DNA of 64,000 nt. It comes from a phage. The position numbers and the translations under genes were made by a program. The stretch lies in NCBI GenBank assembly GCA_016658885.1, contig GCA_016658885.1_4807.1. One strand, 5' to 3'. The notes under the pieces were generated by a model. It made no database searches. It had not been told where the DNA came from and worked only from the letters and a program-made list of their open reading frames with translations. Positions 1 to 64,000 of this stretch are shown here, in pieces (within the stretch, counting starts at the first letter, position 1; each line of letters opens with the position of its first letter).

Positions 1-1
1 T

Positions 2-1930
2 TATCCCGTTTCATTGGCAGGCGTGCTTGAAGTTCAACAAACAGCTGTCACAGGGTCTGCAGGTTGCGTTCAAATTTATACCACATACTTCAACCTTGAG
101 ACTTACAAAAGGTCTTATTACAGCGGCAGCTGGTCGCCTTGGAGAAGGTTGTTTCATAATCGAGATGTAATCCCTGTAGCAAACGGTGGGACAGGGCAAA
201 CTACCATTCAGGGCATGAAGTCCGCTTTTGGATTTGGACCTGTTGCTGATCAAAGCATCGTCCCAACTTCCATGGGCGGCACAGGATCAGCAGACAATGC
301 TCAAGCTTGGCTAAATATTCGTCCACAAGGGTCAACTCCGCTGGCTGGCGACCCTGTGGACGATTACGATGCTGCAACTAAGCGTTGGGTCGAAAACTTA
401 GTTAACACAGGCACCGTTGGCCCAAGCATGAACGGTGTCATGAACTATGGCGTTGGTGATTTTCACTTACGCGACAGTCGTGCATATATTCAACCGTATG
501 AAGTCGTTGCTGATGGGCAGTTATTAAACCGCGCTGACTGGCCTGAACTTTGGTCATATGCGCAGATGCTGTCGCCTATTGCAGATGCTGACTGGCTGGC
601 GGACCCGCAAAAGCGCGGAAGATATTCCTTGGGGAATGGCACCACCACATTCCGAGTGCCAGACCGCAACGGCGTCCAGACAGGGTCAATAAAAGAGCTT
701 TTCTGCAGAGGTGATGGCGGCAACCCGACAAACGATGGAATGGTGTATAATGCTGCTGCGCCTAACATACTTGCCTATACGCCTCACACAGTGCTCACCG
801 CTGCCAGTACAAAAGGCCAAGTGGCCACTGATGGGTCTTTCACATCAACGACATCCACTAGTGGTGTTTGGCCTACGTCCGGTGGCGAAGGTCTGTATGC
901 GAATATCCGTTTCGACGCTTCCCAATCATCTCCATTGTATGGTCGATACGGAATCGTGGACAACCTGATACCAAAGAACTTTATTGGCGTTTGGGTGATT
1001 CGTGCATCTGGTGGATTTGTTGCCGCGAATACGTCTTGGAGTGTCATTAATGCTGACTCCGTTCGCCCAGCTTCTGGAGTCAAGGCATCATCAGGACAGG
1101 TAAAGGCCCAATACAAAATTGGTACTGTTCTTGAAGCAGATGCTGGATTGCGATGTGATGCATACATGGATGGGCTTTATTATGCAATCCTGTCTGTATA
1201 CAATAAAACAAAAGGGGTGACGAAAGACCTTGCTTTTGATGATGCAGGCACCCTGAGTAGCGACCGATACGCAGCAAGATACGGAAGTCTCATGTCTTGG
1301 AATGAGACTGGAACAAGAATCGGTACTTATGCAACGGTGAGGCAGTCAATAGGTCAAAACTATGCATTCAACAGCCTTTTCAGCGGCGGTCAACAAGTAG
1401 ATACAGGGTATGCAACTACTCTTCATCACGGCTTGATTCATAATAATAACGGTAGTTTTGCGCAGGGGACTTGGCTTGTTGTTGGTGATGACAACGCTCA
1501 GTACAAGACAAGGATGAATATACAGCCTAACTCTCATGATGTATTTTTCTCTGTGTCAATTCTTGGATCAGATAGCTTTTACACTCTTCAGAAGAATGCC
1601 ATCTCTGATGAGAATTTAAAGCATGACATACAGCCAGGAACGGTAGAAAAAGCATGGAGCAACCTTTCATCGCTGGAGTATGTAACGTTCATCTACAACA
1701 ATGATGAAAAGGAGAGGGTGAGAAGGGGCATCATCGCTCAAAAGGCAGAGATAATCGACCCGTTGTATGTAAAAACGGTGAAGTTTTATCCAAGTGAAGG
1801 TGTAGAGGTTGAGCAAAAGCAACTCGACACAACGCCTATGCTTTTGGATACGATGCACGTGGTGCAGGAGTTGATGAAGAAGGTCGAGTCACTAGAGGCA
1901 GAGATAGCCGCGCTAAAAGCAGCAAAATAA
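2..1930 (+). CDS. tail fibre / tailspike protein with C-terminal intramolecular chaperone (peptidase S74-like) domain; 5' end runs off the window
   Basis: Reading frame open to window edge (no in-frame stop upstream of the TTG at 14); GGTGQT / MGGTGS motifs; C-terminus SDENLKHDIQP...RRGIIAQKAEIIDPLYV...LEAEIAALKAAK resembles autoproteolytic chaperone domains of phage fibres. Confidence 0.75.
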   Translation, partial: YPVSLAGVLEVQQTAVTGSAGCVQIYTTYFNLETYKRSYYSGSWSPWRRLFHNRDVIPVANGGTGQTTIQGMKSAFGFGPVADQSIVPTSMGGTGSADNAQAWLNIRPQGSTPLAGDPVDDYDAATKRWVENLVNTGTVGPSMNGVMNYGVGDFHLRDSRAYIQPYEVVADGQLLNRADWPELWSYAQMLSPIADADWLADPQKRGRYSLGNGTTTFRVPDRNGVQTGSIKELFCRGDGGNPTNDGMVYNAAAPNILAYTPHTVLTAASTKGQVATDGSFTSTTSTSGVWPTSGGEGLYANIRFDASQSSPLYGRYGIVDNLIPKNFIGVWVIRASGGFVAANTSWSVINADSVRPASGVKASSGQVKAQYKIGTVLEADAGLRCDAYMDGLYYAILSVYNKTKGVTKDLAFDDAGTLSSDRYAARYGSLMSWNETGTRIGTYATVRQSIGQNYAFNSLFSGGQQVDTGYATTLHHGLIHNNNGSFAQGTWLVVGDDNAQYKTRMNIQPNSHDVFFSVSILGSDSFYTLQKNAISDENLKHDIQPGTVEKAWSNLSSLEYVTFIYNNDEKERVRRGIIAQKAEIIDPLYVKTVKFYPSEGVEVEQKQLDTTPMLLDTMHVVQELMKKVESLEAEIAALKAAK

Positions 1931-1939
1931 TTCACTCAA

Positions 1940-1965
1940 GGCGCTGAAAAGCGCCTTTACTTTAT
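1940..1965 (+). terminator. rho-independent terminator after tail fibre gene
   Basis: Hairpin GGCGCTGAAAAGCGCC followed by TTTACTTTAT. Confidence 0.6.
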
Positions 1966-1999
1966 GCGCTATTAAGTTATACTCATTATACGTTAACAA

Positions 2000-2221
2000 G
2001 TGAGGTGTATTATGGAAATTAAATTATTGTCCGATTTCGTAAAAAGTATTGAAGCCAAAGGCATGACGATCAAGGCAAAGAAAGGTGGCATTGTCTGCAT
2101 CGATAAACAACAAAGTGATCAGAGCATATCTCTTGATGATATCAAAACTATGCAAAAGCTCAATAAGAAAGGCGCGTTGCACGAGTTCTTAACTGATATT
2201 GGGGCGGTGGACAATGGATAA
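2000..2221 (+). CDS. hypothetical protein (73 aa)
   Basis: ORF track; ATG start; no motif recognised. Confidence 0.4.
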   Translation: MRCIMEIKLLSDFVKSIEAKGMTIKAKKGGIVCIDKQQSDQSISLDDIKTMQKLNKKGALHEFLTDIGAVDNG

Positions 2222-2312
2222 AGAATCACGACGCTTTGCATTTTGGGGAACGGTATGTATTGGCGCGCTATTTGGAATTGCTTATGCAATTGTTTACGCT
2301 GCAGCGGCATGA
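2214..2312 (+). CDS. possible small membrane protein (32 aa, MDKESRRFAFWGTVCIGALFGIAYAIVYAAAA)
   Basis: Hand-translated ORF below the 60-aa cutoff; GGTGGA 6 nt upstream of ATG; one hydrophobic helix; fills the gap between neighbouring genes. Confidence 0.25.
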   Translation: MDKESRRFAFWGTVCIGALFGIAYAIVYAAAA

Positions 2313-2315
2313 ATC

Positions 2316-2711
2316 ATGATCATCGATATTGAAAAGGCGCTTAAGCGCGAACTGACGCCAGGTGCGACTCCTGGCGAAGAAGCCTATTATCGACCCAAGT
2401 CGCAGCGCAGCAATGATATTCCGGTCGTTAAGCGGACAGTGAACAAGAACGGTCAGCGGTCGCGACCGCGCTCAATCCGGTCCGGTGAAAGGCTGAAAAC
2501 GATTCGCCAGTGTCTACAACGACTCGAAATCATGGGTTGTCGCGCTTATATCGACCCTGATGGAAAGGTCATGGTGAGAATTGGCAATAGTACACAACTA
2601 CAATACGGATTGCCCTGCGGCGAATCCAGACCAATGGCAAAGACCGACCGTGTGGCTACTGGCCGCGAGATTGAGGAAAGTTGGTTGGGTGCTTTCTTAT
2701 TAAAATATTGA
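2316..2711 (+). CDS. hypothetical protein (131 aa)
   Basis: ORF track; no motif recognised. Confidence 0.45.
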   Translation: MIIDIEKALKRELTPGATPGEEAYYRPKSQRSNDIPVVKRTVNKNGQRSRPRSIRSGERLKTIRQCLQRLEIMGCRAYIDPDGKVMVRIGNSTQLQYGLPCGESRPMAKTDRVATGREIEESWLGAFLLKY

Positions 2712-2718
2712 GGTTAAC

Positions 2719-2967
2719 ATGAATAAAAATGAATCAGTAGCATTCTTGCAATGGCTGGAAGGCGTGGTGGAGTATCGCGCGACAAGCGACCGTTTCATCT
2801 TTCAAGGCAAAAGCTTCAAGCGCAAAGGACAAGCCCAGAAAGCAGCGCGTAAGTACTGGAAGGAAGTTTATTCAGAGTTCTTTCAGCAGATGGGCATCAT
2901 TGGCTCGACCGTATCCGGCGACACAGCACAGGTGGTATCGATTGATGAATCCAATCGTTACAATTAA
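2719..2967 (+). CDS. hypothetical protein (82 aa)
   Basis: ORF track; starts 8 nt after previous stop. Confidence 0.45.
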   Translation: MNKNESVAFLQWLEGVVEYRATSDRFIFQGKSFKRKGQAQKAARKYWKEVYSEFFQQMGIIGSTVSGDTAQVVSIDESNRYN

Positions 2968-2982
2968 CAAACCGATTTGAAT

Positions 2983-3004
2983 GCCGCGCCATGCGGCTTT
3001 ATTA
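2983..3004 (+). terminator. rho-independent terminator
   Basis: GCCGC-gccat-GCGGC hairpin followed by TTTATTAT. Confidence 0.5.
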
Positions 3005-3035
3005 TAATTCAAGTTAATCACCCTTATGAAAGGTA

Positions 3036-3431
3036 ATGAAAGGTAATGATATGTCAAATAAGAATGATTCTATTCACAACACATATACTAAAGGCAGCGG
3101 AATGGCCTTTGGTGGCAGAATCAAAATTGACGTTCCAGCCTGCGATTCTGATGGGTTGGAAGTCGGCAACCGAGACTTAACATGGGTTTTACGTCGCCAA
3201 TCTGATTTAGAAGAGAAGCTGGAAAATATTGAGCGTTCTCTCGAAAGTTTGCGCGACCAGCTTTTTGGTTGTCCTGAAGATGATTCAAAACCTGGACCAT
3301 ATGCATCCAATCATGGTTTGATTGATAATATGCTTGCTATTACCGCTCGATCAATTGGTAAAACTGTGTCCATTGAATCATTGATCAGCCAGATTGCGGA
3401 TGGCTTTGGTGATGCCCATAAGAGCGAATAG
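3036..3431 (+). CDS. hypothetical protein (about 126-131 aa; start may be ATG at 3051)
   Basis: ORF track; no motif recognised. Confidence 0.45.
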   Translation: MKGNDMSNKNDSIHNTYTKGSGMAFGGRIKIDVPACDSDGLEVGNRDLTWVLRRQSDLEEKLENIERSLESLRDQLFGCPEDDSKPGPYASNHGLIDNMLAITARSIGKTVSIESLISQIADGFGDAHKSE

Positions 3432-3509
3432 TGGGTGGATGTCGCTTTAACCGTGAATCGTGGGTCGTGGGTCGCTTAGGGCGGCCCTTTCTTTTGCCTG
3501 CCGCGCAGG

Positions 3510-3775
3510 AGTGTACTGCAAATTTCCTGTGGGTACAAAATAGTACGGTACTGTCTAGGACTTTTTCTTTGAAAAGTTAGTGGGCAAATGTGTCGTATTT
3601 TGATTAGTGTACTGCAAATTTCATCAAGTACCAAAACGCACCAAAAGACCCATGCCATAAAAACCACACGAACGCAATAATCAATCGCCGTTACAGTTTC
3701 CAGCGTTACAATTCGAAAGCGAATGATTCGAAGCATAATAATATGAAGCATAATGATTCGAAAGCGAATGATTGC
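3510..3775. repeat. cluster of short direct repeats in a non-coding stretch
   Basis: AGTGTACTGCAAATTTC at 3510 and 3606; ATTCGAAAGCGAATGATT twice near 3711 and 3754; GAAGCATAAT twice near 3730 and 3746. Confidence 0.55.
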
Positions 3776-4090
3776 GTGTAGGATAATATCGGTGGGGATT
3801 ATTCTAGATGCGTGTAATTTCGCATGCGTACTATTTTCGGGCGAAGGGTCGGCATATTTATCGTTTTAGTTCGGAACGAAGGGAAAGTTTTGCGCCTTTA
3901 TAAAACAACGACTTACGCGACCCTCCCTAACGGTCCGATATAGGTGTCTATATAAAACAAGGACTTACGCGATGTTTTCCATTTAACGTAATACCCGTTA
4001 TGCGAACTAAGGCGCATCTCGACGAAGATTATGCGACGACGAAGGGAAGGATAAAGGAGTTTTCGCGGAGAAGCGCATCGAGATAGGGAC

Positions 4091-4116
4091 GAAGAAAAGC
4101 CGCGACTAAGCGCGGC
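4091..4116 (-). terminator. rho-independent terminator downstream of 4137..4427
   Basis: On minus strand GCCGCGCTTAGTCGCGGC hairpin followed by TTTTCTTC. Confidence 0.55.
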
Positions 4117-4136
4117 CTATTAGTAACGGAAGGGTA

Positions 4137-4427
4137 TTATAAGGAGACGATTTTAAAGAAAGAGTAACGGCCTTCGCCTTCGGATAGCGCGAGATATTCG
4201 CCGCCGAACTCCGTAGCAAAATAAACCTTACCTTCGATAGTAACGCGGAAGGTAGTAATATCTTCCTCTTCGAGTTCCGTAAATTCGCTAAAATCGATAG
4301 GACTATGAAGCTCTTCGATAGTTGCATCTACGTTAAAGAGATAAACGTTTTTAAGTTTTTCGCCAAATACGTTAGAGTTTTCGGAAGTTTCGACGCGAGC
4401 GGAACGGATAGCGGCTAAAGTAATCAT
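4137..4427 (-). CDS. small acidic protein (96 aa), island paralogue candidate
   Basis: ORF track; start context CTAGGAGAATATTATG shared with three neighbouring island genes; Asp/Glu-rich. Confidence 0.5.
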   Translation of the reverse strand: MITLAAIRSARVETSENSNVFGEKLKNVYLFNVDATIEELHSPIDFSEFTELEEEDITTFRVTIEGKVYFATEFGGEYLALSEGEGRYSFFKIVSL

Positions 4428-4451
4428 AATATTCTCCTAGTTAGTCGGGAG

Positions 4452-4472
4452 GGTAGCGACCTATTCGCTACC
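4452..4472 (-). promoter_or_regulatory. 5' leader RNA hairpin GGUAGCGA-AUAGG-UCGCUACC
   Basis: Perfect 8-bp stem and 5-nt loop, 24 nt upstream of the ATG at 4427; covarying copy at 5017..5037. Confidence 0.5.
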
Positions 4473-4494
4473 TCATCCCCTCTCGATATAAAAC

Positions 4495-4525
4495 ATTATA
4501 GTCTTAGTGTACGAAGAAGTAAAGC
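4495..4525 (-). promoter_or_regulatory. sigma70-like promoter for 4137..4427
   Basis: Minus-strand CTTTACTTCTTCGTACAC...TATAAT; same element repeated at 4894..4923 and 4965..4993. Confidence 0.45.
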
Positions 4526-4534
4526 ACTTTTTCG

Positions 4535-4837
4535 TTATTCTGCGATAAAATATTTATAAGCTTTATCGCCTTCTACGTCGATATACTCGACGATAATTAA
4601 CGCTTCGCCGCGAGGCGTAACCGTCTCGATAAGGGTAACGGCTTCGTCGTCGGTCTTCGCGAAGCGGATGGCGCTACATTCGGCGTACTTCATATCATCG
4701 AAGGAAAGGCCGATGAAGGCGACCGCGCGGACCTTAATGGCGCTAGATTCTAGTTCCGCGTTAACGGCGGCGATAAGAGAGCGAACGGTTAAGCGGTCTT
4801 CGTCGTAAGTAAGGATGGAAGAGATTAAAGTAGTCAT
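4535..4837 (-). CDS. small acidic protein (100 aa), island paralogue candidate
   Basis: ORF track trimmed to ATG at 4837 preceded by GGGAGCTTTATTATG; acidic composition. Confidence 0.5.
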   Translation of the reverse strand: MTTLISSILTYDEDRLTVRSLIAAVNAELESSAIKVRAVAFIGLSFDDMKYAECSAIRFAKTDDEAVTLIETVTPRGEALIIVEYIDVEGDKAYKYFIAE

Positions 4838-4893
4838 AATAAAGCTCCCGATGCTAGTAGAAGAAAGGGCCATCGCCCGTCTCGATATAAACA

Positions 4894-4923
4894 AGTATAC
4901 GCGAGTGTACGAAGAAGTAAAGA
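4894..4923 (-). promoter_or_regulatory. sigma70-like promoter for 4535..4837
   Basis: Minus-strand CTTTACTTCTTCGTACACTCGCGTATACT, followed by TGTTTATATCGAGACGGG as in the 4495 copy. Confidence 0.4.
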
Positions 4924-4964
4924 AAAAAGATAAAATAATTTATCGCATTTTTATCGAAAAAGTG

Positions 4965-4993
4965 CTTTACTTTTTTCTACACTATATTATAAT
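4965..4993 (+). promoter_or_regulatory. sigma70-like promoter for 5062..5376
   Basis: CTTTAC, 17-bp spacer, TATAAT; near-identical inverted copy of the 4504-4531 element. Confidence 0.45.
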
Positions 4994-5016
4994 GTACTCA
5001 TATCGGGACGGGATGA

Positions 5017-5037
5017 GTTAACGAATAGGTCGTTAAC
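5017..5037 (+). promoter_or_regulatory. 5' leader RNA hairpin GUUAACGA-AUAGG-UCGUUAAC
   Basis: Same loop and inner stem as the 4452..4472 hairpin with compensatory outer-stem changes; 24 nt upstream of the ATG at 5062. Confidence 0.5.
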
Positions 5038-5061
5038 GCCTCTCCCAACTAGGAGTTTATT

Positions 5062-5376
5062 ATGGCTATCGTTACCCGCTTTACCCTCGAAAACGCAACC
5101 GCCGAAGTCCAGGGCGTTACGCTTACTTACGGCGAAATTCTCGCGAAATTCTCCGGCGTTCGCTTAGGCGAAGAAATTAACGACGCGACGGTAATCGAGC
5201 AACTCGCTGCTTCTCGCTTAGAGCGCGACGAAAACGGATTCTTCGAAGTCGATGCGGAATTAAATTTATGCGGTAAAACGGCGTTTATTAACGAGTTCGA
5301 ACTCGCCGTTTTAGTTAATTACGATAGCAAAGCTTACGCCTTCGCCCTCGAATTAATCGAAGACGACGAAGAGTAA
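5062..5376 (+). CDS. small acidic protein (104 aa), island paralogue candidate
   Basis: ORF track; AGGAGTTTATTATG start context; ends IEDDEE. Confidence 0.55.
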   Translation: MAIVTRFTLENATAEVQGVTLTYGEILAKFSGVRLGEEINDATVIEQLAASRLERDENGFFEVDAELNLCGKTAFINEFELAVLVNYDSKAYAFALELIEDDEE

Positions 5377-5456
5377 GAGAGGATTTTTAGAGCGTCGTGC
5401 GCGGCGCTTTAATAAAATTCTTTCGCGCCTAGCGCCCTAACAAATAGGAGTTTATT

Positions 5457-6083
5457 ATGGTTAGCTTAAATCGCTTTTCTACTAGCGGCGACGTTATCGC
5501 AACTAAGACCGCCGACCTCGTTGCATTCTATAATGCAAATTCCGGCTCAAAACCGATTAAGAAGTTTGCGGACCGCCGGACCGCCGAGACTCGCGTAATC
5601 GCGTTAATCGAGTCCTTAAACGCGCTCGATGCGCCGTCCAACGAATCGCCCATCCCCGACGCTAAGCCGCGCGAGGAAGTGTCCAGCGATGTAAAAACGC
5701 ATAAGGCGCGTGCGGTCGTTAAAAAGGCTGAGCCTACCCAGGAAGAACTCGACGCGATGACCGACGAAGAATATGAAGCCTTCGTTAAGAGCGGTTTAAA
5801 CGATAGTGCAAATTGCGTAGTGCAAAATGGAACTCCTTCCCATCGCCGTTCGAATAGCGAAGGTATTGCAAAAAGCTGGGATAATAAGGAAGTGGCGCAA
5901 AAGCGTCTCACCCGTAACGGCGTTATGGTCGAGGGTGTAGGCGAGTTCAAATCGGTCCGCGTAGCGTTCGGCGCGCTGGGATTACCGGATAGCAAGCACA
6001 TTCGCTTCCGCATGAAGCTTAAGGAAGCTGGGCGCTTGAACTTCGAGTTCGGCAACAAGTCCTACACCTTCCAGATTATCTAA
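5457..6083 (+). CDS. hypothetical protein (208 aa)
   Basis: ORF track; identical AGGAGTTTATTATG context; carries two ATAGTGCAAAT-type motifs internally. Confidence 0.5.
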   Translation: MVSLNRFSTSGDVIATKTADLVAFYNANSGSKPIKKFADRRTAETRVIALIESLNALDAPSNESPIPDAKPREEVSSDVKTHKARAVVKKAEPTQEELDAMTDEEYEAFVKSGLNDSANCVVQNGTPSHRRSNSEGIAKSWDNKEVAQKRLTRNGVMVEGVGEFKSVRVAFGALGLPDSKHIRFRMKLKEAGRLNFEFGNKSYTFQII

Positions 6084-6089
6084 TCGAAT

Positions 6090-6113
6090 GGCGGCCCTTC
6101 GGGGTCGCTTTTC
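6090..6113 (+). terminator. rho-independent terminator
   Basis: GCGGCCC-ttcg-GGGTCGC hairpin followed by TTTTC. Confidence 0.55.
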
Positions 6114-6511
6114 ATAGTGCAAATTGGTGGCTTATGAATACTCTCATTCTCATCGCTACGTTGTCCATCGGAAGTGGTCGCACCTTATCCCTTTATGATC
6201 ATAGTGCAAATTGCGCTTACCCAACGCGCGTTGCGGCAATAGTTAATAGTGCAAATCGAATGCTATTCGAGACTTGTTGGCGGGTCGATAACGAGAAAGG
6301 TCGGGTAGTCTTAGGTTATAGTGCAAATCTGCTGGTGGAGTCGTTCGATTGGACGGTTGAAGGTCGTAAATTGTTACGGAAAGTGACTAAAAGATGACTT
6401 ATAATAATACACTTTCTAACGCGTTTATGGTTGTAACCTTCCCCATCGTATTACCGATGGCCCTAGAAGTGGAGAAAATGTGTTCTAGGGCCGTTTTATA
6501 GTGCAAATTGG

Positions 6512-6985
6512 CTAGTGGCGGGAGAATTGCTCACCTTCTTTGGCCGCCTCTCCAAAATCCTTGTAGAAATCGTCCATAGAACGGCCCATTTTACTATTGC
6601 CGTTTTCATCAATCATCGTGATGCCGTAGATGATATTCAGTTCACGAATAGCATTAAGCTTGGCTGATGCCGCGACTTCTGGATCACGCACAAGCTTGAC
6701 CAAATTGTGAATTGCACCTTTTACGCTCCATAAATCCTTGAGTGGCATTTCTTCCATACGCTTTTTGAAGCGCATTTTGTAGTACGGATTGCGTTGTGCG
6801 CAAAGGATTCGCTGGCCAGTGTAGTTATCCGTTGCAACTTCCATTCCAAATACTAGTGCAAAAGCTGCGCGCATGTCATGGCCCTGAATAACAAGGTCAA
6901 TGAACTCATCGAATAAAGCCTGATTGTGCTCTGCAAATCGCGGGTCTTCAAAGTCTTCAGGCATCGCTACATAATCTTGACTCAT
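6512..6985 (-). CDS. hypothetical protein (about 157 aa)
   Basis: ORF track trimmed to the MSQDY start; no motif recognised. Confidence 0.45.
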   Translation of the reverse strand: MSQDYVAMPEDFEDPRFAEHNQALFDEFIDLVIQGHDMRAAFALVFGMEVATDNYTGQRILCAQRNPYYKMRFKKRMEEMPLKDLWSVKGAIHNLVKLVRDPEVAASAKLNAIRELNIIYGITMIDENGNSKMGRSMDDFYKDFGEAAKEGEQFSRH

Positions 6986-7221
6986 AGTGCAAAATCCCAT
7001 AGTGCAAATTAATAGTGTGAATTATACAATGGATGGACATTATATTCAAGTGCAGATTGATGTTCATTATGGCTATAAACGTACACAAATCATAGTGCTG
7101 AATGGATAACGGACCGTGGTGCGTGGTGTACTGTTTGATACGAATAAAAGAAATCCATCCCTTTCGCCGCTTGCTATGCAAATCAAAGACTTAGCCGCTG
7201 CTGGCTGGTTGAAGCGTATCA

Positions 7222-7590
7222 TGACGTATCATCCGTATTGCCGCAAGTCTTTGTTTTTACTTATATATTACGGATGATACGTTAAATATATAAATTAACA
7301 TAAGTATGAGGATGTAGAAAAAAATTAATTTAAATTAATTCAAAATGGAGTTAATTAATTTTTCAAATTATATATATAACGATGCCCAGTTTTATCCGTA
7401 TCATCCGTAAGATTAATGTACAAGCCAGGCGCGGCAAGGGCTGTACACTGATACGGATAAAAAACCATGACGTATCATGACGTAAGGGTGTACCAATTTG
7501 GAAAGGATGAATCCAGGAACGGCGCGGCCTGTAGCCATGATACGCTTAATTTTTAACCGTATTTTAAGCGTATCAAATGTGTTCAAACAC
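7222..7590. repeat. iteron-like repeat region with AT-rich core (origin-like), copy 1
   Basis: Direct and inverted copies of ACGGATGATACG / CGTATCATCCGTA flanking an AT-rich block at 7310-7380; similar to 60190..60462. Confidence 0.6.
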
Positions 7591-7816
7591 CACGTTTCAC
7601 GACACTAAAATTTCAATCCATAGATATAATCTAACAAACATCACGGACCAATAGACACGACCTATGAAATATATTTCTAAATATTTCCGCACAATCAATA
7701 AATAAAACACAACCTCATAATCATTCCATCGCAAAACACGACCCAAACAACAAAAGGCCGCATAAAGCGACCAATTGCACACATTCCATTCTTCAAAACA
7801 CACAAATCAATGTTCT

Positions 7817-8353
7817 TTATCCGCTGACCTTCCAGTCACCATTCCTTTTATCACGCTTCTTTAACTCCGTTTTAATGACATTATTATCCACAATAACTCC
7901 TAAACGGCGCAATTCACACATGACCTTGTGGCGATATTGTCGAAGCTTTTTGACGTCCATTGTGCTCCTTGAATAAGATAATACCATAAAAATAATATCA
8001 TCATTCATCTTGTAGCGCATACAAGTTTTATAATGCCTTTTGAAAATAGCATTAACGGCATCTGTTTTCAGCAATTCATCCATTAATTCTTGATTCCCTT
8101 CACAGACGTTAATGACCCATTCATCCCTTGATTTTGCCGCTTTCAATCCCCTTAGAGTTAATAACTCATATAATGCCTTTCTGCACTTAGAGCAATCACC
8201 AATTGTCAAACTTGATTCCATTTCTTGAGCATCGGTCAACTCTGTATTGCCTTTGCTGAATTTACCGCACAAGCTGATTTGCTCGCCGTCGTCAAAGTAG
8301 TGGGCAAGTTTTGAGTATCGCGGCTTGCCCCATCCTGCAACGTTACCCATCAC
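7817..8353 (-). CDS. hypothetical early protein (178 aa)
   Basis: ORF track; first gene of packed minus-strand array. Confidence 0.5.
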   Translation of the reverse strand: MMGNVAGWGKPRYSKLAHYFDDGEQISLCGKFSKGNTELTDAQEMESSLTIGDCSKCRKALYELLTLRGLKAAKSRDEWVINVCEGNQELMDELLKTDAVNAIFKRHYKTCMRYKMNDDIIFMVLSYSRSTMDVKKLRQYRHKVMCELRRLGVIVDNNVIKTELKKRDKRNGDWKVSG

Positions 8354-8775
8354 CCCTCCTTAACGACCCGATAAGCAACAATCTTTGCACCAGTCGGGCT
8401 TGTGACTTTATCCCATGTCAAACTATCCGAAGGAACGGCCTCTTTTGATTTATAACCGTTGAGTAATTCAAACTCAACCATCTTCCCAGGCACCGGATTC
8501 TCTCCACCACGCCACACGGTCCACGCTTCATCCTGCTTTTCGCAAGCATCAACATCCACGCCTATAGTGGAAACGACGTCATGTAACTGCTTAACGAGCG
8601 CCGACGCATCACGGACCTGTGAGCGTAATGCAACCAACTCGCGTTGCGCTTCGCTATATTTCTCTTCCAGCGCGGCGTAGTCCTCATATTCAACGTAGCC
8701 GCCTTCATTATCCTTTACAACTTCGCAAGTGCAAGCGTGCTGCGTGCAATAATCAACATCGTAACGTTGTATCAT
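8350..8775 (-). CDS. hypothetical early protein (141 aa) with conserved C-terminal module
   Basis: C-terminus NPVPGKMVEFELLNGYKS...SDSLTWDKV...IVAYRVV is paralogous to the C-terminus of 9924..10430. Confidence 0.5.
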   Translation of the reverse strand: MIQRYDVDYCTQHACTCEVVKDNEGGYVEYEDYAALEEKYSEAQRELVALRSQVRDASALVKQLHDVVSTIGVDVDACEKQDEAWTVWRGGENPVPGKMVEFELLNGYKSKEAVPSDSLTWDKVTSPTGAKIVAYRVVKEG

Positions 8776-9266
8776 TCTAACTTCTCCAAAATTTCAATGG
8801 CAATCTGCGTTTGCTTCTCAAGCGCGAGACGCAACATGTCAATTTGCAAGTCACGATGGGCCAGTTCAGCGGCGATGTCTGACTTGCTGTAAAGTCCTTC
8901 ATGAGTCATGGCATAGATGTGGCGCGTATAATAGCCGCCCTCGTCGAGTTGCTCGATGTCACGTTGCCCGACTGCATATTGGTTATCGGTCGATGGCGCT
9001 TGGTCCTGAATTTTGATTGCTGCCACTTCCTTTAATGAATCGCGTGATGCGGGTCTGTTCTTTTCAAGCATCTTCACTTGGTCGATGCGCTCGCACCAAA
9101 CTGAACCACAGGCTTCATACAACCACTGGCCGCGCCGCTCTTCCCATACAGGTTTTCCCTCATACAACCAAATGCTGCCATTGGAATCGCGCGCAACGAA
9201 TCGCGCACGAGCGTCTATTTCGTATTCTTTACCTTCAAAATTGATGCGCTGCGTTTTGTTAGTCAT
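8772..9266 (-). CDS. hypothetical early protein (164 aa)
   Basis: ORF track; stop/start overlap with neighbours. Confidence 0.5.
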   Translation of the reverse strand: MTNKTQRINFEGKEYEIDARARFVARDSNGSIWLYEGKPVWEERRGQWLYEACGSVWCERIDQVKMLEKNRPASRDSLKEVAAIKIQDQAPSTDNQYAVGQRDIEQLDEGGYYTRHIYAMTHEGLYSKSDIAAELAHRDLQIDMLRLALEKQTQIAIEILEKLE

Positions 9267-9586
9267 TCAAATTTCTCCGTTTCTTTAATACACTGTAATA
9301 CTTCTTCGATGCCAACTTCAACTTGCACATCGCTTTGACGCATCTCATCAATGAAATCATCTTCACAACGTATCGGGTTATGCATCGTTAATATTTCAAA
9401 CACCTCAACGTGACTGACCAGCGGCAAAAGGTGCTTCCTTACTAATTTGATTAAAACGTCGTGCGAGTCCTTGTCTTTTATTTCTGATTCAATATTATTT
9501 TCTTCACAGAAAAGTGACACTGTGTCACCATCCATGAATCCGAACTTAGATGCAAGCGATTGCGCGTGCAAGTGAAGAGTTTTCAT
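9263..9586 (-). CDS. hypothetical early protein (107 aa)
   Basis: ORF track; overlaps neighbours by 4 nt. Confidence 0.45.
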   Translation of the reverse strand: MKTLHLHAQSLASKFGFMDGDTVSLFCEENNIESEIKDKDSHDVLIKLVRKHLLPLVSHVEVFEILTMHNPIRCEDDFIDEMRQSDVQVEVGIEEVLQCIKETEKFE

Positions 9587-9924
9587 TTAACCTTCTCCAA
9601 TTGGAATCTTGTTTCTGGAAAGCCTGCGACAAACATATCACGGCCCTCGACATCACGCTTCACGAACCAACGCATTCCGCTGACTACCGTGAAGACAATT
9701 TGCCTTCCGTCAATAATAAGTCCTTTTGCCTCATAAAGCAAATAGGTCTGACCGACCTTGAAGCTTGACAGTTCTTTGCTTGCGCTGGTGCACTTGAGCC
9801 GCCACTGGGTGAGATTGGATTCGCTCGCCTCGATGTCAACAATCTTACCGCGCAGCGGCGATGTGCGCTGAAGCTCTTTCATTTGCTCGTCGAACGTTAG
9901 CTCACGGCCTTCTTGCTCTTCCAT
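9583..9924 (-). CDS. hypothetical early protein (113 aa)
   Basis: ORF track. Confidence 0.45.
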   Translation of the reverse strand: MEEQEGRELTFDEQMKELQRTSPLRGKIVDIEASESNLTQWRLKCTSASKELSSFKVGQTYLLYEAKGLIIDGRQIVFTVVSGMRWFVKRDVEGRDMFVAGFPETRFQLEKVK

Positions 9925-10430
9925 TATTCCTCCACGACGCGATAAGCGATGATGTCGTCCCCAAAAGGTCTACCAACAATCTCCCATGTCATACTATCCG
10001 AAAGTGCAGGCTTTCTTGATTCATAACCGTCTCGAAGCTTATACATAACCTTCTTGCCTGGTACTGGATTCGAGTCGCTGCCGTCCCATTCAATCCAACC
10101 GTCAACCGTCTTCTTCTCCTTCAAGTGCTCATGCTTCTCACCGATGTGGGCGACAGGTTGACGGCTTCCGTAATAGAATGCCAGGGCGACATCATAGCTT
10201 GGGTGAGTATTCGAAAGACAGATGTCATCACACCAAAGCTCCATGGTGCGCGACTTAAGGGTCATGATATTGATATACCACTCGATGGTGTAGTGGTCGT
10301 TAAGGTTGCCGACGATATAGAAGTTGCGACAAAACACCTTATCGCTATCTGACTTCTCGCGGCGATAGCTTTTGATTGCGCCAGCCTTTACAGCCATTTC
10401 CAGTACTGCTTCGAGTTGTTCTATTTTCAT
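9924..10430 (-). CDS. hypothetical early protein (168 aa) with conserved C-terminal module
   Basis: C-terminus NPVPGKKVMYKLRDGYES...SDSMTWEIV...IIAYRVV paralogous to 8350..8775. Confidence 0.5.
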   Translation of the reverse strand: MKIEQLEAVLEMAVKAGAIKSYRREKSDSDKVFCRNFYIVGNLNDHYTIEWYINIMTLKSRTMELWCDDICLSNTHPSYDVALAFYYGSRQPVAHIGEKHEHLKEKKTVDGWIEWDGSDSNPVPGKKVMYKLRDGYESRKPALSDSMTWEIVGRPFGDDIIAYRVVEE

Positions 10431-10663
10431 TTCTTTGCTCCGAGTTCAATTTGATAGCCGATTGACAATTCATTTTCGCCGATGGTGAATGCATCGACTG
10501 GCTGCGACATCACCGCTTTTAAATAGACCTTCTTGCGTCGCTTCGCCTTGTACAAGCAACGGTCGCCGCTGCGGTTGTAAATATTAAGCCAGGTGCGCTT
10601 ACTAATCTTATACGGCACATGCGGCTTGATGAATAATAAACGGGCCTTAAGATTTGATGTCAT
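10427..10663 (-). CDS. hypothetical protein (78 aa)
   Basis: ORF track. Confidence 0.4.
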   Translation of the reverse strand: MTSNLKARLLFIKPHVPYKISKRTWLNIYNRSGDRCLYKAKRRKKVYLKAVMSQPVDAFTIGENELSIGYQIELGAKK

Positions 10664-10955
10664 AATATTTACCTCCAGCCATATTCTCTTTAATTTCTTT
10701 TAATGCCGCGCGACCTGCTTTTGTCATCACCACGGATGAATAGCGCGTCGGGTCTTTCTCCCCTGGCACCGCCCAATCAACAAGGCCCAACCGGAATAAG
10801 ACAGGGATTGACGGCGCATTGATGTCGTGGAACAGTGATGGCCGCTTTTCATAAGCCTTCTTGCGGTCGCCGCGCAGCATGTATGGCGTTCCATCTTCCA
10901 TTCGGTACAATGTTTGAATTTGCGCTAGGCTTAGTCTCATTGTTGTCTTCTCCAA
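10647..10955 (-). CDS. hypothetical protein (102 aa)
   Basis: ORF track. Confidence 0.4.
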   Translation of the reverse strand: MEKTTMRLSLAQIQTLYRMEDGTPYMLRGDRKKAYEKRPSLFHDINAPSIPVLFRLGLVDWAVPGEKDPTRYSSVVMTKAGRAALKEIKENMAGGKYYDIKS

Positions 10956-11122
10956 ACTGCGTGTAATGTTTTCTGGTCGAACTTGGACAGCGTTTCACGC
11001 TCCGATGCTTTCAGGAAGCGTGTGCCAAAGAACAACATTCCTTGCGGCGTTTTAACGAGCGACACGCCTTTGTTACGGTAAAAGCTTACCAAGGCTGATG
11101 CGTTGTGGACTTCGGTACTCAT
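10937..11122 (-). CDS. hypothetical protein (61 aa)
   Basis: ORF track. Confidence 0.35.
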   Translation of the reverse strand: MSTEVHNASALVSFYRNKGVSLVKTPQGMLFFGTRFLKASERETLSKFDQKTLHAVWRRQQ

Positions 11123-11430
11123 AACTTCCCTCCAAATGTTGCAACACGGATGCCGCGACGCTCGAACGTTAACATCGGGTTAAGGCCGTCAGCGCAAGTG
11201 ATAAACAAATCATCAACGATAAGCTCATATCCGCCAACGTAAAGGATGAACGGGTCATCGCTATTCTTTAAAAGCATGATGGCTGCAATTCCATTTTTGT
11301 TATTGTTAAATCCGTGCACCGTCACTTCACCGACGTTCCTTTCTGTGAACGTTTTAATGGCACCACAGTTCACGGCTTCTTGCAAAGCGTTCAAAACCTT
11401 TTTCTTCATCGCTTCGGTACTCATAATCAA
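11119..11430 (-). CDS. hypothetical protein (103 aa)
   Basis: ORF track. Confidence 0.45.
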   Translation of the reverse strand: MIMSTEAMKKKVLNALQEAVNCGAIKTFTERNVGEVTVHGFNNNKNGIAAIMLLKNSDDPFILYVGGYELIVDDLFITCADGLNPMLTFERRGIRVATFGGKL

Positions 11431-11723
11431 ATCTCCTTAAAAACAAATCCGCTGATAATAGATTGATAGTGTGTCACGCCGCGTATTTCTACGACCTTGC
11501 AACGATGCGCCTGGCCCTTGTATTCTATCCACCATACTTCCATATCAGGAAGGTTGTTTGGTTGCGTAATCCATCCGTGAAACAATTCGTATGTCTCACC
11601 GACCTTAAACGGCTTGAGCACGCCGTAAGAATCATTTCTCAATACGCAGACGACATCTTGGCTGTCTTTGTATACAGCATCATGAAACAGCCCGCTTCTG
11701 CCAAACCTTTCGTCGTAACTCAT
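11427..11723 (-). CDS. hypothetical protein (about 98 aa)
   Basis: ORF track trimmed to internal ATG (MSYDERF) preceded by AAGGAG; the upstream extension is translated repeat DNA. Confidence 0.45.
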   Translation of the reverse strand: MSYDERFGRSGLFHDAVYKDSQDVVCVLRNDSYGVLKPFKVGETYELFHGWITQPNNLPDMEVWWIEYKGQAHRCKVVEIRGVTHYQSIISGFVFKEI

Positions 11724-11770
11724 AATCAATTCTCCTTTGCTTGATGAACTAAGTATAATACAGGCAAATA

Positions 11771-11800
11771 AAAAGGCAAGCATTTAGCTCACCTTTTTGA
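11771..11800 (-). promoter_or_regulatory. conserved 30-bp intergenic element (terminator-like hairpin), copy 1
   Basis: AAAAGGCAAGCATTTAGCTCACCTTTTTGA identical to 13274..13303; about 50 nt upstream of the next minus-strand start. Confidence 0.45.
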
Positions 11801-11801
11801 A

Positions 11802-12062
11802 TTAAATATTCTTCGCCTCTTCGTGGAGGCCGACCGACCTTAGTTTACGCCGCAAGTAAGCTTTCTTCTCGCTTTCCCGTCCGGCTGGAGTAACGCGCCA
11901 GCGTAATGTGTTCTCCAGATTCTTGCGTCGGTTGTGCTCGTCGAGTAGCTCTACCAGTGCCTTTGCATCGTCGAGTGTTAACACCACGGGCCGCGACCCA
12001 TTAACGGCTTGTCGAAGCTTCCGCGCGGCAACGGCCAGCTTAGTCATCGGACCCTTGTTCAC
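11802..12062 (-). CDS. hypothetical protein (86 aa), basic
   Basis: ORF track. Confidence 0.45.
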   Translation of the reverse strand: MNKGPMTKLAVAARKLRQAVNGSRPVVLTLDDAKALVELLDEHNRRKNLENTLRWRVTPAGRESEKKAYLRRKLRSVGLHEEAKNI

Positions 12063-12442
12063 GGCAACTCCTTATTCATCGGCGTTATGGACAGCACCTT
12101 CACTTCAGTGATGTCACGGTTGTATTCGCGCTTGATTTGTAGAATCTGGGATTGGATGCGCGCGATAAAGTGCCACGTGATGCCTTCCTTAACGTTAATC
12201 CAATCCGCAAGTTGAATTGAGTCGATTTCACTTCTCAATGTCATCGGTCTGTAAGCAGCACTTGGTGCACCATAAGCAGGCTGTGTATCGTAAGCTGAAT
12301 ACTTGAATGACACCAAGAACATTCTTTCTTCAAGCTGACTCTCGCTATTAGGATTCTTATCACAATTAGCCATATGCTGCACGAACTCTTCATGCGGAAG
12401 ATGCATCACATCGTGGCAATACGGACAACGTTTCATTCTCAT
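12059..12442 (-). CDS. hypothetical protein (127 aa) with putative zinc-binding motif
   Basis: CPYCHDVMHLPHEEFVQHMANCD Cys/His cluster. Confidence 0.45.
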   Translation of the reverse strand: MRMKRCPYCHDVMHLPHEEFVQHMANCDKNPNSESQLEERMFLVSFKYSAYDTQPAYGAPSAAYRPMTLRSEIDSIQLADWINVKEGITWHFIARIQSQILQIKREYNRDITEVKVLSITPMNKELP

Positions 12443-12675
12443 TTTGCATACTCCATAGCATATTGCTGCAGCTTAAATGCAGCCTTTTGTAATTGTTTAC
12501 GACGCTCATTCAATTCTTTCCATTCTTCTTCAGGGCAATTTAGAGAGTAGGCCTTGTTTGCAATCTTGATTAGTGATAAATGCGTTTGTTGAAAGCGCGA
12601 CACCATGCGCAGCTCGTTACGCTTGTTGAATGACAACTTACCCAGCGCGGCATTCATAATTGCACCTCGACACAC
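12439..12675 (-). CDS. hypothetical protein (78 aa)
   Basis: ORF track. Confidence 0.4.
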   Translation of the reverse strand: MCRGAIMNAALGKLSFNKRNELRMVSRFQQTHLSLIKIANKAYSLNCPEEEWKELNERRKQLQKAAFKLQQYAMEYAK

Positions 12676-12971
12676 GATTCACTAGCCTCGAAGCTCCAGC
12701 CTTCCAGACCGACTTCGCCGCTGCAGCGCACCTTTGCGCAACCAGTCATCAGCCATTGGTGATACTTTTCGAAGTATGTCGGCTTTTCTGAGTAACAATG
12801 GACAAGGCCATCATTGTCAATGGCAACGTAACGCGTCCAAGGTGCAACGGGTACAACTACGTCGGGGTGCGCCTCTGGCCAAGGCTTGATGTGTACAGCT
12901 GTGTTTAATTCTACGTTTAACACGCTTCCTAACCGCTCGTCTTGTTCCTGGTCGATGCCTAAGTAAATCAT
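12654..12971 (-). CDS. hypothetical protein (about 105 aa)
   Basis: ORF track trimmed to ATG at 12971 preceded by AAGGAG. Confidence 0.45.
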   Translation of the reverse strand: MIYLGIDQEQDERLGSVLNVELNTAVHIKPWPEAHPDVVVPVAPWTRYVAIDNDGLVHCYSEKPTYFEKYHQWLMTGCAKVRCSGEVGLEGWSFEASESCVEVQL

Positions 12972-12973
12972 AA

Positions 12974-13222
12974 TCACAACTCCTTGAAAATAGCCAATGC
13001 GCCTGAATCTGGCTGGCAGTGACGCTTCAAAATGTAGAAAAGACCGCTTGGAGCTTTCCAAACGTCATAAGTGACGTGGTTCTTACTTCCTTTTGATCCA
13101 AATTCAATCCAAAAAGTATCTTTGTATGGATAATCAGATTGACAGATGACATATTTACTTCCTTCTACAGCCTCATTCAATCCTGCACTGATCAAGCACT
13201 CTGCATTTACATAATGTTCCAT
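12974..13222 (-). CDS. hypothetical protein (about 82 aa)
   Basis: ORF track trimmed to internal ATG (MEHYVNAE) preceded by GTGAGG. Confidence 0.45.
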   Translation of the reverse strand: MEHYVNAECLISAGLNEAVEGSKYVICQSDYPYKDTFWIEFGSKGSKNHVTYDVWKAPSGLFYILKRHCQPDSGALAIFKEL

Positions 13223-13273
13223 AATAACCTCACTTGTTCGCCTTGATGAAAAGAGTATAAGTATTGATAAAAG

Positions 13274-13303
13274 AAAAGGCAAGCATTTAGCTCACCTTTT
13301 TGA
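13274..13303 (-). promoter_or_regulatory. conserved 30-bp intergenic element, copy 2
   Basis: Identical to 11771..11800. Confidence 0.45.
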
Positions 13304-13306
13304 TAT

Positions 13307-13639
13307 TCATTTTACATAGTGGAGTAGGTCAATCTCTATCTCGTGCCTTGTCCTTGTTATCTTTGTATCACCCGTCCGGTGAGAGAATTGATAGAAGAAA
13401 GAGTCTTTGTGAGCACCTCGTTCAAACATCACACTGGCAATTCTGCAACCGCATATTGCATCAAGCTTCGCTCCGTTAGACAAAAGGTTGAATGTCAATA
13501 CAGTGTTATCCATCTTTGCGTTTTGCTTGATGCACTTCTTTAAGAAGTAATAAGAATCAGCAAAGGCATTGGCCTTCTTCCATACTTCTTTTATCAATCC
13601 ACGCTCATGCGCGGCGAGTATCTGATCACGGGTCACCAC
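13307..13639 (-). CDS. hypothetical protein (110 aa)
   Basis: ORF track. Confidence 0.45.
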   Translation of the reverse strand: MVTRDQILAAHERGLIKEVWKKANAFADSYYFLKKCIKQNAKMDNTVLTFNLLSNGAKLDAICGCRIASVMFERGAHKDSFFYQFSHRTGDTKITRTRHEIEIDLLHYVK

Positions 13640-13872
13640 TGCACCTCTGTTATTCCGGTTATACGAACGATTACGGTGTCATCCAAATTGAACTGCTGCC
13701 GCGCGACGCGCTTGATGTCGTCCTTAAGGTCCGCAATCAACTCCCTTGTTAACACTGTACGCTCTGAAACGTCATATTGAACGTCAAAGGTATACTCGCC
13801 ATAAAATACCGCGCCATTGGGAAGTTGTACGACATAGAATGCCATGTACATCGCATTGATATAATCTTCCAT
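13633..13872 (-). CDS. hypothetical protein (about 79 aa)
   Basis: ORF track trimmed to internal ATG (MEDYINAM) preceded by GGAGA. Confidence 0.4.
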   Translation of the reverse strand: MEDYINAMYMAFYVVQLPNGAVFYGEYTFDVQYDVSERTVLTRELIADLKDDIKRVARQQFNLDDTVIVRITGITEVQW

Positions 13873-14150
13873 CACACATTCTCCGACTCTTGGTGATATT
13901 TCACAAGCCATTTTTGATATCGAAATAAGCAATCGCAAGCCTTTTTATTGCTTTTAAATCTTTCTAAGAAAAGAGTGTCAACTCCCATTATTAATGCATC
14001 GTCAAAGCTCGAACGACCTACCAGCCACAAGCTATAAGTCTGAATGTCCAAACCGTAATTTCTATCAACATTCAAACGTACTTTTAACGGCCTTTCACCT
14101 TGCTCTTTTTCAAATTTCGCCAATCTTTCGTTGAAGGTATCTTTATTCAT
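13872..14150 (-). CDS. hypothetical protein (92 aa)
   Basis: ORF track. Confidence 0.45.
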   Translation of the reverse strand: MNKDTFNERLAKFEKEQGERPLKVRLNVDRNYGLDIQTYSLWLVGRSSFDDALIMGVDTLFLERFKSNKKACDCLFRYQKWLVKYHQESENV

Positions 14151-14504
14151 TTACACATTCTCCACGGGTCGACGAATGAGTTTGCGTAATCCTTCGGGCC
14201 AGACCTTCTTAATGACGGCCTTTGCTGGGCTGGATGAAAGCTTCTTCAGCTTCAATAGGACACATCCTTCATCATCGTTCGGTTGCACCTGGATAACGAC
14301 TCGCGCTTGTCGGTCGATGACCATGACATCCCCAACGCGAATGTCTTTCACCAACACGCCCATCTCCTTCGTGCCGGATACGCCAATCACGTGGTCGCAG
14401 CGGACTCGCGGCGGTAGCAATGTTCCGCCTTCAGCCATCTCACGCACACGCTTCTTGATCTCTGCGCCATACAGCGTTTCATCTTTAACATGAGCCATGG
14501 TCAA
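14151..14504 (-). CDS. hypothetical protein (about 115-117 aa)
   Basis: ORF track; TTG at 14504 or ATG two codons in. Confidence 0.45.
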   Translation of the reverse strand: MTMAHVKDETLYGAEIKKRVREMAEGGTLLPPRVRCDHVIGVSGTKEMGVLVKDIRVGDVMVIDRQARVVIQVQPNDDEGCVLLKLKKLSSSPAKAVIKKVWPEGLRKLIRRPVENV

Positions 14505-14656
14505 CCTCTGATTTGTGACACAAAACGTTTATAATGTTCTTTGGCTAAGACGCGTGCACGCTCTTTTGTATGGCCGCTGGCTTCAAGTACGCGGCGAAGC
14601 TGCTTGATTGCGTCTGCTTTACTGATCTTGTTATCTTTGAACTGAAATTTATTCAT
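14501..14656 (-). CDS. possible small basic protein (51 aa, MNKFQFKDNKISKADAIKQLRRVLEASGHTKERARVLAKEHYKRFVSQIRG)
   Basis: Hand-translated; ATGA overlap with the upstream gene stop and 4-nt overlap with the downstream start. Confidence 0.35.
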   Translation of the reverse strand: MNKFQFKDNKISKADAIKQLRRVLEASGHTKERARVLAKEHYKRFVSQIRG

Positions 14657-14874
14657 GCTTCGCAAGCTGCCTTAATTTGACGTGGAGTAACGATGACCAC
14701 TTCACCAACCAGTGACTTGTCATCTTCTTTTACCGTATCGATTCGAACGCGATAGTGATTGCGACCACGCGAATCAGTAAGGTATTGATCCAGCTCAAGG
14801 ATGGTGCCTGCGCGCATATTCTGTCCTGACATCCAACGGATGCGGTCCCCAGCCTTAAGAGTTTTCTTTCTCAT
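14653..14874 (-). CDS. hypothetical protein (about 73 aa)
   Basis: ORF track trimmed to internal ATG; the longer form overlaps 14882..15160 out of frame and is Arg/Cys-rich. Confidence 0.4.
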   Translation of the reverse strand: MRKKTLKAGDRIRWMSGQNMRAGTILELDQYLTDSRGRNHYRVRIDTVKEDDKSLVGEVVIVTPRQIKAACEA

Positions 14875-14881
14875 CTTCAAC

Positions 14882-15160
14882 TCACTTATAGTATTTAAAC
14901 ATTGCCGCGCAAAAGTCTTGCATGGCATTCTTAATCTGCTTCTTGAACAACGGGTCATGCATCGTTTCAATATTCGTCTTAATCCGAACGTGACCGATAA
15001 CATCAAACGCAGTCGCTGGCATCGGCTCATAGATTTCATGATCGTTCAAGATTATATCTAGCTTTGACTCAGAAATCACGGGATAATTCTTGCCAGCAGT
15101 AAATTGGTCATCAATAGATGATGTGCACTTGACAAAGAATACTTTGTATGTAGTAATCAT
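14882..15160 (-). CDS. hypothetical protein (92 aa)
   Basis: ORF track. Confidence 0.45.
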   Translation of the reverse strand: MITTYKVFFVKCTSSIDDQFTAGKNYPVISESKLDIILNDHEIYEPMPATAFDVIGHVRIKTNIETMHDPLFKKQIKNAMQDFCAAMFKYYK

Positions 15161-15366
15161 AGAGAATCCTTCGGGCCGCAGTAGCGCCCGTCCAGGTAGC
15201 GGTCATATTGGATTAAAGCAAATGTTTTTAGCGAAAGGTTACGGCGCTTAAACAGATGACCAGTTGCTGGATTCTGCTCGTGCGCCGTTGGATAAAGGCG
15301 TGACAGGTAGTGGATGAGGACTTGTAAAGCCCTACGTTGATTTGTTATTCTCCCCTGTGTATTCAT
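15157..15366 (-). CDS. hypothetical protein (69 aa)
   Basis: ORF track. Confidence 0.4.
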   Translation of the reverse strand: MNTQGRITNQRRALQVLIHYLSRLYPTAHEQNPATGHLFKRRNLSLKTFALIQYDRYLDGRYCGPKDSL

Positions 15367-15556
15367 GGCTGAATCTACCCTCTGTCAATATCCGGTCATG
15401 GATGACTATACCAGTGCAGCGCAAGCGGTTGGCATTGCTTCGCGCCTTTGCTGCTTGATGAGGATTGAACAAGCCAAACAAACTAGCCTTAAAAGCAAAC
15501 TGGTAATATTTGATTAAGGTACTAAGTGCTAACTCAATCCTGTCTAAATTAATCAT
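15332..15556 (-). CDS. hypothetical protein (74 aa)
   Basis: ORF track. Confidence 0.35.
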   Translation of the reverse strand: MINLDRIELALSTLIKYYQFAFKASLFGLFNPHQAAKARSNANRLRCTGIVIHDRILTEGRFSHEYTGENNKST

Positions 15557-15595
15557 AATATCACCTCGTCAGAAAAGCAAATATTTTGATGATAA

Positions 15596-16243
15596 TTATC
15601 CTGTGGCCTGCATATTGCGTACATACTTCTGCTCTAATGAATAGATGAAGTCGGCGACCGTAAATCCCTTTGTGTGCCATTCATACATGGTGAAGCCTGT
15701 ATTCAGGAAATAGCCGCGCACCTTGTCCATCGCTTCAGCTTCCTCCATGGAAGCCATCAGCGCGGCGACGTTGTCATAAGAAGGCACAAATCCCTTCTTG
15801 CGTAGCGCATTGCGCAAATCTTTAGTTCTGAATCCAATCTTGCAAGGGTCATCGCGCCCAGTGGATGATGCAACCTTCGGTAGCGCAAGGAACTCTTTAA
15901 GGAACATCGCAATGTTCAAGTCGCCTGCGTCATCAAGCTTCTGGATTCGGTTGCGACCGCGCCCCTTGAATTCACTTGCACGAGGGTGAGCGCCAAAACA
16001 GTGCGCCCCTTCCAGTTTAGGGTCGATGATCATTACATCTTTACCAATGCGCAGCTCTACGTAGTAAAGATAAGACTCATCGACAAGCTTTGTGCGCTTG
16101 CAAGTGATTGAGTCCTTATCATAACCAAAGCCGCGCAACACGGTTGAAATCATCCGGTTCATTTCTTCGCCGTGAACATCACTTTCTTTGTTCAGTTCAC
16201 CAAGATGTTGAAAGAATTTAGCGATGTTGATTGCTTTATTCAT
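15596..16243 (-). CDS. hypothetical protein (215 aa)
   Basis: ORF track; immediately upstream of the primase-helicase gene. Confidence 0.5.
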   Translation of the reverse strand: MNKAINIAKFFQHLGELNKESDVHGEEMNRMISTVLRGFGYDKDSITCKRTKLVDESYLYYVELRIGKDVMIIDPKLEGAHCFGAHPRASEFKGRGRNRIQKLDDAGDLNIAMFLKEFLALPKVASSTGRDDPCKIGFRTKDLRNALRKKGFVPSYDNVAALMASMEEAEAMDKVRGYFLNTGFTMYEWHTKGFTVADFIYSLEQKYVRNMQATG

Positions 16244-17913
16244 CAGAATTCATCCTTATCTCTTCCCAAAGAACGTTTACGCTCAATAACCTTCTTCAAG
16301 AATTCAATATCTTCAGGGTCAGACTCATCGCGGATAAGATACGCTAAGATGGTCATCAAGTCAGAAATGTATTCCCCTGCTTCATTCTTAATCAGCGGCG
16401 TAAAGTAACCGCGCTGGTTGCGATAGGTCGCAGGCTCAAAGCCAAGCTTTGACATGTGCGGCGCAAGGGTACGAGAGAAAGGCGACTTGCCGCACTTCGC
16501 TCTGAATCCCATAGCGATAGCACCACTGGTGATGTGCCAGCGTCCACTGTGATGTCGGTCATAAGGCGCGGTGATGACGACTTCAACAAGGTCGTTGTCA
16601 ACCATCTCATCACGGATAACGCCGCGTGCACGTTCCATTTCGTTCTTGCTGAACTCAGTAAGCATGCGAGATGTTTCACCAACAAAAGCGTTATAGCCTG
16701 CTTCGCCGTGCTTCTCCATCCACGCAGCGCACTCAGCCATAAGCTGCCAAACATCTTCTTTCAAAGTGGAAAGGTCAGCTTGGAAGTCTTTAGACCAGTT
16801 CGGTTGCCCGTCCTTGTCAGCAAGTTGGCCAACAAAGATAGGGTAAACACGACGGTTGCCCGTATCGTCACGCTGCATGCCTGCGTATTCGTTGCCGTCC
16901 ATGATCGCAATCCACTGGCGTGGTTTAACCTGCGTGTCTTCAAATTTGAAGTCCAGGTCATCTTCCGTCTTAGTCAGGAATGCTTTCATGTTTTCGATGT
17001 CGGCCTTTTTAAAGCCTGTCATCTCGCCAACGTTCGCGATAATTGAGCGACCCGTAATAGCTCGCAAGAACGGGTTGAAGTTTTGCGCGGCCAAGTTCAA
17101 CGGAATCGGTGTTGCGTGGCGGTCATTCATAATAGCTTCGCAAAGCAGCTTACTAAAATAACTCTTCCCTGCGTTCTGGCCGCCGATTAGCGCAATGGAG
17201 ATTGGCGCTTGACAGCCAGGGTTGGTCAGGCGGTTATAGAGCGATAGCCAAAAATACACACCGATTTGTCGGTTTAACTCTGTATCGAACGGTCGGAATA
17301 GCTCGATAAGGTATTTCTCAATGCGCGCAGCACCGTCCCATTCAGGCAGCTTCTTGTAGAAGAAGTCCATCAGGTCGTCGCGCTGATAACGCATGGCCCA
17401 TTCCTTATAGGATTGAGCGACCTGCCGTGAGTTTGGGTTGGACAGGCCTGCTGCGTCGACAGCGGCAACTATCTCTGTGACTTCCAACGTCCGGTCGGTG
17501 AATGTTTCGCCGCGATGGTCGACTAAGCGCCCACGAAAAGTATCTTTGTGAGGGAATGGAACAACGCCGCTTCCCTTATCAAACAACGCGTCGAAAACCG
17601 CATAACGGTTCATGTCACTCGTACGGTCCGCCTGAAGAACAAAATCATCTTTCGTCGGTTTATAATGAGGGAACTTGATTACCTGAAGTGAGGCGAGCAA
17701 ACGTGCTCTTTCAACCAAGTCTTCTTCACCGTAGCATTCCATGCGCTCTGAATCTTTTTCAACGGCTTTATGTTGAAGGCTGATTTTAGCTCTGGTGCCT
17801 TGCTGCTCTGCTGCCTGCATTTCTTCCGAAACGCCTGCATCTTGAATTTCGTCAAAGATTGCACCAAATTCATCACCTGTATCCTCTGGAAGATTGTCAT
17901 TATTAATTGACAT
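16243..17913 (-). CDS. DNA primase-helicase type P-loop NTPase (VirE / D5-like)
   Basis: Walker A IALIGGQNAGKSYF, downstream Walker B-like hydrophobic-acidic stretch, 556 aa. Confidence 0.65.
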   Translation of the reverse strand: MSINNDNLPEDTGDEFGAIFDEIQDAGVSEEMQAAEQQGTRAKISLQHKAVEKDSERMECYGEEDLVERARLLASLQVIKFPHYKPTKDDFVLQADRTSDMNRYAVFDALFDKGSGVVPFPHKDTFRGRLVDHRGETFTDRTLEVTEIVAAVDAAGLSNPNSRQVAQSYKEWAMRYQRDDLMDFFYKKLPEWDGAARIEKYLIELFRPFDTELNRQIGVYFWLSLYNRLTNPGCQAPISIALIGGQNAGKSYFSKLLCEAIMNDRHATPIPLNLAAQNFNPFLRAITGRSIIANVGEMTGFKKADIENMKAFLTKTEDDLDFKFEDTQVKPRQWIAIMDGNEYAGMQRDDTGNRRVYPIFVGQLADKDGQPNWSKDFQADLSTLKEDVWQLMAECAAWMEKHGEAGYNAFVGETSRMLTEFSKNEMERARGVIRDEMVDNDLVEVVITAPYDRHHSGRWHITSGAIAMGFRAKCGKSPFSRTLAPHMSKLGFEPATYRNQRGYFTPLIKNEAGEYISDLMTILAYLIRDESDPEDIEFLKKVIERKRSLGRDKDEF

Positions 17914-17971
17914 TTAATCCTCCTGATACGGCTTTGTTATATTGTTGCATGGATATATCCTTTCAGGGTGC

Positions 17972-17999
17972 GGTAAATAAACGCCAGAAATCTGGCGTT
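17972..17999 (-). terminator. possible terminator or attenuator hairpin
   Basis: AACGCCAGA-aat-TCTGGCGTT with weak T-run on the minus strand. Confidence 0.4.
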
Positions 18000-18049
18000 G
18001 TATATTAATATAGTAAAACTCAATTTAAAGCAATATAACTGGTGAACTA

Positions 18050-18340
18050 TCAGCAAGGAAATTGGTCAGCGTATGCCTTTCTCAATTTGTTTACTGATTG
18101 AACAGCATGAAGGTATTGGCAATCGGTGAAGATGCGGCGCAAATGATCCATAGAAGACAGGTCATCGTTAGTAACCACCAGAATCTCTTCCGAAGGACAG
18201 CCAGCTTCTTTGACAATCTCATTGAGATTTGCGCCACTAATTTCTTCAACACGTTTCACCTCATCGATACCGTAAACATCAACGGCAACTTCGATGTCGT
18301 CATCGCTGATATTTTCACCATAAAGAATTACAATATTCAT
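18050..18340 (-). CDS. hypothetical protein (96 aa)
   Basis: ORF track. Confidence 0.45.
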   Translation of the reverse strand: MNIVILYGENISDDDIEVAVDVYGIDEVKRVEEISGANLNEIVKEAGCPSEEILVVTNDDLSSMDHLRRIFTDCQYLHAVQSVNKLRKAYADQFPC

Positions 18341-18459
18341 TTACTCACCCCTGCCAAATAATATGCCATATCCAATACATATAATAGACCCAGGATGATA
18401 ACAAGGGAAATGATTAATGTGTATTTCTTTACGGCTTTCATAAGTATCTATACCTAAAT

Positions 18460-18723
18460 TTACTGTTGAGGATCACCAATGGAGTCTGTCGCATCCCATT
18501 CAACGCGTGCTTTGCGTTCTGCTGGTGGGCAACCTTCGCCAGCGTAAAGCTCCACAACACCTTCATGAGAGCAGCACCGGCACTCTACAAGGTCGCCATC
18601 TTCCCAGGCACCTTCCTCCGCGTTGCGATGCTGCCGCACCTTGATCACATCGCTCGCACAGTTAGGACAAGTCGAGAGATTGCTGGTAACGTTCCAAATG
18701 AACTCGTTACGGAAGGCGCCCAT
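18460..18723 (-). CDS. hypothetical protein with zinc-ribbon-like Cys motifs (about 87 aa)
   Basis: CPNCASD...CRCCSHEG; trimmed to internal ATG to remove overlap. Confidence 0.4.
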   Translation of the reverse strand: MGAFRNEFIWNVTSNLSTCPNCASDVIKVRQHRNAEEGAWEDGDLVECRCCSHEGVVELYAGEGCPPAERKARVEWDATDSIGDPQQ

Positions 18724-18724
18724 G

Positions 18725-19015
18725 CTACACCTCTTGATCTCTTTGCTGCTGAATCGCGGCTGAAGCTTCGTCAAAATTGACTGGCTCAACGGTGAACGTT
18801 GCACTGACCGTAAGATTTTTAATAGTCAGCAGCGTGTTGAATCGCTCGGCCTGAAGATTCATAGCCACGTGCGTGGATACGTTAAGGATTGCACCAACAA
18901 CTTCCTCAACTGCGTAACCTGCAAACAAGGGAAGAATCTGGTTGACAAGCTTAAGCTCGTTTTCAACGCGAAGATTTTGCGCTTCTTCAACAGTCATCAT
19001 TTTTGGTTCGTTCAT
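18725..19015 (-). CDS. hypothetical protein (96 aa)
   Basis: ORF track. Confidence 0.45.
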   Translation of the reverse strand: MNEPKMMTVEEAQNLRVENELKLVNQILPLFAGYAVEEVVGAILNVSTHVAMNLQAERFNTLLTIKNLTVSATFTVEPVNFDEASAAIQQQRDQEV

Positions 19016-19021
19016 CTTTAT

Positions 19022-19165
19022 TCCTTAACAAATTCAGAGTAGTATTGGGCCGCAGCCGCTTGATGGTGAGCCATGACGCCTTGAAGGGTCGGAAGCTCTA
19101 CTGGTTTAGGTTCTAAAAACTTTAACAGACCTTCAACCTCGATGTTCAATTCTTCGCTTTGCATA
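19022..19165 (-). CDS. possible small protein (about 47 aa, MQSEELNIEVEGLLKFLEP...)
   Basis: Hand-translated; GAGGTG before ATG; fills an otherwise empty 200-bp gap. Confidence 0.3.
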
Positions 19166-19222
19166 AATCACCTCTGCTTCAGTTCATAAAATGATTATAG
19201 TTGCTATAAAAATAAAAGCAAA

Positions 19223-20305
19223 CTATTTTATGCCACCTGCACGACGATTTATCATGTCAAGTTGATTCTCAATATAAGGCATTACGATTGCTTCAACAAA
19301 AGCGGTCCAACCTTTCTTGCCTTCCCCTTTCCGGTGACAGTCGTGGGCGCAACCGAACACAAACTCATGTTCTGCACCAGGAATAGGGCCGCGAAAGTAA
19401 GCGCCATACGGGTCGCCGTTGGTGTGCTCTTCACCCCAAGGACATATTATGCGACACTTGCCTGACATGTTCTCGATGACGTCGCCATCAGACCCTTCAC
19501 CCATCTTGTTGCGCGCAAGAATTTGCTGGGCTATTTTATACCAAACAGCATCATACTTGTATTCATCGACGTCAATTTGAATCTCACGCTTTTGCGGCAT
19601 TACAACGTGAAAGCCAAATGCCTGGCAGATGTCTTCGATGGTGTAGCGCAAGGAGTAGTCTGCATGGACAAGTCGGCAGCGGAACGGGTCGCCGTTCTCA
19701 TCGACATATTTATAGGGGCCGTCGTGAGTCACACGCTTATTGTTGATGCATCCAGGAACACGGCCCACGCGCGTTACGTCTTTAATCGTGTTGTCGCCGC
19801 CCTTCTTGAGTACCATGTTAACGAAAGACCCAAGGAACGCTTTGAACTGAATAAGATGGTCAATCGGTTCTTTAAAGAAGTACCAAAGCTGGTGGTTGTT
19901 CGGTGAAGTCTCGACGATGACAGTCGGCTTCAGTCGCTCAAAAAAGAATTCCAAATCTAAATCGCCTTTGGACCCTTTACCGTGACCGATGTCGTCGACC
20001 ATCATCGCCATGCCGTGACCAAAGGCCGACTCTGTACGCCAGTATCGCATCTCACCCGTCTTTGGGTTGGGAGACTTACGCATTGAACTGATGCAAGCAT
20101 AGCCGTTTTGGTGCTGCATGAGCGGCTTGCCCAACTTCCAAGGCTTAGGCCAGAAGCTGCTGTTAATCTTCTTGCCGCGCTCGTCAGTCTGCACCGTTGC
20201 TTCAGGAGCAAACACCGTCATGACGCGCTCATCTTCTGGGATGCCTCTCTGGAGTTCTGTTAAAAACTCTTCAATTATTTTTGCTTCTTCTCTTAAACTA
20301 GCCAT
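19223..20305 (-). CDS. putative DNA primase (primase-polymerase-like) with C-terminal Cys/His zinc-binding cluster
   Basis: Acidic MVDDIGHGKG...DLDLEFF segment and CRIICPWGEEH...FGCAHDCH cluster; adjacent to the primase-helicase gene; assignment tentative. Confidence 0.4.
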   Translation of the reverse strand: MASLREEAKIIEEFLTELQRGIPEDERVMTVFAPEATVQTDERGKKINSSFWPKPWKLGKPLMQHQNGYACISSMRKSPNPKTGEMRYWRTESAFGHGMAMMVDDIGHGKGSKGDLDLEFFFERLKPTVIVETSPNNHQLWYFFKEPIDHLIQFKAFLGSFVNMVLKKGGDNTIKDVTRVGRVPGCINNKRVTHDGPYKYVDENGDPFRCRLVHADYSLRYTIEDICQAFGFHVVMPQKREIQIDVDEYKYDAVWYKIAQQILARNKMGEGSDGDVIENMSGKCRIICPWGEEHTNGDPYGAYFRGPIPGAEHEFVFGCAHDCHRKGEGKKGWTAFVEAIVMPYIENQLDMINRRAGGIK

Positions 20306-20465
20306 CTTTCTTTCCTTTGGTGATCAATACCTGCAGTATAATATTGAGTGATACAAAGTCAACAATATTTACCATTTAGTTCACAATTTCGATTTACTTT
20401 GCTTTATACTATATCTGCAATTATACTATCAGAAAATATTTCCGCACTAACAAAGGTCGCCTGAA
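20306..20465. promoter_or_regulatory. divergent promoter region between minus-strand early and plus-strand replication modules
   Basis: AT-rich 160 bp with several TATAAT/TATACT-like hexamers; strand switch point. Confidence 0.45.
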
Positions 20466-20792
20466 ATGAACGAAAAAGAGACGAAGCAACGCGAACGTGC
20501 AACGCACGTCGGAATCGTTGAGTCCTTCCTTAATACAAGATTGAATTCAAGCCTAACAATCATGCGATTCCTGGGTCAACCAGACAGAATCAAATTTATT
20601 TTTGCCGCAAATCCGGTATCACTGTACATCCCTGTTGAATCCATGGCGTACTTAGTGCGCGACGAGAAAGGATGGAAGATACCAAACACAACTGTTTTCT
20701 TCAGCCATGTTGATGGTGAGATGTTTGAACGAAAAGAAGATTGCCATTTTATTCCAGTATATCTGGACCTTGAAAGCGTAGTGGAGTTATAA
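20466..20792 (+). CDS. hypothetical protein (108 aa)
   Basis: ORF track; TAATG overlap with the helicase gene. Confidence 0.5.
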   Translation: MNEKETKQRERATHVGIVESFLNTRLNSSLTIMRFLGQPDRIKFIFAANPVSLYIPVESMAYLVRDEKGWKIPNTTVFFSHVDGEMFERKEDCHFIPVYLDLESVVEL

Positions 20793-21976
20793 TGAACATT
20801 ACAGAATTTAATGATGAGCCAGTGATTCAGTTTAACGCGCAACAAATCGACGCCATCGAGAAAGCCGTTGCATGGTACAAGCGATTGCAGGACGGTAAAA
20901 CGACGAAGCGCGTGTTTTTCATCGCTGGCTATGCAGGAACAGGTAAAACCTCTATTGCGCGTGAGATTGTGCGCCGTTGTGTCGGTGAGTACGGTGCCAT
21001 TTATATTGCGCCGACCGGAAAGGCAGCCAGCCGATTGAAGCAGAAAGGGTGCCGTGGCGCTAAGACCCTTCACCAGTTCATCTATAACGTGCGCGGCGTT
21101 AACGATGACAATGAACCAATATTCGCAAGAAAGTCAACTCTTGATGAAAGGCCGCATCTTGTCGTCCTTGATGAAGCTTCAATGGTCGGTGAGTGGGACA
21201 CAGAACGCCTTCTTGATCACCGCATCCCTGTTCTGGCATTAGGCGACATTGGACAAGTCCCTCCGGTAAAAGCCGCAGCCTACTTTACTGAAGATGCCGT
21301 CGACGTACTGTTGACCGAAATCATGCGGCAGGGGAAAGAGTCCAACATAATCCGCGCTTCCTTCTTCGTGCGACAGGGCAACCGACTTCCTCCGCGTGAA
21401 TACGATGACGTGAAGGTGTTGGCTGAATCGCCGCGCGTTACCGCTCTGAAGAAATTTATGGGCGAAGATGATCAAATTATTTGCTCTTATAATAGCACCA
21501 AAGATAAATGGAATTCATTATTGCGGCAAGTGAGCGGACGTATAACGCCAATGCCAGGAATCGGCGAGAAAGTTATTTGCACATTCAACCAACACGGGCC
21601 AGGATTCTGTAATGGCGAGCAAGGGATTGTTATTAGCTATGAGCCAGTGCCGGACTTTGAAAGGGATGAAGATGAGTCCAATGAAATAATGTATGTCAAT
21701 TTGCGCTCGCTTACCGATGGCAAAGATATAAAGGTGAAGATAAATCCTCTTTCCTTTTCTACTGATCAGGAAGTGCGCAAAGAGGCCCAACGCTCTGTTG
21801 GCGGCATGGACTATGGCTATGTCATAACGGTGCACAAATCGCAAGGCAGCGAGTGGGACAATGTGTGCGTGCTGGAAGAAATCTTGCGCGGCGTTCCGTA
21901 TGCCAAGATGATGTACACCGCTATTACCCGCGCTAAGAAGAATCTGACCGTGTACCGTGATTTGAAAGCGCGTTAA
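20792..21976 (+). CDS. superfamily 1 DNA helicase (Dda / RecD-like)
   Basis: GYAGTGKTS Walker A, VVLDEASMV, GDIGQVPPV, VITVHKSQGSEWD, YTAITRA. Confidence 0.85.
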   Translation: MNITEFNDEPVIQFNAQQIDAIEKAVAWYKRLQDGKTTKRVFFIAGYAGTGKTSIAREIVRRCVGEYGAIYIAPTGKAASRLKQKGCRGAKTLHQFIYNVRGVNDDNEPIFARKSTLDERPHLVVLDEASMVGEWDTERLLDHRIPVLALGDIGQVPPVKAAAYFTEDAVDVLLTEIMRQGKESNIIRASFFVRQGNRLPPREYDDVKVLAESPRVTALKKFMGEDDQIICSYNSTKDKWNSLLRQVSGRITPMPGIGEKVICTFNQHGPGFCNGEQGIVISYEPVPDFERDEDESNEIMYVNLRSLTDGKDIKVKINPLSFSTDQEVRKEAQRSVGGMDYGYVITVHKSQGSEWDNVCVLEEILRGVPYAKMMYTAITRAKKNLTVYRDLKAR

Positions 21977-22032
21977 TGTTGACGTAAATTTACGAAAAAT
22001 AAAACTGAAAATCAGTTTAATTAAAGTGGCAT

Positions 22033-22067
22033 CGCCGCCAGAGTTTTTAGTTGCTACTGGCGGCGAC
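22033..22067 (+). promoter_or_regulatory. inverted repeat upstream of 22136 gene
   Basis: CGCCGCCAG...CTGGCGGCG arms. Confidence 0.35.
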
Positions 22068-22135
22068 TGAAGGCATAATTAAGTTATCCCAAACGGGGAA
22101 TATAAAATAAACTAATTTATTTAAGGACTGTGAAC

Positions 22136-22975
22136 ATGGCCGAAGCAATCAAAGTATTATCTAAAGAAGAAAAACAAGCAGCTGCAGCAGAACGTCGTCG
22201 CGTGGCTGAAGAAAAACGTCTGGCTAAAAAGAAAGAAGCCGAAGAAAAACGCCAGAAGCGTGAGCAGGAAAAACAAGCCAAGCGTGAAGAAGCTGCGCTG
22301 AAACGCAAGCAGGCTGCTGATGAGAAGGCTCAGAAGCGTGCTGAAGAAGCAGCTAAGAAAGCTAAAGAGCGTGCAGAAAAGGCTGCTGCTAAGAAAGCAG
22401 AGCGTGAAGCTGCTAAAGCAGCGAAAGAAATCGAAAAGGCAAAGGCTAAAGAAGAAGCCAAGCGCCTGAAAGCTGAACAAGCTGCTGCTAAGAAAGCAGA
22501 GCGTGATCAAGCACGTGCTGCAGCGAAGGCCGAAAAAGAGAAGGCCAAAGAAGAAGCTAAAGCGAAACGCAAGGCAGAGCGTGAAGCTGCTAAGATTGCG
22601 GCTAAAGAAGCTGCAGAACAGCAGAAAGAACAGCGTAAGAAAGAAGCTGAAGAACGTCGCAAAGCCATCGCAGAACGTAAGGCTGCTAAAAAGGCAAACG
22701 GTCAGCGTCGTGCAAAAGCAACCCACTTCATCTACACTGGCAATGGCCTGAGCCAGCCGCAAGAGCATTCCACCCGTGGACGCGTTCTGGCTGCGATCAA
22801 AGAAGGCGAAGTTGGCGTGGCGCAGTCTATCGATGAGCTGGGCGAAAAAGTTAAAGATCAACTGTTTGGCGCTTCCGTTCGCTCCTACCTGAGCAAGCTG
22901 GAAGAGATGGGCCACATCGAGTTTGTCGATGTTGAATCCAACGAAGATGCCGAAGACAGTGATCAAGCGGAATAA
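22136..22975 (+). CDS. Lys/Glu/Ala-rich low-complexity protein with globular C-terminal domain (possible DNA-binding protein)
   Basis: About 190 residues of AEEKR/KAEREAAK-type repeats, then a non-repetitive C-terminus; ATG at 22136 after AAGGAC. Confidence 0.6.
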   Translation: MAEAIKVLSKEEKQAAAAERRRVAEEKRLAKKKEAEEKRQKREQEKQAKREEAALKRKQAADEKAQKRAEEAAKKAKERAEKAAAKKAEREAAKAAKEIEKAKAKEEAKRLKAEQAAAKKAERDQARAAAKAEKEKAKEEAKAKRKAEREAAKIAAKEAAEQQKEQRKKEAEERRKAIAERKAAKKANGQRRAKATHFIYTGNGLSQPQEHSTRGRVLAAIKEGEVGVAQSIDELGEKVKDQLFGASVRSYLSKLEEMGHIEFVDVESNEDAEDSDQAE

Positions 22976-23002
22976 CCTTAGGACGGTTATACAGCGGTAA
23001 TT

Positions 23003-23029
23003 GACCCACACTTGTTGTGGGTCTTTTTT
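23003..23029 (+). terminator. rho-independent terminator
   Basis: GACCCACA-cttg-TTGTGGGTC followed by TTTTTT. Confidence 0.7.
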
Positions 23030-23107
23030 CATCTGTACTAAATAAAATGACTTGTTGCTGTAAAATAATTTAGCTATTATACTTCTCATATCACCCACAA
23101 AGGACAA

Positions 23108-24103
23108 ATGAACATGAAACAACCTGTAATGATTATCGGCGGCGGATTGGCAGGACTTATCACAGCGTGTCACTTCCCGAACTCTATTGTGTACGAAGCA
23201 GGGGAGCGAGCGCAACAGCACAAGGCGCTGCTACGCTTTCGCGGCGAAGAAGTAAGCCGTATTACCGGAATCCCTTTTAAGGCCGTGACAGTTGACAAGG
23301 CTGTGTATTTTCGCGGCAACTACTACCACGACCATTGCCCAATCAACCTTGCCAATATGTATTCCATGAAGGTCACCAATCAATTTGGCAGCCGTTCAAT
23401 CATGAAGCTTAAGACTGCAACGCGTTATATTGCGCCTGACGACTTTTATGATCAGCTTGTCGACAAACTGGGTGACCGCATATTCTTTAATACTCCGGTC
23501 GATACTCTTTGCGGCTATAGCGAGACGCCAATCATCAACACGTCGCCGCTGCCAGTCATGATGAAGCTGGCTGGTATTGATCAGAATCTTGACTTTTCAT
23601 TCGATAAAGCAAACATTCGCGTTTACCGCTTTAAGATTAAACGTAAGTGTGAACTTTATCAAACCATTTACTTTCCTGACTACTCCGTCAGAACTTACCG
23701 CGCTTCAATCACTGGCGACACATTGATCATTGAAACAATTCCTTTGGTTAGCGTAAGTGAAGCCGCAGTTGAAGCCGCTGGCGGCATTACTCGTTACCGT
23801 GACATTAAGTTGCGTGCAGAAGTTGACGAAGTGTTGACGGCCTTTGGTCTATCATGGAGTGACATCGCTCTCGAAGAAGTTGAGAAGGTCGACCAGAAGT
23901 ATGGCAAGATTGTCGACATTCCGAAAGACTTGCGACACGCTCTACTCCTACAACTTACCATGGATTTGAACGTGTTTAGTGTCGGTCGCTTTGCTACCTG
24001 GCGAAACATTTTGCTTGATGACGTTGCTCATGACCTTGTTGAAGTTGAAAAACTCATCAAAGCAAATAACTATCAAAAATTTGCTTATATTGCTAATAAA
24101 TAA
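23108..24103 (+). CDS. FAD/NAD(P)-binding Rossmann-fold oxidoreductase (possibly UDP-galactopyranose-mutase-like)
   Basis: N-terminal VMIIGGGLAGLITA dinucleotide-binding motif; C-terminal FSVGRFATWRNILLDDV resembles the UGM C-terminal GRLAEYKY segment (from memory). Confidence 0.5.
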   Translation: MNMKQPVMIIGGGLAGLITACHFPNSIVYEAGERAQQHKALLRFRGEEVSRITGIPFKAVTVDKAVYFRGNYYHDHCPINLANMYSMKVTNQFGSRSIMKLKTATRYIAPDDFYDQLVDKLGDRIFFNTPVDTLCGYSETPIINTSPLPVMMKLAGIDQNLDFSFDKANIRVYRFKIKRKCELYQTIYFPDYSVRTYRASITGDTLIIETIPLVSVSEAAVEAAGGITRYRDIKLRAEVDEVLTAFGLSWSDIALEEVEKVDQKYGKIVDIPKDLRHALLLQLTMDLNVFSVGRFATWRNILLDDVAHDLVEVEKLIKANNYQKFAYIANK

Positions 24104-24169
24104 TTTGCTTTCTGCTTCAATGGGCGTATACTTTAATCATTGAAGCAGAACTCATAAGAGGAAACGAAA

Positions 24170-24616
24170 ATGAAACGCATCACTGGAATCGCTCTTGCCG
24201 CAACTGCTATTCTCGGCACCATGTATATGGAAGCGACTGAAGCCGCTGTCCGTACTTCCGATTCAATCGCCGTGTATGATTGCGAAGCGATGGACGGTAA
24301 AACCGCAGCAACCACTGGCGCAACTATCACGGCTTACATCGGCGTGAACGAGCAAGAAGGTCTGAATATTCAGATTCAAGGATTCACAGGGAAAGGTGCC
24401 AACCGTACTCCGTGGATGCAGCGTTTCACTTTCGTTCAGCCTCGTTCAACTGGCGGCTTTATCAACTTGATTGGTGAAAACCGTTCTGGTGCAGAAATCT
24501 TTACATCAATGAGTTCTAATAATGAACCAAAGAAAAGTTTTCAGTTGCTTTATAACGCACAATTCGTTTATCATTGCACCTTCTCTGGTGATCAGCAACT
24601 AGTGAATTACCGTTAA
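24170..24616 (+). CDS. secreted/periplasmic protein (148 aa)
   Basis: N-terminal signal-peptide-like MKRITGIALAATAILGTMYMEATEAA. Confidence 0.5.
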   Translation: MKRITGIALAATAILGTMYMEATEAAVRTSDSIAVYDCEAMDGKTAATTGATITAYIGVNEQEGLNIQIQGFTGKGANRTPWMQRFTFVQPRSTGGFINLIGENRSGAEIFTSMSSNNEPKKSFQLLYNAQFVYHCTFSGDQQLVNYR

Positions 24617-24629
24617 TAGGATAATTAAA

Positions 24630-25433
24630 ATGAAAGTTGAATTAATTCGATACACCCAAGATGCACTTGACCTTTTGCTGGAAACAAAGAACACGCGCAT
24701 GACTGGTAAGCCCGTCTCTGAGATGACAGAATCAGAGAAGCAAGAGCACTGGCGCTATATGCTTGACACCATCAAGTCACCTTTTGACTTTGTGGACTAT
24801 ATCTTTGATATCACTGATGTATCAAAGAACATGACCCATCAGATGGTACGCACACGCACAGGCGCATATCAAGAACGCACCAGCCGCGCGCAGGAGTCAT
24901 CTGCTTTTGATGCGATTCGTCCGAAAGCGTTTGAGTATGACGACCCTGACAGGGTTATCGGCGAGCGAATCGACGAGCAGCGTTTGAAGTTGGCTAACAC
25001 ATGGGACGACGCCATGGCGACCATTGACGCCCTATACCAAGAACTTCGCGCGGCTGGCGCAGAGATTCAAGATGCACGTGCCGTTTTGCCTTCTAATATG
25101 CAAACTCATATCATGGCAAAGTTCAACTTGCGCACGCTGCAACAGATGGCGTCAAACCGCTTGTGCACGCGCACACAAGGCGAGTATCAAGAAGTATTTC
25201 GCGCAATGGTTGCGGAAGTCCTCAAGGTGCACCCGTGGGCTAATCCTTTACTACAGCCGCAATGCATCGGTATGGGTAAATGCGCGTTTCCTCGTCACGG
25301 CAAAGCCCATTGCCCTTGGTATCGTGATTGGATGGATACTACGGCACAGCAAGAAGAGTTGCGCATCCAGTTTTGGAATGCGATGCCAATCACCAACAAT
25401 CCAGTTGCTAAAGATGGAGTATCAAAAGGATGA
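24630..25433 (+). CDS. ThyX-family (flavin-dependent thymidylate synthase-like) protein with variant active-site motif
   Basis: MKVELIRYT start; VRTRTGAYQERTSR aligns with ThyX RHRxxSYxExSxRY; ARAVLPSNMQT...NLRTLQQMASNR...EYQ parallels the ThyX C-terminal block. Confidence 0.65.
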   Translation: MKVELIRYTQDALDLLLETKNTRMTGKPVSEMTESEKQEHWRYMLDTIKSPFDFVDYIFDITDVSKNMTHQMVRTRTGAYQERTSRAQESSAFDAIRPKAFEYDDPDRVIGERIDEQRLKLANTWDDAMATIDALYQELRAAGAEIQDARAVLPSNMQTHIMAKFNLRTLQQMASNRLCTRTQGEYQEVFRAMVAEVLKVHPWANPLLQPQCIGMGKCAFPRHGKAHCPWYRDWMDTTAQQEELRIQFWNAMPITNNPVAKDGVSKG

Positions 25434-26302
25434 GCATTAAAAACAGCGAAATCTTAAACGTATTCGACCTTGACGGAACGCTGTTTGATGATCGTTGGCG
25501 CTTAGACCGCATTAAGGTGGCAGGTCCGTTGTCAGACTATGATGATTATCACAGCGGTATTGGTTATGATCAGTTCTATCCTCACATTGCATCAGCAGTA
25601 GAGTCGGCATCTCTTCGCGGTGAGGCGGTTGAATATTGGACTGCAAGGCCAGAAAAATACAGACAAGTGACTTTTGAACGTCTGGACAATGTTTTTCCTT
25701 TTGATGAATTTACAATCAAGATGAGAGACTATGGCGACAAACGTACATCAACTATTATGAAATCTGCATGGCTATCGCACGCTTTGCGGCACGGCGATTA
25801 TCGAATCATCAATGTATTCGACGACCGACAAGACGTACTCGCGCGGATGCAAGATGAAGCATTGTATTATAATTCCGTTGCTCAAAATAAAATCGCTTTT
25901 ACATTTAATCTTTGCAAGGCAGGTGAAGTGGTGCAACAATTAGCAATTGATCCAAGCGCAACAGGGCAAGAAGAGACTAAGGCTGTGGAAGTTGAACAAT
26001 CTCCGGCAACTGCCGCCGATATTCTTGATGCAATGGCAGCAACCTTCCGTGAGCGCAACGCTGTCTATGGCGATAACGCTGTGATGGTAGGTCAGGTTAT
26101 GCAAGTGCTTTTCCCTAATGGCGTGACGTTGAAAACGCCGGAAGACTACCACATGTGGCATCTGTTCGAGCTTAAGATTGTCAAGCTTACACGCTTCGCA
26201 ATCAGCGGCCTGAAGCACGAAGACTCTATACACGATGATGGTGTTTACAGCGCCATGTGTGAACGTCTTGTTAACACCCATAATATTAATTTCAATAAAT
26301 AG
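25430..26302 (+). CDS. HAD-superfamily phosphatase fused to an uncharacterised C-terminal domain
   Basis: Motif I VFDLDGTLFDD, later VFDDRQD; C-terminal 110 aa (AADILDAMAATFRERNAVYGDN...) unassigned. Confidence 0.55.
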   Translation: MSIKNSEILNVFDLDGTLFDDRWRLDRIKVAGPLSDYDDYHSGIGYDQFYPHIASAVESASLRGEAVEYWTARPEKYRQVTFERLDNVFPFDEFTIKMRDYGDKRTSTIMKSAWLSHALRHGDYRIINVFDDRQDVLARMQDEALYYNSVAQNKIAFTFNLCKAGEVVQQLAIDPSATGQEETKAVEVEQSPATAADILDAMAATFRERNAVYGDNAVMVGQVMQVLFPNGVTLKTPEDYHMWHLFELKIVKLTRFAISGLKHEDSIHDDGVYSAMCERLVNTHNINFNK

Positions 26303-26348
26303 TTTACTTGTGCGTTTCGATGAGTTATATTTATCTCATCGAAACGAA
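26303..26348 (+). promoter_or_regulatory. sigma70-like promoter with conserved downstream motif
   Basis: TTTACT, 17-bp spacer, TATATT, then TCATCGAAACGAA; same architecture at 33602..33648. Confidence 0.5.
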
Positions 26349-26367
26349 GTCCAAAAAGGATAAATAA

Positions 26368-27051
26368 ATGAAAAAAGTAATTGTTGTAACTGGCTGCAAT
26401 TCCGGTCTTGGTAAATCCATTTTTGACACCCTTGGCGCTTACGGTCATGAAGTTGTCGGTATTGATTTGGAGAACGGCTATGACATCCGTAACGCGAAAC
26501 AGATGAAAGAGCTTCTCTCTCAATACGACGTAGAAGGCTTGATCAACTGCGCTGGCGTCAACTCCAACAACTGGTTCGAAGATGTTAACTACGAAGAGTT
26601 CAATCGCGTTATGCACACCAACGCCTTCTCTTTCGTCAACACGACTCAGGCCGCGCTGAAAAGTCTTATTGACAACAAAGGTTTTGTGATCAACATCGTT
26701 TCCAACGCTGCGCATATTCCTATGACGTCCAGCTTGTGTTATAATGCTTCCAAGGCTGCTGCGCTCATGATTAGCAAGCAGATGGCTCACGAGCTTACGC
26801 CTAAATACGGGATCACGGTATTCTCTATTAGTCCTAACAAGCTACGTGGTACTGGCATGTCCAAACAGATTGAAGATGCTGTTTGCGCGACTCGCGGCTG
26901 GACTCCTGAATACGCTGCTGAATACCAGAAAAAGGCACTGATGAATGGATTGGAGACTGAGCCGCAAGTAATTGCTGACTTCATTCGCCATATCTTAATT
27001 ACGGGCGCATGGCGCTTTATGTCTGGTACTGATATTCCATTCGGTAAATAA
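26368..27051 (+). CDS. short-chain dehydrogenase/reductase (SDR)
   Basis: VVTGCNSGLGKS cofactor motif, NCAG, catalytic YNASK. Confidence 0.75.
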   Translation: MKKVIVVTGCNSGLGKSIFDTLGAYGHEVVGIDLENGYDIRNAKQMKELLSQYDVEGLINCAGVNSNNWFEDVNYEEFNRVMHTNAFSFVNTTQAALKSLIDNKGFVINIVSNAAHIPMTSSLCYNASKAAALMISKQMAHELTPKYGITVFSISPNKLRGTGMSKQIEDAVCATRGWTPEYAAEYQKKALMNGLETEPQVIADFIRHILITGAWRFMSGTDIPFGK

Positions 27052-27147
27052 ATCACGAAAATTTGAGGTTGTCACACCCGCTCCTGAAAAGAAACAGGAC
27101 GAAGACGACACAGTAATTAATCAATAATATTTAATTAAGGAAACAAA

Positions 27148-27699
27148 ATGCCACATTTTAAAATTGAACAAATCGCCCTGTCAATTCCAGGTGCTCAGCG
27201 CGCACAGAATTTCCTGGCTAAAATCGGCCTGACAGAATGGTTCCATGATCACGTTGTTGCTACTGGTCGCGTATTTGAAGCTGATGTCTTTAAGGGTCAG
27301 CGCGGCGATTGCACCAACGAAGCTGACTTGCGCTTCAACTATCAGGCTGGCAACGGCACCGATGGCGGCGCTGGTAAGCCTCTTGAGCTTGAAATTCTTG
27401 ACTATACAAAAGGTTGCAACTGGATTCACGAAAACATCGAATACATCGATGCGCACGACAATCAGGTTAGCCATCTTGGTATGCACGTGACTGCCGCTGA
27501 ACTTGCTGAATGGCGCAAGTTCTTTAAAGAAGAAGGCATTCAGGTTGCGCAGGAAGTTGTGACCGACTCTCACACCAACCCAAACATTGCTGGTCAGCGT
27601 CGTTACAACTATGTAATCTTTGATACTCGTGAAATCATCGGTGTCGACCTTAAATTCATCGTACGGTTGAATCAAGACGGTACTCCGTACACTGTATAA
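27148..27699 (+). CDS. hypothetical protein, possibly glyoxalase/VOC-like fold
   Basis: ORF track; weak beta-alpha-beta pattern only; tentative. Confidence 0.35.
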   Translation: MPHFKIEQIALSIPGAQRAQNFLAKIGLTEWFHDHVVATGRVFEADVFKGQRGDCTNEADLRFNYQAGNGTDGGAGKPLELEILDYTKGCNWIHENIEYIDAHDNQVSHLGMHVTAAELAEWRKFFKEEGIQVAQEVVTDSHTNPNIAGQRRYNYVIFDTREIIGVDLKFIVRLNQDGTPYTV

Positions 27700-27715
27700 C
27701 GAATCGTGAATCTGT

Positions 27716-27741
27716 GGCCGTCCTAATGGGCGGCCTTTTTG
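27716..27741 (+). terminator. rho-independent terminator
   Basis: GGCCGTCC-taat-GGGCGGCC followed by TTTTT. Confidence 0.65.
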
Positions 27742-27753
27742 TAGGAGGCCAAT

Positions 27754-28296
27754 GTGTTATTTCTCCCTTATGACTTCGAAACAACCGGATTAACCGTGCA
27801 CCCGAAAGCGCCGCTTGGGATGCAGCCGCGCCCTATTGAATTTGCAGGTCTGTTGACAGACGGCAAAGAGATTCTTGAAACTTTTGAGTTCATAATTAAT
27901 CCTGAAATTGTGATTGAAGAAATCATCACAAAGATTACCGGATTAACAAATGAAGACCTTGAGTGCAATCCACCATTCATCAATTTCGTTCCGCAGCTAA
28001 AAGAAATATTCAAGAAGACGGATGCAACTATCGCGCACAACCATGCATTTGATAAAAACATTCTTGATTATGCACTACAGCGCGAAGGACTTACACTTGA
28101 TGATGTTAATTTCCCAGAAATAAACATCTGTACAGTTGAGCAAACCTTGCCTATTTTTGGTCGAAGAGTTAAGCTTCAAGAGCTGTATGAATTATATTTC
28201 GGAAAATATGAACAGAAGCACCGTGCATTAGACGACGTAATATTACTGCACAAAGTCTGCCAACAAATTGGCGTATATGACATCTGGAGTAAATAA
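27754..28296 (+). CDS. DnaQ-like 3'-5' exonuclease (DEDDh)
   Basis: YDFETTG, HNHAFDKNIL, HRALDDVILL; GTG start after AGGAGG. Confidence 0.75.
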   Translation: MLFLPYDFETTGLTVHPKAPLGMQPRPIEFAGLLTDGKEILETFEFIINPEIVIEEIITKITGLTNEDLECNPPFINFVPQLKEIFKKTDATIAHNHAFDKNILDYALQREGLTLDDVNFPEINICTVEQTLPIFGRRVKLQELYELYFGKYEQKHRALDDVILLHKVCQQIGVYDIWSK

Positions 28297-28757
28297 TGCT
28301 TGACATAGACTATTTGCACGAGCATTTCGATTATTTTGATGGCCAGCTTATAGTCAAAAAGAAGCCCTATAAATATAGAACTCAGGTTGGTGAACCAATA
28401 GGCTATCTTCATGGAGATAGATTGAGATGTAATCTTCACGGAAGGAAATGGTTTGTTCACCAGTTGATATTCTTCTATCATCATGGCTATTTGCCAGCTT
28501 ATGGAATCGACCATTGGGATAGGAATCCACTAAATAACAGAATCGAAAACTTAAGACCTTGTGACGCATCATCAAATGCTCAGAATATCGAAAGGTCTGA
28601 TGAAGTAGGAATAATCTTGACAATCAGCGGCACTTGGGAAGCGTCCATATCAATTAAAGGCAAAAAGAAGTACCTTGGAACTTTCAAGGAAAAGCACGAA
28701 GCCATTGAAGCGAGAATACGTGCAGAAAAAGACCACTACACCCACTACTGGAGGTAA
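28296..28757 (+). CDS. HNH homing endonuclease with AP2-type DNA-binding domain
   Basis: H..DRNPLNNRIENLR...NAQN HNH core; C-terminal SISIKGKKKYLGTFKEKHEAIEAR. Confidence 0.7.
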   Translation: MLDIDYLHEHFDYFDGQLIVKKKPYKYRTQVGEPIGYLHGDRLRCNLHGRKWFVHQLIFFYHHGYLPAYGIDHWDRNPLNNRIENLRPCDASSNAQNIERSDEVGIILTISGTWEASISIKGKKKYLGTFKEKHEAIEARIRAEKDHYTHYWR

Positions 28758-28758
28758 C

Positions 28759-31659
28759 ATGTCATTTCCACAACTAAGAGTTAGAAGCGGATATTCATTT
28801 AAAGAAGTTTACGGAAGGATGCCTGAAATTTGCTCGCGTCTAATTCAACTTAATTGTCACGCGGCAGCGATAGTTGATAACAATACTTGGTGTCACGTTC
28901 GCTGGGAAAAGGAATGCCAGAAAAATGATATTAAGCCTATGTTTGGAATGGAGATTCCAATCATCGACCCTGATGCGGACCCGAAAAAGGGATTCAAACC
29001 GAAGGCTTGGATATTGGCCCTTGACCTGAAATCCTTTTACAATGCGACCACGCTTGCAACACAGCGCGGCGGATTGACCCGTGCAGAGTTCGGGGCGCTC
29101 GATGGCGTCGTTAAATTCTGTGGCGGGGCCGTGGAGTTGCTGCGGCCAGAGGACTACGATTATATAGACGTCAACCCATCATCGTTCCTTTTGGCCAAGC
29201 GCCAGGTATTGGCTCACCGCAGCAACGGAAGGCCGCTGGTTTTAACCGGATACAATCACATGCCTTCACCTGAGCACGTTGACTTTGCTTATGCGTGGGA
29301 AGTTCGCGACACGGTTAAGCCGCACTGCATCGTTGACGCGGAAGACTTGCGCAAACAGCTTAAAGGAATCTTAACCGAAGATGAGTTGAATCAAGCAACT
29401 GCCAATGCGGTTGACATTGCAAATGGAATCGTTGGGCTTGACCTGAAGCTGCGCAAGGCGCCGATTATCCACCTTGCTGGTGACATGGTAAAACTTGCTC
29501 GTGAGGGTATGGAGTACCGCCTTAAGGCAGGTCACATCAAAGAATGGACTCAGGAATATGAGGACCGATTCAACGAAGAGATTCATCAGATTCAGCTAAA
29601 AGATTTCGACTCATACTTTCTTGTTGTAGCGGACCTTGTACGATTTGCAAAAACAAAAATGCTCGTCGGACCTGCTCGCGGCTCATCGGCTGGTTCACTG
29701 GTTTGTTATTGCCTCGGCATCACGGAAGTTGACCCAATCCCGTATAAGCTGCTATTTGCCCGATTCATCGACGTAAGCCGCGCCGACCTCCCTGATATTG
29801 ATATTGACTTTGAGGACACCAAACGCTATATGGTGTTTGATTACCTTAAAGAAAAATACGGCGAAATGAACGTTGCAAAGCTTGGCAACATCAACACGCT
29901 TAAGGCCAACTCAGTAATGGCTCAGGTTGGTAAGAAGTTCAACATTGGATATCACGAAACGGCCAACATTAAAAACGCATTGCTTGAATACTCATCTGGT
30001 GACGCCCGTTATGGTCACGGTCTGGAGGATACCTTTGCAACAACGACCACGGGCCAAGAGTTTGTGGCTAAATATCCCGATGCCGCGCGTTGCATGGGTG
30101 ACCTTGAGATTCACCCGTCCCACACAGGTGTTCACGCAGCGGGAATTATTGTGTGTAATGACCCAATCTCTGATTACTGTACGGTAACAGCGGAAGGGAT
30201 TGCACAAATTGATAAGCCTGACAGCGAATACCTTAACCTTTTGAAGCTTGATGCGCTGGGCCTTCGTACCCTCGGCATCATTTCTGATACTGGCGTGATA
30301 GATGCTGAAACGCTGTACGGCATAAAGCTTGATGATCAAAGCGTCCTTGACATCCTTAACGAAAACAAGATGTCAGGCATCTTCCAGTTTGAAGGCGATG
30401 CTGTACGCTCAGTGACCAACTTTGTGCACGTTGATAACTTTAACAAAATCGATAACCTGACAGCACTTGGTCGACCTGGCCCGTTGTCATCCGGTATGGC
30501 CCAGAAATACATTGAACGCGCGGCAGGGCGTGCGCCGATTGAATACGACGTGCCGCAGCTTGAGCCGTACTTAAAAGAGACTTACGGCGTGTTTCTTTAC
30601 CAAGAGCAAATCATGGCCGTGGTTAAAGAGATTGGTTCATTCGACTGGGCGAAAACATCCGCTGTACGCAAAGCGATGTCAGGCCGTAAGGGTGAAGAAT
30701 ACTTTAACAAGCTTGGCGAGGACTTTGTTGCAGGCGCAATCAATAACGGCGTACCGGAAGCGGACGCAAGAAAACTTTGGCAAGCGATGGCAACGTTCGG
30801 GTCATGGGGCTTTAACAAGTCACACTCCGTGTCATACGCGGTCGTGACCTACTGGACCTTGTGGCTTAAGCGACACTACCCGTTGGAATTTGCCGCAGCC
30901 TGCTTACGCGCTGCTAAGGACGAAGACCAGACGATTGCGATACTACGTGAACTTGCGAAGGAAGGCGTGGATTATGTGCCAATCGACCCTGATCACTCTT
31001 CAATGAACTGGACCATCGCGAACGGAAAGCTAATCGGCGGCATCATGAACGCGAAAGGATACGGAATGGTGAAGGCAATGAAGTATATCGAAGCGCGTGA
31101 AGCCGGAACCTTAACGCAAAAGCAAAAGGACGCATTGGCCAATGCTGAAGTCAAATACGGCGACCTTACAGAGATGCACACAAAGTTCGGCTGGGCGTAT
31201 AATGACCCGTATCTGATTGGCGTGACTTCCGGCGCTTCAATACGCCAGATGAAGGAAGTCGGTGATGACGAGCGTGCAATAGTAATCGGCAAGTTGACAA
31301 AGAAAGTGCTTGCAGACGAGAACGAAGCGACACGCATCCGTAAACGACTTGAGCGCGGCATCTATACAAAGCACGGCAAGCTTAAAAAAGGTCTTCAAGC
31401 TGATGGCCGCTACGCCGAGTTTGACCAGTACGGGAACAAGCTTGAGACTCAGTTCATCGACCTTATGTGCAAAGACGACTCGACAGACTCGCCAATGCGC
31501 TTCAGGATTCGTCCAGAAAAGTTCCAGAAGTACGGGAAATACATTGCTGAAAACGTCGGTAACGGCGCATTCTTCCTGATGAAAGGTCGTAAGCTTGAAG
31601 GCATTGACATGTTCATCGTCGACGTTATCAAACAGGTGTATCCAGATGGCAACAAATAA
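28759..31659 (+). CDS. dnaE: DNA polymerase III alpha-subunit-like replicative polymerase (DnaE family, PHP domain)
   Basis: GPARGSSAGSLVCYCLGITEVDP...LPDIDIDFE catalytic block; start set at ATG 28759 after GGAGG. Confidence 0.8.
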   Translation: MSFPQLRVRSGYSFKEVYGRMPEICSRLIQLNCHAAAIVDNNTWCHVRWEKECQKNDIKPMFGMEIPIIDPDADPKKGFKPKAWILALDLKSFYNATTLATQRGGLTRAEFGALDGVVKFCGGAVELLRPEDYDYIDVNPSSFLLAKRQVLAHRSNGRPLVLTGYNHMPSPEHVDFAYAWEVRDTVKPHCIVDAEDLRKQLKGILTEDELNQATANAVDIANGIVGLDLKLRKAPIIHLAGDMVKLAREGMEYRLKAGHIKEWTQEYEDRFNEEIHQIQLKDFDSYFLVVADLVRFAKTKMLVGPARGSSAGSLVCYCLGITEVDPIPYKLLFARFIDVSRADLPDIDIDFEDTKRYMVFDYLKEKYGEMNVAKLGNINTLKANSVMAQVGKKFNIGYHETANIKNALLEYSSGDARYGHGLEDTFATTTTGQEFVAKYPDAARCMGDLEIHPSHTGVHAAGIIVCNDPISDYCTVTAEGIAQIDKPDSEYLNLLKLDALGLRTLGIISDTGVIDAETLYGIKLDDQSVLDILNENKMSGIFQFEGDAVRSVTNFVHVDNFNKIDNLTALGRPGPLSSGMAQKYIERAAGRAPIEYDVPQLEPYLKETYGVFLYQEQIMAVVKEIGSFDWAKTSAVRKAMSGRKGEEYFNKLGEDFVAGAINNGVPEADARKLWQAMATFGSWGFNKSHSVSYAVVTYWTLWLKRHYPLEFAAACLRAAKDEDQTIAILRELAKEGVDYVPIDPDHSSMNWTIANGKLIGGIMNAKGYGMVKAMKYIEAREAGTLTQKQKDALANAEVKYGDLTEMHTKFGWAYNDPYLIGVTSGASIRQMKEVGDDERAIVIGKLTKKVLADENEATRIRKRLERGIYTKHGKLKKGLQADGRYAEFDQYGNKLETQFIDLMCKDDSTDSPMRFRIRPEKFQKYGKYIAENVGNGAFFLMKGRKLEGIDMFIVDVIKQVYPDGNK

Positions 31660-32068
31660 CCGTGAGCAGAAATACATATTCGTGCCTTTGAAGAAGCATT
31701 CAGAATCGGTATTGAAGCTTCAACGAATCGAGTCGATGACTGGTGATGGCGTGCCGGACGTAATCGGCACCAACCGGAAAGGGCGCGGCTTTTGGCTTGA
31801 AATGAAGTTCTTTGAATCGTGGCCTGCAAGGGCCACCACTGCACCTTTCAGAAATGCATTTGAGAAAGGCCAATGTAGCTTCCTTTCGTCTTGGAATGAT
31901 TGGCGATACCCATCATTCGTTTTACTCAAAGTTGATGCTGAGAAGATGTTTTATTTAGTCCACCCTTCTATTGAATTAAAGCGTTATAATACTGCAGACG
32001 TTCAACGTGAGATAATCGTGAAGGGAACTATTCATCACATCATCAAGTATTTAGAGGAATTGTCATGA
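31646..32068 (+). CDS. VRR-NUC domain nuclease
   Basis: DGVPDVIG...GFWLEMKF PD-(D/E)xK-like core; immediately upstream of SNF2 helicase. Confidence 0.6.
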   Translation: MATNNREQKYIFVPLKKHSESVLKLQRIESMTGDGVPDVIGTNRKGRGFWLEMKFFESWPARATTAPFRNAFEKGQCSFLSSWNDWRYPSFVLLKVDAEKMFYLVHPSIELKRYNTADVQREIIVKGTIHHIIKYLEELS

Positions 32069-33588
32069 AAACACAAGGAATGCGCCACCAATTATTGGCG
32101 CTTGATAAAGCAGGCCGCAGAAAATACTTTGCTTATTTTATGGAACAGGGTCTTGGCAAAACATGGACCGCTTTGGCAGAGTTTGAAAAGCATTTTACCG
32201 CTGGCGCATTTGATGCCATGGTTGTCATCGCTCCTAACGGTGTCCACTCGAACTGGATTCGTCGTGAAGCACCAGAACACCTTTCCATTAAATGGATTGG
32301 TCACTACTGGCGCGGCAATGACAAGATGAAGACTAAAAAGGGTAAAGCGCTTTGGGAGAAGATGTTTGCTGATCACTATCCTGAAGGTGAAGTGCCTGCG
32401 CGCATTTTCTCATTTAACATTGATACGGTGAATACGCCAGTCGGTTATCAACACATTGAGTCTGTCTTGAAGAAGTACCGCTGTTTGATGATCATTGACG
32501 AATCGACGCGTATCAAAAATAACACAGCCAAACGCTCCATAAAGGTTGTAGAATTGGGACGGCTGGCAAAGGCCCGTCGAATCCTTTCTGGCACTCCGCT
32601 GCCGCGCTCGCCTGCTGATATTTACATGCAGTATCATTTCCTTGAAGCTGGCTTGCTCGGCACCAAATCATTCCGTGCATTCAACTCTGAATTTACAGTG
32701 CTTCTTGAAGCGCACGACCCAGAGATGCAGGCCATTCTCAAGAAAATTGGCGGCAATGGTCATGGTATTCCGCAAGTGCCGCGCAAGGACCAGTTTGGCC
32801 GACCGATGTACAAAAACCTTGACAAACTTATCCGGTTGATGGAACCGCACTATTTCCGCGCCACAAAAGCGGAATACTTGCCGGACCTTCCAGAGAAGGT
32901 GTACAAGTTTATCGACTTCGAGTTGTCGCCTAAGCAGCGCGATGTCTACGATGAACTCAAGAATGAGTACAACTATCTTATGGAGTACAAAGGCGAAGAA
33001 GAAAACGTTAAGTTTGAGATGATCGCATCTCGCACTAAGATGAAGCAGGTGACATCAGGCTTTGTTAAGGTGTATGATGAGATGGTCTACATGGAAGACA
33101 ACCCACGATTCACGGCCTTTAAGGACTATGTGGAAGGGGTGCTGGAAGACGACCCAGAGCGCAAATTCATTGTTTGGGCCATCTTTAAGGAAGAGATGAA
33201 CCAGATTAAGGACTGGCTTGAGTCTGAAGGCGTGGTCACTGGTGTATACAACGGTGAAACATCAAAAGAGCAGCGCGAGTTCTTGATTGATGACTTCCAA
33301 AAGAACACAGTTGAGAACGGTGGAACGCAAGTCTTAGTTTGTCACGCTGCAGCGGCAGGCATCGGAATCACGCTTACCGCCGCCGACTTGGCAATCTATT
33401 ATTCTTGCAACTATGACAACGAGTTGCGCAAGCAATCCGAAGACCGAAATCACCGCATCGGCACCAAATCAAGCGTGTTGTATGTTGATTTTATTGGTGT
33501 TGATACCATCGACGAAGAAATTCAGCGTTCACTAAGTATGAAGTCTATGCTTGCTGATCACATCCTCGATGGCAAAAAGATGAATTAA
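32065..33588 (+). CDS. SNF2-family DNA helicase / translocase
   Basis: QGLGKTW motif I, LMIIDESTRIKN motif II, C-terminal QSEDRNHRIGTK. Confidence 0.8.
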   Translation: MKTQGMRHQLLALDKAGRRKYFAYFMEQGLGKTWTALAEFEKHFTAGAFDAMVVIAPNGVHSNWIRREAPEHLSIKWIGHYWRGNDKMKTKKGKALWEKMFADHYPEGEVPARIFSFNIDTVNTPVGYQHIESVLKKYRCLMIIDESTRIKNNTAKRSIKVVELGRLAKARRILSGTPLPRSPADIYMQYHFLEAGLLGTKSFRAFNSEFTVLLEAHDPEMQAILKKIGGNGHGIPQVPRKDQFGRPMYKNLDKLIRLMEPHYFRATKAEYLPDLPEKVYKFIDFELSPKQRDVYDELKNEYNYLMEYKGEEENVKFEMIASRTKMKQVTSGFVKVYDEMVYMEDNPRFTAFKDYVEGVLEDDPERKFIVWAIFKEEMNQIKDWLESEGVVTGVYNGETSKEQREFLIDDFQKNTVENGGTQVLVCHAAAAGIGITLTAADLAIYYSCNYDNELRKQSEDRNHRIGTKSSVLYVDFIGVDTIDEEIQRSLSMKSMLADHILDGKKMN

Positions 33589-33601
33589 TATCAAAAATAA
33601 T

Positions 33602-33648
33602 TTGACTTGTCACGGAAGATGAGTCATAATTACTTCATCGAAACGAAA
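33602..33648 (+). promoter_or_regulatory. sigma70-like promoter with conserved downstream motif
   Basis: TTGACT, 17-bp spacer, CATAAT, then TCATCGAAACGAA. Confidence 0.55.
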
Positions 33649-33662
33649 TAGAGTAATACAAA

Positions 33663-33926
33663 ATGGTACGCATCCTTGAACGTTACAAAAATGAAGCTAC
33701 TGGCGCAATCGCGTTCAAACGTCTTTTGGTCAAAGAAATTGACGGTCTGTTCCGCGTTGTAAAAGAGTTTGATTATGGCAACGTTGCTGGGGTGAATACC
33801 GTCATTATGCCTGGCATCAAGGCATATAAAACCTTAAAAGGCGCTGAGAAGGCTTTGGCGGCTTGGAAACCTGAACGTTATCAAATGACCCGTGTTGAAG
33901 GTCTAATGCAAGAAGGTAAAATATGA
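33663..33926 (+). CDS. hypothetical protein (87 aa)
   Basis: ORF track. Confidence 0.5.
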   Translation: MVRILERYKNEATGAIAFKRLLVKEIDGLFRVVKEFDYGNVAGVNTVIMPGIKAYKTLKGAEKALAAWKPERYQMTRVEGLMQEGKI

Positions 33927-34480
33927 GTAATATTAATTGGGAAGATGATTTGCCGCAGGTCGCTCCTGAGAGCATTCAAGAGCGCCTTGCGCGCTTAGTG
34001 TCTGAACTGGCAGAACGCCAAGAAGCTTTGACAAAGCTTGAAGATGAAGCTGATGTGCAAAAGCAGCGCATCAGTGAAATCAAAACTGTTCTGCTTCCTG
34101 GCGTTATGGATGAGCTTGGCGTGTCTGAAATCAAGCTTGAGGACAAGACCAACATCAAAGTCGAGTCAAAAGTTAATGCTTCAATTAAGAAAGAAAATGA
34201 ATTGAAGGTATTCGATTGGCTTGTCAACAACGGTTACGGCGGCTTGATCAAGTCCAGCGTCACAGCTGAGTTTGGTCGCGAAGAAATCGAGCAAGCGCAA
34301 GAGATTGTTGCCGCGCTGCGTGAAGACGGTGTTGAAGCCACGTTGAAACAAGGCGTTCATTCTGCTACACTGAAGTCATTTGTAAAAGAACAGCTGGAAG
34401 CGGGTAATCCAGTTAGTGAATATATTAGCGTTTTTGAGTATAAAGAAGCTAAAATAACCTTGCCTAAAAGCAAAAAGTAA
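33923..34480 (+). CDS. hypothetical coiled-coil protein (185 aa)
   Basis: ORF track; heptad-like charged N-terminus. Confidence 0.5.
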   Translation: MSNINWEDDLPQVAPESIQERLARLVSELAERQEALTKLEDEADVQKQRISEIKTVLLPGVMDELGVSEIKLEDKTNIKVESKVNASIKKENELKVFDWLVNNGYGGLIKSSVTAEFGREEIEQAQEIVAALREDGVEATLKQGVHSATLKSFVKEQLEAGNPVSEYISVFEYKEAKITLPKSKK

Positions 34481-34539
34481 TTTAACCTTTATCTTGAAAT
34501 CAGGTTGCCACGAAACTTGATACTATAGGAAAACATCAA

Positions 34540-35400
34540 ATGTCTAAGAAAGAAACTACCGAAGTTGCAGTGAAAAACACCCAGATGTCCGCTATGGCTG
34601 ATTTTGTCGATATGACCGATTTTGGCGCTGGTTTTGAAGGTGCCGATGCCGACGCTTATGCCATTCCTTTTATCGTCGTACTGCAAAAGATGTCTCCGAT
34701 GGTCGACGAAGATGATCCAAAACACGTGCCTGGCGCAAAAGCTGGTATGTTGTACAACACCGTTACTGGTGAATTGTATGACGGCAAGAAAGGTGTGCAG
34801 ATCATCCCTTGCGCATTCAAACGCACCTTCATTCTTTGGGGCGGTCGCGAGTCCGACGATAAAGGCTTTAAAGGTGAATTCACCAAAGAGCACGTTGATG
34901 CAGAAGTCGCGGCAGGCCGCGCTGTTGAGATCAACGGTAAGGTATTCGTGCCGGACGAAAACGGCAAGGTGCACGAGAAGAAATCTCCTTACTACGCAGA
35001 TACACGTAACCACTTCGTGATTCTGTTGAACGAAGAAACTGGTGAATTTGGTAGTGCAATGCTGTCTCTGACTTCTTCCATGATCAAGCCGTCTCGCATG
35101 CTGATGACCGCTCTGCAGCAGAAGAAAGTTCAGACTCCGCAGGGTCTGAAAACTCCGCCGACCTTTATGAACATCGTTCGCATGGGTACTGCGTCTCAGT
35201 CCAAAGACGGCAACACCTGGTCCGTCCTGAAGTTTGAGCTGGAAGGTCTGGTGCAGGACAAAGGTCTGTATGAAGTCGCCAAGGCATTCCACAACGACGT
35301 AGTTGGCGGTAACGTTAACATTGACCGCAGCAAGCAGGAAGAAGCAAGCGGTGCCGCTGGTCCTGTCAATGAAACTCCGACCGACGCAGAAGAGTTTTAA
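34540..35400 (+). CDS. putative single-stranded DNA-binding / annealing protein
   Basis: Acidic C-terminal tail ending DAEEF, as in SSB-type tails; position within replication module; tentative. Confidence 0.4.
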   Translation: MSKKETTEVAVKNTQMSAMADFVDMTDFGAGFEGADADAYAIPFIVVLQKMSPMVDEDDPKHVPGAKAGMLYNTVTGELYDGKKGVQIIPCAFKRTFILWGGRESDDKGFKGEFTKEHVDAEVAAGRAVEINGKVFVPDENGKVHEKKSPYYADTRNHFVILLNEETGEFGSAMLSLTSSMIKPSRMLMTALQQKKVQTPQGLKTPPTFMNIVRMGTASQSKDGNTWSVLKFELEGLVQDKGLYEVAKAFHNDVVGGNVNIDRSKQEEASGAAGPVNETPTDAEEF

Positions 35401-35419
35401 TCGACAATCAAATCAACAA

Positions 35420-35446
35420 GGCTGCCGTTTGGCGGCCTTTTATTTA
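35420..35446 (+). terminator. rho-independent terminator
   Basis: GGCTGCCG-ttt-GGCGGCC followed by TTTTATTT. Confidence 0.6.
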
Positions 35447-35457
35447 TCTGGTGCATC

Positions 35458-35973
35458 ATGATAGAAAGAATTGTACCGCTACTGAAGATTCTGGCCCTTG
35501 TTGGCGCGTTCGCCGCTGGATCATACGTTGAAGACCTTCAGCAAACCAACGCATCACTGGTCAAGGATAATCAATATCTGACAACGCTTAATGAGCGTAA
35601 GGACAAGATAAATGCACTCGAAGAGCAAATTGCATCTTTACAGGTTGAATCGGCATCGGCATATGAGAAGGGTCGCCAGGAAGCGCAACTGGTTGCTGAT
35701 GACACTATTGCTCGTTACAAGTCTGGGAATATCAAGCTGCGCGAGCAACTCAGCTGCTCCCGTGAATTACTCAGGAGTATGCCCGACTCTGCGACCACTG
35801 GACGCCTCTCTATCCCAGAAGGAAACTGTGGACTATCAGAAGAGGATGTCAGATTTCTTGTTCAGTTCGCCGCAGAAACAAATCGATTAAAAGAGAAAGT
35901 TAATAGCTTGATTGATACTTATAATCAGGCTAAAATAAAAATCGATCAATTCAATGCATCAAAGGAAAAATAA
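35458..35973 (+). CDS. i-spanin (Rz-like)
   Basis: N-terminal TM helix, then coiled-coil; contains embedded +1-frame lipoprotein ORF. Confidence 0.6.
   Translation: MIERIVPLLKILALVGAFAAGSYVEDLQQTNASLVKDNQYLTTLNERKDKINALEEQIASLQVESASAYEKGRQEAQLVADDTIARYKSGNIKLREQLSCSRELLRSMPDSATTGRLSIPEGNCGLSEEDVRFLVQFAAETNRLKEKVNSLIDTYNQAKIKIDQFNASKEK
35699..35890 (+). CDS. o-spanin (Rz1-like outer-membrane lipoprotein), embedded
   Basis: MTLLLVTSLGISSC signal with lipobox Cys; Pro-containing mature part; wholly inside 35458..35973. Confidence 0.55.
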   Translation: MTLLLVTSLGISSCASNSAAPVNYSGVCPTLRPLDASLSQKETVDYQKRMSDFLFSSPQKQID

Positions 35974-36597
35974 ATGAACCAGATTTATGCAAACATTCGC
36001 CAGTGGGCTTCTGACCGTAACATCATCCAAGGTTGCGACCTTAAGGACCAATACCCGAAGCTTATCAGCGAGTTTGGGGAGTTAACCGATCACGTTGATC
36101 AACTCCATGACCTTGTGTTCTTCGACCCTGAAATTGGATATACAGAGCAGGCCATCTGTGACTTGCAAGCTGCAATCAAGGACGACATTGGCGATTGTCT
36201 TGTTGTGTTGACCATCCTGGCGGCGCAAAACGGTACTGAAATCGAAAACATTAATGGCGGCGGTTGTGCTGATAAAGGCGCTCACCCTCATTCATTCATC
36301 CTTCGCCTGGCAAAGACTCTCGGACGGCTTGGTGATGCTATTGCTAAGAATCAGACCATGGATATTGACGTCACCATCATGGCCGCAGTCGATTACCTTT
36401 CCGGCGTAGCTCATGATTATGGCCTTCGCTTATCCGACTGTGCGCAAGCGGCCTACGAAGACATCAAGGACCGCAAAGGTGTCATGTACAACGGAACGTT
36501 CATCAAATCTACTGATCCAGCTTATGAGCACTCCTGCAAAATGGTAAAGAAGCTGGAACTTGAAGACCGTGTGATCAGAGAAGTTACAGGACAATAA
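35974..36597 (+). CDS. MazG-like nucleoside triphosphate pyrophosphohydrolase
   Basis: EFGELTDHV and DDIGDCLVVLTILAAQNG helical motifs. Confidence 0.5.
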   Translation: MNQIYANIRQWASDRNIIQGCDLKDQYPKLISEFGELTDHVDQLHDLVFFDPEIGYTEQAICDLQAAIKDDIGDCLVVLTILAAQNGTEIENINGGGCADKGAHPHSFILRLAKTLGRLGDAIAKNQTMDIDVTIMAAVDYLSGVAHDYGLRLSDCAQAAYEDIKDRKGVMYNGTFIKSTDPAYEHSCKMVKKLELEDRVIREVTGQ

Positions 36598-36599
36598 TT

Positions 36600-37562
36600 A
36601 TGACAGCATTAAAACCAATGAAGGGTTGCCAACGTAAGCAGATTATCGAGCGCGGCGAGGACGTGCCGCTGCCTTGCGGACTGTCATTCAAGGTTGATGG
36701 CATACGTGCAATGGCGTATGACAACTTGCCAATGGGCACTTCCGGCATGCCGTTGCGCAACGTTCAAATCAAAAAAGAGTTCCTCTTTTTGGGTGAACTA
36801 ATTCACGGACTTGATGGAGAGCTAATCGACGGCAATCCAAATGATAAGAACGTCATGCAACAGGCCTATACTGCATGCATGAATACTGATGCAATCACTA
36901 ACTTTACATGGTGGGTGTTTGATGACTTCAGCGACCCTGATTTGCCTTTTGAAAAGCGTTATGCAAACTATCGCGCTAGAGTTGCTGAAGTCAATCAGCA
37001 CCTCATCAACCATGGTCGACGCCCATTCCTTCGCGCTCTCGAATATCGAAACATCGAAAATATGGAACAGTACGCGGCGATGCAAATCGAAGCAGACCAA
37101 CTTGGCTATGAAGGCTTGTATGGCAAGTCTTGGACGGGCAAATACAAGCATGGCCGCGCGACGCCAAAGTCACGTGATGTGTGGAAGGACAAGCCGTGGA
37201 CCGATGAAGAAGGACTGATCATAGACTTCGTTGAGATGATGGAGAACAACAACGAAGCATTCATTGATGAGTTGGGTCGCACTAAGCGTTCGAAAGAGGC
37301 TGAAGGCTTAGTTGCAAAAGGATACCTTGGATCATTTGTGGTTGTCAATCCAAAATATGTTGATGAGAAAGGTGAAATGATTCCTTTCCGCGTCTCCGCT
37401 GGTTCAATGCCTATGGCAGAGAGAAAAATGCTTTGGGAGAATCGCGAGAATTATCGCAACAAGTATCTGACATATAAATTCTTCAACTTTGGCATCGTTG
37501 ACGTGCCGCGCTCTGCCTTGTATAAATGCTTCCGTGATATTACCGATATGGAGTATTTTTAA
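36600..37562 (+). CDS. ATP-dependent DNA ligase
   Basis: Adenylation motif SFKVDGIRA (KxDGxR) about 40 aa from N-terminus. Confidence 0.65.
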   Translation: MTALKPMKGCQRKQIIERGEDVPLPCGLSFKVDGIRAMAYDNLPMGTSGMPLRNVQIKKEFLFLGELIHGLDGELIDGNPNDKNVMQQAYTACMNTDAITNFTWWVFDDFSDPDLPFEKRYANYRARVAEVNQHLINHGRRPFLRALEYRNIENMEQYAAMQIEADQLGYEGLYGKSWTGKYKHGRATPKSRDVWKDKPWTDEEGLIIDFVEMMENNNEAFIDELGRTKRSKEAEGLVAKGYLGSFVVVNPKYVDEKGEMIPFRVSAGSMPMAERKMLWENRENYRNKYLTYKFFNFGIVDVPRSALYKCFRDITDMEYF

Positions 37563-37636
37563 CACACTGGATAAATAATTGGTGCGTATAATCTATCGCG
37601 CCGTTTTCTAGAATTTAATATACAGTGTATACATAA

Positions 37637-37664
37637 AGCCGGAAATTTCCGGCTTTTCTTTTAT
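37637..37664 (+). terminator. rho-independent terminator
   Basis: AAGCCGGAAATTTCCGGCTT palindrome followed by TTCTTTTATTT. Confidence 0.7.
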
Positions 37665-37738
37665 TTACCTTTCGCCTTATTTACTTTCAAAACCTTCGGC
37701 CTATACTATTAATATTCGTAATCAAAAGGTGAATTATA

Positions 37739-38281
37739 ATGAAATCGAAAACTTTAAAGATTGTTTTGATCACCATCATGGCTATGCTGACAGTCTTGTT
37801 CTTCACCAAAAGTGCAGCGGCTGAAAGTATGTTTACGCCGCCAAATAGTAATGCCAAAGTGTTAACGAGATATTTTAACAACGGCCAATCGTTCGAATTT
37901 TGCTGGAATAAATATGATGTGATAAAGGAAAGGTTTGACAAGGAAAAGATGTGTGTAATGAATGATCGCGGTCGCCAAGTCGTGTCGTTTGTGTTCGGAA
38001 TGTCAATGGTAAAAGTTGATGCCCCTGAAATCGTTGTCAGGTATAATACATTGGACAGCGGCCTTGTCGACAAGACATACCCTGTTGCAGTAGACAGCAG
38101 GACAGGCGGCGCACTAATACTCACTCCAGAAGATAAATCAGATGTCGTTAACATGCTCATCAACAGCAAAGACGTAATCGTGTTTTATCACATTGAAGGC
38201 GTATCAGACTACCAAATGGCCTACTATCCACTGCCCTTGAGAGATGCTTCAGGTAATGTTAAGACACAGGAAGTGCGTTGA
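37739..38281 (+). CDS. secreted/periplasmic protein (180 aa)
   Basis: Signal-peptide-like MKSKTLKIVLITIMAMLTVLFFTKSAAA. Confidence 0.5.
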   Translation: MKSKTLKIVLITIMAMLTVLFFTKSAAAESMFTPPNSNAKVLTRYFNNGQSFEFCWNKYDVIKERFDKEKMCVMNDRGRQVVSFVFGMSMVKVDAPEIVVRYNTLDSGLVDKTYPVAVDSRTGGALILTPEDKSDVVNMLINSKDVIVFYHIEGVSDYQMAYYPLPLRDASGNVKTQEVR

Positions 38282-38508
38282 CATGGGTGGTAGTTATGCA
38301 GAAAGATTTGGAAGAAAACAAAAGGCTGAAAAAGGCTTTGACGTCTCAAATCTTATCCCTGTTAGTAAAGCTTATTGGGGAGTCAATTAGCAACAAGGTG
38401 GCACGGGCCGCGATTGTGGGTGCAATTGGTATGGCGGGGTATTATTTCGACTTACCAGACATTGATACAAGTTCCGCTCCGCCCGTCCAAGTTGAAGCCG
38501 TAAAATAA
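38278..38508 (+). CDS. small membrane protein, candidate holin
   Basis: Hydrophobic segment AAIVGAIGMAGYYF; convergent with endolysin gene; tentative. Confidence 0.35.
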   Translation: MTWVVVMQKDLEENKRLKKALTSQILSLLVKLIGESISNKVARAAIVGAIGMAGYYFDLPDIDTSSAPPVQVEAVK

Positions 38509-38510
38509 AC

Positions 38511-38535
38511 AAAGGCCCATATGGGCCTTTTTCTT
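38511..38535. terminator. bidirectional rho-independent terminator
   Basis: AAAGGCCCATATGGGCCTTT palindrome flanked by A/T runs between convergent genes. Confidence 0.7.
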
Positions 38536-39178
38536 ACATAACTGCTAGTGCATCTTTGTAACGCTTTCTTCGCAACTCACCGTGGTTTGCTGCGTTCGGC
38601 GCGGCCCCGTTAATGCGCTTAACGGTTGAATCAAAATTTCCTGCATCCGCAAGAGGAATACAGCCGCTATTCTTAAAGAACCATGCCGCGCTGTCAGCAA
38701 TGTATTTTGGTTCAGTCAGAATATCAGGATTGTTCAATGCATCATAACCTGATTGACGCGTATATTCCGCATAGTTCGCCTTACCAGTCAGCTGAATGGC
38801 ACCACGGCCACGGTACTTCCAACCGTCGCCAGATGCTACTGAACCGTTGCCCATGCGGTTTGCATATGTATTATTGGCGATTTCCACAGGTTTACGGGCA
38901 ATCGACAGTGCCAATGAGTTCGGGGCACTTCCAGAGCGACCGTTGACGCTGTAACGACTAGGCCATGTATTGGCAAGACCTTGAGCGGAATAATTCAGAT
39001 TTTCCACAAAGGTCTTCAGACTGCCTGTTTCCACTCCTACGTTTGCAAGCAGCGCCGCGACGGCATTCTTGCTTTTGATTCCGTAGTGCTCACAAGCCTT
39101 CTTGAAGGGGTCGACCCATTTTTCAGCAACATCCATGCTGCATCCGGTCCCTTTAGATATTACGTTTGCATTAATCAT
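38534..39178 (-). CDS. endolysin, glycoside hydrolase family 19 (chitinase-like)
   Basis: NYSAQGLANTW, YRGRGAIQLTGKANY motifs. Confidence 0.7.
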   Translation of the reverse strand: MINANVISKGTGCSMDVAEKWVDPFKKACEHYGIKSKNAVAALLANVGVETGSLKTFVENLNYSAQGLANTWPSRYSVNGRSGSAPNSLALSIARKPVEIANNTYANRMGNGSVASGDGWKYRGRGAIQLTGKANYAEYTRQSGYDALNNPDILTEPKYIADSAAWFFKNSGCIPLADAGNFDSTVKRINGAAPNAANHGELRRKRYKDALAVM

Positions 39179-39186
39179 AAATCACC

Positions 39187-40971
39187 TTATGCGCTTCTGT
39201 ACCAGCCGTTCAAGACGACATATCGCGGCAGAGTTGAAACAGCCGTCGGCACGGACTGTCCTGCATCGCCAGTGTTACCGACCACATCGTGAGTGTGAGC
39301 GGGAAGTGTATAGCTGTGGCTGTGATTGCCGGAAAATTGAATATTCAAGCCATGGGTGTGTGAACCAGAAGATTGAATATTGTGGACATGGTTGCCGTTA
39401 GTTGAAGTGTTGAATTTGTAGTTATCATAATCCGTCTTTCTGCTTCCAATGTTGTTGTTTGTTCCATCATAAACTCCGTATCGAGCTTGGTCGGCAAACG
39501 CCTCGCCCCATCCGCTGTCGTGATGGTGGTTACCAGCTGCATCCATACCGTGAGAGTGAGCACCGTTTTGGCTTGTATCACCTATGTGGTTATGGTTGCC
39601 TGCGTCTCCAGTGGTATTTGACCATGGACCACTTTGTCGCGTGGTAATGTTCACGCTGTGATTGTGGAGTGGAAGCATTGCAGCGGTAAGGGTAACAGAG
39701 TCTGCACCGCCAGTATCAAGACCGTTTCGCGCCGTGCCAGACGTGCGAATCACCATGTTATCAGGCAACCTTGTCCATACCTGACCGTAAGCGCCCAGTT
39801 TAGTATTTGGGTTAGTCCCGTTGGTAAGGAATCGAGTCTCACCAACTTCGAATACGTCGCCCATGGTAATCAACTTCGCGGCAAGCGCGTCAAGTTGCCT
39901 TTTGGTAACAAACTGCTGCGGCTCCGTAGCATCAACGCCGATTTGCGCCGCGCCGAATGCCTGAAGAAGACGCCAAACAGTGCCGTCATAGATGATGGTG
40001 AATGGCAACAGGCCTACGATAGCGCCAGCTGGCAACTCGCCGCCGTCGAATCCAAGGACGGCAACTTTGTTTACACCAATGGTCACGGTGACAGGTCCGG
40101 TAGTCGTTACATCATTGACGATTGTCAGGCGACTACCTGCTGACGGAGGCCATGAATAACCTGCTGGGACGGTAAGGATTATGTCTTGCGCTCCTTTGCC
40201 TGATGCAAGATTCGGCGTTCCAATTTGCACGTCTTGAACAGTGGCATTTTGAATCCAAGCACTCCAAGCACCAGAAGTATAAGAGCGAGTAAACAAATAG
40301 CCATTCATTGATGTATATTGCTGCAAGGCAAAGGTCTGCGCATCGACCTGCCAAGCGCAGACCTGCAGCCGACCTGCAACCTTCGTTGCGCCAACCGCAT
40401 TCGGGATGTTAGAGCACAGAGCGGCGACGGAATCGGATTGAATCACGATAGTTGTGGAAGTCGTGATATTATCGAAGTCCACAAAGCTTGAAATCAATCC
40501 GCGAACGAAGTACGGGTTTTGCGCATCGCCGCCAGCAGGCATCGGAATGTATTTTCGCGCTTCGCTGGGCAGTGTTAATTCCTGCCAAGATTCCGTTTCT
40601 CCGTTGGCTGGGACGGCGCTGGTGTTGCCGTCAACCACGCTCTGGAAAATGCGCCACTCAGGCGCTGAAGGAGTTCCAGAGTTGCTTACTACGATGGCGT
40701 TTTTTGGGTATCCATCCGGCTTCAAGTCAGACGAGAAATACTGTTGAGCGCCGTGGTCCTGGATGAACATCAGGTTGTCGGTGATCAGATTCAACAACCA
40801 GTTCATCGACTCACGTTCAACCGCTTTCGCGGCGACGTTTCCAGCTTCCAGAGCAAGTGCATAGTCAGGGGTGTAGCCGCGCTGGAAGTTCACATAACCG
40901 CTTGGGCTTGCATCCGGCACCACGGATACATCACCGCTTTGCGCGAAAGGTCTGTTAATAAGTGTTGGCAT
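39187..40971 (-). CDS. tail fibre protein with His-rich C-terminal region
   Basis: Repeated HxH (HNHIGD, GNHHHD, HSHSY, HTHD) near C-terminus; start trimmed to ATG 40971 after GAGGAA. Confidence 0.6.
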   Translation of the reverse strand: MPTLINRPFAQSGDVSVVPDASPSGYVNFQRGYTPDYALALEAGNVAAKAVERESMNWLLNLITDNLMFIQDHGAQQYFSSDLKPDGYPKNAIVVSNSGTPSAPEWRIFQSVVDGNTSAVPANGETESWQELTLPSEARKYIPMPAGGDAQNPYFVRGLISSFVDFDNITTSTTIVIQSDSVAALCSNIPNAVGATKVAGRLQVCAWQVDAQTFALQQYTSMNGYLFTRSYTSGAWSAWIQNATVQDVQIGTPNLASGKGAQDIILTVPAGYSWPPSAGSRLTIVNDVTTTGPVTVTIGVNKVAVLGFDGGELPAGAIVGLLPFTIIYDGTVWRLLQAFGAAQIGVDATEPQQFVTKRQLDALAAKLITMGDVFEVGETRFLTNGTNPNTKLGAYGQVWTRLPDNMVIRTSGTARNGLDTGGADSVTLTAAMLPLHNHSVNITTRQSGPWSNTTGDAGNHNHIGDTSQNGAHSHGMDAAGNHHHDSGWGEAFADQARYGVYDGTNNNIGSRKTDYDNYKFNTSTNGNHVHNIQSSGSHTHGLNIQFSGNHSHSYTLPAHTHDVVGNTGDAGQSVPTAVSTLPRYVVLNGWYRSA

Positions 40972-40981
40972 TGCCGTTCCT

Positions 40982-43720
40982 CTACACGATGTATTTAATT
41001 TTTGATAAAAGGGTCGACGCCCAATCACCAGTTAAGTCAGTTATGTTCATGCTTGAAACATAACCGCCAGCAGCACTTCTTGGAAAGTTTACTGTTGCTA
41101 CAACGTCACCATTCGAAGCAATCAATTGAACTCCAGTGGCAAGTGATCCTGGGTTTTTGATGTATATAGAAGTTGCAGTTTTCTTTGCAAAGTCTTCGCT
41201 TGTTGAAATCGCAAGCGCATTCATCGTATCTCCAGACACAAGCATCAAGCTTAAAATATCAAGTTCAAGAGTCGTGCCAACTTCGGTCGGCAAGTCTTTT
41301 CCTGATATCAATCCGATGCTGATGCCGCCTGTTGATCCATCCCAGTTAGCTCCTGCCACAATCTCAGCGGCAAGGTCAATCTCAATGCGCTGTAAATCAC
41401 CAACACCGATGTTATAGAATTTAGGGATATAGCCGCCCATTCCATCCGGTACAGTTACAAAAAGCTTCTGCCCGTTAACCGTGTTGTTTTTGACTATCGC
41501 AATGAATGATAAAGGACCAGTAAGCGTTCCAGTATATTTTGTTGCGAGAACGGCGCGTGCATAACCGGACGTTGGCACAGTCCCTATTGTAGCGGAAAGC
41601 TTGAATGATGGGAACTGGTTGGGCGCTCCGCTTATTGGCGTTGCCGTCACTGTGTTTGCACCATCCTTGACGATGTTACCAAATGAAGTTCCATCATTCG
41701 GCTGAGTATAGCGCCAATAGTTTGTGATGGCTGCACGCGGAATTTCACGACCAAAGTCATCGCGAGAAGCTTTTGAGATTGAATAGTCGTTGACAAGAGC
41801 GCCATCTACGACTTGGTTCACACCTTTCAAAGATTCAAGCTGGCGTATGACGCCGTTGAAGTTGTTAAGCGGCCATTCGTTAATGCCGCCAACTCTGATG
41901 ACGCCATCAGTGTTAATCCACGCAACGCCTTCCGTTTCAAATCCTACTCGCGTGTCCGTTATGTCGCTGACAGTCAAATCAATATCAGATAAGTCTGCGA
42001 CTTCTTGGTAAAGCTGCCAACGTATTCCGGCATTTGCTGGCAAGAATCCTTCATTCCTGTCGCCAACTAGCGTCTTAAAGTTGTCTGACAGGTTGTTGGC
42101 GAAATAAGGTCCGATGACGTATTCCATGTAATAGTCGGCGGTCGGCGGCGGCGGTACTCCATCCAGCCTGCTAACGTTCCATGAGCGTCTGATTCCATCA
42201 GTCTCTGCAATCAATGTGGCGTTCCCTGGGTACGGGTAGCCGCCGATTGAGCCAGAGTATGCAAGTGATGAGCCAGGTTGCATGAATGACTCTCCAACCA
42301 CGCCGTTTCTTGTCGTCAGCGGCCCGTTCGCACAGGAGATGTTATTGAGCGTTCCCGCCGTTACAGACAGGATTGCTGTTCCGTCAGAAGGAGGGTTTTG
42401 CGTTCCATAAAAATAAGGCTCAGGCCCATTAGGGTTTTGAACAGGGTCGCAGACGCAAATCGAGTATCCAAATAAAAGAGCATCAGACCCTTCAGGCAAT
42501 TCACGAGTTTGAGTTGATCCAGCGGCAGTGGCCTTCAACTCTATTGAAAAGCTGGTACTTACTCCAGAAGCAGCGGTTGCCGTCTGCTCTACAATCCAGA
42601 TTCGATACCAATCGCCGCCGATTGCTTTTATGCCACCACGGCTTGATTCCCTTCTTACTCCATCAAATTTTCCTGTAATGAAGTAGCTCAAAGACGGGTC
42701 CAAGTTGAACTGTCCAGTGACGGGATCAAACAGCTTTCCATTACTCGATGCATCACTATTCTCTGTAACAGAAACAGAAGCGACGTTTTCAGAAAGCACC
42801 TTTATGTAGAAGCTATAGCAAACGTTGACGCCAGCCTGCGAAGGAAGCGAAATTGATTTGGCACTTGGATTATTGGCCAAAGAATACACAGGCTCACCGC
42901 TTGAAGCCGTCTTGACTACCCTTACTGCGTTCGCAAAATTCTCTATGGCCTCGCCTGGGTAATCACCACACAACTGTCCATAGTAATCAGGACCACCATA
43001 CTGTCTAGTGTCGCCGCCGACAAGGCCTGTGCCGGAACCATTCCCCCATGAGTACCAATCTGGGTGCGCCATACGTGACACGGTGCCTGACACTCCGCTG
43101 ATGGTAAGTCCTGCGTTGTTGCCATGGCTTAAAAGTATCTGCTTATAATCGTGCTGAATCTCAGTTGACCCTTGCCAGTCGTACAGAAGGAATGAGCCAT
43201 TGGTTGATTCAGACGAAGACACCGCGCCTTGAGTATTGTCGGTCACATATGCGTAGCGTGATGAAGAATAATCCCAAGCCTCTCCACGGTTGAAAATCCA
43301 CTTAAGCATGCGGTTGATGCTTTCGATGCGGCCATCACTTGTAAGCGTCAGATAACGAAGCTTAAGAAGTATGCGCGCTTCTTCGATATTCTTTACAACC
43401 TTCCCGCCAGCACCAAAGAAGTTGCCGCCGATGTTGTCAGCACCTTCAAAGTTGTCGCGCGTCGGTCCGAACGCCCAGTTGTGCTCATAATTGCTTAAGT
43501 CCACAAAGTCTCTTGGTATGCAAAGAATGTCGCACCAAATATAAATGCCCATTGCATCACAAGTGTCAATGTTGAAAATGTTGTTGTACCAGTCAGTCCA
43601 AAACTGATCTTGGTATCTTTCATACCAGTCACTTTTCTTTTGCACCAAAGACGTGATGTTTGGCGCATTGTTCTGCATCCACTTAAGGTTTTGCAACAGG
43701 TTTGTGTCAAACTTTTGCAT
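40982..43720 (-). CDS. large baseplate wedge / tail fibre-associated structural protein (912 aa)
   Basis: Position between baseplate J-like gene and tail fibre; no specific motif. Confidence 0.45.
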   Translation of the reverse strand: MQKFDTNLLQNLKWMQNNAPNITSLVQKKSDWYERYQDQFWTDWYNNIFNIDTCDAMGIYIWCDILCIPRDFVDLSNYEHNWAFGPTRDNFEGADNIGGNFFGAGGKVVKNIEEARILLKLRYLTLTSDGRIESINRMLKWIFNRGEAWDYSSSRYAYVTDNTQGAVSSSESTNGSFLLYDWQGSTEIQHDYKQILLSHGNNAGLTISGVSGTVSRMAHPDWYSWGNGSGTGLVGGDTRQYGGPDYYGQLCGDYPGEAIENFANAVRVVKTASSGEPVYSLANNPSAKSISLPSQAGVNVCYSFYIKVLSENVASVSVTENSDASSNGKLFDPVTGQFNLDPSLSYFITGKFDGVRRESSRGGIKAIGGDWYRIWIVEQTATAASGVSTSFSIELKATAAGSTQTRELPEGSDALLFGYSICVCDPVQNPNGPEPYFYGTQNPPSDGTAILSVTAGTLNNISCANGPLTTRNGVVGESFMQPGSSLAYSGSIGGYPYPGNATLIAETDGIRRSWNVSRLDGVPPPPTADYYMEYVIGPYFANNLSDNFKTLVGDRNEGFLPANAGIRWQLYQEVADLSDIDLTVSDITDTRVGFETEGVAWINTDGVIRVGGINEWPLNNFNGVIRQLESLKGVNQVVDGALVNDYSISKASRDDFGREIPRAAITNYWRYTQPNDGTSFGNIVKDGANTVTATPISGAPNQFPSFKLSATIGTVPTSGYARAVLATKYTGTLTGPLSFIAIVKNNTVNGQKLFVTVPDGMGGYIPKFYNIGVGDLQRIEIDLAAEIVAGANWDGSTGGISIGLISGKDLPTEVGTTLELDILSLMLVSGDTMNALAISTSEDFAKKTATSIYIKNPGSLATGVQLIASNGDVVATVNFPRSAAGGYVSSMNITDLTGDWASTLLSKIKYIV

Positions 43721-43726
43721 AGTTCC

Positions 43727-44998
43727 TCACACAAATTTAACGTTGATGAAGCCGCGCATAGTATTAGCCTTATCCCAAGGATTGGCAATCCACTCGCTGC
43801 CGTAATCGGATGGATAATTTGGCGCTGCCTGTCCGCTTTTTACTGCTGCAATTTTGCAATCTTTAATATACAAGCCTGGATACTCGCAAGACACTGCTGA
43901 AGCAATTTCAAAAGAAGATTGAGATTGACCTACTGTATATCCTTGCTCACCGTTAAAATTTCCATTACCGTAATTCAACACAGCGGCAATAATAGATTCG
44001 GCATCGGCGGTTGCGGTGCCTCTTACAACAGTAATGTCGACATACAAGTCATATATGACAGCAGTGTTGAACTTTACGAAATAAGACAGTTGCGATTCTT
44101 CGTCGACAACTTCTATTCCATCAGGCGAGTTGACTGGATCACCCTGGTTGGTGGCACCAAAGTCCCACGGCTGGCCACCCATCTTTGCCTTGAAAATAGT
44201 CTCAGCAAAAACTTGCTTATCGAACGTTCCGCTTGCGCACACCCAGACACCGTTAGGCGTTGAAAAGGTGATGCCGCGCACCGTTCCAGGCAATCCAGTG
44301 TCATTCTCCACGACCATCACCGATTCCACGCCGTCGACCGACATGGCGCGAGCGCGAATAGCACCAAGCGATGCAACGCCCTGCTGGTAAAGGCGCTTAA
44401 CGCGAGCGGCCTTTAACGCTCCGTCGCCCATGTATTGCGTACCTGGTACGGTCGTCGTTGCTGATGTTGAATACGTTCTTGACCATCCGATGACGTCATA
44501 TCCTTGCACCACGGTGAACTCTTCATCAGGTGCAACAGTAAATGAGCCATACTCTTTTGATGCAAGAGTCATGTTGCTTGTCTTGCCAGTCGAAGTGATT
44601 TGAACGTCTTCAAGAACATACCAGTATGTACCGTTTGAATCCGTTAGCAAACTTCCAGCAGGAATTTCCAACAGCGGCGTTCCTTCTGCGGTAATTCCTT
44701 TCAACATCGTGCTGATGTTTTTCGTTCGCTCAATACCAAGCAACGCCGCGATGGCATCAAGGTATACGCCATATGAATAATTAGGGTTGATGAGACTTCC
44801 CAGCTCGGCGTTGTTCTTCATGACTGAAGTTCTTGCCAAAGTCTCTGTCGCGATTAGGGTGCCTTGCGGTGTCGAGGCATCAACGTCAAGCCCGACCCCT
44901 AATGACTCAATCCATTCACTTTGAACATCAGCCAGCAAATCGGCTGTGTCGATGGTTATTACACCAGTGCTTACTATGTAAGAATATTGTGCACTCAT
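43727..44998 (-). CDS. baseplate J-like protein
   Basis: Size and position; resemblance judged from memory only. Confidence 0.5.
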   Translation of the reverse strand: MSAQYSYIVSTGVITIDTADLLADVQSEWIESLGVGLDVDASTPQGTLIATETLARTSVMKNNAELGSLINPNYSYGVYLDAIAALLGIERTKNISTMLKGITAEGTPLLEIPAGSLLTDSNGTYWYVLEDVQITSTGKTSNMTLASKEYGSFTVAPDEEFTVVQGYDVIGWSRTYSTSATTTVPGTQYMGDGALKAARVKRLYQQGVASLGAIRARAMSVDGVESVMVVENDTGLPGTVRGITFSTPNGVWVCASGTFDKQVFAETIFKAKMGGQPWDFGATNQGDPVNSPDGIEVVDEESQLSYFVKFNTAVIYDLYVDITVVRGTATADAESIIAAVLNYGNGNFNGEQGYTVGQSQSSFEIASAVSCEYPGLYIKDCKIAAVKSGQAAPNYPSDYGSEWIANPWDKANTMRGFINVKFV

Positions 44999-45747
44999 TC
45001 TATCATATCCCCAGTTCTGTTTCCAGGTCCGTTACCTATGTGACCGTGAGTGGATACATTTGTGCCGCCGATTGTTGTGCCAGTCGGAAGCGTTGCCGTC
45101 GTTCCTTCTTTCCCTTCTATACCACCATTGAATGTCGCCTTTCCATTCACTATCAATTGTTGTTCGATAGTGGTAATTGGTGTTTTTACGTTTACCCCAG
45201 CTGATGCGGTTATGTTTATCGAGTCATCACTTAATGCGATTCGGACAGCGCCGCTGAGTGACTGGATTACCATTGAGTCTGCATCTTCTCCGCTTATAGT
45301 GTATTTTCGGAATACATCCGGTATGAACAGTCCATCAGCGAAAGTTTTCACGCGGCCATTGGTAGGCGCGGTCGGCTTCAATTCTTCAAGGAATGTCGAC
45401 AACTCGCGGTCGCCAGCGAATATCCAGCCCAAATCACCTTCTTTCAAAGGGAAGTTGATTACGAAGCCGCCGCCGCCGATTGCCAATACAGGAATTGACA
45501 CCAATGGTTGACGCTCCACTGGTTTATCATCAAGACTTACGAAATGAATAACAGGCTTTATGACTGCTAAATTCTGTTTGCGGTCATAAGATATTACTTG
45601 TGCAGGAATCATGCCGTCAGTGGTATACTTTCCACGGTCCAGCATTCCCTGCAGCGCGGCAAACATACTTGATTTGTCAGTTTGGTTGGGGCTTGTAAGT
45701 TGGGTTAACTTTTCTGCCATCATAGACTCCTTATATCTGATCAACAA
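44995..45747 (-). CDS. baseplate protein (possible spike/hub component)
   Basis: ORF track; position in baseplate block. Confidence 0.4.
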   Translation of the reverse strand: MLIRYKESMMAEKLTQLTSPNQTDKSSMFAALQGMLDRGKYTTDGMIPAQVISYDRKQNLAVIKPVIHFVSLDDKPVERQPLVSIPVLAIGGGGFVINFPLKEGDLGWIFAGDRELSTFLEELKPTAPTNGRVKTFADGLFIPDVFRKYTISGEDADSMVIQSLSGAVRIALSDDSINITASAGVNVKTPITTIEQQLIVNGKATFNGGIEGKEGTTATLPTGTTIGGTNVSTHGHIGNGPGNRTGDMIE

Positions 45748-45780
45748 ATTATAATCTATAAGGAGTCTATAAGCAATATT

Positions 45781-46302
45781 TTAGCGATTTGACTTTGATT
45801 CTTTAATGGCAGCTTCGTTTGAGTAGGCTTCATTAAGTGATTTTGCTATTAGTCCATCAAACATAGCGAATGCATCACGCAATGAATAATATTCTTCCAA
45901 CTCCTTTAAAGAGGCAAGGCCGTTATTTATTAGACTTGCAACCATTGGCTCAAGATAATTAGGCTCTACTGTCGGTGCATCCGCCAAGAATCTATTTGGA
46001 ATCTTGGTGCCTTTCCAATCGCTAAGGAATCCAAAGTTGTGCTTTTTAACGGCTTCCATTAATACTTTCAACACAAGATTAGGCGGCAAGTGATTAGGTA
46101 TGCTTTTCACTTCCTCACTAATTACTTTTTCAGAATTAAGCCTTACTTTGGACCCGTCATATTTGATGACATAACATTCACTCAATAATTCAAGTGGAGT
46201 TAATATGCTTATGTCGTCCACCATTTCGAATGCATCTATTGCGCTGAATTGATGAATTTCATAAGTAACGCCAAACAAGTCAATTACTTTATTCTTTCTC
46301 AT
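45781..46302 (-). CDS. hypothetical structural protein (173 aa)
   Basis: ORF track. Confidence 0.4.
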   Translation of the reverse strand: MRKNKVIDLFGVTYEIHQFSAIDAFEMVDDISILTPLELLSECYVIKYDGSKVRLNSEKVISEEVKSIPNHLPPNLVLKVLMEAVKKHNFGFLSDWKGTKIPNRFLADAPTVEPNYLEPMVASLINNGLASLKELEEYYSLRDAFAMFDGLIAKSLNEAYSNEAAIKESKSNR

Positions 46303-46304
46303 AT

Positions 46305-47177
46305 TTATGCCGATGGTGCAACGCCGCCCGTCACCGTAAATATATCATCACGACTTGCTAAATCATATTCAAGTTGCATGATGACAAATGTGGTGTCGTT
46401 CAAGCTTGGGTTTAAGACTGATTTGAATTTAACACCTTGTGCAAGCTTCAAATCTGCGTTATACATACAAGTGAAGTCTGCACCCCACTCGTTCCACATC
46501 GGTATTCCGACAAATTCCTCAATGACCGTAATCTGGTCTGGATTTAGAATTTTGTCTTTATCCTTGACAATTAACGTATCGTCATCAATGTATGCCGCGA
46601 TGGAGTTGCGTTGATAGTTCTGGATCTCAAGCAGCAGCGCAGCAGCAACATATGTCGTTCTTCCTGGATTCACAAGTCGCTGATTGTTAATCGACGTATC
46701 ACAAATAACAGTATCGATGTCCATTTGTTTTGCAGACCATTCCACAAACTCTTTGAAAGTCGGGTTGGATGGCGCAGCTTGAGTGATGAACTTAGTTCTG
46801 TTTATTTGGTTGGTGTAGCAAGTGATTCTGATGACAATATTCGGCGGCGGCGCTGTTATCTCAACTGTCGTCACCTGTCCCTTGTATACCAAGTTGCTGC
46901 TGATGACATTCCCTTCTCTGTATCCAGCTTCAATAGTCACGTTGACGTAGTTCGCCGCCAGCTGGCCTTGATCACGCAGACGTTTGTTGAATGCCGTGAA
47001 GTTGGAAAGCAGGTACTCTCTCAAGTACCCTGTTAATCCTGCGACTTCAATCGTGGCCTTATTCTGAACGGAAAGTGCTGCCTTTTTGATTCGGCATCTA
47101 AGCATCAATCCTTCGTCAAGCACTTGGCTTGTGCCATCCGGCATGGATAAGGTGACTTTAAGGATTCTCTTTTTCAA
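46305..47177 (-). CDS. baseplate hub / tail-associated protein (290 aa)
   Basis: Directly downstream of tape measure gene. Confidence 0.4.
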   Translation of the reverse strand: MKKRILKVTLSMPDGTSQVLDEGLMLRCRIKKAALSVQNKATIEVAGLTGYLREYLLSNFTAFNKRLRDQGQLAANYVNVTIEAGYREGNVISSNLVYKGQVTTVEITAPPPNIVIRITCYTNQINRTKFITQAAPSNPTFKEFVEWSAKQMDIDTVICDTSINNQRLVNPGRTTYVAAALLLEIQNYQRNSIAAYIDDDTLIVKDKDKILNPDQITVIEEFVGIPMWNEWGADFTCMYNADLKLAQGVKFKSVLNPSLNDTTFVIMQLEYDLASRDDIFTVTGGVAPSA

Positions 47178-47181
47178 ATGA

Positions 47182-49362
47182 TCACCACTTCAAAGGTGTA
47201 GCAGTAAGGTTGTTTATGTCGTTGATATCATCTTGTTCAAGCACGCGCTTAGTCTCAATAGCCGTGCTTCGTGGGTCTTGAGCGCCGTTGACGTTGATGA
47301 CAACGTTTTTCTGACCCATAGTAATATCACGCCCACCAGGTCGACTATTCGCGGAGAGGTCGCCGCCGTATTTCTGGAACGCCTCAAGCTGGAATGCGGC
47401 AAGACGAGCATTCTTCATCGCTTCGGCCTGAATGTTCGGCCTTACACCTGGAGTTGAAGCCAGCTGCATATTTTTAATATAATCCCTTTGCGTTCCAAGC
47501 TTAAGGTAAGTTTGAGCAAAGTCAATATCACCTTTGTTGACTTGTCCCTGCATCAACTGCTCAACTGGTACGTTCAGGTATCCTGCAATGGCTTCTTGCA
47601 ACTGCCTGTATTGCACCGTTTGGCGCGATTGACCTTGTACTGGTGCATAACGGCCCTTTGGTGCTTCCGCTCCGCTACCGCTAAGTACTGGAGTAACTGG
47701 TGCACCTTGCGGCGCTGCCGTGGCATACTCACCATTGGATTGTCGGTCGAGAGCGGCCATGACCTTTCCAGGATAAGCGCGTGTATTCTTGCCCCAGCCG
47801 CTGCGGTCGTAGCCACCGTGATACATCGTCAGCGCAAGATTCCAATCGCCGTTGGCAGCGTTTAAATACTCTTTCAACAGTTGAGCGCCGCCCATAATGT
47901 TTTGTCTAGGGTCGTTGCCGTCTGTGATACCAAGACCCTTGAAGTTGGAAGGCATGATTTGCATCAGTCCGGTCGCACCTGCTCCGCTTACGGCATTGGG
48001 GTTGAATCCAGATTCGACTTCTGTTACGGCCTTCATCATCGCAACAGGGATTCCATAACGCTTGGATGCTTCCTCATAGATTGAGTCGTAAGCGGTCGGA
48101 TTGCCTGATCCCAAGTTGTTGCCTACGGTCGCGCCAGTACTTAGTGCTGGTGTTCCAGGCATGGCAGATTGACCTGCGCTTCGTCCTATTTCACCAGCCC
48201 ATGCAGCCCATGCTTGTCGCTCATCAATGACGCCAGCAAATGTTGAAACGGCGCTTGAAAACAGGTTTATATCGCGAGTGAAAAGTGCTTGCGCAGAACG
48301 TTGTTCAGCTGCGTTTTGCTCCTGGTTCCTCTGGCGTTTCACATCGCCTTCGGCCATCTGCGTGATCCATCTATCAACGGCACGCTCGTGACGCTCGTTA
48401 ACAGCTGCCTGTTTATCAAACGGGTGTTTCAAGTCAGCAATGAAATTGTCGACAAATTCGCTCCATCCGTCAGACATTCTTTGGAACATCATCTGGAATC
48501 CTTCGACTGTATCGGCGGTTTTGCTGACAAGCGTCGAGAATGCAGGCATAACGTTTTCACCGATGACCAATTCAATACGTCGCCAATCTTCTTGAATTTG
48601 CCCCATACTATTTCGTATAGTCTCAAGAGCAGCTTGTTGACGCTGCAGCTTTGCCGTTTCCTCATCGCTTATGCGTGTGCTTTCTTTCACAGACTGGTTG
48701 CGCTCGCGAAGGGCGCGGACTTCATCGGCGGTAAAACCTGCCAGAGCACCAATGGCACGAGCTGTTTGCTCATTAACACTTCTCAGCTTTGTTCCAATTT
48801 CATCAAGCAGCTGATTCGTGTCTTTGATGCCGCCGTTACTGTTGAAAGGACTTGTCCCCATCTTGTTCAACAACAAGTTGTCCTTGTTCATCACATCGGG
48901 GTTGGTGTATGCATTGAATGCCAGATTAGAAGCTTTGCTGATTAAGTCTCGCGACCCCTGTGCGCCAAGGATGCCACCTGAACTTTCATTCAACTGTCGT
49001 TGTAGTTGTTCGACACCCATTGGAGAGAGTCCGGCTTCAAAACCAAGCTTTCTTTGCGCTTCGTATTCTTTTCGAACATCAACGATGGATTTGACGACGA
49101 CTGCCAATCCTGCGACAACAGGGACGAGCGCGGCAAAACGATATGTCAGCCGCGCAAGTATTCCGTCAATTGACCCTAGCTCACCAGTAAGCGGCTTTAG
49201 CTCGCCAAAAACATCTTTGAATGCTCCAGAGAAATCTTTGCCAGCGGATGTTGCCTTTTTGTTTGTCTGATCAACCTTATCTTGCAATTGCTCAAGACGA
49301 TTGATGGACTCTTTCAAGTCCACCGTATATTGAAGCACAAATTTTTCTAATGAGTCAGACAC
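47182..49362 (-). CDS. tail tape measure protein with lytic transglycosylase (SLT) domain
   Basis: EVESGFNPNAVSGAGATGLMQIMP SLT core; N-terminal hydrophobic segment; 726 aa. Confidence 0.7.
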   Translation of the reverse strand: MSDSLEKFVLQYTVDLKESINRLEQLQDKVDQTNKKATSAGKDFSGAFKDVFGELKPLTGELGSIDGILARLTYRFAALVPVVAGLAVVVKSIVDVRKEYEAQRKLGFEAGLSPMGVEQLQRQLNESSGGILGAQGSRDLISKASNLAFNAYTNPDVMNKDNLLLNKMGTSPFNSNGGIKDTNQLLDEIGTKLRSVNEQTARAIGALAGFTADEVRALRERNQSVKESTRISDEETAKLQRQQAALETIRNSMGQIQEDWRRIELVIGENVMPAFSTLVSKTADTVEGFQMMFQRMSDGWSEFVDNFIADLKHPFDKQAAVNERHERAVDRWITQMAEGDVKRQRNQEQNAAEQRSAQALFTRDINLFSSAVSTFAGVIDERQAWAAWAGEIGRSAGQSAMPGTPALSTGATVGNNLGSGNPTAYDSIYEEASKRYGIPVAMMKAVTEVESGFNPNAVSGAGATGLMQIMPSNFKGLGITDGNDPRQNIMGGAQLLKEYLNAANGDWNLALTMYHGGYDRSGWGKNTRAYPGKVMAALDRQSNGEYATAAPQGAPVTPVLSGSGAEAPKGRYAPVQGQSRQTVQYRQLQEAIAGYLNVPVEQLMQGQVNKGDIDFAQTYLKLGTQRDYIKNMQLASTPGVRPNIQAEAMKNARLAAFQLEAFQKYGGDLSANSRPGGRDITMGQKNVVINVNGAQDPRSTAIETKRVLEQDDINDINNLTATPLKW

Positions 49363-49365
49363 AGT

Positions 49366-49782
49366 TTACCCCTTGTTTGGAGTCTCGCCGCTGAGGAATG
49401 GCGCGATTAATCGCATCGATTCGCCGATGAATGCTGCAGCCATTTCGCCGCCAGCTTGTTCCCAGTAGCCTTCACGCTCGGCGTGAGTATCTGGGTTTAT
49501 ACCGTTCTCCATGAGGACTGCTTCGAAGACTTCTTTAAGGTTTTCCCAGTCACCAAGATGGTTGTCAATTAGTGCACCAGTACTTAATGGGATTTCTTGG
49601 CCCACATCAAGCTCGACTTTTGCGAAGCTCAACACTTCCATCGTATACTCTGAACGAAAAGCAGGGTCTTTCGACATTGCAAATTCGACAAAGCGACGCT
49701 GAATATTCCAGCCTTCCATCGCAGTCATTTTGCTGATTTTAATTTCTACTGTACGACCAGTTTGTTTGTTGGTGATCTTCAT
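49366..49782 (-). CDS. hypothetical protein, possible tail assembly chaperone
   Basis: Position between tube and tape measure genes. Confidence 0.35.
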   Translation of the reverse strand: MKITNKQTGRTVEIKISKMTAMEGWNIQRRFVEFAMSKDPAFRSEYTMEVLSFAKVELDVGQEIPLSTGALIDNHLGDWENLKEVFEAVLMENGINPDTHAEREGYWEQAGGEMAAAFIGESMRLIAPFLSGETPNKG

Positions 49783-49783
49783 T

Positions 49784-50344
49784 TTATATTCCTACTGTTG
49801 ATTTTATTTTATTATATAACGAACTCACAGTTGTAGTCAAACTGACTGGTTCTTTAATAGCAACACCATTTGATGATTCGTCTGCAGATTGTTTAGGGTC
49901 GAAGCTTCCTTGAATGCTAAATGACGTTTGCTCGAAGGTTATTACTATTGAAACTCCATTCAAGTTTTCTTCTGACTGGGTTATTTCAACGTCGGACATC
50001 GACATTTTACTGGCAATGATGCTTCGTGAAGTTATTGAAAATGTGACTTCGTCATCATCAAATGAATTTATGATATTTTCAATTGTAGACTGGTCATTGC
50101 AAATTACGTTTAACGCCATATGGGCTGGCATTACAACCTTTGCCGCCTGTAGATTGCTTACTGAGGATGTGCTTGATACTTCCACCACCTGCATTGCCGT
50201 TCCAGCAAGTGGAAATTGAGTGGTTTCTGCTGGTGATGTTATTTCTGCAGATACTGGAGAAAGCTTTGTCCATACAGGAATCCCTGTTGACTCATTCGTT
50301 ATGGTCAAAGATTGACCAGAGAGCAGAATCGAAACAAAGTCCAT
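49784..50344 (-). CDS. hypothetical tail protein (186 aa)
   Basis: ORF track. Confidence 0.4.
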   Translation of the reverse strand: MDFVSILLSGQSLTITNESTGIPVWTKLSPVSAEITSPAETTQFPLAGTAMQVVEVSSTSSVSNLQAAKVVMPAHMALNVICNDQSTIENIINSFDDDEVTFSITSRSIIASKMSMSDVEITQSEENLNGVSIVITFEQTSFSIQGSFDPKQSADESSNGVAIKEPVSLTTTVSSLYNKIKSTVGI

Positions 50345-50877
50345 CAGAACATCCCCTTGATGCCATTCATCACCTTTGTTGCAACGCCAGTGACGCTGGC
50401 AGTGGTTTCTTTTATATAAGCTATGCCGCGCTCGATGACAGTTGAGTCGGCTGCTTGCGCTGTTTGAATAGACACATCCTGCTGTGTTAATATTTCGTGG
50501 AATACCAGTTGTATGGGTTGTGAAGTTATATTGTCAGCATCTTGGCTGAAATTGTTATTTTGCAGCACCATACGTTCAAATATTAGCCCACGAGAATTTA
50601 TTGTGTATATCGTGGACCTGTTTTGCAACATCTTTGCGATTGCGTCGGACGCGCTTTTTGTCTGTGCTATTACAGTCACAGTCAATATTCTAGGCATTTT
50701 GACTCTGCCATCGACGATATAGCTTCCGTCTTCCCTTTGGTTTTTGAATATCTTTGCTTGGAGTCTTATTTTAACGTTAACAATCGCCCAACCAAGCGTT
50801 GACACTTCCCCAAGGTTGAAGCTTCTTATTGTGAAGCTTCTGTTGGAAAGACTATATGACAATAAATCGATAGCCAT
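50344..50877 (-). CDS. hypothetical tail protein (177 aa)
   Basis: ORF track. Confidence 0.4.
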   Translation of the reverse strand: MAIDLLSYSLSNRSFTIRSFNLGEVSTLGWAIVNVKIRLQAKIFKNQREDGSYIVDGRVKMPRILTVTVIAQTKSASDAIAKMLQNRSTIYTINSRGLIFERMVLQNNNFSQDADNITSQPIQLVFHEILTQQDVSIQTAQAADSTVIERGIAYIKETTASVTGVATKVMNGIKGMF

Positions 50878-51374
50878 TAAATTGACCCCAATATGCTCTG
50901 CACCACGCCTTTTGCAATTTGCGATGTGCTCTGTGCGCCGCCGTAGCTGGCAAACACGAATGTGTATCTGTTTGTCTTACGACGACCGGACTGCTCAATG
51001 GAGTCGCCAAGCGGACCGCTGATGATGGTCCCGTTCGAAAACGCCACTCTGCCGCCATCAGGATATGTAATAAGCATTGATGTGACATCCTGGATAGGAA
51101 GCCACTTGAATCCGCCTTTACGAGCGGAAAGCAAAAGCTTTAGGTTTATGTCGTCTTCAGTGTTTGGGATCACTGCAATGGATACGCGAACGACGGCGGC
51201 CTTGTCATAAATACAAATGCCGCCGTCATAAGTAAGTTGATAGCCTACTGATTCAACTTCCTCAATAATTAGCGAATCCTGGTCATCAGACAAAGAACTG
51301 ATATTCAGCCCAACAGGGAAAGATTGGAGAGCGACAATTCTAATGCTTGTGCCAAATCCACTAATATTGACCAT
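50877..51374 (-). CDS. tail tube-like protein, paralogue B
   Basis: MVNISGFGTSIRIVA... paralogous to 52325..52792 along its length. Confidence 0.55.
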   Translation of the reverse strand: MVNISGFGTSIRIVALQSFPVGLNISSLSDDQDSLIIEEVESVGYQLTYDGGICIYDKAAVVRVSIAVIPNTEDDINLKLLLSARKGGFKWLPIQDVTSMLITYPDGGRVAFSNGTIISGPLGDSIEQSGRRKTNRYTFVFASYGGAQSTSQIAKGVVQSILGSI

Positions 51375-51376
51375 GT

Positions 51377-51643
51377 TTACTCCGCAGATGCAGATTTAAC
51401 TGCCGCAAGAATTTCATCCTTATAAGAAAGACCTTTGATGTCAATCTCATGTTCCTTTGCATAAGCCTTCAATTCAGAGACGCTCATTGAATCAAAATCA
51501 ACTTTCGACTCTACTGGCTTCTCTTCTACCTGTTCTTTCTTTTCCGCAACAGGCTTTGAAGTCTTGTTAAATAATTCCGATGCGTCTTCAAATTTTTCGC
51601 CAAATTTCATGACGCCATTAGCAAAATGAATTACTTGTGCCAT
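51377..51643 (-). CDS. hypothetical protein (88 aa) with SAP/HeH-like C-terminal motif
   Basis: MSVSELKAYAKEHEIDIKGLSYKDEILAAV. Confidence 0.4.
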   Translation of the reverse strand: MAQVIHFANGVMKFGEKFEDASELFNKTSKPVAEKKEQVEEKPVESKVDFDSMSVSELKAYAKEHEIDIKGLSYKDEILAAVKSASAE

Positions 51644-51999
51644 TATTGATTACTCACCTTTATACGTTCGCCATAAATAGTCACCACTTCAGCGGTAAAT
51701 CCAAGAATACCGTTTTGGATGGTGACAGTCAATGAGTCGATTCCGGCAACGTCTGCTTTCTTCAGAATAGCATCTGCAATCGACTTTCTCGCACCGTCTT
51801 CATCAACGGGCGATTTGAAAACAGTGCCTAAATAATCGACTCCGTTTTCAACATCGTACAAGTCTTCACCAAGTCGCATTTGATGCGCCGCCTTGATAAC
51901 TTGTACCATGGCCTTTTCTCCTGACAGAATATTCAAATTTCTTCCATCAGGCAGAAACAGGTCATTGTTATCATTAACTTCAATCGTTAGAGTTGTCAA
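51643..51999 (-). CDS. hypothetical protein (118 aa)
   Basis: ORF track. Confidence 0.4.
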   Translation of the reverse strand: MTTLTIEVNDNNDLFLPDGRNLNILSGEKAMVQVIKAAHQMRLGEDLYDVENGVDYLGTVFKSPVDEDGARKSIADAILKKADVAGIDSLTVTIQNGILGFTAEVVTIYGERIKVSNQ

Positions 52000-52325
52000 A
52001 TTGCAAACTCCGCTTCAGCAGTTTTCTGGAATTCAGCCAACTCAGATTCTGACATGTAATATAAATTACAGCCGCCAGAGTTAAAATGCTCATAATCGGG
52101 TACGCTGTCAAAAATAAAGTTGCCGTACCCAATCATGAGATATTTATAAGGCACCATTGGTATACCACCAAAACAACGTACCCCCTGAATCAACAATTCG
52201 CCATTGCGGTAAACATCTGCGCACATGTGCTCAATTGCGGCGAATATGTGCAGCTGCCAATAAGCACCGTCAACGTTAAAGCTGATATTCTGGTTAGGTA
52301 CGCTGTCAAGTGGTATTTGATACAT
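51996..52325 (-). CDS. hypothetical protein (109 aa)
   Basis: ORF track. Confidence 0.4.
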   Translation of the reverse strand: MYQIPLDSVPNQNISFNVDGAYWQLHIFAAIEHMCADVYRNGELLIQGVRCFGGIPMVPYKYLMIGYGNFIFDSVPDYEHFNSGGCNLYYMSESELAEFQKTAEAEFAI

Positions 52326-52792
52326 TATAAAATCTCTTGGTTGCTCACGCCAGTTTTGACTACGTTCTCAAACTTAAAGCGATATTGACGTGTTTTTACA
52401 CGACCCTGAGACTGGATGCCAGGAATCACTGAACCAGTCGTCAAAGTTCCCTTGTTCAGTGTGATGACCATGCCAGAAGGGTAGGTCAGAATAAGGGTGA
52501 TCACGTCTTTCGCAGAGTTCTTGCGCTTGCCTACACGGTTAGCCGCTGCCAGAACATCTAAGTTTACATCGCTTTCAGAAGTAGGGATGATGTTGACGCC
52601 TACTTCAAGAGGGTTGGCACGGTTCCAGACTACCAAGTCACCGTTCAATCCCATTGCCGCTTCAGAGATTTGAAGATCAGGCGCGTCAATCGGATCAGCA
52701 TCATCTGCGAAATCAGAAAGAGTTACACCATTTGGAAAAGTGTTTGATGCCACTAAACGAATCGAAGCGCCAAAACCGGAAACGTTAATCAT
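52325..52792 (-). CDS. tail tube protein, paralogue A
   Basis: MINVSGFGASIRLVA...; immediately downstream of sheath gene. Confidence 0.6.
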   Translation of the reverse strand: MINVSGFGASIRLVASNTFPNGVTLSDFADDADPIDAPDLQISEAAMGLNGDLVVWNRANPLEVGVNIIPTSESDVNLDVLAAANRVGKRKNSAKDVITLILTYPSGMVITLNKGTLTTGSVIPGIQSQGRVKTRQYRFKFENVVKTGVSNQEIL

Positions 52793-52839
52793 TACAGATT
52801 CCTCTCAGAGAGATGGCCGCCAGTTACGGCGGCAATTAT

Positions 52840-54378
52840 TTAGATAAGGACGTCACGACCTTCAACGCGACGCACAGCATCATCTTTAGAGTAGATTAGC
52901 GTGTATGTTGCATAGTATTCGGTGCGCCCATCGGAAGTGGTTTCAGTATCAAAATCTACAGTCAGCCAGTAACCGATAGTTTCAACCTGCCGCCAAGCAG
53001 TGTTGTCACCGGAAGTTTGCGTGATGTATTGTTTCTGAATCTCAGTCAGCGCCTTGCCAACAGAGATGGTGCCGTTAACCTTCGCATTGTCAACAGCAAC
53101 TTGAATCATGGCTTGTACAGTAGCTTTACCTTCTTCGTTTGCAGGCACGCGACCAAGATTCAAGAACATGCTGAACAGCTGAGAAGTGATAGCAGATTTA
53201 AGCCACATCTCGTTGGCATAAGTATTCATGTCAACTGCTGCGGTAGACCCGCCCATCAGAACGCCACGCTGGAAGAATGCGAGCGTTTGACCAGCTTGCT
53301 GAGTAGCGCCGATATAGTTTGCACGGTTTTGATCAGCAGTATCTGCGCGTGAATCAGTCGATACAGTCACATTTCGCGTTTCAAACTGATAATACATGTA
53401 GTTTTGAGTTGCGTTTACAGTATTATAGTTTGTCGCCGCGAGAATTTCAGCAGGTGCCTGGTCGATGTAATCATTCGCGAGGTTGGTTGCACGGATCATC
53501 ATGCCAACGCCTGAGTAACCTTTCAGCGCGGTATAGTATGAGCCGATGTTGGCGAATGCAGTCGAGAACAGATACATGTACATATTGTTCTGCGAGTGAG
53601 TCCAAGCTGCAACAGCTGTGATTTCTTCCAGCGTTCGGTCTGCTCCAGCGAAAAGGAATGAGCCAAAGTTGTTGGAAATCTCTACAGATGCCGCGATGGC
53701 TTCTACCGGACTTGCTACACCCTGACCAGCGACCGTAACGGTGCCAGTAGTCGTCCAACCAAGCGCCTGAGATGGGTCTGTCGGTTGACCTGTTACGTTA
53801 ATCGAAAGGTTTCCAGCACCAGCGGTGGACGGTGCGGCTTCTAAAGTGAACTGCTGGGTGTTGGCGTTCCAATACACTTCTGCATCAGCAAGTGCAGGCA
53901 CAGACGTGCCACCTTCTGCTGCAAACTTGGTATTAATTGCCGTTTCCAAAAGTTCCGCTACGTTGGCAAGGCTTGTTGCCGCTGAAAGGTTGATGGCGTC
54001 AGTCAGGTAGTCTGTGCCGTCATAAGTGATGCTTAGGATAGCGCCAGTGAATGCCTGAAAAGTAGCAAGCGTTTTAGGCTCAGTATCGCCGATAACCATT
54101 GCAGGAATCGCCGTGGATACAACGCGAGAAAAGCTGATTGAATCAGGCGAGTTGATTTGCTTGCTGATGAATCCAAAATACAGTGCTGCGCGCTTGTATT
54201 CTTCGGAAGAAAAACCGAAATATGATCCAACGGCATCAGCAGTTGAAAATTCTGCTACAATGCCTGGCGGCAGAACTGTATTGGAAGTCATGATGCGAAG
54301 CGACAGTTTGCGAACTGCAACAGCCGCGCCTGCTCCGACCCCTGATACAATTTTAATATAACGAGATTGACTGATCAC
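52840..54378 (-). CDS. tail sheath protein (putative)
   Basis: 512 aa, directly upstream of tube gene; no explicit motif. Confidence 0.55.
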   Translation of the reverse strand: MISQSRYIKIVSGVGAGAAVAVRKLSLRIMTSNTVLPPGIVAEFSTADAVGSYFGFSSEEYKRAALYFGFISKQINSPDSISFSRVVSTAIPAMVIGDTEPKTLATFQAFTGAILSITYDGTDYLTDAINLSAATSLANVAELLETAINTKFAAEGGTSVPALADAEVYWNANTQQFTLEAAPSTAGAGNLSINVTGQPTDPSQALGWTTTGTVTVAGQGVASPVEAIAASVEISNNFGSFLFAGADRTLEEITAVAAWTHSQNNMYMYLFSTAFANIGSYYTALKGYSGVGMMIRATNLANDYIDQAPAEILAATNYNTVNATQNYMYYQFETRNVTVSTDSRADTADQNRANYIGATQQAGQTLAFFQRGVLMGGSTAAVDMNTYANEMWLKSAITSQLFSMFLNLGRVPANEEGKATVQAMIQVAVDNAKVNGTISVGKALTEIQKQYITQTSGDNTAWRQVETIGYWLTVDFDTETTSDGRTEYYATYTLIYSKDDAVRRVEGRDVLI

Positions 54379-54390
54379 GTCGGTGTCCTC

Positions 54391-54876
54391 TTATTTAATG
54401 ACTTGGCTGCTGACAGATTGCCACATAAGGCTGGTGTGAATCAAAGGCTTGTCGAATCCCTTCACACGTACAGTATATCTGGCGTTTGGCTGCCACGGTC
54501 CGTTTTTAATTGATTCGACAATCTTTGCTTCCATCGCAAGCCCAATTTGACCCAATGCCTGTCTAGCGTCTATTTTACCGGAAAAAATTTTTTTAGCAAT
54601 TTTATTCTCTATTTCACTGCGCTCACTAACGAATAATTCATAGGCGTATCTCATGAATGGTCTGGGTGGCACTTCTACCCTGACTGGTCCTTGTCCAAAG
54701 TTCAAAACGGCTATGTGACCAAATTCATTAAGCCGCGCAACTTCTGACACCAGAATACCTTCTCCACCAGTTTCTGAAGGGTATCTGGTAGAGTCAAACC
54801 ATCCTGCCTCAACAGTAAGACCCTTCATTGATTGAAGCGCCTTTATCTGTTTTTCTATCATTTTTGATTTTGTCAT
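54391..54876 (-). CDS. hypothetical virion morphogenesis protein (about 161 aa)
   Basis: ORF track trimmed to internal ATG. Confidence 0.4.
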   Translation of the reverse strand: MTKSKMIEKQIKALQSMKGLTVEAGWFDSTRYPSETGGEGILVSEVARLNEFGHIAVLNFGQGPVRVEVPPRPFMRYAYELFVSERSEIENKIAKKIFSGKIDARQALGQIGLAMEAKIVESIKNGPWQPNARYTVRVKGFDKPLIHTSLMWQSVSSQVIK

Positions 54877-54877
54877 A

Positions 54878-55459
54878 TCACACCGGAATATCGCCCAAAT
54901 CGTTATTAACAGCTCTTGCAACAGCAGGCGTGTCAATTGAAATTGCGTTTCTGTGAAGGATTACCAAATCAAAAGAAGGGAATGATTCAAACTGCGACAT
55001 GTCGTCATAGAACTTTTCATTGTTGTTCATGTCGACTCTATATACTGAAGCCTGATGCTTTTTAAACCAATCCCTTAAATTAGCCTTGTGGGTTATGAAT
55101 CTTGCCAAATAAGTCAAAACGTCATTAGCCGTAGGCTTTTCTGGATTGCCAGGGACTTCTGGGAATAAGCCACTAATTTGAAAACGTGTTGCGTATATCT
55201 GATCTTCAATATCTTTAAATTTGCCATTAACGAATTGAGATTCATCATTGACAAATTCATTCTTTCTCATCGACCAACCGAATGGAACTGAGAATAAAAG
55301 GTTAAACCAAATTTGGTCACCAGTCGGAATACCCTGTTGAGTCGGTTGATACTTTTTCTGGACCGGAACAGCAGAAAGGTCTGCACGACTATACGCCGCC
55401 AGACCTTCTTCAATTCGCGTTGCCAGCATGTCAATCAGGTCGACATCTGTCATATACAC
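54878..55459 (-). CDS. hypothetical head-tail joining protein (193 aa)
   Basis: ORF track. Confidence 0.4.
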   Translation of the reverse strand: MYMTDVDLIDMLATRIEEGLAAYSRADLSAVPVQKKYQPTQQGIPTGDQIWFNLLFSVPFGWSMRKNEFVNDESQFVNGKFKDIEDQIYATRFQISGLFPEVPGNPEKPTANDVLTYLARFITHKANLRDWFKKHQASVYRVDMNNNEKFYDDMSQFESFPSFDLVILHRNAISIDTPAVARAVNNDLGDIPV

Positions 55460-55460
55460 C

Positions 55461-55847
55461 TCAAGTAGACACTGGAAAGCTTTGTTTTATTTCCACGGCA
55501 AGGCAAGTCGTCCAACCATCTTGTTCAAACCATGTCGTTTCATCTTCCATTTTATACGTTTTCCCACCAAACACAAAATAGTCGCCGGAAGCGTCGCGGT
55601 CAAGGTCAACGATGTCTTTGTCCACCCAGATTTTGACATAGTTCTTTTGAAGCTCTAATCCAAGCTCGACGTATTGGTTTCGAAGTACAGCCTGCACCGA
55701 AGCAAGTAGAGTGATTGGTTTTTCATAAGTGGTAACATAGTTGCGCATCTTATCAAGGGCGCGCCCCTTGTACATGTAATATTGAATCGGTTGGCGACCG
55801 ATGACCTTTGTCGCAACTCGATATAAGTTTACGCCAGGAATCCTCAC
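55461..55847 (-). CDS. hypothetical protein (128 aa)
   Basis: ORF track. Confidence 0.4.
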   Translation of the reverse strand: MRIPGVNLYRVATKVIGRQPIQYYMYKGRALDKMRNYVTTYEKPITLLASVQAVLRNQYVELGLELQKNYVKIWVDKDIVDLDRDASGDYFVFGGKTYKMEDETTWFEQDGWTTCLAVEIKQSFPVST

Positions 55848-56308
55848 CAGAATACCCCACCAATTTTACGAAATCCTTCGCGCTCTGGAAGACCGCCAAA
55901 CGACAAGCCGCCGACAGCCAGTGCTTGCAGAAGCGCCCAAAGCGCCATGCCATAAGGAGTGCTTGAAAGCCAGTATTCCCAGCCATCACTCGCAGGCGGC
56001 GCGACTTTATTCACTGTGATGTCACCAATTGTTGCGCCAGTCACGAAGCCGCCTTGTTCAACTCCGTCACCAGAAGACACGGACACCTGTTGGTCTGTGG
56101 CTATGCATAAAAGATGAGCCGTCATATATTCCAATGCCAGCTCCAATTTACTGCCATTTAAAACACGACAAGGACTGTCTTGTGATTCAATAAATTCACA
56201 TGCCATGTCATAGAATACTTGAAGCGTTGTGTCAGGGAATTTTACCTGATCAGCAAACTGTGGAAATTTTATTCTGAACTTTTCGTAATCTAATGACATG
56301 GCATTCAC
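55844..56308 (-). CDS. hypothetical protein (154 aa)
   Basis: ORF track. Confidence 0.4.
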   Translation of the reverse strand: MNAMSLDYEKFRIKFPQFADQVKFPDTTLQVFYDMACEFIESQDSPCRVLNGSKLELALEYMTAHLLCIATDQQVSVSSGDGVEQGGFVTGATIGDITVNKVAPPASDGWEYWLSSTPYGMALWALLQALAVGGLSFGGLPEREGFRKIGGVFW

Positions 56309-56313
56309 CTTAT

Positions 56314-56778
56314 TTAAACGCGGAACAAATCATCTTCTTGTTCGCCGCTCAATTTAACCTTGATGCGCTTGTCAGCCGTCTCACGCGTCATAGGTGCGAA
56401 CGGGTCATCTGACATGCCGCGCACTTCTTTAGCGACAGCTTTATGATTGCCAACGATGTCGTGGTTAACCACTTTAACCAGACCTTTTTCAAGGTGCTGC
56501 TTGAATACGTGATGATCTTTTAAATGTTCAAAATCAGCATCGCTTACAACGGTGACGATTCCTTCAGGAGTCCACAAAGGTGCACCATCAGCGCCTTTTG
56601 CCATTTCACCAAAGCCGGAAGTTGCCGAAGTAAGACCAGCACCGCCCTTGATCAGAATCTGTTTGCGAATATTTGGAAGAGCGCCTGAACCAGCTTTTGC
56701 ATTCGGGTTTTCTTTCACTTCCGTATAGAAAGTGTAGTTGACTGACATAGACATAGTTGAAACGATGTATTTTGGCAT
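56314..56778 (-). CDS. hypothetical protein (154 aa)
   Basis: ORF track. Confidence 0.4.
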   Translation of the reverse strand: MPKYIVSTMSMSVNYTFYTEVKENPNAKAGSGALPNIRKQILIKGGAGLTSATSGFGEMAKGADGAPLWTPEGIVTVVSDADFEHLKDHHVFKQHLEKGLVKVVNHDIVGNHKAVAKEVRGMSDDPFAPMTRETADKRIKVKLSGEQEDDLFRV

Positions 56779-56893
56779 TTTGTAGTCCTATTTATATAAG
56801 CCTCAGATAAGCCCCTACAGCCCTTGAGGTCTATTGATATGGGGCGAAGCCTTTCGACCACGCCCCATGTGTTTTACTGTGTAATCACAGCAA

Positions 56894-58033
56894 TTAAATA
56901 CCAGTCATACGGACGACTGCGAACGGACGCTTGAGCAGAACGCCTGCTGTTGCGTTTGCGTAGTCTTCAACGTAGCTCTTAGCACGCTTTTCAACGCCCA
57001 GAGTCATGAACTTGGTTTGAACCAGCTGACTGAATACGGAACCATCATCGCTTGAACCATCGATTGAGGAATCGATGTGATCAGCGTACAGGTATGCCAC
57101 GTTCAAGAAAGTCGGGTCGCTGCCAAGTGCGCCGTTGAGTTCCGGTGCAGACTTGATCTTCATCTTCGGATAAGTCTGGGTGATCCAGTCACGTACAGAA
57201 ATACCGAAGTCAGTGGTGTTTGACAGCCAATCGATAGAGTTGGTCGGCAGCGCCAGAGTCATGTCAACCTTCTCTGGATCAATCTGGTCCTGAGAGTTCA
57301 CACGAATTTGACGAACCATCAAACGGATGTCTGCAGTCACCTGTTGGAAGGTCGCAGTAGCCCAGCCGGAAGTGGTGTTGGAAGTCATCGCCGCTGGCAG
57401 GTTTGGATCATTCAGGAAGCCGAACGTGCGGTTGTTCCCGTTGTACCAACCATAGAAGCCGATTGCGTTACGCATGATTTCCAGAGATACAGCAGCCTGC
57501 TGGCGCTTGGTTTCTGCGGAGTTCAGACGCATCGCAGACGCGCGGCCTTCTTCCAGCATACCAACTGCCATACCCATTTCGCCACGAACGATAGAGCGAC
57601 GTTCAAAGTTTACGTTCCAGCTTGCAAGAGGAATAGCGGTGAAATCACCATATTCAACTGCGGTGCCAGCTGGTTCAACGATGCCCTGAACGATTTCTGC
57701 ATCTTCCCACTGGCCAACGGTATCAATACCAACCAGCTCGTCGATTTTACGAGCGGCGGTCATGATTTTGACGAAGCCAGGCAACCACTGCTGCAGGAAC
57801 TGCAACGGGGTCGGGATTGACGGAGTGGTCTGCGGCGCAGTAAACGCGGCATCACCTACGCGGAAAGCGCCTGCACGGTTTAAGTGCTCAATCTGATCAC
57901 GCACAATCGCGGAATCAAACACAATACCGATACGAGCAAGCTGGGAAACAGCCGCGTCGGTTACGGATTGCATATCAAAAGGACGCACCTTGCTCGCTGG
58001 GAGGCGAGAGTGTGTTTGGCTAATGCGAGTCAT
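56894..58033 (-). CDS. major capsid protein (putative)
   Basis: 379 aa, downstream of protease/scaffold gene. Confidence 0.55.
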
Positions 58034-58047
58034 TATTCACCTGCCTA

Positions 58048-58665
58048 TTAACGAGTCAATTGTGCAATGGTATAAGTGGAAGACTGGACGCTTGGGCCGG
58101 AAAGGGCAATAGCAGTCGGGTCAATCACGATACCGCCTGGAATGGCAACCATGCCAGCTGGCAGTGAGCCAGTATAGGCGATAATTGCACCAATAGGCAA
58201 GTTGTTCGGGTTGTCCGTGCTGGAGATGCCTTTAGGTACATAAGCGAGCAAATCGCCGTAGTTCAACGTCTGCGGGCTGGTGCTTGGGTTGAATACTTCA
58301 ACTACGAGGCCCGTGCACATATCGTAGAACTCGCCTTCGCTATATTGAGGCAGGACCATGCTGGCACCCAAAGGACCAGTAGAGTTGCCATACAGCGCGT
58401 AACGCTTGCTATTGCCGAGGATGCCGTAGTAGTTGGTGCCGCCAAGCTCAACTTCAAAGTCCTGCGCGCCCAAAGTTTTGGTTTGACCAGTACCCATTAA
58501 GGATACGTCAGCCTTAAAACCGAACACACGGCTGATGGCGTTTACGTTTGCGCCTTCGTTGGCGTTGGCAATTCGGCCTGGCTTCCCACGCTGTGGGCCG
58601 TCGCGAACGATGTCGCCAGGAAAGCCAGTTGTATATTGACGGCCTACACTAGTTTGGAAAGTCAT
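58048..58665 (-). CDS. hypothetical head protein, possible decoration protein
   Basis: ORF track trimmed to ATG 58665 after AAGGGG. Confidence 0.4.
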   Translation of the reverse strand: MTFQTSVGRQYTTGFPGDIVRDGPQRGKPGRIANANEGANVNAISRVFGFKADVSLMGTGQTKTLGAQDFEVELGGTNYYGILGNSKRYALYGNSTGPLGASMVLPQYSEGEFYDMCTGLVVEVFNPSTSPQTLNYGDLLAYVPKGISSTDNPNNLPIGAIIAYTGSLPAGMVAIPGGIVIDPTAIALSGPSVQSSTYTIAQLTR

Positions 58666-58667
58666 GT

Positions 58668-60086
58668 TTATTCCCCTTTCAACCAAGCTTCAAATGCTTC
58701 GTCAGTTGCTGCAGAATCCGCAGCGGCCTTTTGTTTTGCGACTACACGCTGTTTTTGACCGTGTTCAACGCCGCGTAGATAATTATCCACCACGTCAAAC
58801 TCAGCACCATCAACGCACTTCAAGCCTAACTTTTTAGCGCCATATTTCGCTACGGACTTGGAGTCCATAGTTGCATGATCAAAGGCACCAACAACTTTAG
58901 ACAGGCGCTGGTAGAGGCTATTCTTACGAGCAGAATCAGCGTAGAAAGCAGCAACTGCTGAATCAGATGCCATTGAGTGTTCCCCTTTTGCTGGACCTGG
59001 CGACGCTTTCGCCGCTTTTGTCGGTTTGTCATCTTTTTCGACCGAAGCCCCCTTTACGTTGCTGTTTTGCAGGCCGCTAACCACATCTTCAGCTTTGTCG
59101 CAAGGTGATACATCTTCAGCCTTGACTTCAACTTCTTCGTCTTTGACTTCGGCTTCAACTTCTTCTTCATCACCTACCGCGCCACCTTTCAGTTTTGCAA
59201 TAAGTGCTTCGATTTGGCTGATCAGTTGCGGAAGCTCGCCGCCAGCGTGAGATTCAGTTTCAACTTCAAACTTCTCTTCACCTTCTGGAGTCTCTTCAGC
59301 TTCTGCTTTGACTTCTGGATCAACCATCACTTCTTCACGTTCTTCGGTTGAATCCTTCTCTTCTGCTTTCACTTCAACTTCGTCCTGATGAGCAGCTTCG
59401 GTGCTCTCTTCATTCAGAAATTGTTCGAGCGCAGGGATCAGTGATTTCAGCTGTTCAACAGCATTATCACGCGCTTTACCTTTTAACGGTTTTGGCATGT
59501 CTAAATCCTCGTTGGATGGTGTTACAGTCGTCAAACAAAGATGGTCAAAGCAACGACCATCCAGCACCCGTGCACCTGGTACTCGACCAACGTCCACGAG
59601 AGCAATGTGGTTGCCGCGAAGAGTTGTTTGTACCACTTCATACGGCTGCCCGTCAAACTCTCCAGACTGTATGATGAATTCACAGTCATAGCCCAAAGAC
59701 AAGTCAACCTTTCCAGAATCGATGGCCTTCTTCAGACGACGGCTAAAAACTTTAAGGTCGCCGCGCATCCATGGCTTGTCATAATAAACATTGCCAGTTA
59801 GAACGCCATCAACGCCATACTCTTCGGGTGCTGTGTTATCCTCATCACCTTCGAATCCAGAAAGCATTTCGTGATTGTCGATGAAAGGGATATTTTTGAA
59901 TGAATCTATCGCTTCGGGGTCTTTCACCGCTGACTCTGGGCGATAAACTTTTACGATGCGATTCGGATCACCATCAAGTCCAACCTGACCTGCAGAATAA
60001 TCAAAAATGCCAAATGACGAAATGGGACAACCCACAATCGTCAAGAATCCATTTTTGTCAATTTCGCGTGCCGTTTGCATTCGCAT
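58668..60086 (-). CDS. prohead protease / scaffold-like protein
   Basis: Globular N-terminal domain followed by highly acidic EEVEAEVKDEEVEVKAED region. Confidence 0.5.
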   Translation of the reverse strand: MRMQTAREIDKNGFLTIVGCPISSFGIFDYSAGQVGLDGDPNRIVKVYRPESAVKDPEAIDSFKNIPFIDNHEMLSGFEGDEDNTAPEEYGVDGVLTGNVYYDKPWMRGDLKVFSRRLKKAIDSGKVDLSLGYDCEFIIQSGEFDGQPYEVVQTTLRGNHIALVDVGRVPGARVLDGRCFDHLCLTTVTPSNEDLDMPKPLKGKARDNAVEQLKSLIPALEQFLNEESTEAAHQDEVEVKAEEKDSTEEREEVMVDPEVKAEAEETPEGEEKFEVETESHAGGELPQLISQIEALIAKLKGGAVGDEEEVEAEVKDEEVEVKAEDVSPCDKAEDVVSGLQNSNVKGASVEKDDKPTKAAKASPGPAKGEHSMASDSAVAAFYADSARKNSLYQRLSKVVGAFDHATMDSKSVAKYGAKKLGLKCVDGAEFDVVDNYLRGVEHGQKQRVVAKQKAAADSAATDEAFEAWLKGE

Positions 60087-60189
60087 CCACCCTCAAATAA
60101 GTATTGTGTATTATATCTAATGAAAAAAACTTAGGCAAACAATAATTATGGTTTGAATATGTATAACAACCGATATAGCCGCGCCTTAA

Positions 60190-60462
60190 TTAGTGTGATA
60201 CGGATGATACGGATAAAATGAGGCGTATTTTTATCCGTATCGGTGTATAAGCCGCGCTATCACTGGTGTGCTACGGATGATACGGATGATACGGATACTT
60301 TTCATATATAAGAGTTTATAAAAAAAATAAAATTAAATTAGATATATAATTTTAAATTAATTTATTTGAATTCCTATAAAGTATCGCGGCAACGCGTATC
60401 ATCCGTATCATCCGTAAGATTCTTTTGAAAACAACTACTTACTTGATACGGATGATACGTCA
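60190..60462. repeat. iteron-like repeat region with AT-rich core (origin-like), copy 2
   Basis: GATACGGATGATACGGATA, CGTATCATCCGTATCATCCGTAAGATT and AT-rich 60300-60370 block; mirrors 7222..7590. Confidence 0.6.
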
Positions 60463-60713
60463 TTATACGCGTGAAATCCTGCGGCAATCCATTGCCAGGC
60501 GATTCAGTGAATATTAAATAGCACTCCTGCAACTAAAACGCCAATCAGCATTGAGTCATAAACAGCCCATTTCCAAGAAAGCAAAGAGTTGCAATTAATA
60601 TTTCGCACTTTAACATAACGTGACTGAATAATCTTTTGCATAACTTCCTCTTTAGTTCATATCAAATTAATAATTGCACAGTTTAAATTGCGCTTATTTA
60701 CAACTATCTTAAT

Positions 60714-61565
60714 TCAGATAATTGGTATTTTCCTGCACTTGCAGTGTATTGCCCATCCAGGAGGACCGATGTCACCCTTTTTGAACTTCAATTCGCCGCC
60801 AACTTCCCATAGGCGCTTGTCATCAAGTTTGAATCTCATTCCGTCGACGTGTTCATGAGAGATTCGCGGCTCCTTTCCTGCTCCTGAGTGCGCCCACTCA
60901 AATTCTTCGACTCCATTCTGGCGCATCCTTTCATCGCTTAGAACGCAATACAATTTGCTTGTCTGGTCTTTAGCGATTAAGTCGACTCTCTTTGCAGAGA
61001 AGTGCTTTACGTTTCGCAACGCCGCCTGAATGCCTGACGTGCCTTGCTGGGCTGGGTCAGGCGAAGTCAGCGAAAGCATGACTGCTTCGTACACTCTGTT
61101 GTGAATATCCTCGCCGACCTTAGTAACTAGAGTCGTGTTAAACGTCTCGCTTGTTCTAAGAGTGTTCTCAACGAATTTGTTATATGTGGCCTTTGGCGCT
61201 TCTATGCCTGCGGACTTAAGGCTTGCGAATGTAGCAGAAGTGGCACCCTTTTCGACCGATTTGATAAAATCAGCGGCAATCTTCGACCCAACACGTGCAA
61301 ATGCCTTTGCCCATTTCAGTTGCAGCCGTTTCATAAGGGTCTGGAATGTCGAATCAGCAGAGTCTTGCGCAAAGAACTTCTGCACCTGCTTCTTTTCAAG
61401 CCACTCTGAAATTCCTGCCTGATAGTCATCAATCATCGCATAGCAAAGACCTTTCATCTCACGACGGTAGGCCATCGCAATAGCGTTTGATGGGATTATC
61501 GGACTGCCGCGCCCGATTCTATCGGGTGAGCGGCGTTCACGTTTTTTCGAAGCTTTAAAAGCCAT
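60714..61565 (-). CDS. minor head / head morphogenesis protein (Mu F-like)
   Basis: Start trimmed to MAFKASKK; position directly after portal gene. Confidence 0.5.
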   Translation of the reverse strand: MAFKASKKRERRSPDRIGRGSPIIPSNAIAMAYRREMKGLCYAMIDDYQAGISEWLEKKQVQKFFAQDSADSTFQTLMKRLQLKWAKAFARVGSKIAADFIKSVEKGATSATFASLKSAGIEAPKATYNKFVENTLRTSETFNTTLVTKVGEDIHNRVYEAVMLSLTSPDPAQQGTSGIQAALRNVKHFSAKRVDLIAKDQTSKLYCVLSDERMRQNGVEEFEWAHSGAGKEPRISHEHVDGMRFKLDDKRLWEVGGELKFKKGDIGPPGWAIHCKCRKIPII

Positions 61566-61566
61566 A

Positions 61567-63942
61567 TCAACCTTGCTTCGGTGAATTAGTAGGATTATTG
61601 AGCGCTCCGTATGCTTGAGAGCAATCACCCTTCAACCACTCCTTGAATGAGTCTACATCTAATTCGTGGATTGAATCGAATCCATTCCAACCGTTACCAA
61701 ATGACGCCTGATAAGCTTCTTTAGCTTCTTCTGCTGAATCGAATCCAAGCATGCATTTGTGTTCATCAAATTCGCCAGAATAATTATCATTTTGGTTAAC
61801 GATGAATACTTTAGGCGACTTCATATTTGGTCCAACAAAGCAGTCGACTTCATCACCATCAGCACCCTTGGTGCCTTTGATGAATCCGTAGTGGTGCGCC
61901 ATTTTGACTGCCCATTCACCATCAAGACTGTTACCCCTGCGAATGCTGTTGCGAGGATTCTCGATGCCAAGAATCATCCCGTGCAACTTCATCTTAGGCA
62001 GCGACGCTGCATCCATCTTCCCTACGTTGTGTCGCAAGTTGACGACATTTCCTTTTACGCTTGGAATCGTGGACGGTTGCACCGACCTTGCATCTTTTTG
62101 AGGGTCAAAATCCACATCCTGACCTTCTTTAAGGTAATAGTCAGCAATACCCTCCAGACCTTCTTTCAGTTGCGTTAGGACATCAACGTGATGGCTTGAT
62201 TCGTCATCGGTATCATCCATGTTAATCTCAACTGGTGCCCTGTCAGGGTTTTCTGCCAACTCACCACGCGCGGCACCTTCCGGCATTATACCAGTCTCGC
62301 TATAGAACTGGCCGCTCATCTTGACAACATCAGCCTTGGCCTGTTCAATATCGGCCTTACCTTGCAGAACTTCACCAGCAGACTTGCCAAGCAATGCCAT
62401 ATTCTCTGGAGACATCCCTGGGGTTTCTTCTGCTGCTTCTTCCGGCAAACGGTTGTAGCCGCTGTTTTTGTCGTCCTTGATGCGGTCGCGCTCTTCATCA
62501 GGGGAGATTACGCCAGCATCGATGAGAGTCTTACCAGTATTCGCTCGTTTGTCGTTAATCTCTGCAAGCTGAGTAGCAGTAAGTGAACCAACTGGCTCCC
62601 ATGCCACTTTAACGTCGACTTCCACGCCTTCAGATTTCAAAAGGATTTTATAGTGACGGTCCAGAATCTTCGTCAAATCGTGCTGCTGACAAGTTTCCAA
62701 TTCTTCGTGATAGCTGACCATCTCGAACTCACCAGTGGCGTTAAAGCCTTTAGGTGACGTCCCTAACAGTTTTGTCGACGGCACTTTTGCGATTGCGGCC
62801 ACCAGCTGGTACTGGTTCATGATGATGCTGTCGAAGTCTGACAAGTTGATGTCGAACTGGTCCATTTCTTCTTTCTGACCAAGCACTTTGACTGCATAGT
62901 TGTCGCGGTACTTGATCCACATCATCAGACGTTCTGCAAAAGACCGCTCATTGGCAATAGCCTTGTCAACGTCGGTCCGCAGCGTCGTTGTACGCTTGGA
63001 CATCGCCAGCAATGGCGCTTCGTTAGCGGTACGTTCAGCGGCATAGATGCGTTCATAAATCTGCTGAGTCAGAGGAATGCCGCCGTAAATATAAGTCGGC
63101 TTGAGAATATCAGCTGGCTCATCGTTGCGCAAGATTATGAGGTGGCTGCGATGATAACGTTGTCCGCTGATTACCCAATATTCTGGGTCATAGAAGTGCT
63201 GTGATGCAGGGTCTGCTGTGTTTTCAGACGTCAGAAACGGCATCATCCAATAAGGGTCAACCTGAATGATTCCCTTATAAGACCCCTTTGTCACACCATC
63301 AATGTTAAAAGGCTTGCTGTAATATTCTGGGTCATCGCTACGCACATCAAATATGATGACGCGGATACCAAAAATATTTTTGAATCGTTCGGCTTCAACT
63401 AAGTGCTCTTTGATATTAAATTCTTTATCAATTTGCTTTAGGCGTTCGCTTGCCTGTACTGACAATTCTGACTCAGAACTGGATTTAACTTCCCAACCTT
63501 TACGGACCGCATCGCGGCCTACCATGGAACACGCCTTGTTCACCAGCCAATGCTGTGCGATGATGGCACAAGCTTGATAGCCGATGAATGACTGTGACAA
63601 ATACCAGTTTTGAAGTTGAATAGGTACTGTGTATGGGTTGACTTGCCCTTCTGAACTGATGTTCTTTAAGGCATTATCCATAACCTTTTTGGATACTGTT
63701 GCGGAATCGACTGAACGACCTTTTATGATTGCAACACCATCGCCATTAATATCAGGCTCATATAAAGGGAAGTCATCAACCGTTTTAAAGGTCGGTCGAT
63801 TGCTTTCAGTCTTTTCCCAGCGTTGACCGCTGCCGCGCCTTGCAAGGCGTTCAAACGGTGCCAATGGGTCGCCTGGCGGCATCTCCGCTGGTTCGGCTTC
63901 TGGTTGCGTCTTCTCCCAGAGTTTTATGCCAAGAATTTTCAT
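61567..63942 (-). CDS. portal protein with C-terminal inorganic-pyrophosphatase-like extension
   Basis: About 790 aa; start ATG 63942 after AGGTGG; C-terminal HYGFIKGTKGADGDEVDCFV resembles PPase NYGYI...DGDPVDVLV. Confidence 0.55.
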   Translation of the reverse strand: MKILGIKLWEKTQPEAEPAEMPPGDPLAPFERLARRGSGQRWEKTESNRPTFKTVDDFPLYEPDINGDGVAIIKGRSVDSATVSKKVMDNALKNISSEGQVNPYTVPIQLQNWYLSQSFIGYQACAIIAQHWLVNKACSMVGRDAVRKGWEVKSSSESELSVQASERLKQIDKEFNIKEHLVEAERFKNIFGIRVIIFDVRSDDPEYYSKPFNIDGVTKGSYKGIIQVDPYWMMPFLTSENTADPASQHFYDPEYWVISGQRYHRSHLIILRNDEPADILKPTYIYGGIPLTQQIYERIYAAERTANEAPLLAMSKRTTTLRTDVDKAIANERSFAERLMMWIKYRDNYAVKVLGQKEEMDQFDINLSDFDSIIMNQYQLVAAIAKVPSTKLLGTSPKGFNATGEFEMVSYHEELETCQQHDLTKILDRHYKILLKSEGVEVDVKVAWEPVGSLTATQLAEINDKRANTGKTLIDAGVISPDEERDRIKDDKNSGYNRLPEEAAEETPGMSPENMALLGKSAGEVLQGKADIEQAKADVVKMSGQFYSETGIMPEGAARGELAENPDRAPVEINMDDTDDESSHHVDVLTQLKEGLEGIADYYLKEGQDVDFDPQKDARSVQPSTIPSVKGNVVNLRHNVGKMDAASLPKMKLHGMILGIENPRNSIRRGNSLDGEWAVKMAHHYGFIKGTKGADGDEVDCFVGPNMKSPKVFIVNQNDNYSGEFDEHKCMLGFDSAEEAKEAYQASFGNGWNGFDSIHELDVDSFKEWLKGDCSQAYGALNNPTNSPKQG

Positions 63943-64000
63943 TGTTAACGCCACCTGACAGTGAAAGGGAATCAATCTATATTATAAATATTCATGTGTT

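Follow-up and report, generated by a model that had tools for sequence, protein, structure and literature searches.

A C-terminal module with a hypervariable core is common to two otherwise unrelated small proteins of a Wifcevirus-type phage

Phage accessory genes are mostly unannotated dark matter, and signatures in which a conserved framework encloses a variable core often mark interfaces in phage-host conflicts. Several described systems come close to the pair of proteins that we analyze here. The Ea22 family of phage lambda, encoded in the exo-xis region, combines a short variable N terminus, a coiled coil, and a swappable C-terminal domain; all three parts come in different versions, and phages exchange the C-terminal domain among themselves (PMC10834534). 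DUF551 (PF04448/IPR007539; YfdS, Ea22 variant 2, lambdoid prophages) is a small portable phage accessory domain that is reported to follow coiled coils, HTH regulators, and a MazZ-type dATP/dGTP pyrophosphohydrolase (PMC10834534). The T-shaped tail fibres of Wifcevirus carry highly variable, exchanged recognition tips on a conserved scaffold, with sharp breakpoints between the two (PMC11990801). The variable regions of diversity-generating retroelements likewise show C-terminal hypervariability within a conserved frame.

The window that we analyzed, a stretch of 64,000 nucleotides from a Wifcevirus-type E. coli myophage, encodes two small proteins, hereafter A and B, whose reading frames are present on the minus strand as a preliminary description had them (Table 1). 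That description also proposed that the two proteins end in a common module, and our comparisons clearly indicate that this module is real. BLASTP returned a single significant A-B alignment, which pairs A 79-140 with B 106-168 at 30 of 63 identical residues (48%), 68% positives, and an E value of 7e-18; a count that starts at the first conserved Trp and runs to the end gives 29 identities in 57 aligned positions (51%). The high identity first noted therefore stands, although the figure of about 55 percent was slightly generous, and the motif W..G..NPVPGK.V...L..GY.S......SDS.TW..V.......I[IV]AYRVV had been read correctly. The Smith-Waterman score of 155 lies far above shuffled controls (29.7 ± 5.0; n = 2000; maximum, 54; z = 25). 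The N-terminal parts are unrelated, as had been claimed, with a score of 18 that falls short of the 25.6 averaged by shuffles. Different synonymous codons are used at 13 of the 29 identical residues in the DNA alignment, so the similarity has been held at the protein level and does not reflect a recent DNA duplication. Profile searches with the segment, which had been suggested as a check, found a large family beyond the window and, in six-frame scans of the 64 kb, two copies only, namely, those in A and B, with no third (the next best match had an E value of at least 0.26).

Table 1. Positions of A, B, their parts, and neighbouring elements in the window
Feature	Position	Strand	Evidence
Terminator-like hairpin after the array's last gene (7817..8353)	7756..7772	-	Consensus scan
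Gene A, 141 aa	8350..8775	-	ORF; ATGA overlap with upstream gene; GGAG ribosome-binding site
A module, C-terminal framework IVAYRVVKEG, aa 132-141	8353..8382	-	Family-wide D-I-I-A-Y-R-V-V motif
A module, hypervariable core MVEFELLNGYKSKEAVPSDSLTWDKVTSPTGAK, aa 99-131	8383..8481	-	Nine core allele groups, 50 A proteins
A module, N-terminal framework WTVWRGGENPVPGK, aa 85-98	8482..8523	-	Conserved family-wide and across Wifcevirus alleles
A, probable coiled-coil or oligomerization segment, aa 34-78	8542..8676	-	Weak Pfam matches
A, variable N-terminal segment, aa 1-33	8677..8775	-	Comparison of relatives
Three small genes between the A and B modules (113, 107, 164 aa)	8772..9924	-	ORFs
Gene B, 168 aa	9924..10430	-	ORF; N-terminal alpha+beta domain, flexible linker, C-terminal module (AF2)
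B module, C-terminal framework IIAYRVVEE, aa 160-168	9927..9953	-	Family and allele conservation
B module, hypervariable core KVMYKLRDGYESRKPALSDSMTWEIVGRPFGDD, aa 127-159	9954..10052	-	Nine allele groups, 46 B proteins
B module, N-terminal framework WIEWDGSDSNPVPGK, aa 112-126	10053..10097	-	Family and allele conservation
B linker, low-confidence and variable, aa 100-111	10098..10133	-	AF2 pLDDT; relatives
B N-terminal domain, aa 1-99	10134..10430	-	
Promoter-like site TTGACT-16-TATACT, upstream of the array-opening primase gene	20335..20362	-	10/12 consensus match

The common segment is confidently modelled as a small, beta- and Trp-rich domain of ~57 to 63 residues that is predicted to fold autonomously (AF2 model of the isolated module: pLDDT, 87.6; pTM, 0.73). 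Its framework comprises W-x2-W-x-GG-x-NPVPGK at the start, one central Trp, and D-I-I-A-Y-R-V-V at the end, the last lying at or near the C terminus family-wide; A and B both hold all of the framework residues, namely, the two N-terminal Trp, G(G), P-V, the central Trp, and (I/V)-A-Y-R-V-V. A profile of 33 family sequences matches A at 1.7e-24 and B at 3e-24, and a profile of 330 instances matches them at 1.9e-18 and 5.1e-19, respectively. The family is very large, mostly phage-borne, and portable, with 8,961 cluster representatives at E ≤ 1e-3 and 2,172 at E ≤ 1e-10, and phages that carry the module infect E. coli, Sinorhizobium, Caulobacter, and Acidovorax. Some proteins of 59 to 75 aa consist of the module alone; elsewhere it forms tandem arrays (up to 9 matched stretches per protein; 1 to 5 copies by local mapping) or is joined to a variety of partner domains. 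In the 147 top-scoring proteins that were scanned, the partners most often identified are DUF3310 (7 to 8 proteins), DUF6378 (5 to 7), and dATP/dGTP diphosphohydrolase domains (dGTP_diPhyd_N, 6), with DUF550, HD, wHTH, and RHH as further partners; we take DUF3310 and DUF6378 to be MazG-superfamily NTP pyrophosphatases.

What these searches define is a compact domain that spans ~9,000 protein clusters and lies outside Pfam, NCBIfam, and the PDB, none of which gave the module a match. A Pfam scan of A, B, and their neighbours produced no relevant match, and scans of 33 and then 147 family members returned partner domains only, plus weak matches to Aca2_YdiL and Tudor_Coilin; structural superposition of the module with SH3-like and Tudor small beta-barrels was not significant. 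PADLOC defence models matched neither A, B, nor eight multi-domain relatives, with one spurious hit at E = 0.009. The module is the common element of PHROGs 9174, 11995, 16943, 26870, and 13874, all labelled "unknown function." These are whole-protein clusters with no domain definition, and the module takes a different position in each profile; PHROG matches reach 1.2e-8 and 1.7e-5 for A, 4e-7 for B, and down to 3e-50 for multi-copy proteins.

Protein A has the same layout as Ea22: a short variable N-terminal segment, a predicted coiled coil, and the C-terminal module, with alternative versions of each part among relatives and a C-terminal domain that is exchanged between phages. At least three versions of the N-terminal segment exist, beginning MIQRYDVDYCTQHAC, MIQRYDLTYDVATEDF, and MINRFNCIVNKG (phrog_23083 and phrog_22955 match residues 1 to 38), and two versions of the segment that follows occur in the genus, beginning AALEAKYSEAQRELVALRSQ and ESLLKLNESLTKEIEQYRER. 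That this second segment is a coiled coil is probable, as suggested by weak sequence matches to the coiled-coil Pfam families DivIC, Occludin_ELL, and TPR; these were the only Pfam matches to A at E ≤ 1, and the Ead_Ea22 (PF13935) signature was absent. Comparison of the module with the solved Ea22 C-terminal domain (8DSX) did not reveal a likeness, and the KEG tail of A is specific to locus A. With DUF551 the module shares its small size, its portability, and its kinds of partner, but no sequence relationship between them was detected, and we regard DUF551 as an analogue of which the module is not a member. DUF551 gave 0 Pfam matches among the 33 and 147 family members even at E ≤ 1, and an hhalign comparison of the module's profile with E. 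coli YfdS, the one DUF551 sequence used, was negative (probability, 0.1%), although a very remote homology may exist.

In the AF2 model of full-length B, pLDDT is 71 to 85 across the N-terminal domain, drops below 50 at residues 100 to 105, and is 81 to 90 across the module. The N-terminal domain was found only in Wifcevirus-like phages, and its paralogy with the ORF at 11119..11430 was ruled out (E = 8.9). The module of B is dispensable: Mansfield, AV128, and GCA_041200905.1 carry the B N-terminal domain without it. One relative has two modules in tandem. The domain shuffling that the preliminary description had proposed is borne out by this range of arrangements, in which the module stands alone, in tandem, or behind many unrelated N termini, the B N-terminal domain occurs without it, and phage ECML-117 holds a chimera of the two genes.

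Within the genus, the ~31 aa between NPVPGK and DIIAYRVV form a hypervariable core. Across the 46 proteins of locus B, the N-terminal domain has a median identity of 90% and the core a median of 30% (Spearman rho, 0.08), the cores falling into 9 allele groups. Across the 50 proteins of locus A, 9 core groups are freely combined with the 2 coiled-coil versions, and A and B alleles assort independently of each other. At the nucleotide level, the B core is 33 to 42% identical to the window in 10 of 12 relatives, with flanks at 91 to 100%; identity then returns to 75 to 93% at the C-terminal framework and to 91 to 100% in the downstream gene. The A core of relatives with other alleles is 33 to 73% identical to that of the window, and the conserved stretch upstream is mostly 91 to 100% identical. 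The breakpoints lie in the linker or in framework codons, the same discrete core alleles recur in different backbones, one core allele of B occurs with several linker versions, and mosaics within the core exist (e.g., P0223). The core is a cassette that recombination has replaced wholesale within the genus, with at least nine allele groups per locus. Among the truncated or frameshifted variants, some derive from genomes that were assembled automatically and may reflect errors. In the window, OZ035737, and TH35, the B core looks A-like at the amino acid level; recent A-to-B gene conversion was rejected, cross-locus nucleotide identity being 63 to 70% and not above background. Hypervariability as a general trait of the domain was also ruled out, for in rV5-like phages the module retains 86 to 100% nucleotide identity over its full length (116 records), and hypervariability therefore belongs to the Wifcevirus-type lineage and not to the domain. 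Wifcevirus-type phages thus offer a natural conserved-framework/variable-core system with one genus, two loci, at least nine alleles at each, and ~90%-identical backbones. Synthetic rebuilding of Wifcevirus genomes is reported to be possible (PMC11074155), which makes allele swaps directly testable.

A conserved scaffold, a variable exchanged part, and sharp breakpoints are the pattern of the tail fibres. Unlike those fibres, A and B are small, are encoded in a replication-side array, are not annotated as structural, and are presumably non-structural and cytoplasmic, and the unit replaced is only ~31 residues inside one small domain. Our best guess for an overall explanation, to which we give about an even chance, is that dispensable accessory proteins carry the module as a variable unit of recognition, a role suggested by the variability pattern and the domain architecture. 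The module forms the C terminus of two dispensable accessory proteins that otherwise have nothing in common and whose genes belong to a replication-proximal array; it follows a flexible linker in B and a probable coiled coil in A. The framework would build the fold, the core would form the functional surface that faces the target, and the module would serve as an exchangeable unit for recognition or as an adaptor. Its partner would be polymorphic and would most likely come from the host, for instance a protein that acts in defence or one that the phage takes over. Effector function or avidity would come from the unrelated N-terminal parts or from oligomerization, whether through the coiled coil or through tandem copies, and these intracellular accessory proteins would behave much like the receptor-binding tips of tail fibres. 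If the variable surface binds, the A and B copies probably differ in specificity. We advance only tentatively, and as a rather doubtful proposition, the wider claim that the module represents a recognition domain which is widespread among phages and has not been described before, its core being a specificity cassette, exchanged at framework codons and tracking polymorphic host targets. Were this true, phages would be swapping cassettes in the cytoplasm much as they swap tail-fibre tips, against targets such as defence-system components, and breadth or avidity would come from having two loci in each genome, from tandem arrays, and from the coiled-coil versions. The accessory region of Wifcevirus-type phages is mosaic throughout, so cassette replacement could be general recombination at conserved motifs and not selection on the core.

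The shared interaction partner proposed in the preliminary description gained no support here, and both the hypervariability of the central half of the module and the independent assortment of A and B alleles complicate the idea; one common partner might still dock on the conserved framework. We consider it unlikely that both proteins dock in this way onto a phage replication or nucleotide-metabolism protein, or onto a conserved host protein, with the core reflecting tolerated drift. A and B share a strongly conserved set of framework residues that recurs in thousands of proteins, the two genes lie in one array, and in unrelated phages module genes adjoin replication or nucleotide-metabolism genes; yet conservation falls mainly on Trp, Gly, Pro, and hydrophobic strand positions, which typify a fold core and not an interface, and a partner shared by phages of E. 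coli, Sinorhizobium, Caulobacter, and Acidovorax could only be a very general one. The ~30% core identity with sharp breakpoints, moreover, indicates replacement and not drift, and B can dispense with the module. In the genomic neighbourhoods examined, stand-alone homologues had no specific partner gene that recurred. Slightly less probable again is a module that binds a nucleotide or small molecule in a regulatory or sequestering capacity, which would make A and B nucleotide-responsive or nucleotide-sponging proteins. Such binding would explain the recurrent fusion to NTP-pyrophosphohydrolase-type and HD domains (DUF3310, DUF6378, dGTP_diPhyd_N, DUF550, or HD in ~25 of the 147 top-scoring multi-domain members); among its structural neighbours in BFVD are SaV-like, DUF6378, and dATP/dGTP diphosphohydrolase proteins, ligase and pyrophosphatase genes adjoin the module gene of phiM7, and the conserved aromatic residues could stack on bases. 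A ligand pocket should be conserved, however, whereas half of this domain is replaceable, most members have no enzymatic partner domain, and no similarity to known nucleotide-sponge or nucleotide-binding folds was found. The module is also acidic (median pI of 5.1 over 330 instances), which argues against generic nucleic-acid binding by it.

Two further explanations were considered. The crossover of the ECML-117 chimera falls exactly in a 14-nt identity of both copies, breakpoints cluster in framework codons, and the cargo genes that separate the copies are variable or lost, all as expected if the framework mattered mainly as DNA, its short recombination "boundary" sequences shuffling accessory genes and its peptide having little function. 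We judge this very improbable: the two window copies differ synonymously in the framework (AATCCGGTGCCTGGG versus AATCCAGTACCAGGC), its amino acids are conserved across phages of very different hosts, a confident autonomous fold is predicted, and stand-alone and tandem-array proteins exist. Targeted mutagenesis in the style of a diversity-generating retroelement would account for a C-terminal variable region bounded by invariant sequence, but it is effectively refuted, since a reverse transcriptase is lacking from the fully annotated relative Bas99, the surrounding sequence revealed no template repeat, and the alleles are discrete recombinants that recur in different backbones and are nearly unalignable as nucleotides (33 to 42% identity), not variants that differ just at adenine-templated sites.

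In a ~12.6-kb leftward array, which opens with primase/helicase genes, the A and B genes occupy the distal end, and the label "early" that the preliminary description gave their products is putative. The promoter-like and terminator-like sites in Table 1 come from a consensus scan whose overall site counts were not above chance; phage WFH has an annotated terminator at the position equivalent to the hairpin. Rfam gave no matches in 6800-10700, and literature searches on Wifcevirus, vB_Eco4M-7, and DUF3310 turned up nothing on the A and B genes and no expression data. Gene content between the A and B loci varies among relatives, and the three small genes found there in the window are variable cargo. 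All three are lost in ECML-117, in which both modules are fused: its gp13 joins B to A in a natural B::A chimera whose crossover falls among the codons for NPVPG, in AATCCGGTGCCTGG, within the 14-nt identity common to both copies. Recombination between the A and B copies fuses the genes and deletes the intervening ones, and the ECML-117 chimera is a clean, base-resolved case of a shared domain driving phage gene fusion and loss.

The proteins encoded by ORFs A (141 aa) and B (168 aa) align with each other over their C-terminal ~63 residues only, at 48% identity (E=7e-18). The Smith-Waterman score of this shared segment is 155, against 29.7 ± 5.0 for shuffled sequences (z=25), and the score of the N-terminal parts falls under the shuffle mean. 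These alignments bear out the preliminary description of a common C-terminal module behind unrelated N-termini. Profile scans of all six frames recover exactly two copies of the module in the window. Different synonymous codons are used at 13 of the 29 identical A/B residues, indicating that the similarity was kept by selection on the protein and is not the product of recent DNA duplication.

The module is a portable domain with an autonomous predicted fold. Among 5.8 billion proteins, a profile search found 31 short relatives: many stand alone (59-75 aa), and others (89-111 aa) carry unrelated N-termini. Searched exhaustively with HMMER, 1.84 billion cluster representatives yield 8,961 members at E<=1e-3 and 2,172 at E<=1e-10; the top matches have 2 to 9 matched stretches arranged in tandem, and local mapping of 178 proteins gives 1 to 5 copies per protein. 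The aligned module opens with G-W-I-E-W-x-G-G-E-(N/C)-P-V-P-G-K, continues through a beta-strand, R-D-G, and a variable stretch in which one Trp is conserved, and closes with D-I-I-A-Y-R-V-V a few residues from the C-terminus. AlphaFold2 confidently models the isolated module as a small beta-rich domain (pLDDT 87.6), and in the model of full-length B it scores pLDDT 81-90 and lies behind a disordered linker (residues 100-105, pLDDT <50) preceded by an alpha+beta N-domain. The module has no match in Pfam, NCBIfam, PADLOC, or PDB sequences; its BFVD matches are uncharacterised phage proteins and a few labelled SaV-like, DUF6378, or dATP/dGTP diphosphohydrolase. PHROGs 9174, 11995, 16943, 26870, and 13874, none of which has a known function, have the module in common. 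Its acidity (median pI 5.1, 330 instances) counts against generic nucleic-acid binding.

Four groups of sequenced phages carry the module: Wifcevirus, most of them with two copies; rV5-like Vequintavirus; phiM7/phiN3-like phages of Sinorhizobium; and phages of Caulobacter and Acidovorax. The typical neighbours of module genes are replication, recombination, or nucleotide-metabolism genes, and the partner domains identifiable among the 147 top-scoring multi-domain relatives are DUF3310 (SaV), dGTP_diPhyd_N, DUF6378, DUF550, HD, winged-helix, and RHH. Outside Wifcevirus, fusions of the module to NTP-pyrophosphohydrolase-type domains are frequent; in Wifcevirus genomes a MazG-like pyrophosphatase is a separate gene, unfused to the module. 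In 116 phage records the rV5-like homologue is conserved from end to end, so the hypervariability described below is a feature of the Wifcevirus loci and not of the domain. Sixteen of these records were deposited as 'Campylobacter phage' yet are essentially rV5-like coliphage sequences.

Within Wifcevirus-like phages, to which the B N-domain is confined, the module is shuffled by recombination, in keeping with the domain shuffling of the preliminary description. B occurs without it, at 108 aa, in Mansfield, AV128, and GCA_041200905.1, and the A protein of the last (P0045, 211 aa) bears two different modules in tandem. A itself is a three-part mosaic: its N-terminal segment exists in at least three versions and its coiled-coil segment in two, all freely combined with module alleles. 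Two B::A chimeras, ECML-117 gp13 and the database protein P0181, are B-type until the NPVPG codons and A-type from there on; the crossover lies inside a 14-nt string common to both copies, AATCCGGTGCCTGG, and the three or four genes that usually separate the two modules are absent. P0181 is annotated in NCBI as a Salmonella enterica protein, which suggests Wifcevirus-like sequence in a Salmonella assembly.

At both loci the core of the module is diversified in the manner of a cassette. The framework is locus-specific (WTVW...VVKEG at A, WIEW...VVEE at B), and the ~31-33 residues from NPVPGK to DIIAYRVV form discrete alleles that differ greatly from each other. Among 46 distinct full-length B proteins, pairwise identity has a median of 90% (minimum 78%) in the N-domain and 30% (minimum 11%) in the core. 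The B cores fall into nine allele groups, and core similarity is essentially uncorrelated with backbone similarity (Spearman rho 0.08). The flanks of gene B retain 91-100% nucleotide identity to the window, the core drops to 33-42% in 10 of 12 relatives, and identity is regained inside the last ~30 nt; gene A shows a drop of the same kind, with nine core groups among 50 proteins freely combined with two coiled-coil types. The same core allele can follow different linkers, some cores are themselves recombinant, with the joint at the central L-R-W motif (e.g., P0223), and across genomes the alleles at A and B vary independently. Such a pattern reflects replacement by recombination and not point mutation. 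A DGR origin was rejected: the annotated relative Bas99 has no reverse transcriptase, no template repeat was found nearby, and the alleles are unalignable instead of A-mutated.

We propose that the framework would build the fold and the core would present the functional surface, so that the module would serve as an exchangeable unit for recognition or as an adaptor, its most likely partner being a polymorphic host protein, with multivalency supplied by tandem copies or by the coiled coil of A. To this overall picture of a shuffled portable domain with a cassette core and a swappable recognition or adaptor role we give an even chance. The preliminary description had instead envisaged one partner common to A and B; this could hold if docking is via the framework, and we consider it unlikely. 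The fusion partners hint at binding of a nucleotide or small molecule, a role that sits badly with a replaceable core and seems less probable still. Both the synonymous divergence and the amino-acid conservation across the whole family contradict the reading that the module acts purely at the DNA level as a boundary for recombination, and this is very improbable.

The nearest analogue of the module is DUF551, which is likewise portable and forms the C-terminal domain of proteins from lambdoid prophages; it sits behind coiled coils (Ea22 variant 2, YfdS), HTH regulators, and MazZ-type pyrophosphohydrolases (PMC10834534). The partner spectra are strikingly alike, as are the layouts of Ea22 and A, but homology between DUF551 and the module is undetectable and A lacks the Ead_Ea22 signature. 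The pattern of variation resembles receptor-binding-domain swapping in tail fibres, those of Wifcevirus included (PMC11990801); unlike tail fibres, A and B are small proteins of a replication-side array, outside the annotated structural genes. The module is an undescribed member of a general class of portable phage domains, with a framework-bounded hypervariable cassette as its hallmark.

Window positions 8000-11000 match Wifcevirus Escherichia/Shigella myophages (WFH, CWP003, FEC19, vB_Eco4M-7, Bas99-101, and others). Nucleotide identity is 86-92% and coverage a patchy 47-77%, indicating a mosaic accessory region, and all of its genes are labelled 'hypothetical protein' in annotated relatives. 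A literature search found no transcript data for any Wifcevirus, and A and B may be early genes, judging by their array position.

Coordinates of the module genes and associated features
Feature	Locus	Position	Remarks
Leftward gene array	window	20305 down to 7817	first genes primase, helicase-primase
Promoter-like site	window	20362..20335	start of array
Terminator-like hairpin	window	7772..7756	after end of array
A ORF	window	8350..8775 (-)	near distal end of array
B ORF	window	9924..10430 (-)	near distal end of array
164-aa ORF	window	8772..9266 (-)	between A and B genes
Gene junctions	window	8772-8789, 9263-9280, 9583-9600	common coding-strand sequence TTGGAGAAGTTAGAATGA
Overlapping terminator-like hairpin and promoter-like site	window	13254-13300 (-)	mid array
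AT-rich stretch	window	7000-7816	~800 bp, GC about 0.41, no convincing ORF, directly downstream of array
14-nt motif, several direct and inverted copies	window	7000-7816, especially 7215-7484	CGTATCATGACGTA / ACGTATCATCCGTA / TACGGATGATACGT
B::A chimera	ECML-117 (L012)	3180-3692	B N-domain, A-type module
MazG-like pyrophosphatase	Bas99 (L014)	30456-31079
FV3_00213, rV5-like homologue	FV3 (L019)	2273-2671	132 aa, one module ending YDIVAFQE; between two DNA methyltransferase genes and helicase genes
B without module, A with two modules	GCA_041200905.1 contig (L024)	1805-2131 and 4001-4636	Wifcevirus-like

The array genes are densely packed, with ATGA stop/start overlaps and a recurring GGAG-N8-ATGA junction; the shared junction sequence, a ribosome-binding site joined with the ATGA overlap, indicates translational coupling along the array. 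The mid-array overlap may mark an internal transcription boundary between replication genes and small accessory genes. The ORF between A and B is a mosaic of two parts, with matches to phrog_1972 and others at aa 4-88 and to phrog_34533 at aa 98-163, and its position holds 72-77-aa genes in Bas99, WFC, and WFH and one of 166 aa in RCIP0363. The 14-nt motif copies are possible iterons, operators, or a genome-end feature; the region equivalent to the AT-rich stretch lies 1-2 kb from the record end in the linear records of several relatives.

What the first reader, a model, noticed from the sequence alone, without database searches (positions are those of the whole stretch)
23108..27699. Co-directional enzyme cluster around a ThyX-like gene: candidate nucleotide or base-modification pathway
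Six consecutive plus-strand genes between two terminators encode an FAD/NAD-binding Rossmann protein (possibly UGM-like), a secreted protein, a ThyX-family protein with a non-canonical motif, a HAD phosphatase fused to an unassigned domain, an SDR reductase and a possible VOC-fold protein. Together this looks like more than dTMP synthesis: flavin-dependent C5 chemistry plus dephosphorylation, redox tailoring and perhaps sugar handling. Phage DNA hypermodification pathways are built from such parts (established knowledge); the pathway assignment here is inference. The cluster sits directly upstream of the exonuclease-polymerase block.
Basis: partly seen in the sequence, partly recalled or inferred. 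Interest (0 to 1): 0.8.

Follow-up and report, generated by a model that had tools for sequence, protein, structure and literature searches.

The report
Candidate thymidine hypermodification gene cluster
A terminator-bounded operon of flavoenzymes, a phosphatase, a reductase and an epimerase-like protein in this E. coli phage is the best candidate for the still-unidentified genes that decorate thymine in TG sequences with a sugar-like group, and so shield the DNA from bacterial restriction enzymes.

Summary
Six co-directional ORFs (23108-27699) lie between two intrinsic terminators in a Wifcevirus genome.

Five of the six (all but the secreted ORF) form a module. It is conserved in gene order across 80 diverse viral contigs, and SDR and VOC are gained or lost together. 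Versions of it occur in a Rhizobium jumbo phage and a Microbacterium phage.

Pbunavirus relatives carry the three-gene core. A 2025 preprint showed they have sugar-type hypermodified thymidine at TG motifs, with the biosynthetic genes unknown. Wifceviruses resist restriction "without any known protection mechanism".

The window itself carries a TG footprint. 101 of 102 GATC sites have a T immediately 5' on at least one strand (p~1e-27). No TG/CA-containing palindrome is strongly depleted, against 21 of 48 others. EcoRI and EcoRV sites are T-flanked.

The gene-to-modification link and the chemistry are inferred, not shown. The pathway would be a new enzymatic variant of phage thymidine hypermodification.

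The parts
23003..23029 (+). Intrinsic terminator upstream of the cluster (GACCCACA-loop-TGTGGGTC followed by TTTTTT)
   Evidence: A terminator is annotated at the equivalent place in Pbunavirus LMA2.
23108..24103 (+). p1: 331-aa FAD-binding flavoprotein of the amine-oxidase/PPO/UGM fold. It has an N-terminal GGGLAG Rossmann motif and invariant E30. No Pfam family matches; it belongs to phrog_4828 (unknown function).
24170..24616 (+). p2: 148-aa protein with an N-terminal signal-peptide-like segment. Found only in Wifcevirus; probably an unrelated insertion (moron).
   Evidence: No Pfam/PHROG/NCBIfam hit. Present in only 3 of 80 related loci. The signal peptide was judged by eye only.
24630..25433 (+). 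p3: divergent ThyX-family flavoenzyme. It keeps R78, R80, R90, R147, R165, R174 and Q75 (T. maritima numbering). It has H53->I, H59->F, H79->T, S88->T, Y91->A and H178->R. It carries a 4-Cys motif (C179, C212, C218, C228).
   Evidence: Pfam Thy1 E=6e-30. TIGR02170 scores 81.4 bits, below the 87.9 cut-off. Alignment to PDB ThyX. Clade statistics on 66 sequences.
25430..26302 (+). p4: fusion protein. Residues ~1-165 are a HAD phosphatase (PNKP-type; DLDGT, T71, K111 and DD131-132 all present). A variable linker follows. Residues ~190-290 are a very highly conserved DUF6378-like alpha-helical domain.
   Evidence: Pfam HAD_PNKP E=8e-8. DUF6378 matched by 13 of 17 homologous C-terminal domains, best E=1e-4. 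Alignment and invariant columns. HAD_PNKP is the only recurrent fusion partner among 111 relatives.
26368..27051 (+). p5: classical short-chain dehydrogenase/reductase. It has TGCNSGLG, NCAG and the S...YNASK catalytic residues.
   Evidence: Pfam adh_short E=1e-31. Motifs read directly from the translation. Co-varies with p6.
27148..27699 (+). p6: VOC-superfamily protein closest to methylmalonyl-CoA epimerases. Invariant residues include Q8, E80, E82, H109, H113 and H142.
27716..27741 (+). Intrinsic terminator downstream of the cluster (GGCCGTCC-TAAT-GGGCGGCC followed by TTTTT)
35974..36597 (+). MazG-like pyrophosphatase outside the cluster. It is also conserved in Pbunavirus (F8 gp049). It may be an associated nucleotide-pool enzyme, but membership of the pathway was not tested.
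   Evidence: Weak Pfam MazG hit, E=0.023. Annotations in Bas99 and F8.

Best explanation
The operon 23108-27699, minus p2, is a conserved phage module. It most likely makes, or helps make, a TG-specific sugar-type hypermodification of thymidine in virion DNA. This would be the Wifcevirus counterpart of the modification recently found in Pbunavirus.

The proposed division of labour is inference throughout:
- The two flavoenzymes carry out the C5 chemistry. The ThyX-derived p3 keeps all dUMP-binding arginines but has lost the histidines linked to folate/NADPH handling. The oxidase/UGM-fold p1 is the second flavoenzyme. Together they would create or capture the electrophilic 5-methylene / 5-hydroxymethyl pyrimidine intermediate that normal ThyX reduces to a methyl group.
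- A phosphorylated sugar or polyol unit is joined to that carbon.
- The PNKP-type HAD phosphatase, together with its DUF6378 domain, removes the phosphate.
- In phages that carry them, the SDR and the epimerase-like VOC protein tailor the sugar by keto-reduction and epimerisation. This would give an adduct different from those of Pbunavirus F8 and 14-1, which lack both genes.

The modified T next to G then blocks restriction enzymes whose sites contain or abut TG.

Shown here: the gene content, folds, conservation, co-variation and the TG footprint. Shown by others: the modification in Pbunavirus and the RM resistance of Wifcevirus. Inferred: that these genes make the modification, and every individual step.
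For: (1) Conserved module.
- The order p1 -> ThyX-like -> HAD::DUF6378 -> [SDR -> VOC] -> exonuclease -> PolIII-alpha holds in 80 IMG/VR loci with p1 identity down to 37%.
- SDR and VOC are both present in 39 loci, both absent in 15 and discordant in 2.

(2) The same parts recur in unrelated phages.
- Rhizobium jumbo phage RHph_Y65 has p1, a ThyX-like gene and a HAD+DUF6378 protein within 6 kb.
- Microbacterium phage Sparcetus has FAD-oxidoreductase, HAD, SDR (32% identity), VOC (34%) and DUF6378 (49%) genes directly upstream of DnaE, with a ThyX-like gene 8 kb away.

(3) Pbunavirus F8, 14-1 and LMA2 carry the three-gene core at the same position.
- Their DNA has thymidine derivatives of 362 and 390 Da replacing about a quarter of T.
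- The modification is in TG context and blocks TG-containing restriction sites.
- No known modification genes were found (PMC12191111).
- These masses fit 5-hmdU plus a tetritol or pentose minus water (my arithmetic).

(4) No glycosyltransferase or other recognisable metabolic enzyme turned up among the other larger ORFs that I scanned in Wifcevirus or Pbunavirus.

(5) Wifceviruses resist all tested RM systems except EcoP1_I, with no known mechanism.

(6) Footprint in the window itself.
- GATC is depleted (102 observed against ~256 expected).
- 101 of 102 GATC sites are TGATC/GATCA on at least one strand (p=1.5e-27). There are 48 TGATCA sites but no AGATCT, CGATCG or GGATCC.
- T precedes GATC in 73% of cases, against 36% before GAT[not C].
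- Strongly depleted hexamer palindromes: 0 of 16 with TG/CA against 21 of 48 without (p=0.0006).
- EcoRI sites are T-flanked in 9 of 10 cases and EcoRV sites in 6 of 6.
- Most of the 88 EcoP1 AGACC sites lack a TG/CA overlap, which matches the one RM sensitivity reported.
- Lambda and P2 show no such footprint. F8 and 14-1 show it weakly. The Serratia- and Pantoea-phage relatives show it strongly.
Against: - No experiment links any of these genes to the modification.
- TG specificity implies a DNA-level, sequence-reading enzyme. None of the five proteins has a recognisable DNA-binding or base-flipping domain.
- F8 and 14-1 carry different adducts, yet their p1 (97%) and ThyX-like (94%) proteins are nearly identical. 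HAD::DUF6378 (81%) and an unrelated ORF70 (57%) differ more. The determinant of sugar identity may therefore lie elsewhere.
- The deviant ThyX motif (RxR, Cys cluster) also occurs in Gordonia and Mycobacterium phage 'ThyX-like' proteins, and the p1 search found no match in those phages. It is therefore not a specific marker of this pathway, and p3 may simply be a thymidylate synthase.
- Conserved order next to the replication genes could partly reflect family-level synteny.
- The GATC footprint is absent from the Rhizobium and Microbacterium phages and from one p1-bearing contig.
- The footprint could come from another cause, such as self-avoidance of a phage nuclease.
- Whether Wifcevirus virion DNA is modified at all has not been measured.
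Confidence: 0.55

Rival explanations
1. This is a nucleotide-pool module only. p3 is an ordinary, if divergent, thymidylate synthase that boosts dTMP supply for a very fast-replicating phage lacking other pyrimidine enzymes. p1 is its flavin reductase or redox helper. HAD::DUF6378 is a nucleotidase/pyrophosphatase that reshapes dNTP pools. The DNA modification, if there is one, is made by unidentified genes elsewhere in the genome.
For: - p3 keeps all the substrate-binding arginines of ThyX.
- The annotated genome has no ThyA, dUTPase, dCMP deaminase or RNR.
- p1 and the ThyX-like gene always co-occur (292 Pseudomonas phage records each).
- The cluster sits in the replication region.
- F8 and 14-1 differ in adduct but hardly at all in p1 and p3.
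Against: - It does not explain the co-varying SDR+VOC pair.
- It does not explain the recurrence of flavoprotein-HAD-SDR-VOC-DUF6378 without an adjacent ThyX in a Microbacterium phage.
- The His residues tied to folate/NADPH use are replaced in all 66 clade members.
- No other enzyme-like candidates for the modification were found among the ORFs scanned.
Confidence: 0.25
2. This is a cofactor pathway. The SDR (pteridine-reductase-like), VOC protein, phosphatase/pyrophosphatase and flavoprotein convert a host pterin or flavin precursor into a non-folate one-carbon carrier, or a reduced cofactor, for the divergent ThyX-like enzyme.
For: - The His53 equivalent, which stacks on folate in T. maritima ThyX (my knowledge), is Ile in all 66 clade members.
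- SDRs include pteridine reductases (general knowledge).
- The HAD+MazG-like pair could strip phosphates from a triphosphorylated precursor (inference).
Against: - There is no GTP cyclohydrolase or other pterin enzyme in the cluster.
- Pbunaviruses have the same ThyX-like clade without SDR or VOC.
- No sequence evidence ties p5 or p6 to pterin enzymes.
- The idea does not use the TG footprint or the known modification.
Confidence: 0.08
3. The cluster is a mixed bag. p3 and p4 are replication-associated. p1, p2, p5 and p6 are auxiliary metabolic genes or morons acting on host metabolism or the envelope, as the database annotation of p5 as a FabG-like 'moron' implies. There is no common pathway.
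For: - PHROG and record annotation of p5 as a FabG-like auxiliary metabolic gene.
- p2 is clearly a lineage-specific insertion.
Against: - Order is conserved and SDR/VOC co-vary across very divergent phages.
- The module recurs in an actinophage.
- The cluster is a single terminator-bounded unit.
Confidence: 0.07

Closest known systems
Thymidine hypermodification pathways of phages M6, ViI, SP10 and phiW-14 (Lee et al. 2018; PMC8989533)
   Same: The outcome is the same: part of the thymidines carry a bulky C5-methyl substituent, in a sequence-dependent subset, which protects the DNA from restriction. The one-carbon unit at C5 is the point of attachment.
   Different: Those pathways use a ThyA-family dUMP hydroxymethylase, a 5-hmdU DNA kinase, aGPT-Pplase transferases and PLP or radical-SAM tailoring enzymes. 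None was detected in the annotated genome or the ORFs scanned. Here the parts are a ThyX-family enzyme, an oxidase/UGM-fold flavoprotein, HAD::DUF6378, an SDR and a VOC protein. In the relatives the adduct is sugar-like rather than amino-acid- or polyamine-derived.
TG-specific hypermodified thymidine of Pbunavirus F8 and 14-1 (PMC12191111)
   Same: These are related phages with the same three-gene core at the same genomic position. The same TG context is implied by the footprint in this window.
   Different: Pbunaviruses lack the SDR and VOC genes, so the Wifcevirus adduct is expected to differ. The preprint identifies no genes. Wifcevirus DNA has not been analysed chemically.
Flavin-dependent thymidylate synthase ThyX (T. 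maritima TM0449)
   Same: The Thy1 fold and all dUMP- and phosphate-binding arginines are conserved.
   Different: The RHR signature is RTR. H53, H59, H79, S88, Y91 and H178 are all replaced. The score is below the NCBIfam equivalog cut-off. There is an extra C-terminal region with a 4-Cys motif.
Base J synthesis in kinetoplastids (JBP1/2 hydroxylase plus JGT glucosyltransferase)
   Same: It works alike in outcome: thymine in DNA becomes a glycosylated 5-hydroxymethyluracil at specific places, after replication.
   Different: No Fe/2OG dioxygenase and no glycosyltransferase were found here. Any oxidation would have to be flavin-dependent. This comparison rests on my knowledge, not on a test.
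UDP-galactopyranose mutase and protoporphyrinogen/amine oxidases (GR2 flavoproteins)
   Different: There is no sequence-level relationship. p1 is 35-140 residues shorter than the top hits and forms a phage-only family with its own invariant Arg/Lys-rich motifs.
5-hydroxycytosine arabinosylation in RB69/DLP3 (PMC13326640)
   Same: It is a precedent for a thymidylate-synthase homologue being repurposed to start a sugar-type pyrimidine hypermodification; the paper analyses a flavin species bound to that homologue.
   Different: That enzyme is a ThyA homologue acting on dCMP and is followed by recognisable glycosyltransferases. ThyX is not mentioned in the paper.

Membership tests
ThyX / FDTS (PF02511, TIGR02170) | Thy1 domain fold detectable by profile | tested here: met
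   Pfam Thy1 E=6.1e-30, covering profile positions 2-191 of 191.
ThyX / FDTS (PF02511, TIGR02170) | ThyX signature RHRxxSxxxxSxR(Y) | tested here: not met
   The sequence is RTRTGAYQERTSRA. His is never present at the H79 position in 66 clade members, and Y91 is always V or A.
ThyX / FDTS (PF02511, TIGR02170) | Score above the curated equivalog cut-off | tested here: not met
   TIGR02170 scores 81.4 bits against a cut-off of 87.9.
ThyX / FDTS (PF02511, TIGR02170) | dUMP-binding arginines (Tm R78, R80, R90, R147, R174) conserved | tested here: met
   All are invariant or nearly so in the clade (65-66 of 66).
ThyX / FDTS (PF02511, TIGR02170) | Catalyses dUMP -> dTMP with CH2-THF and NADPH | not testable with these tools
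   This needs an enzyme assay or thyA complementation.
UDP-galactopyranose mutase (Glf, PF03275) | Sequence membership of the GLF family | tested here: not met
   None of 33 family members hits a GLF Pfam model, even at E<=10. A PDB profile search finds no UGM. hhalign against an E. coli Glf sequence recalled from memory aligns only the GxGxxG segment.
UDP-galactopyranose mutase (Glf, PF03275) | UGM-type three-dimensional fold | tested here: inconclusive
HAD phosphatase, PNKP type (PF25109) | HAD motifs I-IV (DxDxT; S/T; K; DD) and a profile match | tested here: met
   HAD_PNKP scores 33 bits against a cut-off of 27.6. D13, D15, T71, K111 and D131-D132 are invariant in 34 homologs.
DUF6378 (PF19905) | Profile match above the gathering score | tested here: inconclusive
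   The window's own domain gives no hit. 13 of 17 homologous domains match, best E=1e-4, and the matches whose bit scores were reported fall below the 27.1-bit cut-off.
Classical SDR (PF00106) | TGxxxGxG cofactor motif, NNAG-like motif and the Ser-Tyr-Lys catalytic residues | tested here: met
   adh_short E=1e-31. TGCNSGLG, NCAG and S...YNASK were read from the translation.
VOC superfamily / methylmalonyl-CoA epimerase-like | Paired beta-alpha-beta-beta-beta modules (VOC fold) | tested here: met
VOC superfamily / methylmalonyl-CoA epimerase-like | Pfam Glyoxalase profile above the gathering score; metal-binding residues in place | tested here: inconclusive
   Glyoxalase_4 scores 13.5 bits against a cut-off of 27. 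Invariant His/Glu/Gln residues exist but were not mapped onto a metal site.
Known phage thymidine hypermodification systems (ThyA-type dUMP hydroxymethylase + 5-HMUDK + aGPT-Pplase) | Presence of a ThyA-family hydroxymethylase, a 5-hmdU DNA kinase and aGPT-Pplase transferases | tested here: not met
   None appears among the cluster proteins or the other larger ORFs scanned with Pfam/PHROGs, nor in the Bas99 annotation. Small ORFs were not scanned.
Hypermodified-DNA phage (any chemistry) | Non-canonical nucleoside present in virion DNA | not testable with these tools
   This has been shown only for the relatives F8 and 14-1. For this phage there are only indirect footprints and the RM phenotypes.

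The most novel reading that the evidence does not exclude
The cluster encodes a route to TG-specific, sugar-type thymidine hypermodification that is independent of ThyA and of the 5-hmdU DNA kinase. In it, a ThyX-derived enzyme and a new oxidase/UGM-fold flavoprotein use covalent flavin (N5-iminium) chemistry to build or open up the C5 substituent. A PNKP-type phosphatase::DUF6378 protein and an SDR/VOC pair finish the sugar. This would be the first flavin-based DNA hypermodification pathway. It would explain the restriction resistance of both the therapeutic Pbunaviruses and the Wifceviruses.
Probability: 0.3. Interest if true: 0.9.

Novelty: new variant of a known kind. Interest (0 to 1): 0.8.

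Why it matters
Pbunaviruses are among the most widely used therapeutic phages against Pseudomonas aeruginosa. Their DNA was thought to be unmodified until 2025. The genes that make the newly found TG-specific thymidine adducts are unknown. Wifceviruses were reported in 2025 to resist restriction with no known mechanism.

This cluster offers a concrete, testable gene set for both puzzles. The set is small: five genes, three of them shared with Pbunavirus.

If confirmed, it would add a flavoenzyme-based chemistry to the known ways phages rewrite their DNA. It would assign functions to three uncharacterised families (phrog_4828, DUF6378 and the p6 VOC family) that have hundreds to thousands of metagenomic members. 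It would explain how these phages escape restriction, and why modification-dependent END nucleases can target their Pbunavirus relatives. It could also provide enzymes for making sugar-decorated DNA.

The flank-dependent GATC footprint is in addition a cheap in-silico marker. It could be used to predict which uncultured phages carry TG-type modification.

Tried and rejected
- **p1 as a true UGM.** Rejected at sequence level: no GLF Pfam hit, no PDB sequence hit, and hhalign against a recalled E. coli Glf sequence aligns only the Rossmann motif. Fold similarity does not discriminate UGM from protoporphyrinogen or amine oxidases.
- **afdb50 fold search for p1.** The library was not available.
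- **Function of the DUF6378 domain.**
  - The PDB profile search gave only spurious hits.
  - The literature on DUF6378 and on Nmad1/DUF1599 gave nothing useful.
  - A library-wide search found 1605 relatives, but HAD was the only informative fusion partner.
  - My recollection that it resembles DUF1599/Nmad1 and MazG-like pyrophosphatases remains an untested lead.
- **F8 versus 14-1 as a way to find the sugar-specificity gene.** p1 and the ThyX-like protein are nearly identical between the two. Only HAD::DUF6378 (81%) and ORF70 (57%) stand out, which is inconclusive.
- **The deviant ThyX motif as a marker of the pathway.** Weakened, because Gordonia and Mycobacterium phage ThyX-like proteins share it, and the p1 search found no match in those phages.
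- **Sparcetus gp55 as a p1 homolog.** hhalign gives only 44% probability, over the N-terminal half, so I treat it as analogous or possibly homologous.
- **A recurrent 'NrdR-like' ORF between p1 and ThyX in some loci.** It overlaps the neighbouring genes and was not pursued.
- **Literature search for an existing gene assignment in Pbunavirus.** None was found in the held library.
- **Recognition site of EcoCFT_II.** It could not be retrieved, so that phenotype could not be checked against the TG model.

Full report
**Identity of the window.** The region is 93-96% identical at the nucleotide level to Wifcevirus myoviruses of E. coli and Shigella: WFH, ECML-117, FEC19 and the BASEL isolates Bas98 and Bas99. 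In those records, five of the six genes are annotated as hypothetical or given generic names.

**Check of the observation.** They are tightly packed; p3 and p4 overlap by 4 nt. Two strong terminator-like hairpins followed by T-runs bracket them, at 23003-23023 and 27716-27735. A DnaQ-like exonuclease, an HNH endonuclease and a PolIII-alpha polymerase follow.

What each protein is:
- **p1** has no Pfam, NCBIfam or PDB sequence match and belongs to phrog_4828, of unknown function.
  - With 32 homologs as alignment, AlphaFold gave a confident model (pLDDT 86).
  - It has a GGGLAG dinucleotide-binding motif.
  - It is therefore an FAD enzyme of that fold, but I could not show that it is a UGM.
- **p2** has no match in Pfam, PHROGs or NCBIfam. 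Its N-terminus looks like a signal peptide.
- **p3** is a ThyX-family protein (Pfam E=6e-30). It scores below the NCBIfam equivalog cut-off (81.4 against 87.9 bits).
- **p4** is a PNKP-type HAD phosphatase with all HAD motifs. It is fused to a C-terminal ~100-residue domain that is the most conserved part of the whole cluster. That domain weakly matches DUF6378.
- **p5** is a classical SDR with intact cofactor and catalytic motifs.

**The ThyX-like protein.** I aligned it to T. maritima ThyX and surveyed 66 distinct members of its clade.
- The arginines that hold dUMP are invariant or nearly so: R78, R80, R90, R147, R165 and R174, together with Q75.
- H53 is always Ile and H59 always Phe. H79 is never His. 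Y91 is always Val or Ala. H178 is Arg in 65 of 66.
- From my knowledge of ThyX, H53 stacks on the folate and H79 contacts FAD. The substrate pocket therefore looks conserved while cofactor handling looks changed.
- Half of the clade, including this protein, carries four cysteines that appear and disappear together.
- The same RxR-type motif and Cys cluster also occur in Gordonia and Mycobacterium phage 'ThyX-like' proteins, and the p1 search found no match in those phages. The motif alone therefore does not prove a new function.

**Conservation.** A scan of IMG/VR with the p1 alignment returned 80 loci, with p1 identity from 99% down to 37%.
- In them the order p1, ThyX-like, HAD::DUF6378, SDR, VOC, exonuclease, polymerase is kept.
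- ThyX-like is present in 75 loci (the rest are truncated), DUF6378 in 67, SDR in 49, VOC in 46 and p2 in only 3.
- Among the 56 loci that span the interval, SDR and VOC are both present in 39, both absent in 15 and discordant in 2. They therefore behave as a functional pair.
- Pbunaviruses (LMA2, F8, 14-1) are the 'both absent' type. They have p1 (ORF65), ThyX-like (ORF59) and HAD::DUF6378 (ORF57) between the same flanking genes.

**The parts recur outside this phage group.**
- The Rhizobium jumbo phage RHph_Y65 has p1, a ThyX-like gene and a HAD+DUF6378 protein within 6 kb. The last is mis-annotated as a phosphoheptose isomerase.
- The Microbacterium siphovirus Sparcetus has, in a row, an FAD oxidoreductase, a HAD phosphatase, an SDR (32% identical to p5), a p6 homolog (34%) and a DUF6378 protein (49%), directly upstream of its DnaE polymerase. 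A ThyX-like gene lies 8 kb away.
- Library-wide, the DUF6378-like domain has about 1600 representatives. It is either free-standing or fused to a HAD phosphatase, and to nothing else recurrent.

**Link to a known phenotype.** Two recent papers bear on this.
- A 2025 preprint on END nucleases (PMC12191111) reports on Pbunavirus F8 and 14-1 DNA, which had been thought unmodified.
  - It contains thymidine derivatives of 362 and 390 Da that replace about a quarter of thymidines.
  - The authors interpret these as a tetrose sugar-alcohol derivative and a cyclised aldopentose derivative.
  - Enzymes with TG in their sites do not cut the DNA.
  - The authors note that these phages carry no known modification genes.
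- I found no later paper in the library that assigns genes.
- The masses equal 5-hydroxymethyl-dU plus a tetritol or a pentose, minus water (my arithmetic).
- Among the larger remaining ORFs that I scanned in Wifcevirus and Pbunavirus, I found no glycosyltransferase, kinase or other recognisable enzyme.
- That leaves the flavoprotein, the ThyX-like enzyme, the phosphatase fusion and a MazG-like protein as the recognisable non-replicative enzymes found that the two genera share.

**A footprint in the window itself.** If T in TG is modified here too, restriction sites that contain or abut TG should be free of the selection that removes other sites. That is what the sequence shows.
- *Palindromes.*
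  - 15 of the 64 hexamer palindromes are absent from the 64 kb. None of the 15 contains TG/CA.
  - Strong depletion (observed/expected below 0.25) affects 0 of 16 TG/CA palindromes against 21 of 48 others (Fisher p=0.0006).
  - The same split is 3/16 against 16/48 in lambda, and 1/16 against 14/48 in F8.
- *GATC.*
  - GATC is depleted (102 observed, ~256 expected).
  - 101 of the 102 sites have a T immediately 5' on at least one strand, where 48% with none is expected (p=1.5e-27).
  - There are 48 TGATCA sites but no AGATCT, CGATCG or GGATCC.
  - T precedes GATC in 73% of cases, but precedes GAT followed by another base in only 36% (odds ratio 4.9).
- *Other phages.*
  - The footprint is strong in the Pantoea- and Serratia-phage relatives.
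  - It is weaker but significant in F8 and 14-1.
  - It is absent from lambda, P2, the Rhizobium and Microbacterium phages and one p1-bearing contig.
- *Match to the reported phenotypes.*
  - EcoRI sites are T-flanked in 9 of 10 cases, EcoRV in 6 of 6 and AatII in 12 of 12.
  - SalI, HpaI and BstZ17I sites show no flank bias.
  - Most of the 88 EcoP1 AGACC sites do not overlap TG/CA.
  - This matches the reported resistances and the one sensitivity.
- *Limits.* A flanking base outside a recognition site matters only if that base is chemically special, so this is indirect evidence for a TG-linked modification in this phage. It does not say which genes make it.

**Most likely mechanism.**
- I hold that the cluster, without p2, makes or helps make this modification (confidence about 0.55).
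- The individual chemical steps are inference and are set out under the best explanation. In brief:
  - flavin chemistry by p3 and p1 at the C5 one-carbon position;
  - attachment of a phosphorylated sugar or polyol;
  - dephosphorylation by HAD::DUF6378;
  - tailoring by SDR plus VOC in the phages that have them.

**Weak points.**
- None of the five proteins has a recognisable DNA-reading domain, although TG specificity demands one.
- p1 and p3 are almost identical between F8 and 14-1, which carry different adducts.
- p3 could simply be a thymidylate synthase.

**Rival explanations.**
- The main rival is a nucleotide-pool module unrelated to the modification (0.25).
- Minor rivals are a cofactor pathway for the odd ThyX (0.08) and an unrelated mix of morons (0.07).

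**Comparison with what is known.**
- The outcome resembles the thymidine hypermodifications of M6, ViI, SP10 and phiW-14, and base J.
- None of their defining enzymes was detected.
- I therefore do not file the cluster as a member of those systems. I file it as a new enzymatic variant of phage thymidine hypermodification.

**Verdict.** The finding is real. It turns two current open questions into a short list of knock-out and mass-spectrometry experiments.

Noticed in passing
window 1-64000: Restriction-site avoidance is extreme. 15 of 64 hexamer palindromes are completely absent (AgeI, BglII, SmaI, SacII, AvrII, PvuI, EagI, XhoI, SacI, NaeI, NheI, BamHI, ApaI, KpnI, BspEI). BsaI GGTCTC occurs 0 times against 26 expected. 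CCCGG/CCGGG never occurs. CTAG occurs 33 times against 134 expected.
   Followed up: partly
window 1-64000 (58 sites, e.g. 303, 2811, 23405, 26183): AAGCTT (HindIII) is over-represented: 58 observed against 18 expected from base composition (25 with an order-1 model, 38 with order-3). The sites are dispersed and share no flanking consensus, so this is not a repeated regulatory motif. GTCGAC (29 against 12) and TGATCA (48 against 24) are also enriched.
   Followed up: partly
window 28296-28757 (+): An HNH_3 homing-endonuclease gene sits between the exonuclease and the PolIII-alpha gene. Bas99 has the two genes directly adjacent, so this is a mobile insertion. The listed 994-aa TTG-start polymerase ORF overlaps it, so the true polymerase start is probably further downstream.
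   Followed up: partly
window 22130-22975 (+): A 281-aa protein lies just upstream of the cluster. Its first ~185 residues are almost pure Lys/Ala/Glu (histone- or coiled-coil-like). Its C-terminal ~85 residues are conserved with Pbunavirus ORF66, which is annotated as a putative structural protein. Its function is unknown.
   Followed up: no
window 24630-25433, residues C179, C212, C218, C228 of p3: A four-cysteine motif in the ThyX-like protein is present as a complete set in 34 of 66 clade members and completely absent from the rest. Similar Cys-rich tails occur in Gordonia and Mycobacterium phage ThyX-like proteins and in one from an archaeal virus. It may be a metal or Fe-S site.
   Followed up: partly
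L056 8156-8524 and 13 other related loci; L092 4234-4782 (Sparcetus gp54): A T4 endonuclease V (DenV)-like pyrimidine-dimer DNA glycosylase gene lies between the ThyX-like and HAD genes in 14 related viral contigs. A weak Pyr_excise match (E=0.0016) lies directly upstream of the flavoprotein gene in Sparcetus. There is no counterpart in this window. It could be a DNA-binding, base-flipping partner, or simply a repair gene.
   Followed up: partly
L001 9953-10123 (Bas99_0047), against window 27052-27147: Bas99 has an extra 171-nt ORF between the SDR and VOC genes. The window lacks it and has a 96-nt gap there.
   Followed up: no
L006 13894-15090 (F8 ORF70), against L007 15997-17301 (14-1 ORF70): This is the most divergent protein compared between F8 and 14-1 in the replication region (57% identity; 398 against 434 aa). 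It has a weak CxxCxGxG zinc-finger-like hit. It is a possible determinant of the different adducts in the two phages, or of something unrelated.
   Followed up: partly
window 33923-34480 and 34540-35400 (+): Two conserved proteins match Pfam families named only after Pseudomonas phage Pam3 gp33 and gp34 (DUF7307, E=2e-37; Pam3_Gp34, E=4e-86). They lie among the replication and lysis genes, are conserved in Pbunavirus, and have no assigned function.
   Followed up: no

Follow-up and report, generated by a model that had tools for sequence, protein, structure and literature searches.

RESULTS

Gene organization at the locus

The DNA analyzed, hereafter the window, is a 64,000-nt stretch of phage sequence. 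On its plus strand, positions 24630 to 25433 hold a gene for a 267-amino-acid protein, here called the ThyX variant, with a Thy1 core (residues 1 to 203) and a conserved C-terminal extension (residues 204 to 267). Upstream on the same strand, the gene at 23108 to 24103 encodes a 331-amino-acid predicted FAD flavoprotein (phrog_4828), referred to below as the partner, and a 148-amino-acid open reading frame with a hydrophobic, signal-like N-terminus lies between the two (24170 to 24616, plus strand). Downstream, the gene at 25430 to 26302 (plus strand; Pfam PF25109, phrog_4889) encodes a HAD_PNKP-type phosphatase (residues 1 to 180) followed by a conserved domain of ~85 residues (residues 206 to 290), and its start overlaps the stop of the ThyX variant by 4 nt. 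The gene order is Dda-like helicase, this module, exonuclease, Pol III alpha, and helicases. The 148-amino-acid frame was confined to the Wifcevirus records L001 and L002 among the loci fetched and is probably not part of the module. When the 148-amino-acid protein, a 183-amino-acid protein, and the C-terminal domain of the HAD_PNKP protein were searched against Pfam, NCBIfam, and the PDB, no matches were obtained.

Identification of the ThyX variant

The open reading frame comes from an E. coli myophage of the Wifcevirus type. Over a 3-kb region around it, 29 phage records were 93 to 97% identical, and gp78 of ECML-117 was 99% identical to the protein. A ThyX homologue with ~50% identity to the query is also encoded by PB1-like Pseudomonas phages, which are in therapeutic use. 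The Thy1 family (PF02511) matched the 267-amino-acid protein with E = 6e-30 and 104.9 bits (cutoff 24.8) over profile positions 2 to 191 of 191, and the protein was assigned to PHROG 85, "thymidylate synthase." A monomer model was then built by AlphaFold2 with 39 homologues as input (pLDDT 83, pTM 0.75) and compared with known structures by Foldseek; the top matches were crystal structures of Thermotoga maritima ThyX (E ~1e-10, TM ~0.73 target-normalised). The protein is a full-length ThyX homologue with a Thy1 domain and the ThyX fold. The initial annotation had proposed ThyX homology from the signature and the C-terminal ARxVLPxN block alone, and the end-to-end Pfam match and the structural match bear this out.

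All public phage records annotate the gene as thymidylate synthase, and in one whole Wifcevirus genome it was the sole thymidylate-synthase-like gene annotated. Against TIGR02170, the NCBIfam thyX equivalog, the query scored 81.4 bits and fell short of the 87.9-bit cutoff. Among its relatives, a canonical member with four cysteines (P0250) scored 205.8 bits, and two variant members (P0149 and P0134) scored 93.8 and 98.5 bits, respectively. The sub-cutoff score of the query is consistent with an enzyme unlike textbook ThyX.

Register of the signature and states of the active-site residues

The altered signature, QMVRTRTGAYQERTSRA, spans residues 71 to 87 (24840 to 24890, plus strand). R74-T75-R76 corresponded to R78-H79-R80 of the T. 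maritima (Tm) enzyme, T84 to S88, R86 to R90, and A87 to Y91; the codons were ACA for Thr75 (24852 to 24854) and GCG for Ala87 (24888 to 24890). Set against the ThyX signature RHRxxxxxxxS, the query thus reads R74-T75-R76-x7-T84, with both arginines kept and the histidine and the serine each replaced by threonine. A second segment, IKSPFDF (residues 48 to 54; 24771 to 24791, plus strand), has Ile48 in place of Tm His53 and Phe54 in place of His59, with Ser50 (Tm Thr55) and Asp53 (Tm Glu58) kept. The ARxVLP block reads DARAVLPSN (residues 148 to 156).

This register was obtained from phmmer searches against the ThyX chains of the PDB, from a clade profile aligned with PDB chains (T. maritima, M. 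tuberculosis, and 6j61), from a MAFFT alignment of 150 family representatives plus T. maritima, from pairwise local alignment, and from Foldseek on the AlphaFold2 model. The T. maritima sequence used in the MAFFT alignment agrees with the PDB alignments; its landmarks H53, R78, H79, R80, S88, R90, Y91, R147, R174, and H178 were checked. Against solved ThyX, RTR lies opposite RHR and alanine opposite Tyr91. The changes reported in the initial annotation, motif histidine to threonine and terminal tyrosine to alanine, therefore agree among sequence, profile, and structure alignments. A conserved histidine elsewhere in register, which that annotation had named as the finding that would overturn it, was ruled out by the Pfam, phmmer, profile-versus-PDB, MAFFT, and pairwise alignments, all concordant.

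Next, the residues contacting the substrate and the cofactor were compared. The residues that bind or activate dUMP in T. maritima (Q75, R78, R80, R90, R147, and R174) were all present, as Q71, R74, R76, R86, R150, and R177. Together with the equivalent of Tm R165, these positions were invariant or nearly so in the query and the subclass, and Q71, R74, R76, R86, R150, R168, and R177, as well as S50 and D53, were conserved in the variant and canonical classes alike. With regard to the FAD contacts (Tm T55, E58, R78, H79, R80, N163, and R165), S50, D53, R74, R76, N166, and R168 were kept and H79 was lost; on this pattern, FAD binding by the ThyX variant is likely.

In canonical ThyX, the RHR motif forms hydrogen bonds to the FAD phosphates and ribityl chain (PMC6514825). 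His53 stacks on either the folate pterin or the reduced flavin, and its hydrogen bond to Tyr91 serves as a gate (PMC11940539). For Tyr91, a role as general acid has been proposed, an engineered Y91A variant of the T. maritima enzyme is impaired more than 100-fold, and the residues missing here have been called strictly conserved and critical (PMC8316439). In the query, the general acid and the stacking and gating residue are replaced by Ala87 and Ile48. Because the dUMP and FAD arginines are kept while H79, H53, and Y91 are lost, the remodelled side is the si-face of the flavin, with the folate/NADPH site and the acid catalyst, and the nucleotide pocket is spared. The strong impairment of Y91A also means that ordinary chemistry is not guaranteed for the variant.

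The initial annotation had further suggested that the altered motif changes substrate or product specificity. A changed nucleotide substrate is unsupported, since the altered residues belong to the cofactor, C1-donor, and reductant side; the dUMP-binding and -activating residues are invariant or nearly so, S88 being conservatively replaced by threonine. The product may be a different one. As judged from the residue states, the ThyX variant probably does not work like textbook ThyX.

Conservation across the clade and joint loss of four residues

RTR and the terminal R-A of the signature were invariant in 120 of the 120 best homologues, down to 53% identity, in a collection of 5.8 billion proteins, and the RTR-type change was the dominant state in 152 viral loci. 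Invariance and dominance on this scale place the RTR/Ala substitution far beyond chance. Phages of Serratia, Erwinia, Pantoea, and Burkholderia are represented among the 120 homologues.

A HMMER scan of 1.84 billion cluster representatives gave 1,666 relatives, the best 150 of which were analyzed. The query has lost T. maritima His53, His59, His79, and Tyr91 together (as Ile48, Phe54, Thr75, and Ala87). Among 142 sequences from these best 150 relatives, 97 kept none of the four residues, 13 kept all four, 23 kept His79 alone, and 9 were mixed. At position 48, 121 of the 142 sequences had Ile, Leu, or Val, and every canonical member had His. RTR itself was ruled out as the class-defining feature, as RHR is retained in some partner-linked members (L011 and L077); the subclass appears to be better defined by I/L/V48 together with F54 and a residue other than Tyr at position 87. 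In two relatives, inteins interrupt the motif region. Such a site is a typical insertion point, which argues for a functionally important active site.

In 185,579 species-representative cellular genomes, the close clade was absent save for one contig of 567 bp in an assembly of Xanthomonas pisi, which is 100% identical and most likely a contaminant. From these searches, the variant subclass appears to belong to phages only.

Four cysteines and the C-terminal extension

The C-terminal extension of 64 residues is conserved in the clade. Four cysteines (25164 to 25313, plus strand), C179 (25164 to 25166), C212 (25263 to 25265), C218 (25281 to 25283), and C228 (25311 to 25313), were invariant in the clade alignment, and C179 lies two residues past the dUMP-activating R177. 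Over 135 representatives, the four cysteines were nearly all-or-none with few partial cases. This pattern suggests a joint role, for which a metal site is the simplest option; the putative site would tie the helix carrying R177 and R181 to the C-terminal extension. The same four-cysteine set was also found in ThyX proteins with a canonical or near-canonical motif, from an Omnitrophota MAG, a Methanobacteriota MAG, and Acidianus tailed spindle virus, and has been lost from many variant members. The cysteines were therefore rejected as a part of the motif innovation. Nothing relevant to an Fe-S, zinc, or metal-binding ThyX was found in the literature searched.

The partner flavoprotein and its linkage to the ThyX variant

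The partner carries the dinucleotide-binding motif IIGGGLAGL near its N-terminus and contains GxGxxG at residues 11 to 16, Glu30, and a C-terminal GRFATW...LLDD. No family match was obtained for this protein in Pfam and NCBIfam. As in UDP-galactopyranose mutase (UGM), protoporphyrinogen oxidase (PPO), and the amine oxidases, a two-domain FAD-binding fold with an N-terminal GxGxxG and an acidic residue after beta-2 was found. Its family, phrog_4828, is labeled "unknown function" and has ~1,900 members on contigs sized like those with ThyX homologues.

We examined the linkage of the two genes in both directions. Of 80 IMG/VR loci collected via ThyX, 79 had the partner, as detected with a partner HMM, in the upstream position and in the same orientation; the lone locus without it has just 1.5 kb of contig upstream. 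When loci were collected via the partner, ThyX was present in 72 of 77, that is, in 72 of the 72 testable loci, and all of these proteins carried I48, F54, T, S, or N at position 75, and A or V at position 87. In the five remaining loci, the contigs stop 170 to 1,850 nt downstream of the partner. As a control, the partner was sought within 5 to 8 kb of ThyX genes of other classes and was found beside none of the seven genes in this small set, whose residues at query positions 54/75/87 were H/H/Y, H/H/F, A/Q/F, and F/Q/F. Three of these seven partner-free genes adjoin Pol III alpha genes, which argues that the partner is not a mere passenger of the replication module.

The stop of the partner overlapped or abutted the start of ThyX in 32 of 72 distinct loci, usually by 4 nt, and the two genes were more than 1 kb apart in 16 of the 72. 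Downstream of ThyX, ~75 of 80 loci had both the HAD_PNKP phosphatase and the ~85-residue domain, which are joined in one protein in the window and encoded separately elsewhere, as in L005, where the C-terminal domain is a separate open reading frame. Beyond the 80 loci, partner linkage was observed in the Wifcevirus and LMA2 records, in three metagenomic contigs, and in Rhizobium phage RHph_Y65. A Pam3-like metagenomic phage carries the partner (31% identical, E = 5e-32), ThyX (39% identical to the query), and HAD_PNKP in the same order, and this order recurs in a second metagenomic lineage, in Pbunavirus LMA2, in the RHR-keeping contig L011, and in RHph_Y65 (206 kb), whose module adjoins dUTPase and ribonucleotide reductase (RNR) genes. 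The partner of RHph_Y65 is mis-annotated as a polysaccharide deacetylase. A search for Rosetta-stone fusions of ThyX and the partner found none, the long representatives being inteins or unrelated extensions. Since the variant members may all descend from one module, the loci are not phylogenetically independent, and the linkage could partly reflect the shared descent of one replication module.

DISCUSSION

A candidate two-component thymidylate synthase

We propose, with somewhat better than even confidence, that the ThyX variant and the partner flavoprotein constitute a two-component dTMP synthase within the replication module. The ThyX variant would be a flavin-dependent dUMP C5-methylene transferase and most likely continues to supply phage DNA replication with dTMP; we infer dUMP as the substrate and dTMP as the product. 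The subclass would have given up the acid/base and stacking residues of the si-face (Tm His53, His59, usually His79, and Tyr91), and the ThyX subunit would retain dUMP and FAD binding and the transfer of the methylene group at flavin N5. The partner would take over the lost part of the cycle by supplying ThyX with either reducing equivalents or a flavin that is reduced or C1-loaded. The four cysteines would represent a structural metal site that was inherited from an older lineage of ThyX and has no relation to the motif change. A dTMP-making two-component enzyme is favored because the gene lies in the replication module and is the sole thymidylate-synthase-like gene in the Wifcevirus genome. 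The role assigned to the partner is a guess, because its closest folds (UGM, PPO, and amine oxidases) are not classical flavin reductases. No paper or biochemistry on this ThyX subclass was found in the full-text literature searched, which covered few subscription journals.

Alternative explanations

The protein might instead be an ordinary stand-alone thymidylate synthase whose variant residues are tolerated drift compensated by others, with the flavoprotein as a syntenic neighbor doing an unrelated job. We consider this unlikely. It would fit the intact substrate and FAD arginines and the thymidylate synthase annotation in every phage record, and Tm His53 is not universal in solved ThyX, as the 6j61 chain has Ser at this position and Met at that of His59; distances above 1 kb in 16 of 72 loci and the intervening open reading frame in the window also speak for it. 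However, the co-occurrence is mutual and class-specific, extends down to ~30 to 40% identity, and spans very different phage types, the stop/start overlaps are frequent, and four functionally linked residues have been lost jointly, one of them by a change (Y91A) that is strongly deleterious in the model enzyme. At the other extreme, a catalytically dead ThyX fold might serve as a nucleotide- or flavin-binding regulator or as a replisome scaffold. The absence of residues described as strictly conserved and critical and the TIGR02170 score under the equivalog cutoff are in line with such a loss, but hundreds of diverged sequences show no change in the dUMP-activating arginines, the FAD contacts, or the ARxVLP block. 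Active sites are conserved in this way, which contradicts a dead enzyme, and the motif is a target of inteins. This makes a dead fold extremely improbable in our estimation.

A third possibility is that the ThyX variant has been neofunctionalized and, in one pathway with the flavoprotein and the HAD phosphatase, makes another C5-substituted pyrimidine that is built into phage DNA and protects it from restriction, for example 5-hydroxymethyl-dUMP, which would arise if the exocyclic methylene intermediate were hydrated. The methylation cycle has indeed lost its general acid and gating residues, ThyA-family phage dUMP hydroxymethylases and the ThyX paralogue PolB provide precedents, and phosphatases and MazG-like enzymes are typical of base-replacement phages. 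The window also contains 10 EcoRI, 6 EcoRV, and 4 EcoKI sites; since these are present, site absence is not a full answer to restriction resistance, and site avoidance was accepted as an explanation of that resistance only in part. Nevertheless, we regard this possibility as quite unlikely. No known hypermodification kinase, transferase, or glycosylase is annotated in the Wifcevirus genome. Many 6-bp palindromes are fully avoided (BamHI, 0 versus 13 expected; SacII, 0 versus 10; CGGCCG, 0) and GATC is depleted 2.4-fold in the window, which argues for DNA open to restriction. Wifcevirus shows high sensitivity to EcoP1_I, and DNA of the PB1-like phage JG024 gives approximately the predicted SacII pattern, though the SacII site contains no T. 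The RHph_Y65 module, with its dUTPase and RNR, resembles an ordinary dTTP pathway. To our knowledge, Wifcevirus and PB1-like phages are sequenced routinely with no anomalies reported, which also counts against a modified base. A flavin pathway in which the ThyX variant, the UGM-like flavoprotein, and the HAD phosphatase yield a non-thymine C5-modified deoxyuridylate, or draw on a non-folate C1 donor, seems very unlikely to us; if true, non-thymine chemistry would explain the broad restriction resistance of Wifcevirus and perhaps of its Pbunavirus relatives.

Significance

Besides being a target for antibiotics, ThyX serves as a model of flavin-mediated methylene transfer, and mechanistic studies of it regard Tyr91, Ser88, His53, and the RHR motif as conserved and critical. 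The very large natural clade described here, with PB1-like Pseudomonas phages and metagenomic phages in the hundreds among its members, has the "Y91A" and "H53I" states. As a natural experiment, it can show which steps in the ThyX cycle may be dispensed with or passed on to another protein. The ~1,900 unannotated sequences of phrog_4828 gain a function-linked context. The annotation of the gene as thymidylate synthase is already public; the interest is for specialists in the ThyX mechanism and in phage nucleotide metabolism. Comparison with the literature searched suggests that the subclass without His53, His59, (His79), and Tyr91, its linkage to a flavoprotein, and the four-cysteine site are new. 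The losses of His53 and His59, the four cysteines with their extension, and the linked flavoprotein gene had also gone unmentioned in the initial annotation. The linkage and the residue pattern together suggest an undescribed two-protein form of the enzyme.

Comparison with known systems

The dUMP hydroxymethylases of SPO1, M6, and ViI, phages whose thymidine is hypermodified, are likewise phage homologues of thymidylate synthase in which altered catalysis leads to a DNA-protecting modified pyrimidine. They have the unrelated ThyA fold, however, and their phages carry 5-HMUDK kinases and transferases, which are not annotated here. The partner differs from UDP-galactopyranose mutase, protoporphyrinogen oxidase, and flavin amine oxidase in length (331 versus 365 to 510 amino acids) and is 9 to 17% identical to them.

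PolB, the UMP/dUMP C5-methylase of polyoxin biosynthesis, is a precedent for recruitment of the ThyX fold with relaxed or altered specificity. The clade profile matched the PDB entry 4p5a, which we take to be PolB, as a distant relative (E = 5e-4), and PolB is not the closest relative of the ThyX variant. PolB is located in a Streptomyces antibiotic cluster, whereas the ThyX variant is located in a phage replication module, and we know of no partner flavoprotein for PolB.

The canonical-motif ThyX proteins with four cysteines (Omnitrophota MFA6320333.1, Methanobacteriota RLG72574.1, and gp22 of Acidianus tailed spindle virus) share C179, C212, C218, and C228 and the extension with the query. 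They keep His53, His59, and His79, and also Tyr91, except that the Acidianus virus has Phe; they score strongly against TIGR02170 (205.8 bits for P0250) and have no partner flavoprotein nearby. The Omnitrophota gene is followed immediately by NrdD and NrdG, which encode anaerobic ribonucleotide reductase, and so stands in a true setting of dNTP synthesis.

Canonical ThyX/FDTS (T. maritima TM0449, M. tuberculosis Rv2754c, and PBCV-1 A674R) is a homotetramer whose active sites lie between subunits; it forms dTMP with NADPH and CH2-THF and complements thyA. Compared with these enzymes, the variant differs by His53→Ile, His59→Phe, His79→Thr, Ser88→Thr, Tyr91→Ala, Glu144→Gln, and His178→Arg, by the additional 64-residue C-terminal extension with four cysteines, and by the partner flavoprotein, which is missing beside canonical genes. 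The two have in common the fold, the ARxVLP block, and the dUMP and FAD contacts Q75, R78, R80, R90, R147, N163, R165, and R174, and they are alike in their genomic role, beside replication and dNTP genes.

Organization and conservation of the four-module cassette

The variant ThyX is encoded within a four-module cassette (window 23108-26302) in which a UGM/PPO-like flavoprotein (phrog_4828) is followed by the variant ThyX, a HAD_PNKP phosphatase, and an ~85-amino acid domain of no known family. This cassette was also found in the fetched ThyX or partner loci L004, L005, L009, L011, L013-L093, and L100-L176. It is located within phage replication modules of the Pol III alpha type and is kept between phages whose ThyX identity is as low as 35-40%.

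Between the partner flavoprotein gene and the ThyX gene lies a 148-amino acid ORF (window 24170-24616) with a signal-peptide-like N-terminus, which had no family match and, among the fetched loci, was found in Wifcevirus records only. In Wifcevirus, the cassette is followed by a gene for a FabG-like short-chain dehydrogenase (window 26368-27051; Pfam adh_short, E = 1e-31) and a 183-amino acid ORF (window 27148-27699) with only a faint glyoxalase-like match. Pbunavirus LMA2 lacks both of them in the interval from the HAD/PNKP gene to the exonuclease gene. In Mycobacterium phage Prager (L095), an oxidoreductase/FabG-like pair likewise lies close to ThyX.

Doubtful records and composition of the window

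Two products of Rhizobium phage RHph_Y65 (L093) are probably mis-annotated in the record. The "polysaccharide deacetylase" gp191 (5455-6417) is clearly homologous to the partner flavoprotein (E = 1e-89 by HMM), and the "phosphoheptose isomerase" gp205 (10751-11470) matches the HMM of the ~85-amino acid C-terminal domain (E = 6e-27). A 567-bp contig assigned to Xanthomonas pisi DSM 18956 (L099; NZ_JPLE01000177.1) carries the coding sequence for ThyX residues 177-267, 100% identical to the phage protein, and looks like Wifcevirus DNA contaminating the Xanthomonas assembly. In the window itself, a low-complexity, Phe/Leu/Ser-rich ORF of 354 amino acids (22157-23221, minus strand) lies opposite the annotated "TolA protein" gene and is almost certainly a mirror-frame artefact of this repetitive, Lys/Glu-rich plus-strand gene.

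Many 6-bp palindromes were strongly avoided across the 64-kb window, with GGATCC, CCGCGG, CGGCCG, CTCGAG, GAGCTC, GCCGGC, and others completely absent. GATC was depleted 2.4-fold (102 occurrences versus 247 expected), and AAGCTT (HindIII) was over-represented ~3-fold (58 versus 18).

Inteins, a second ThyX-like ORF, and invariant cysteines

In two metagenomic ThyX relatives (P0158 and P0171), inteins were detected within the ThyX core near residues 71-76, inserted at the RxR motif or just ahead of it. One viral contig (L033) carries a second, degenerate ThyX-like ORF (1474-2088) a few kilobases upstream of its normal variant ThyX, with Ala replacing R76, Ile at 75, and Tyr at 87.

The variant ThyX of the window also contains four invariant cysteines, C179, C212, C218, and C228 (window 25164-25313), which probably constitute a metal site; we found no description of such a site in ThyX in the literature. 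Over the ThyX family, the set is nearly all-or-none, and canonical or near-canonical ThyX proteins from metagenome-assembled genomes of anaerobes and archaea and from one archaeal virus carry it as well.
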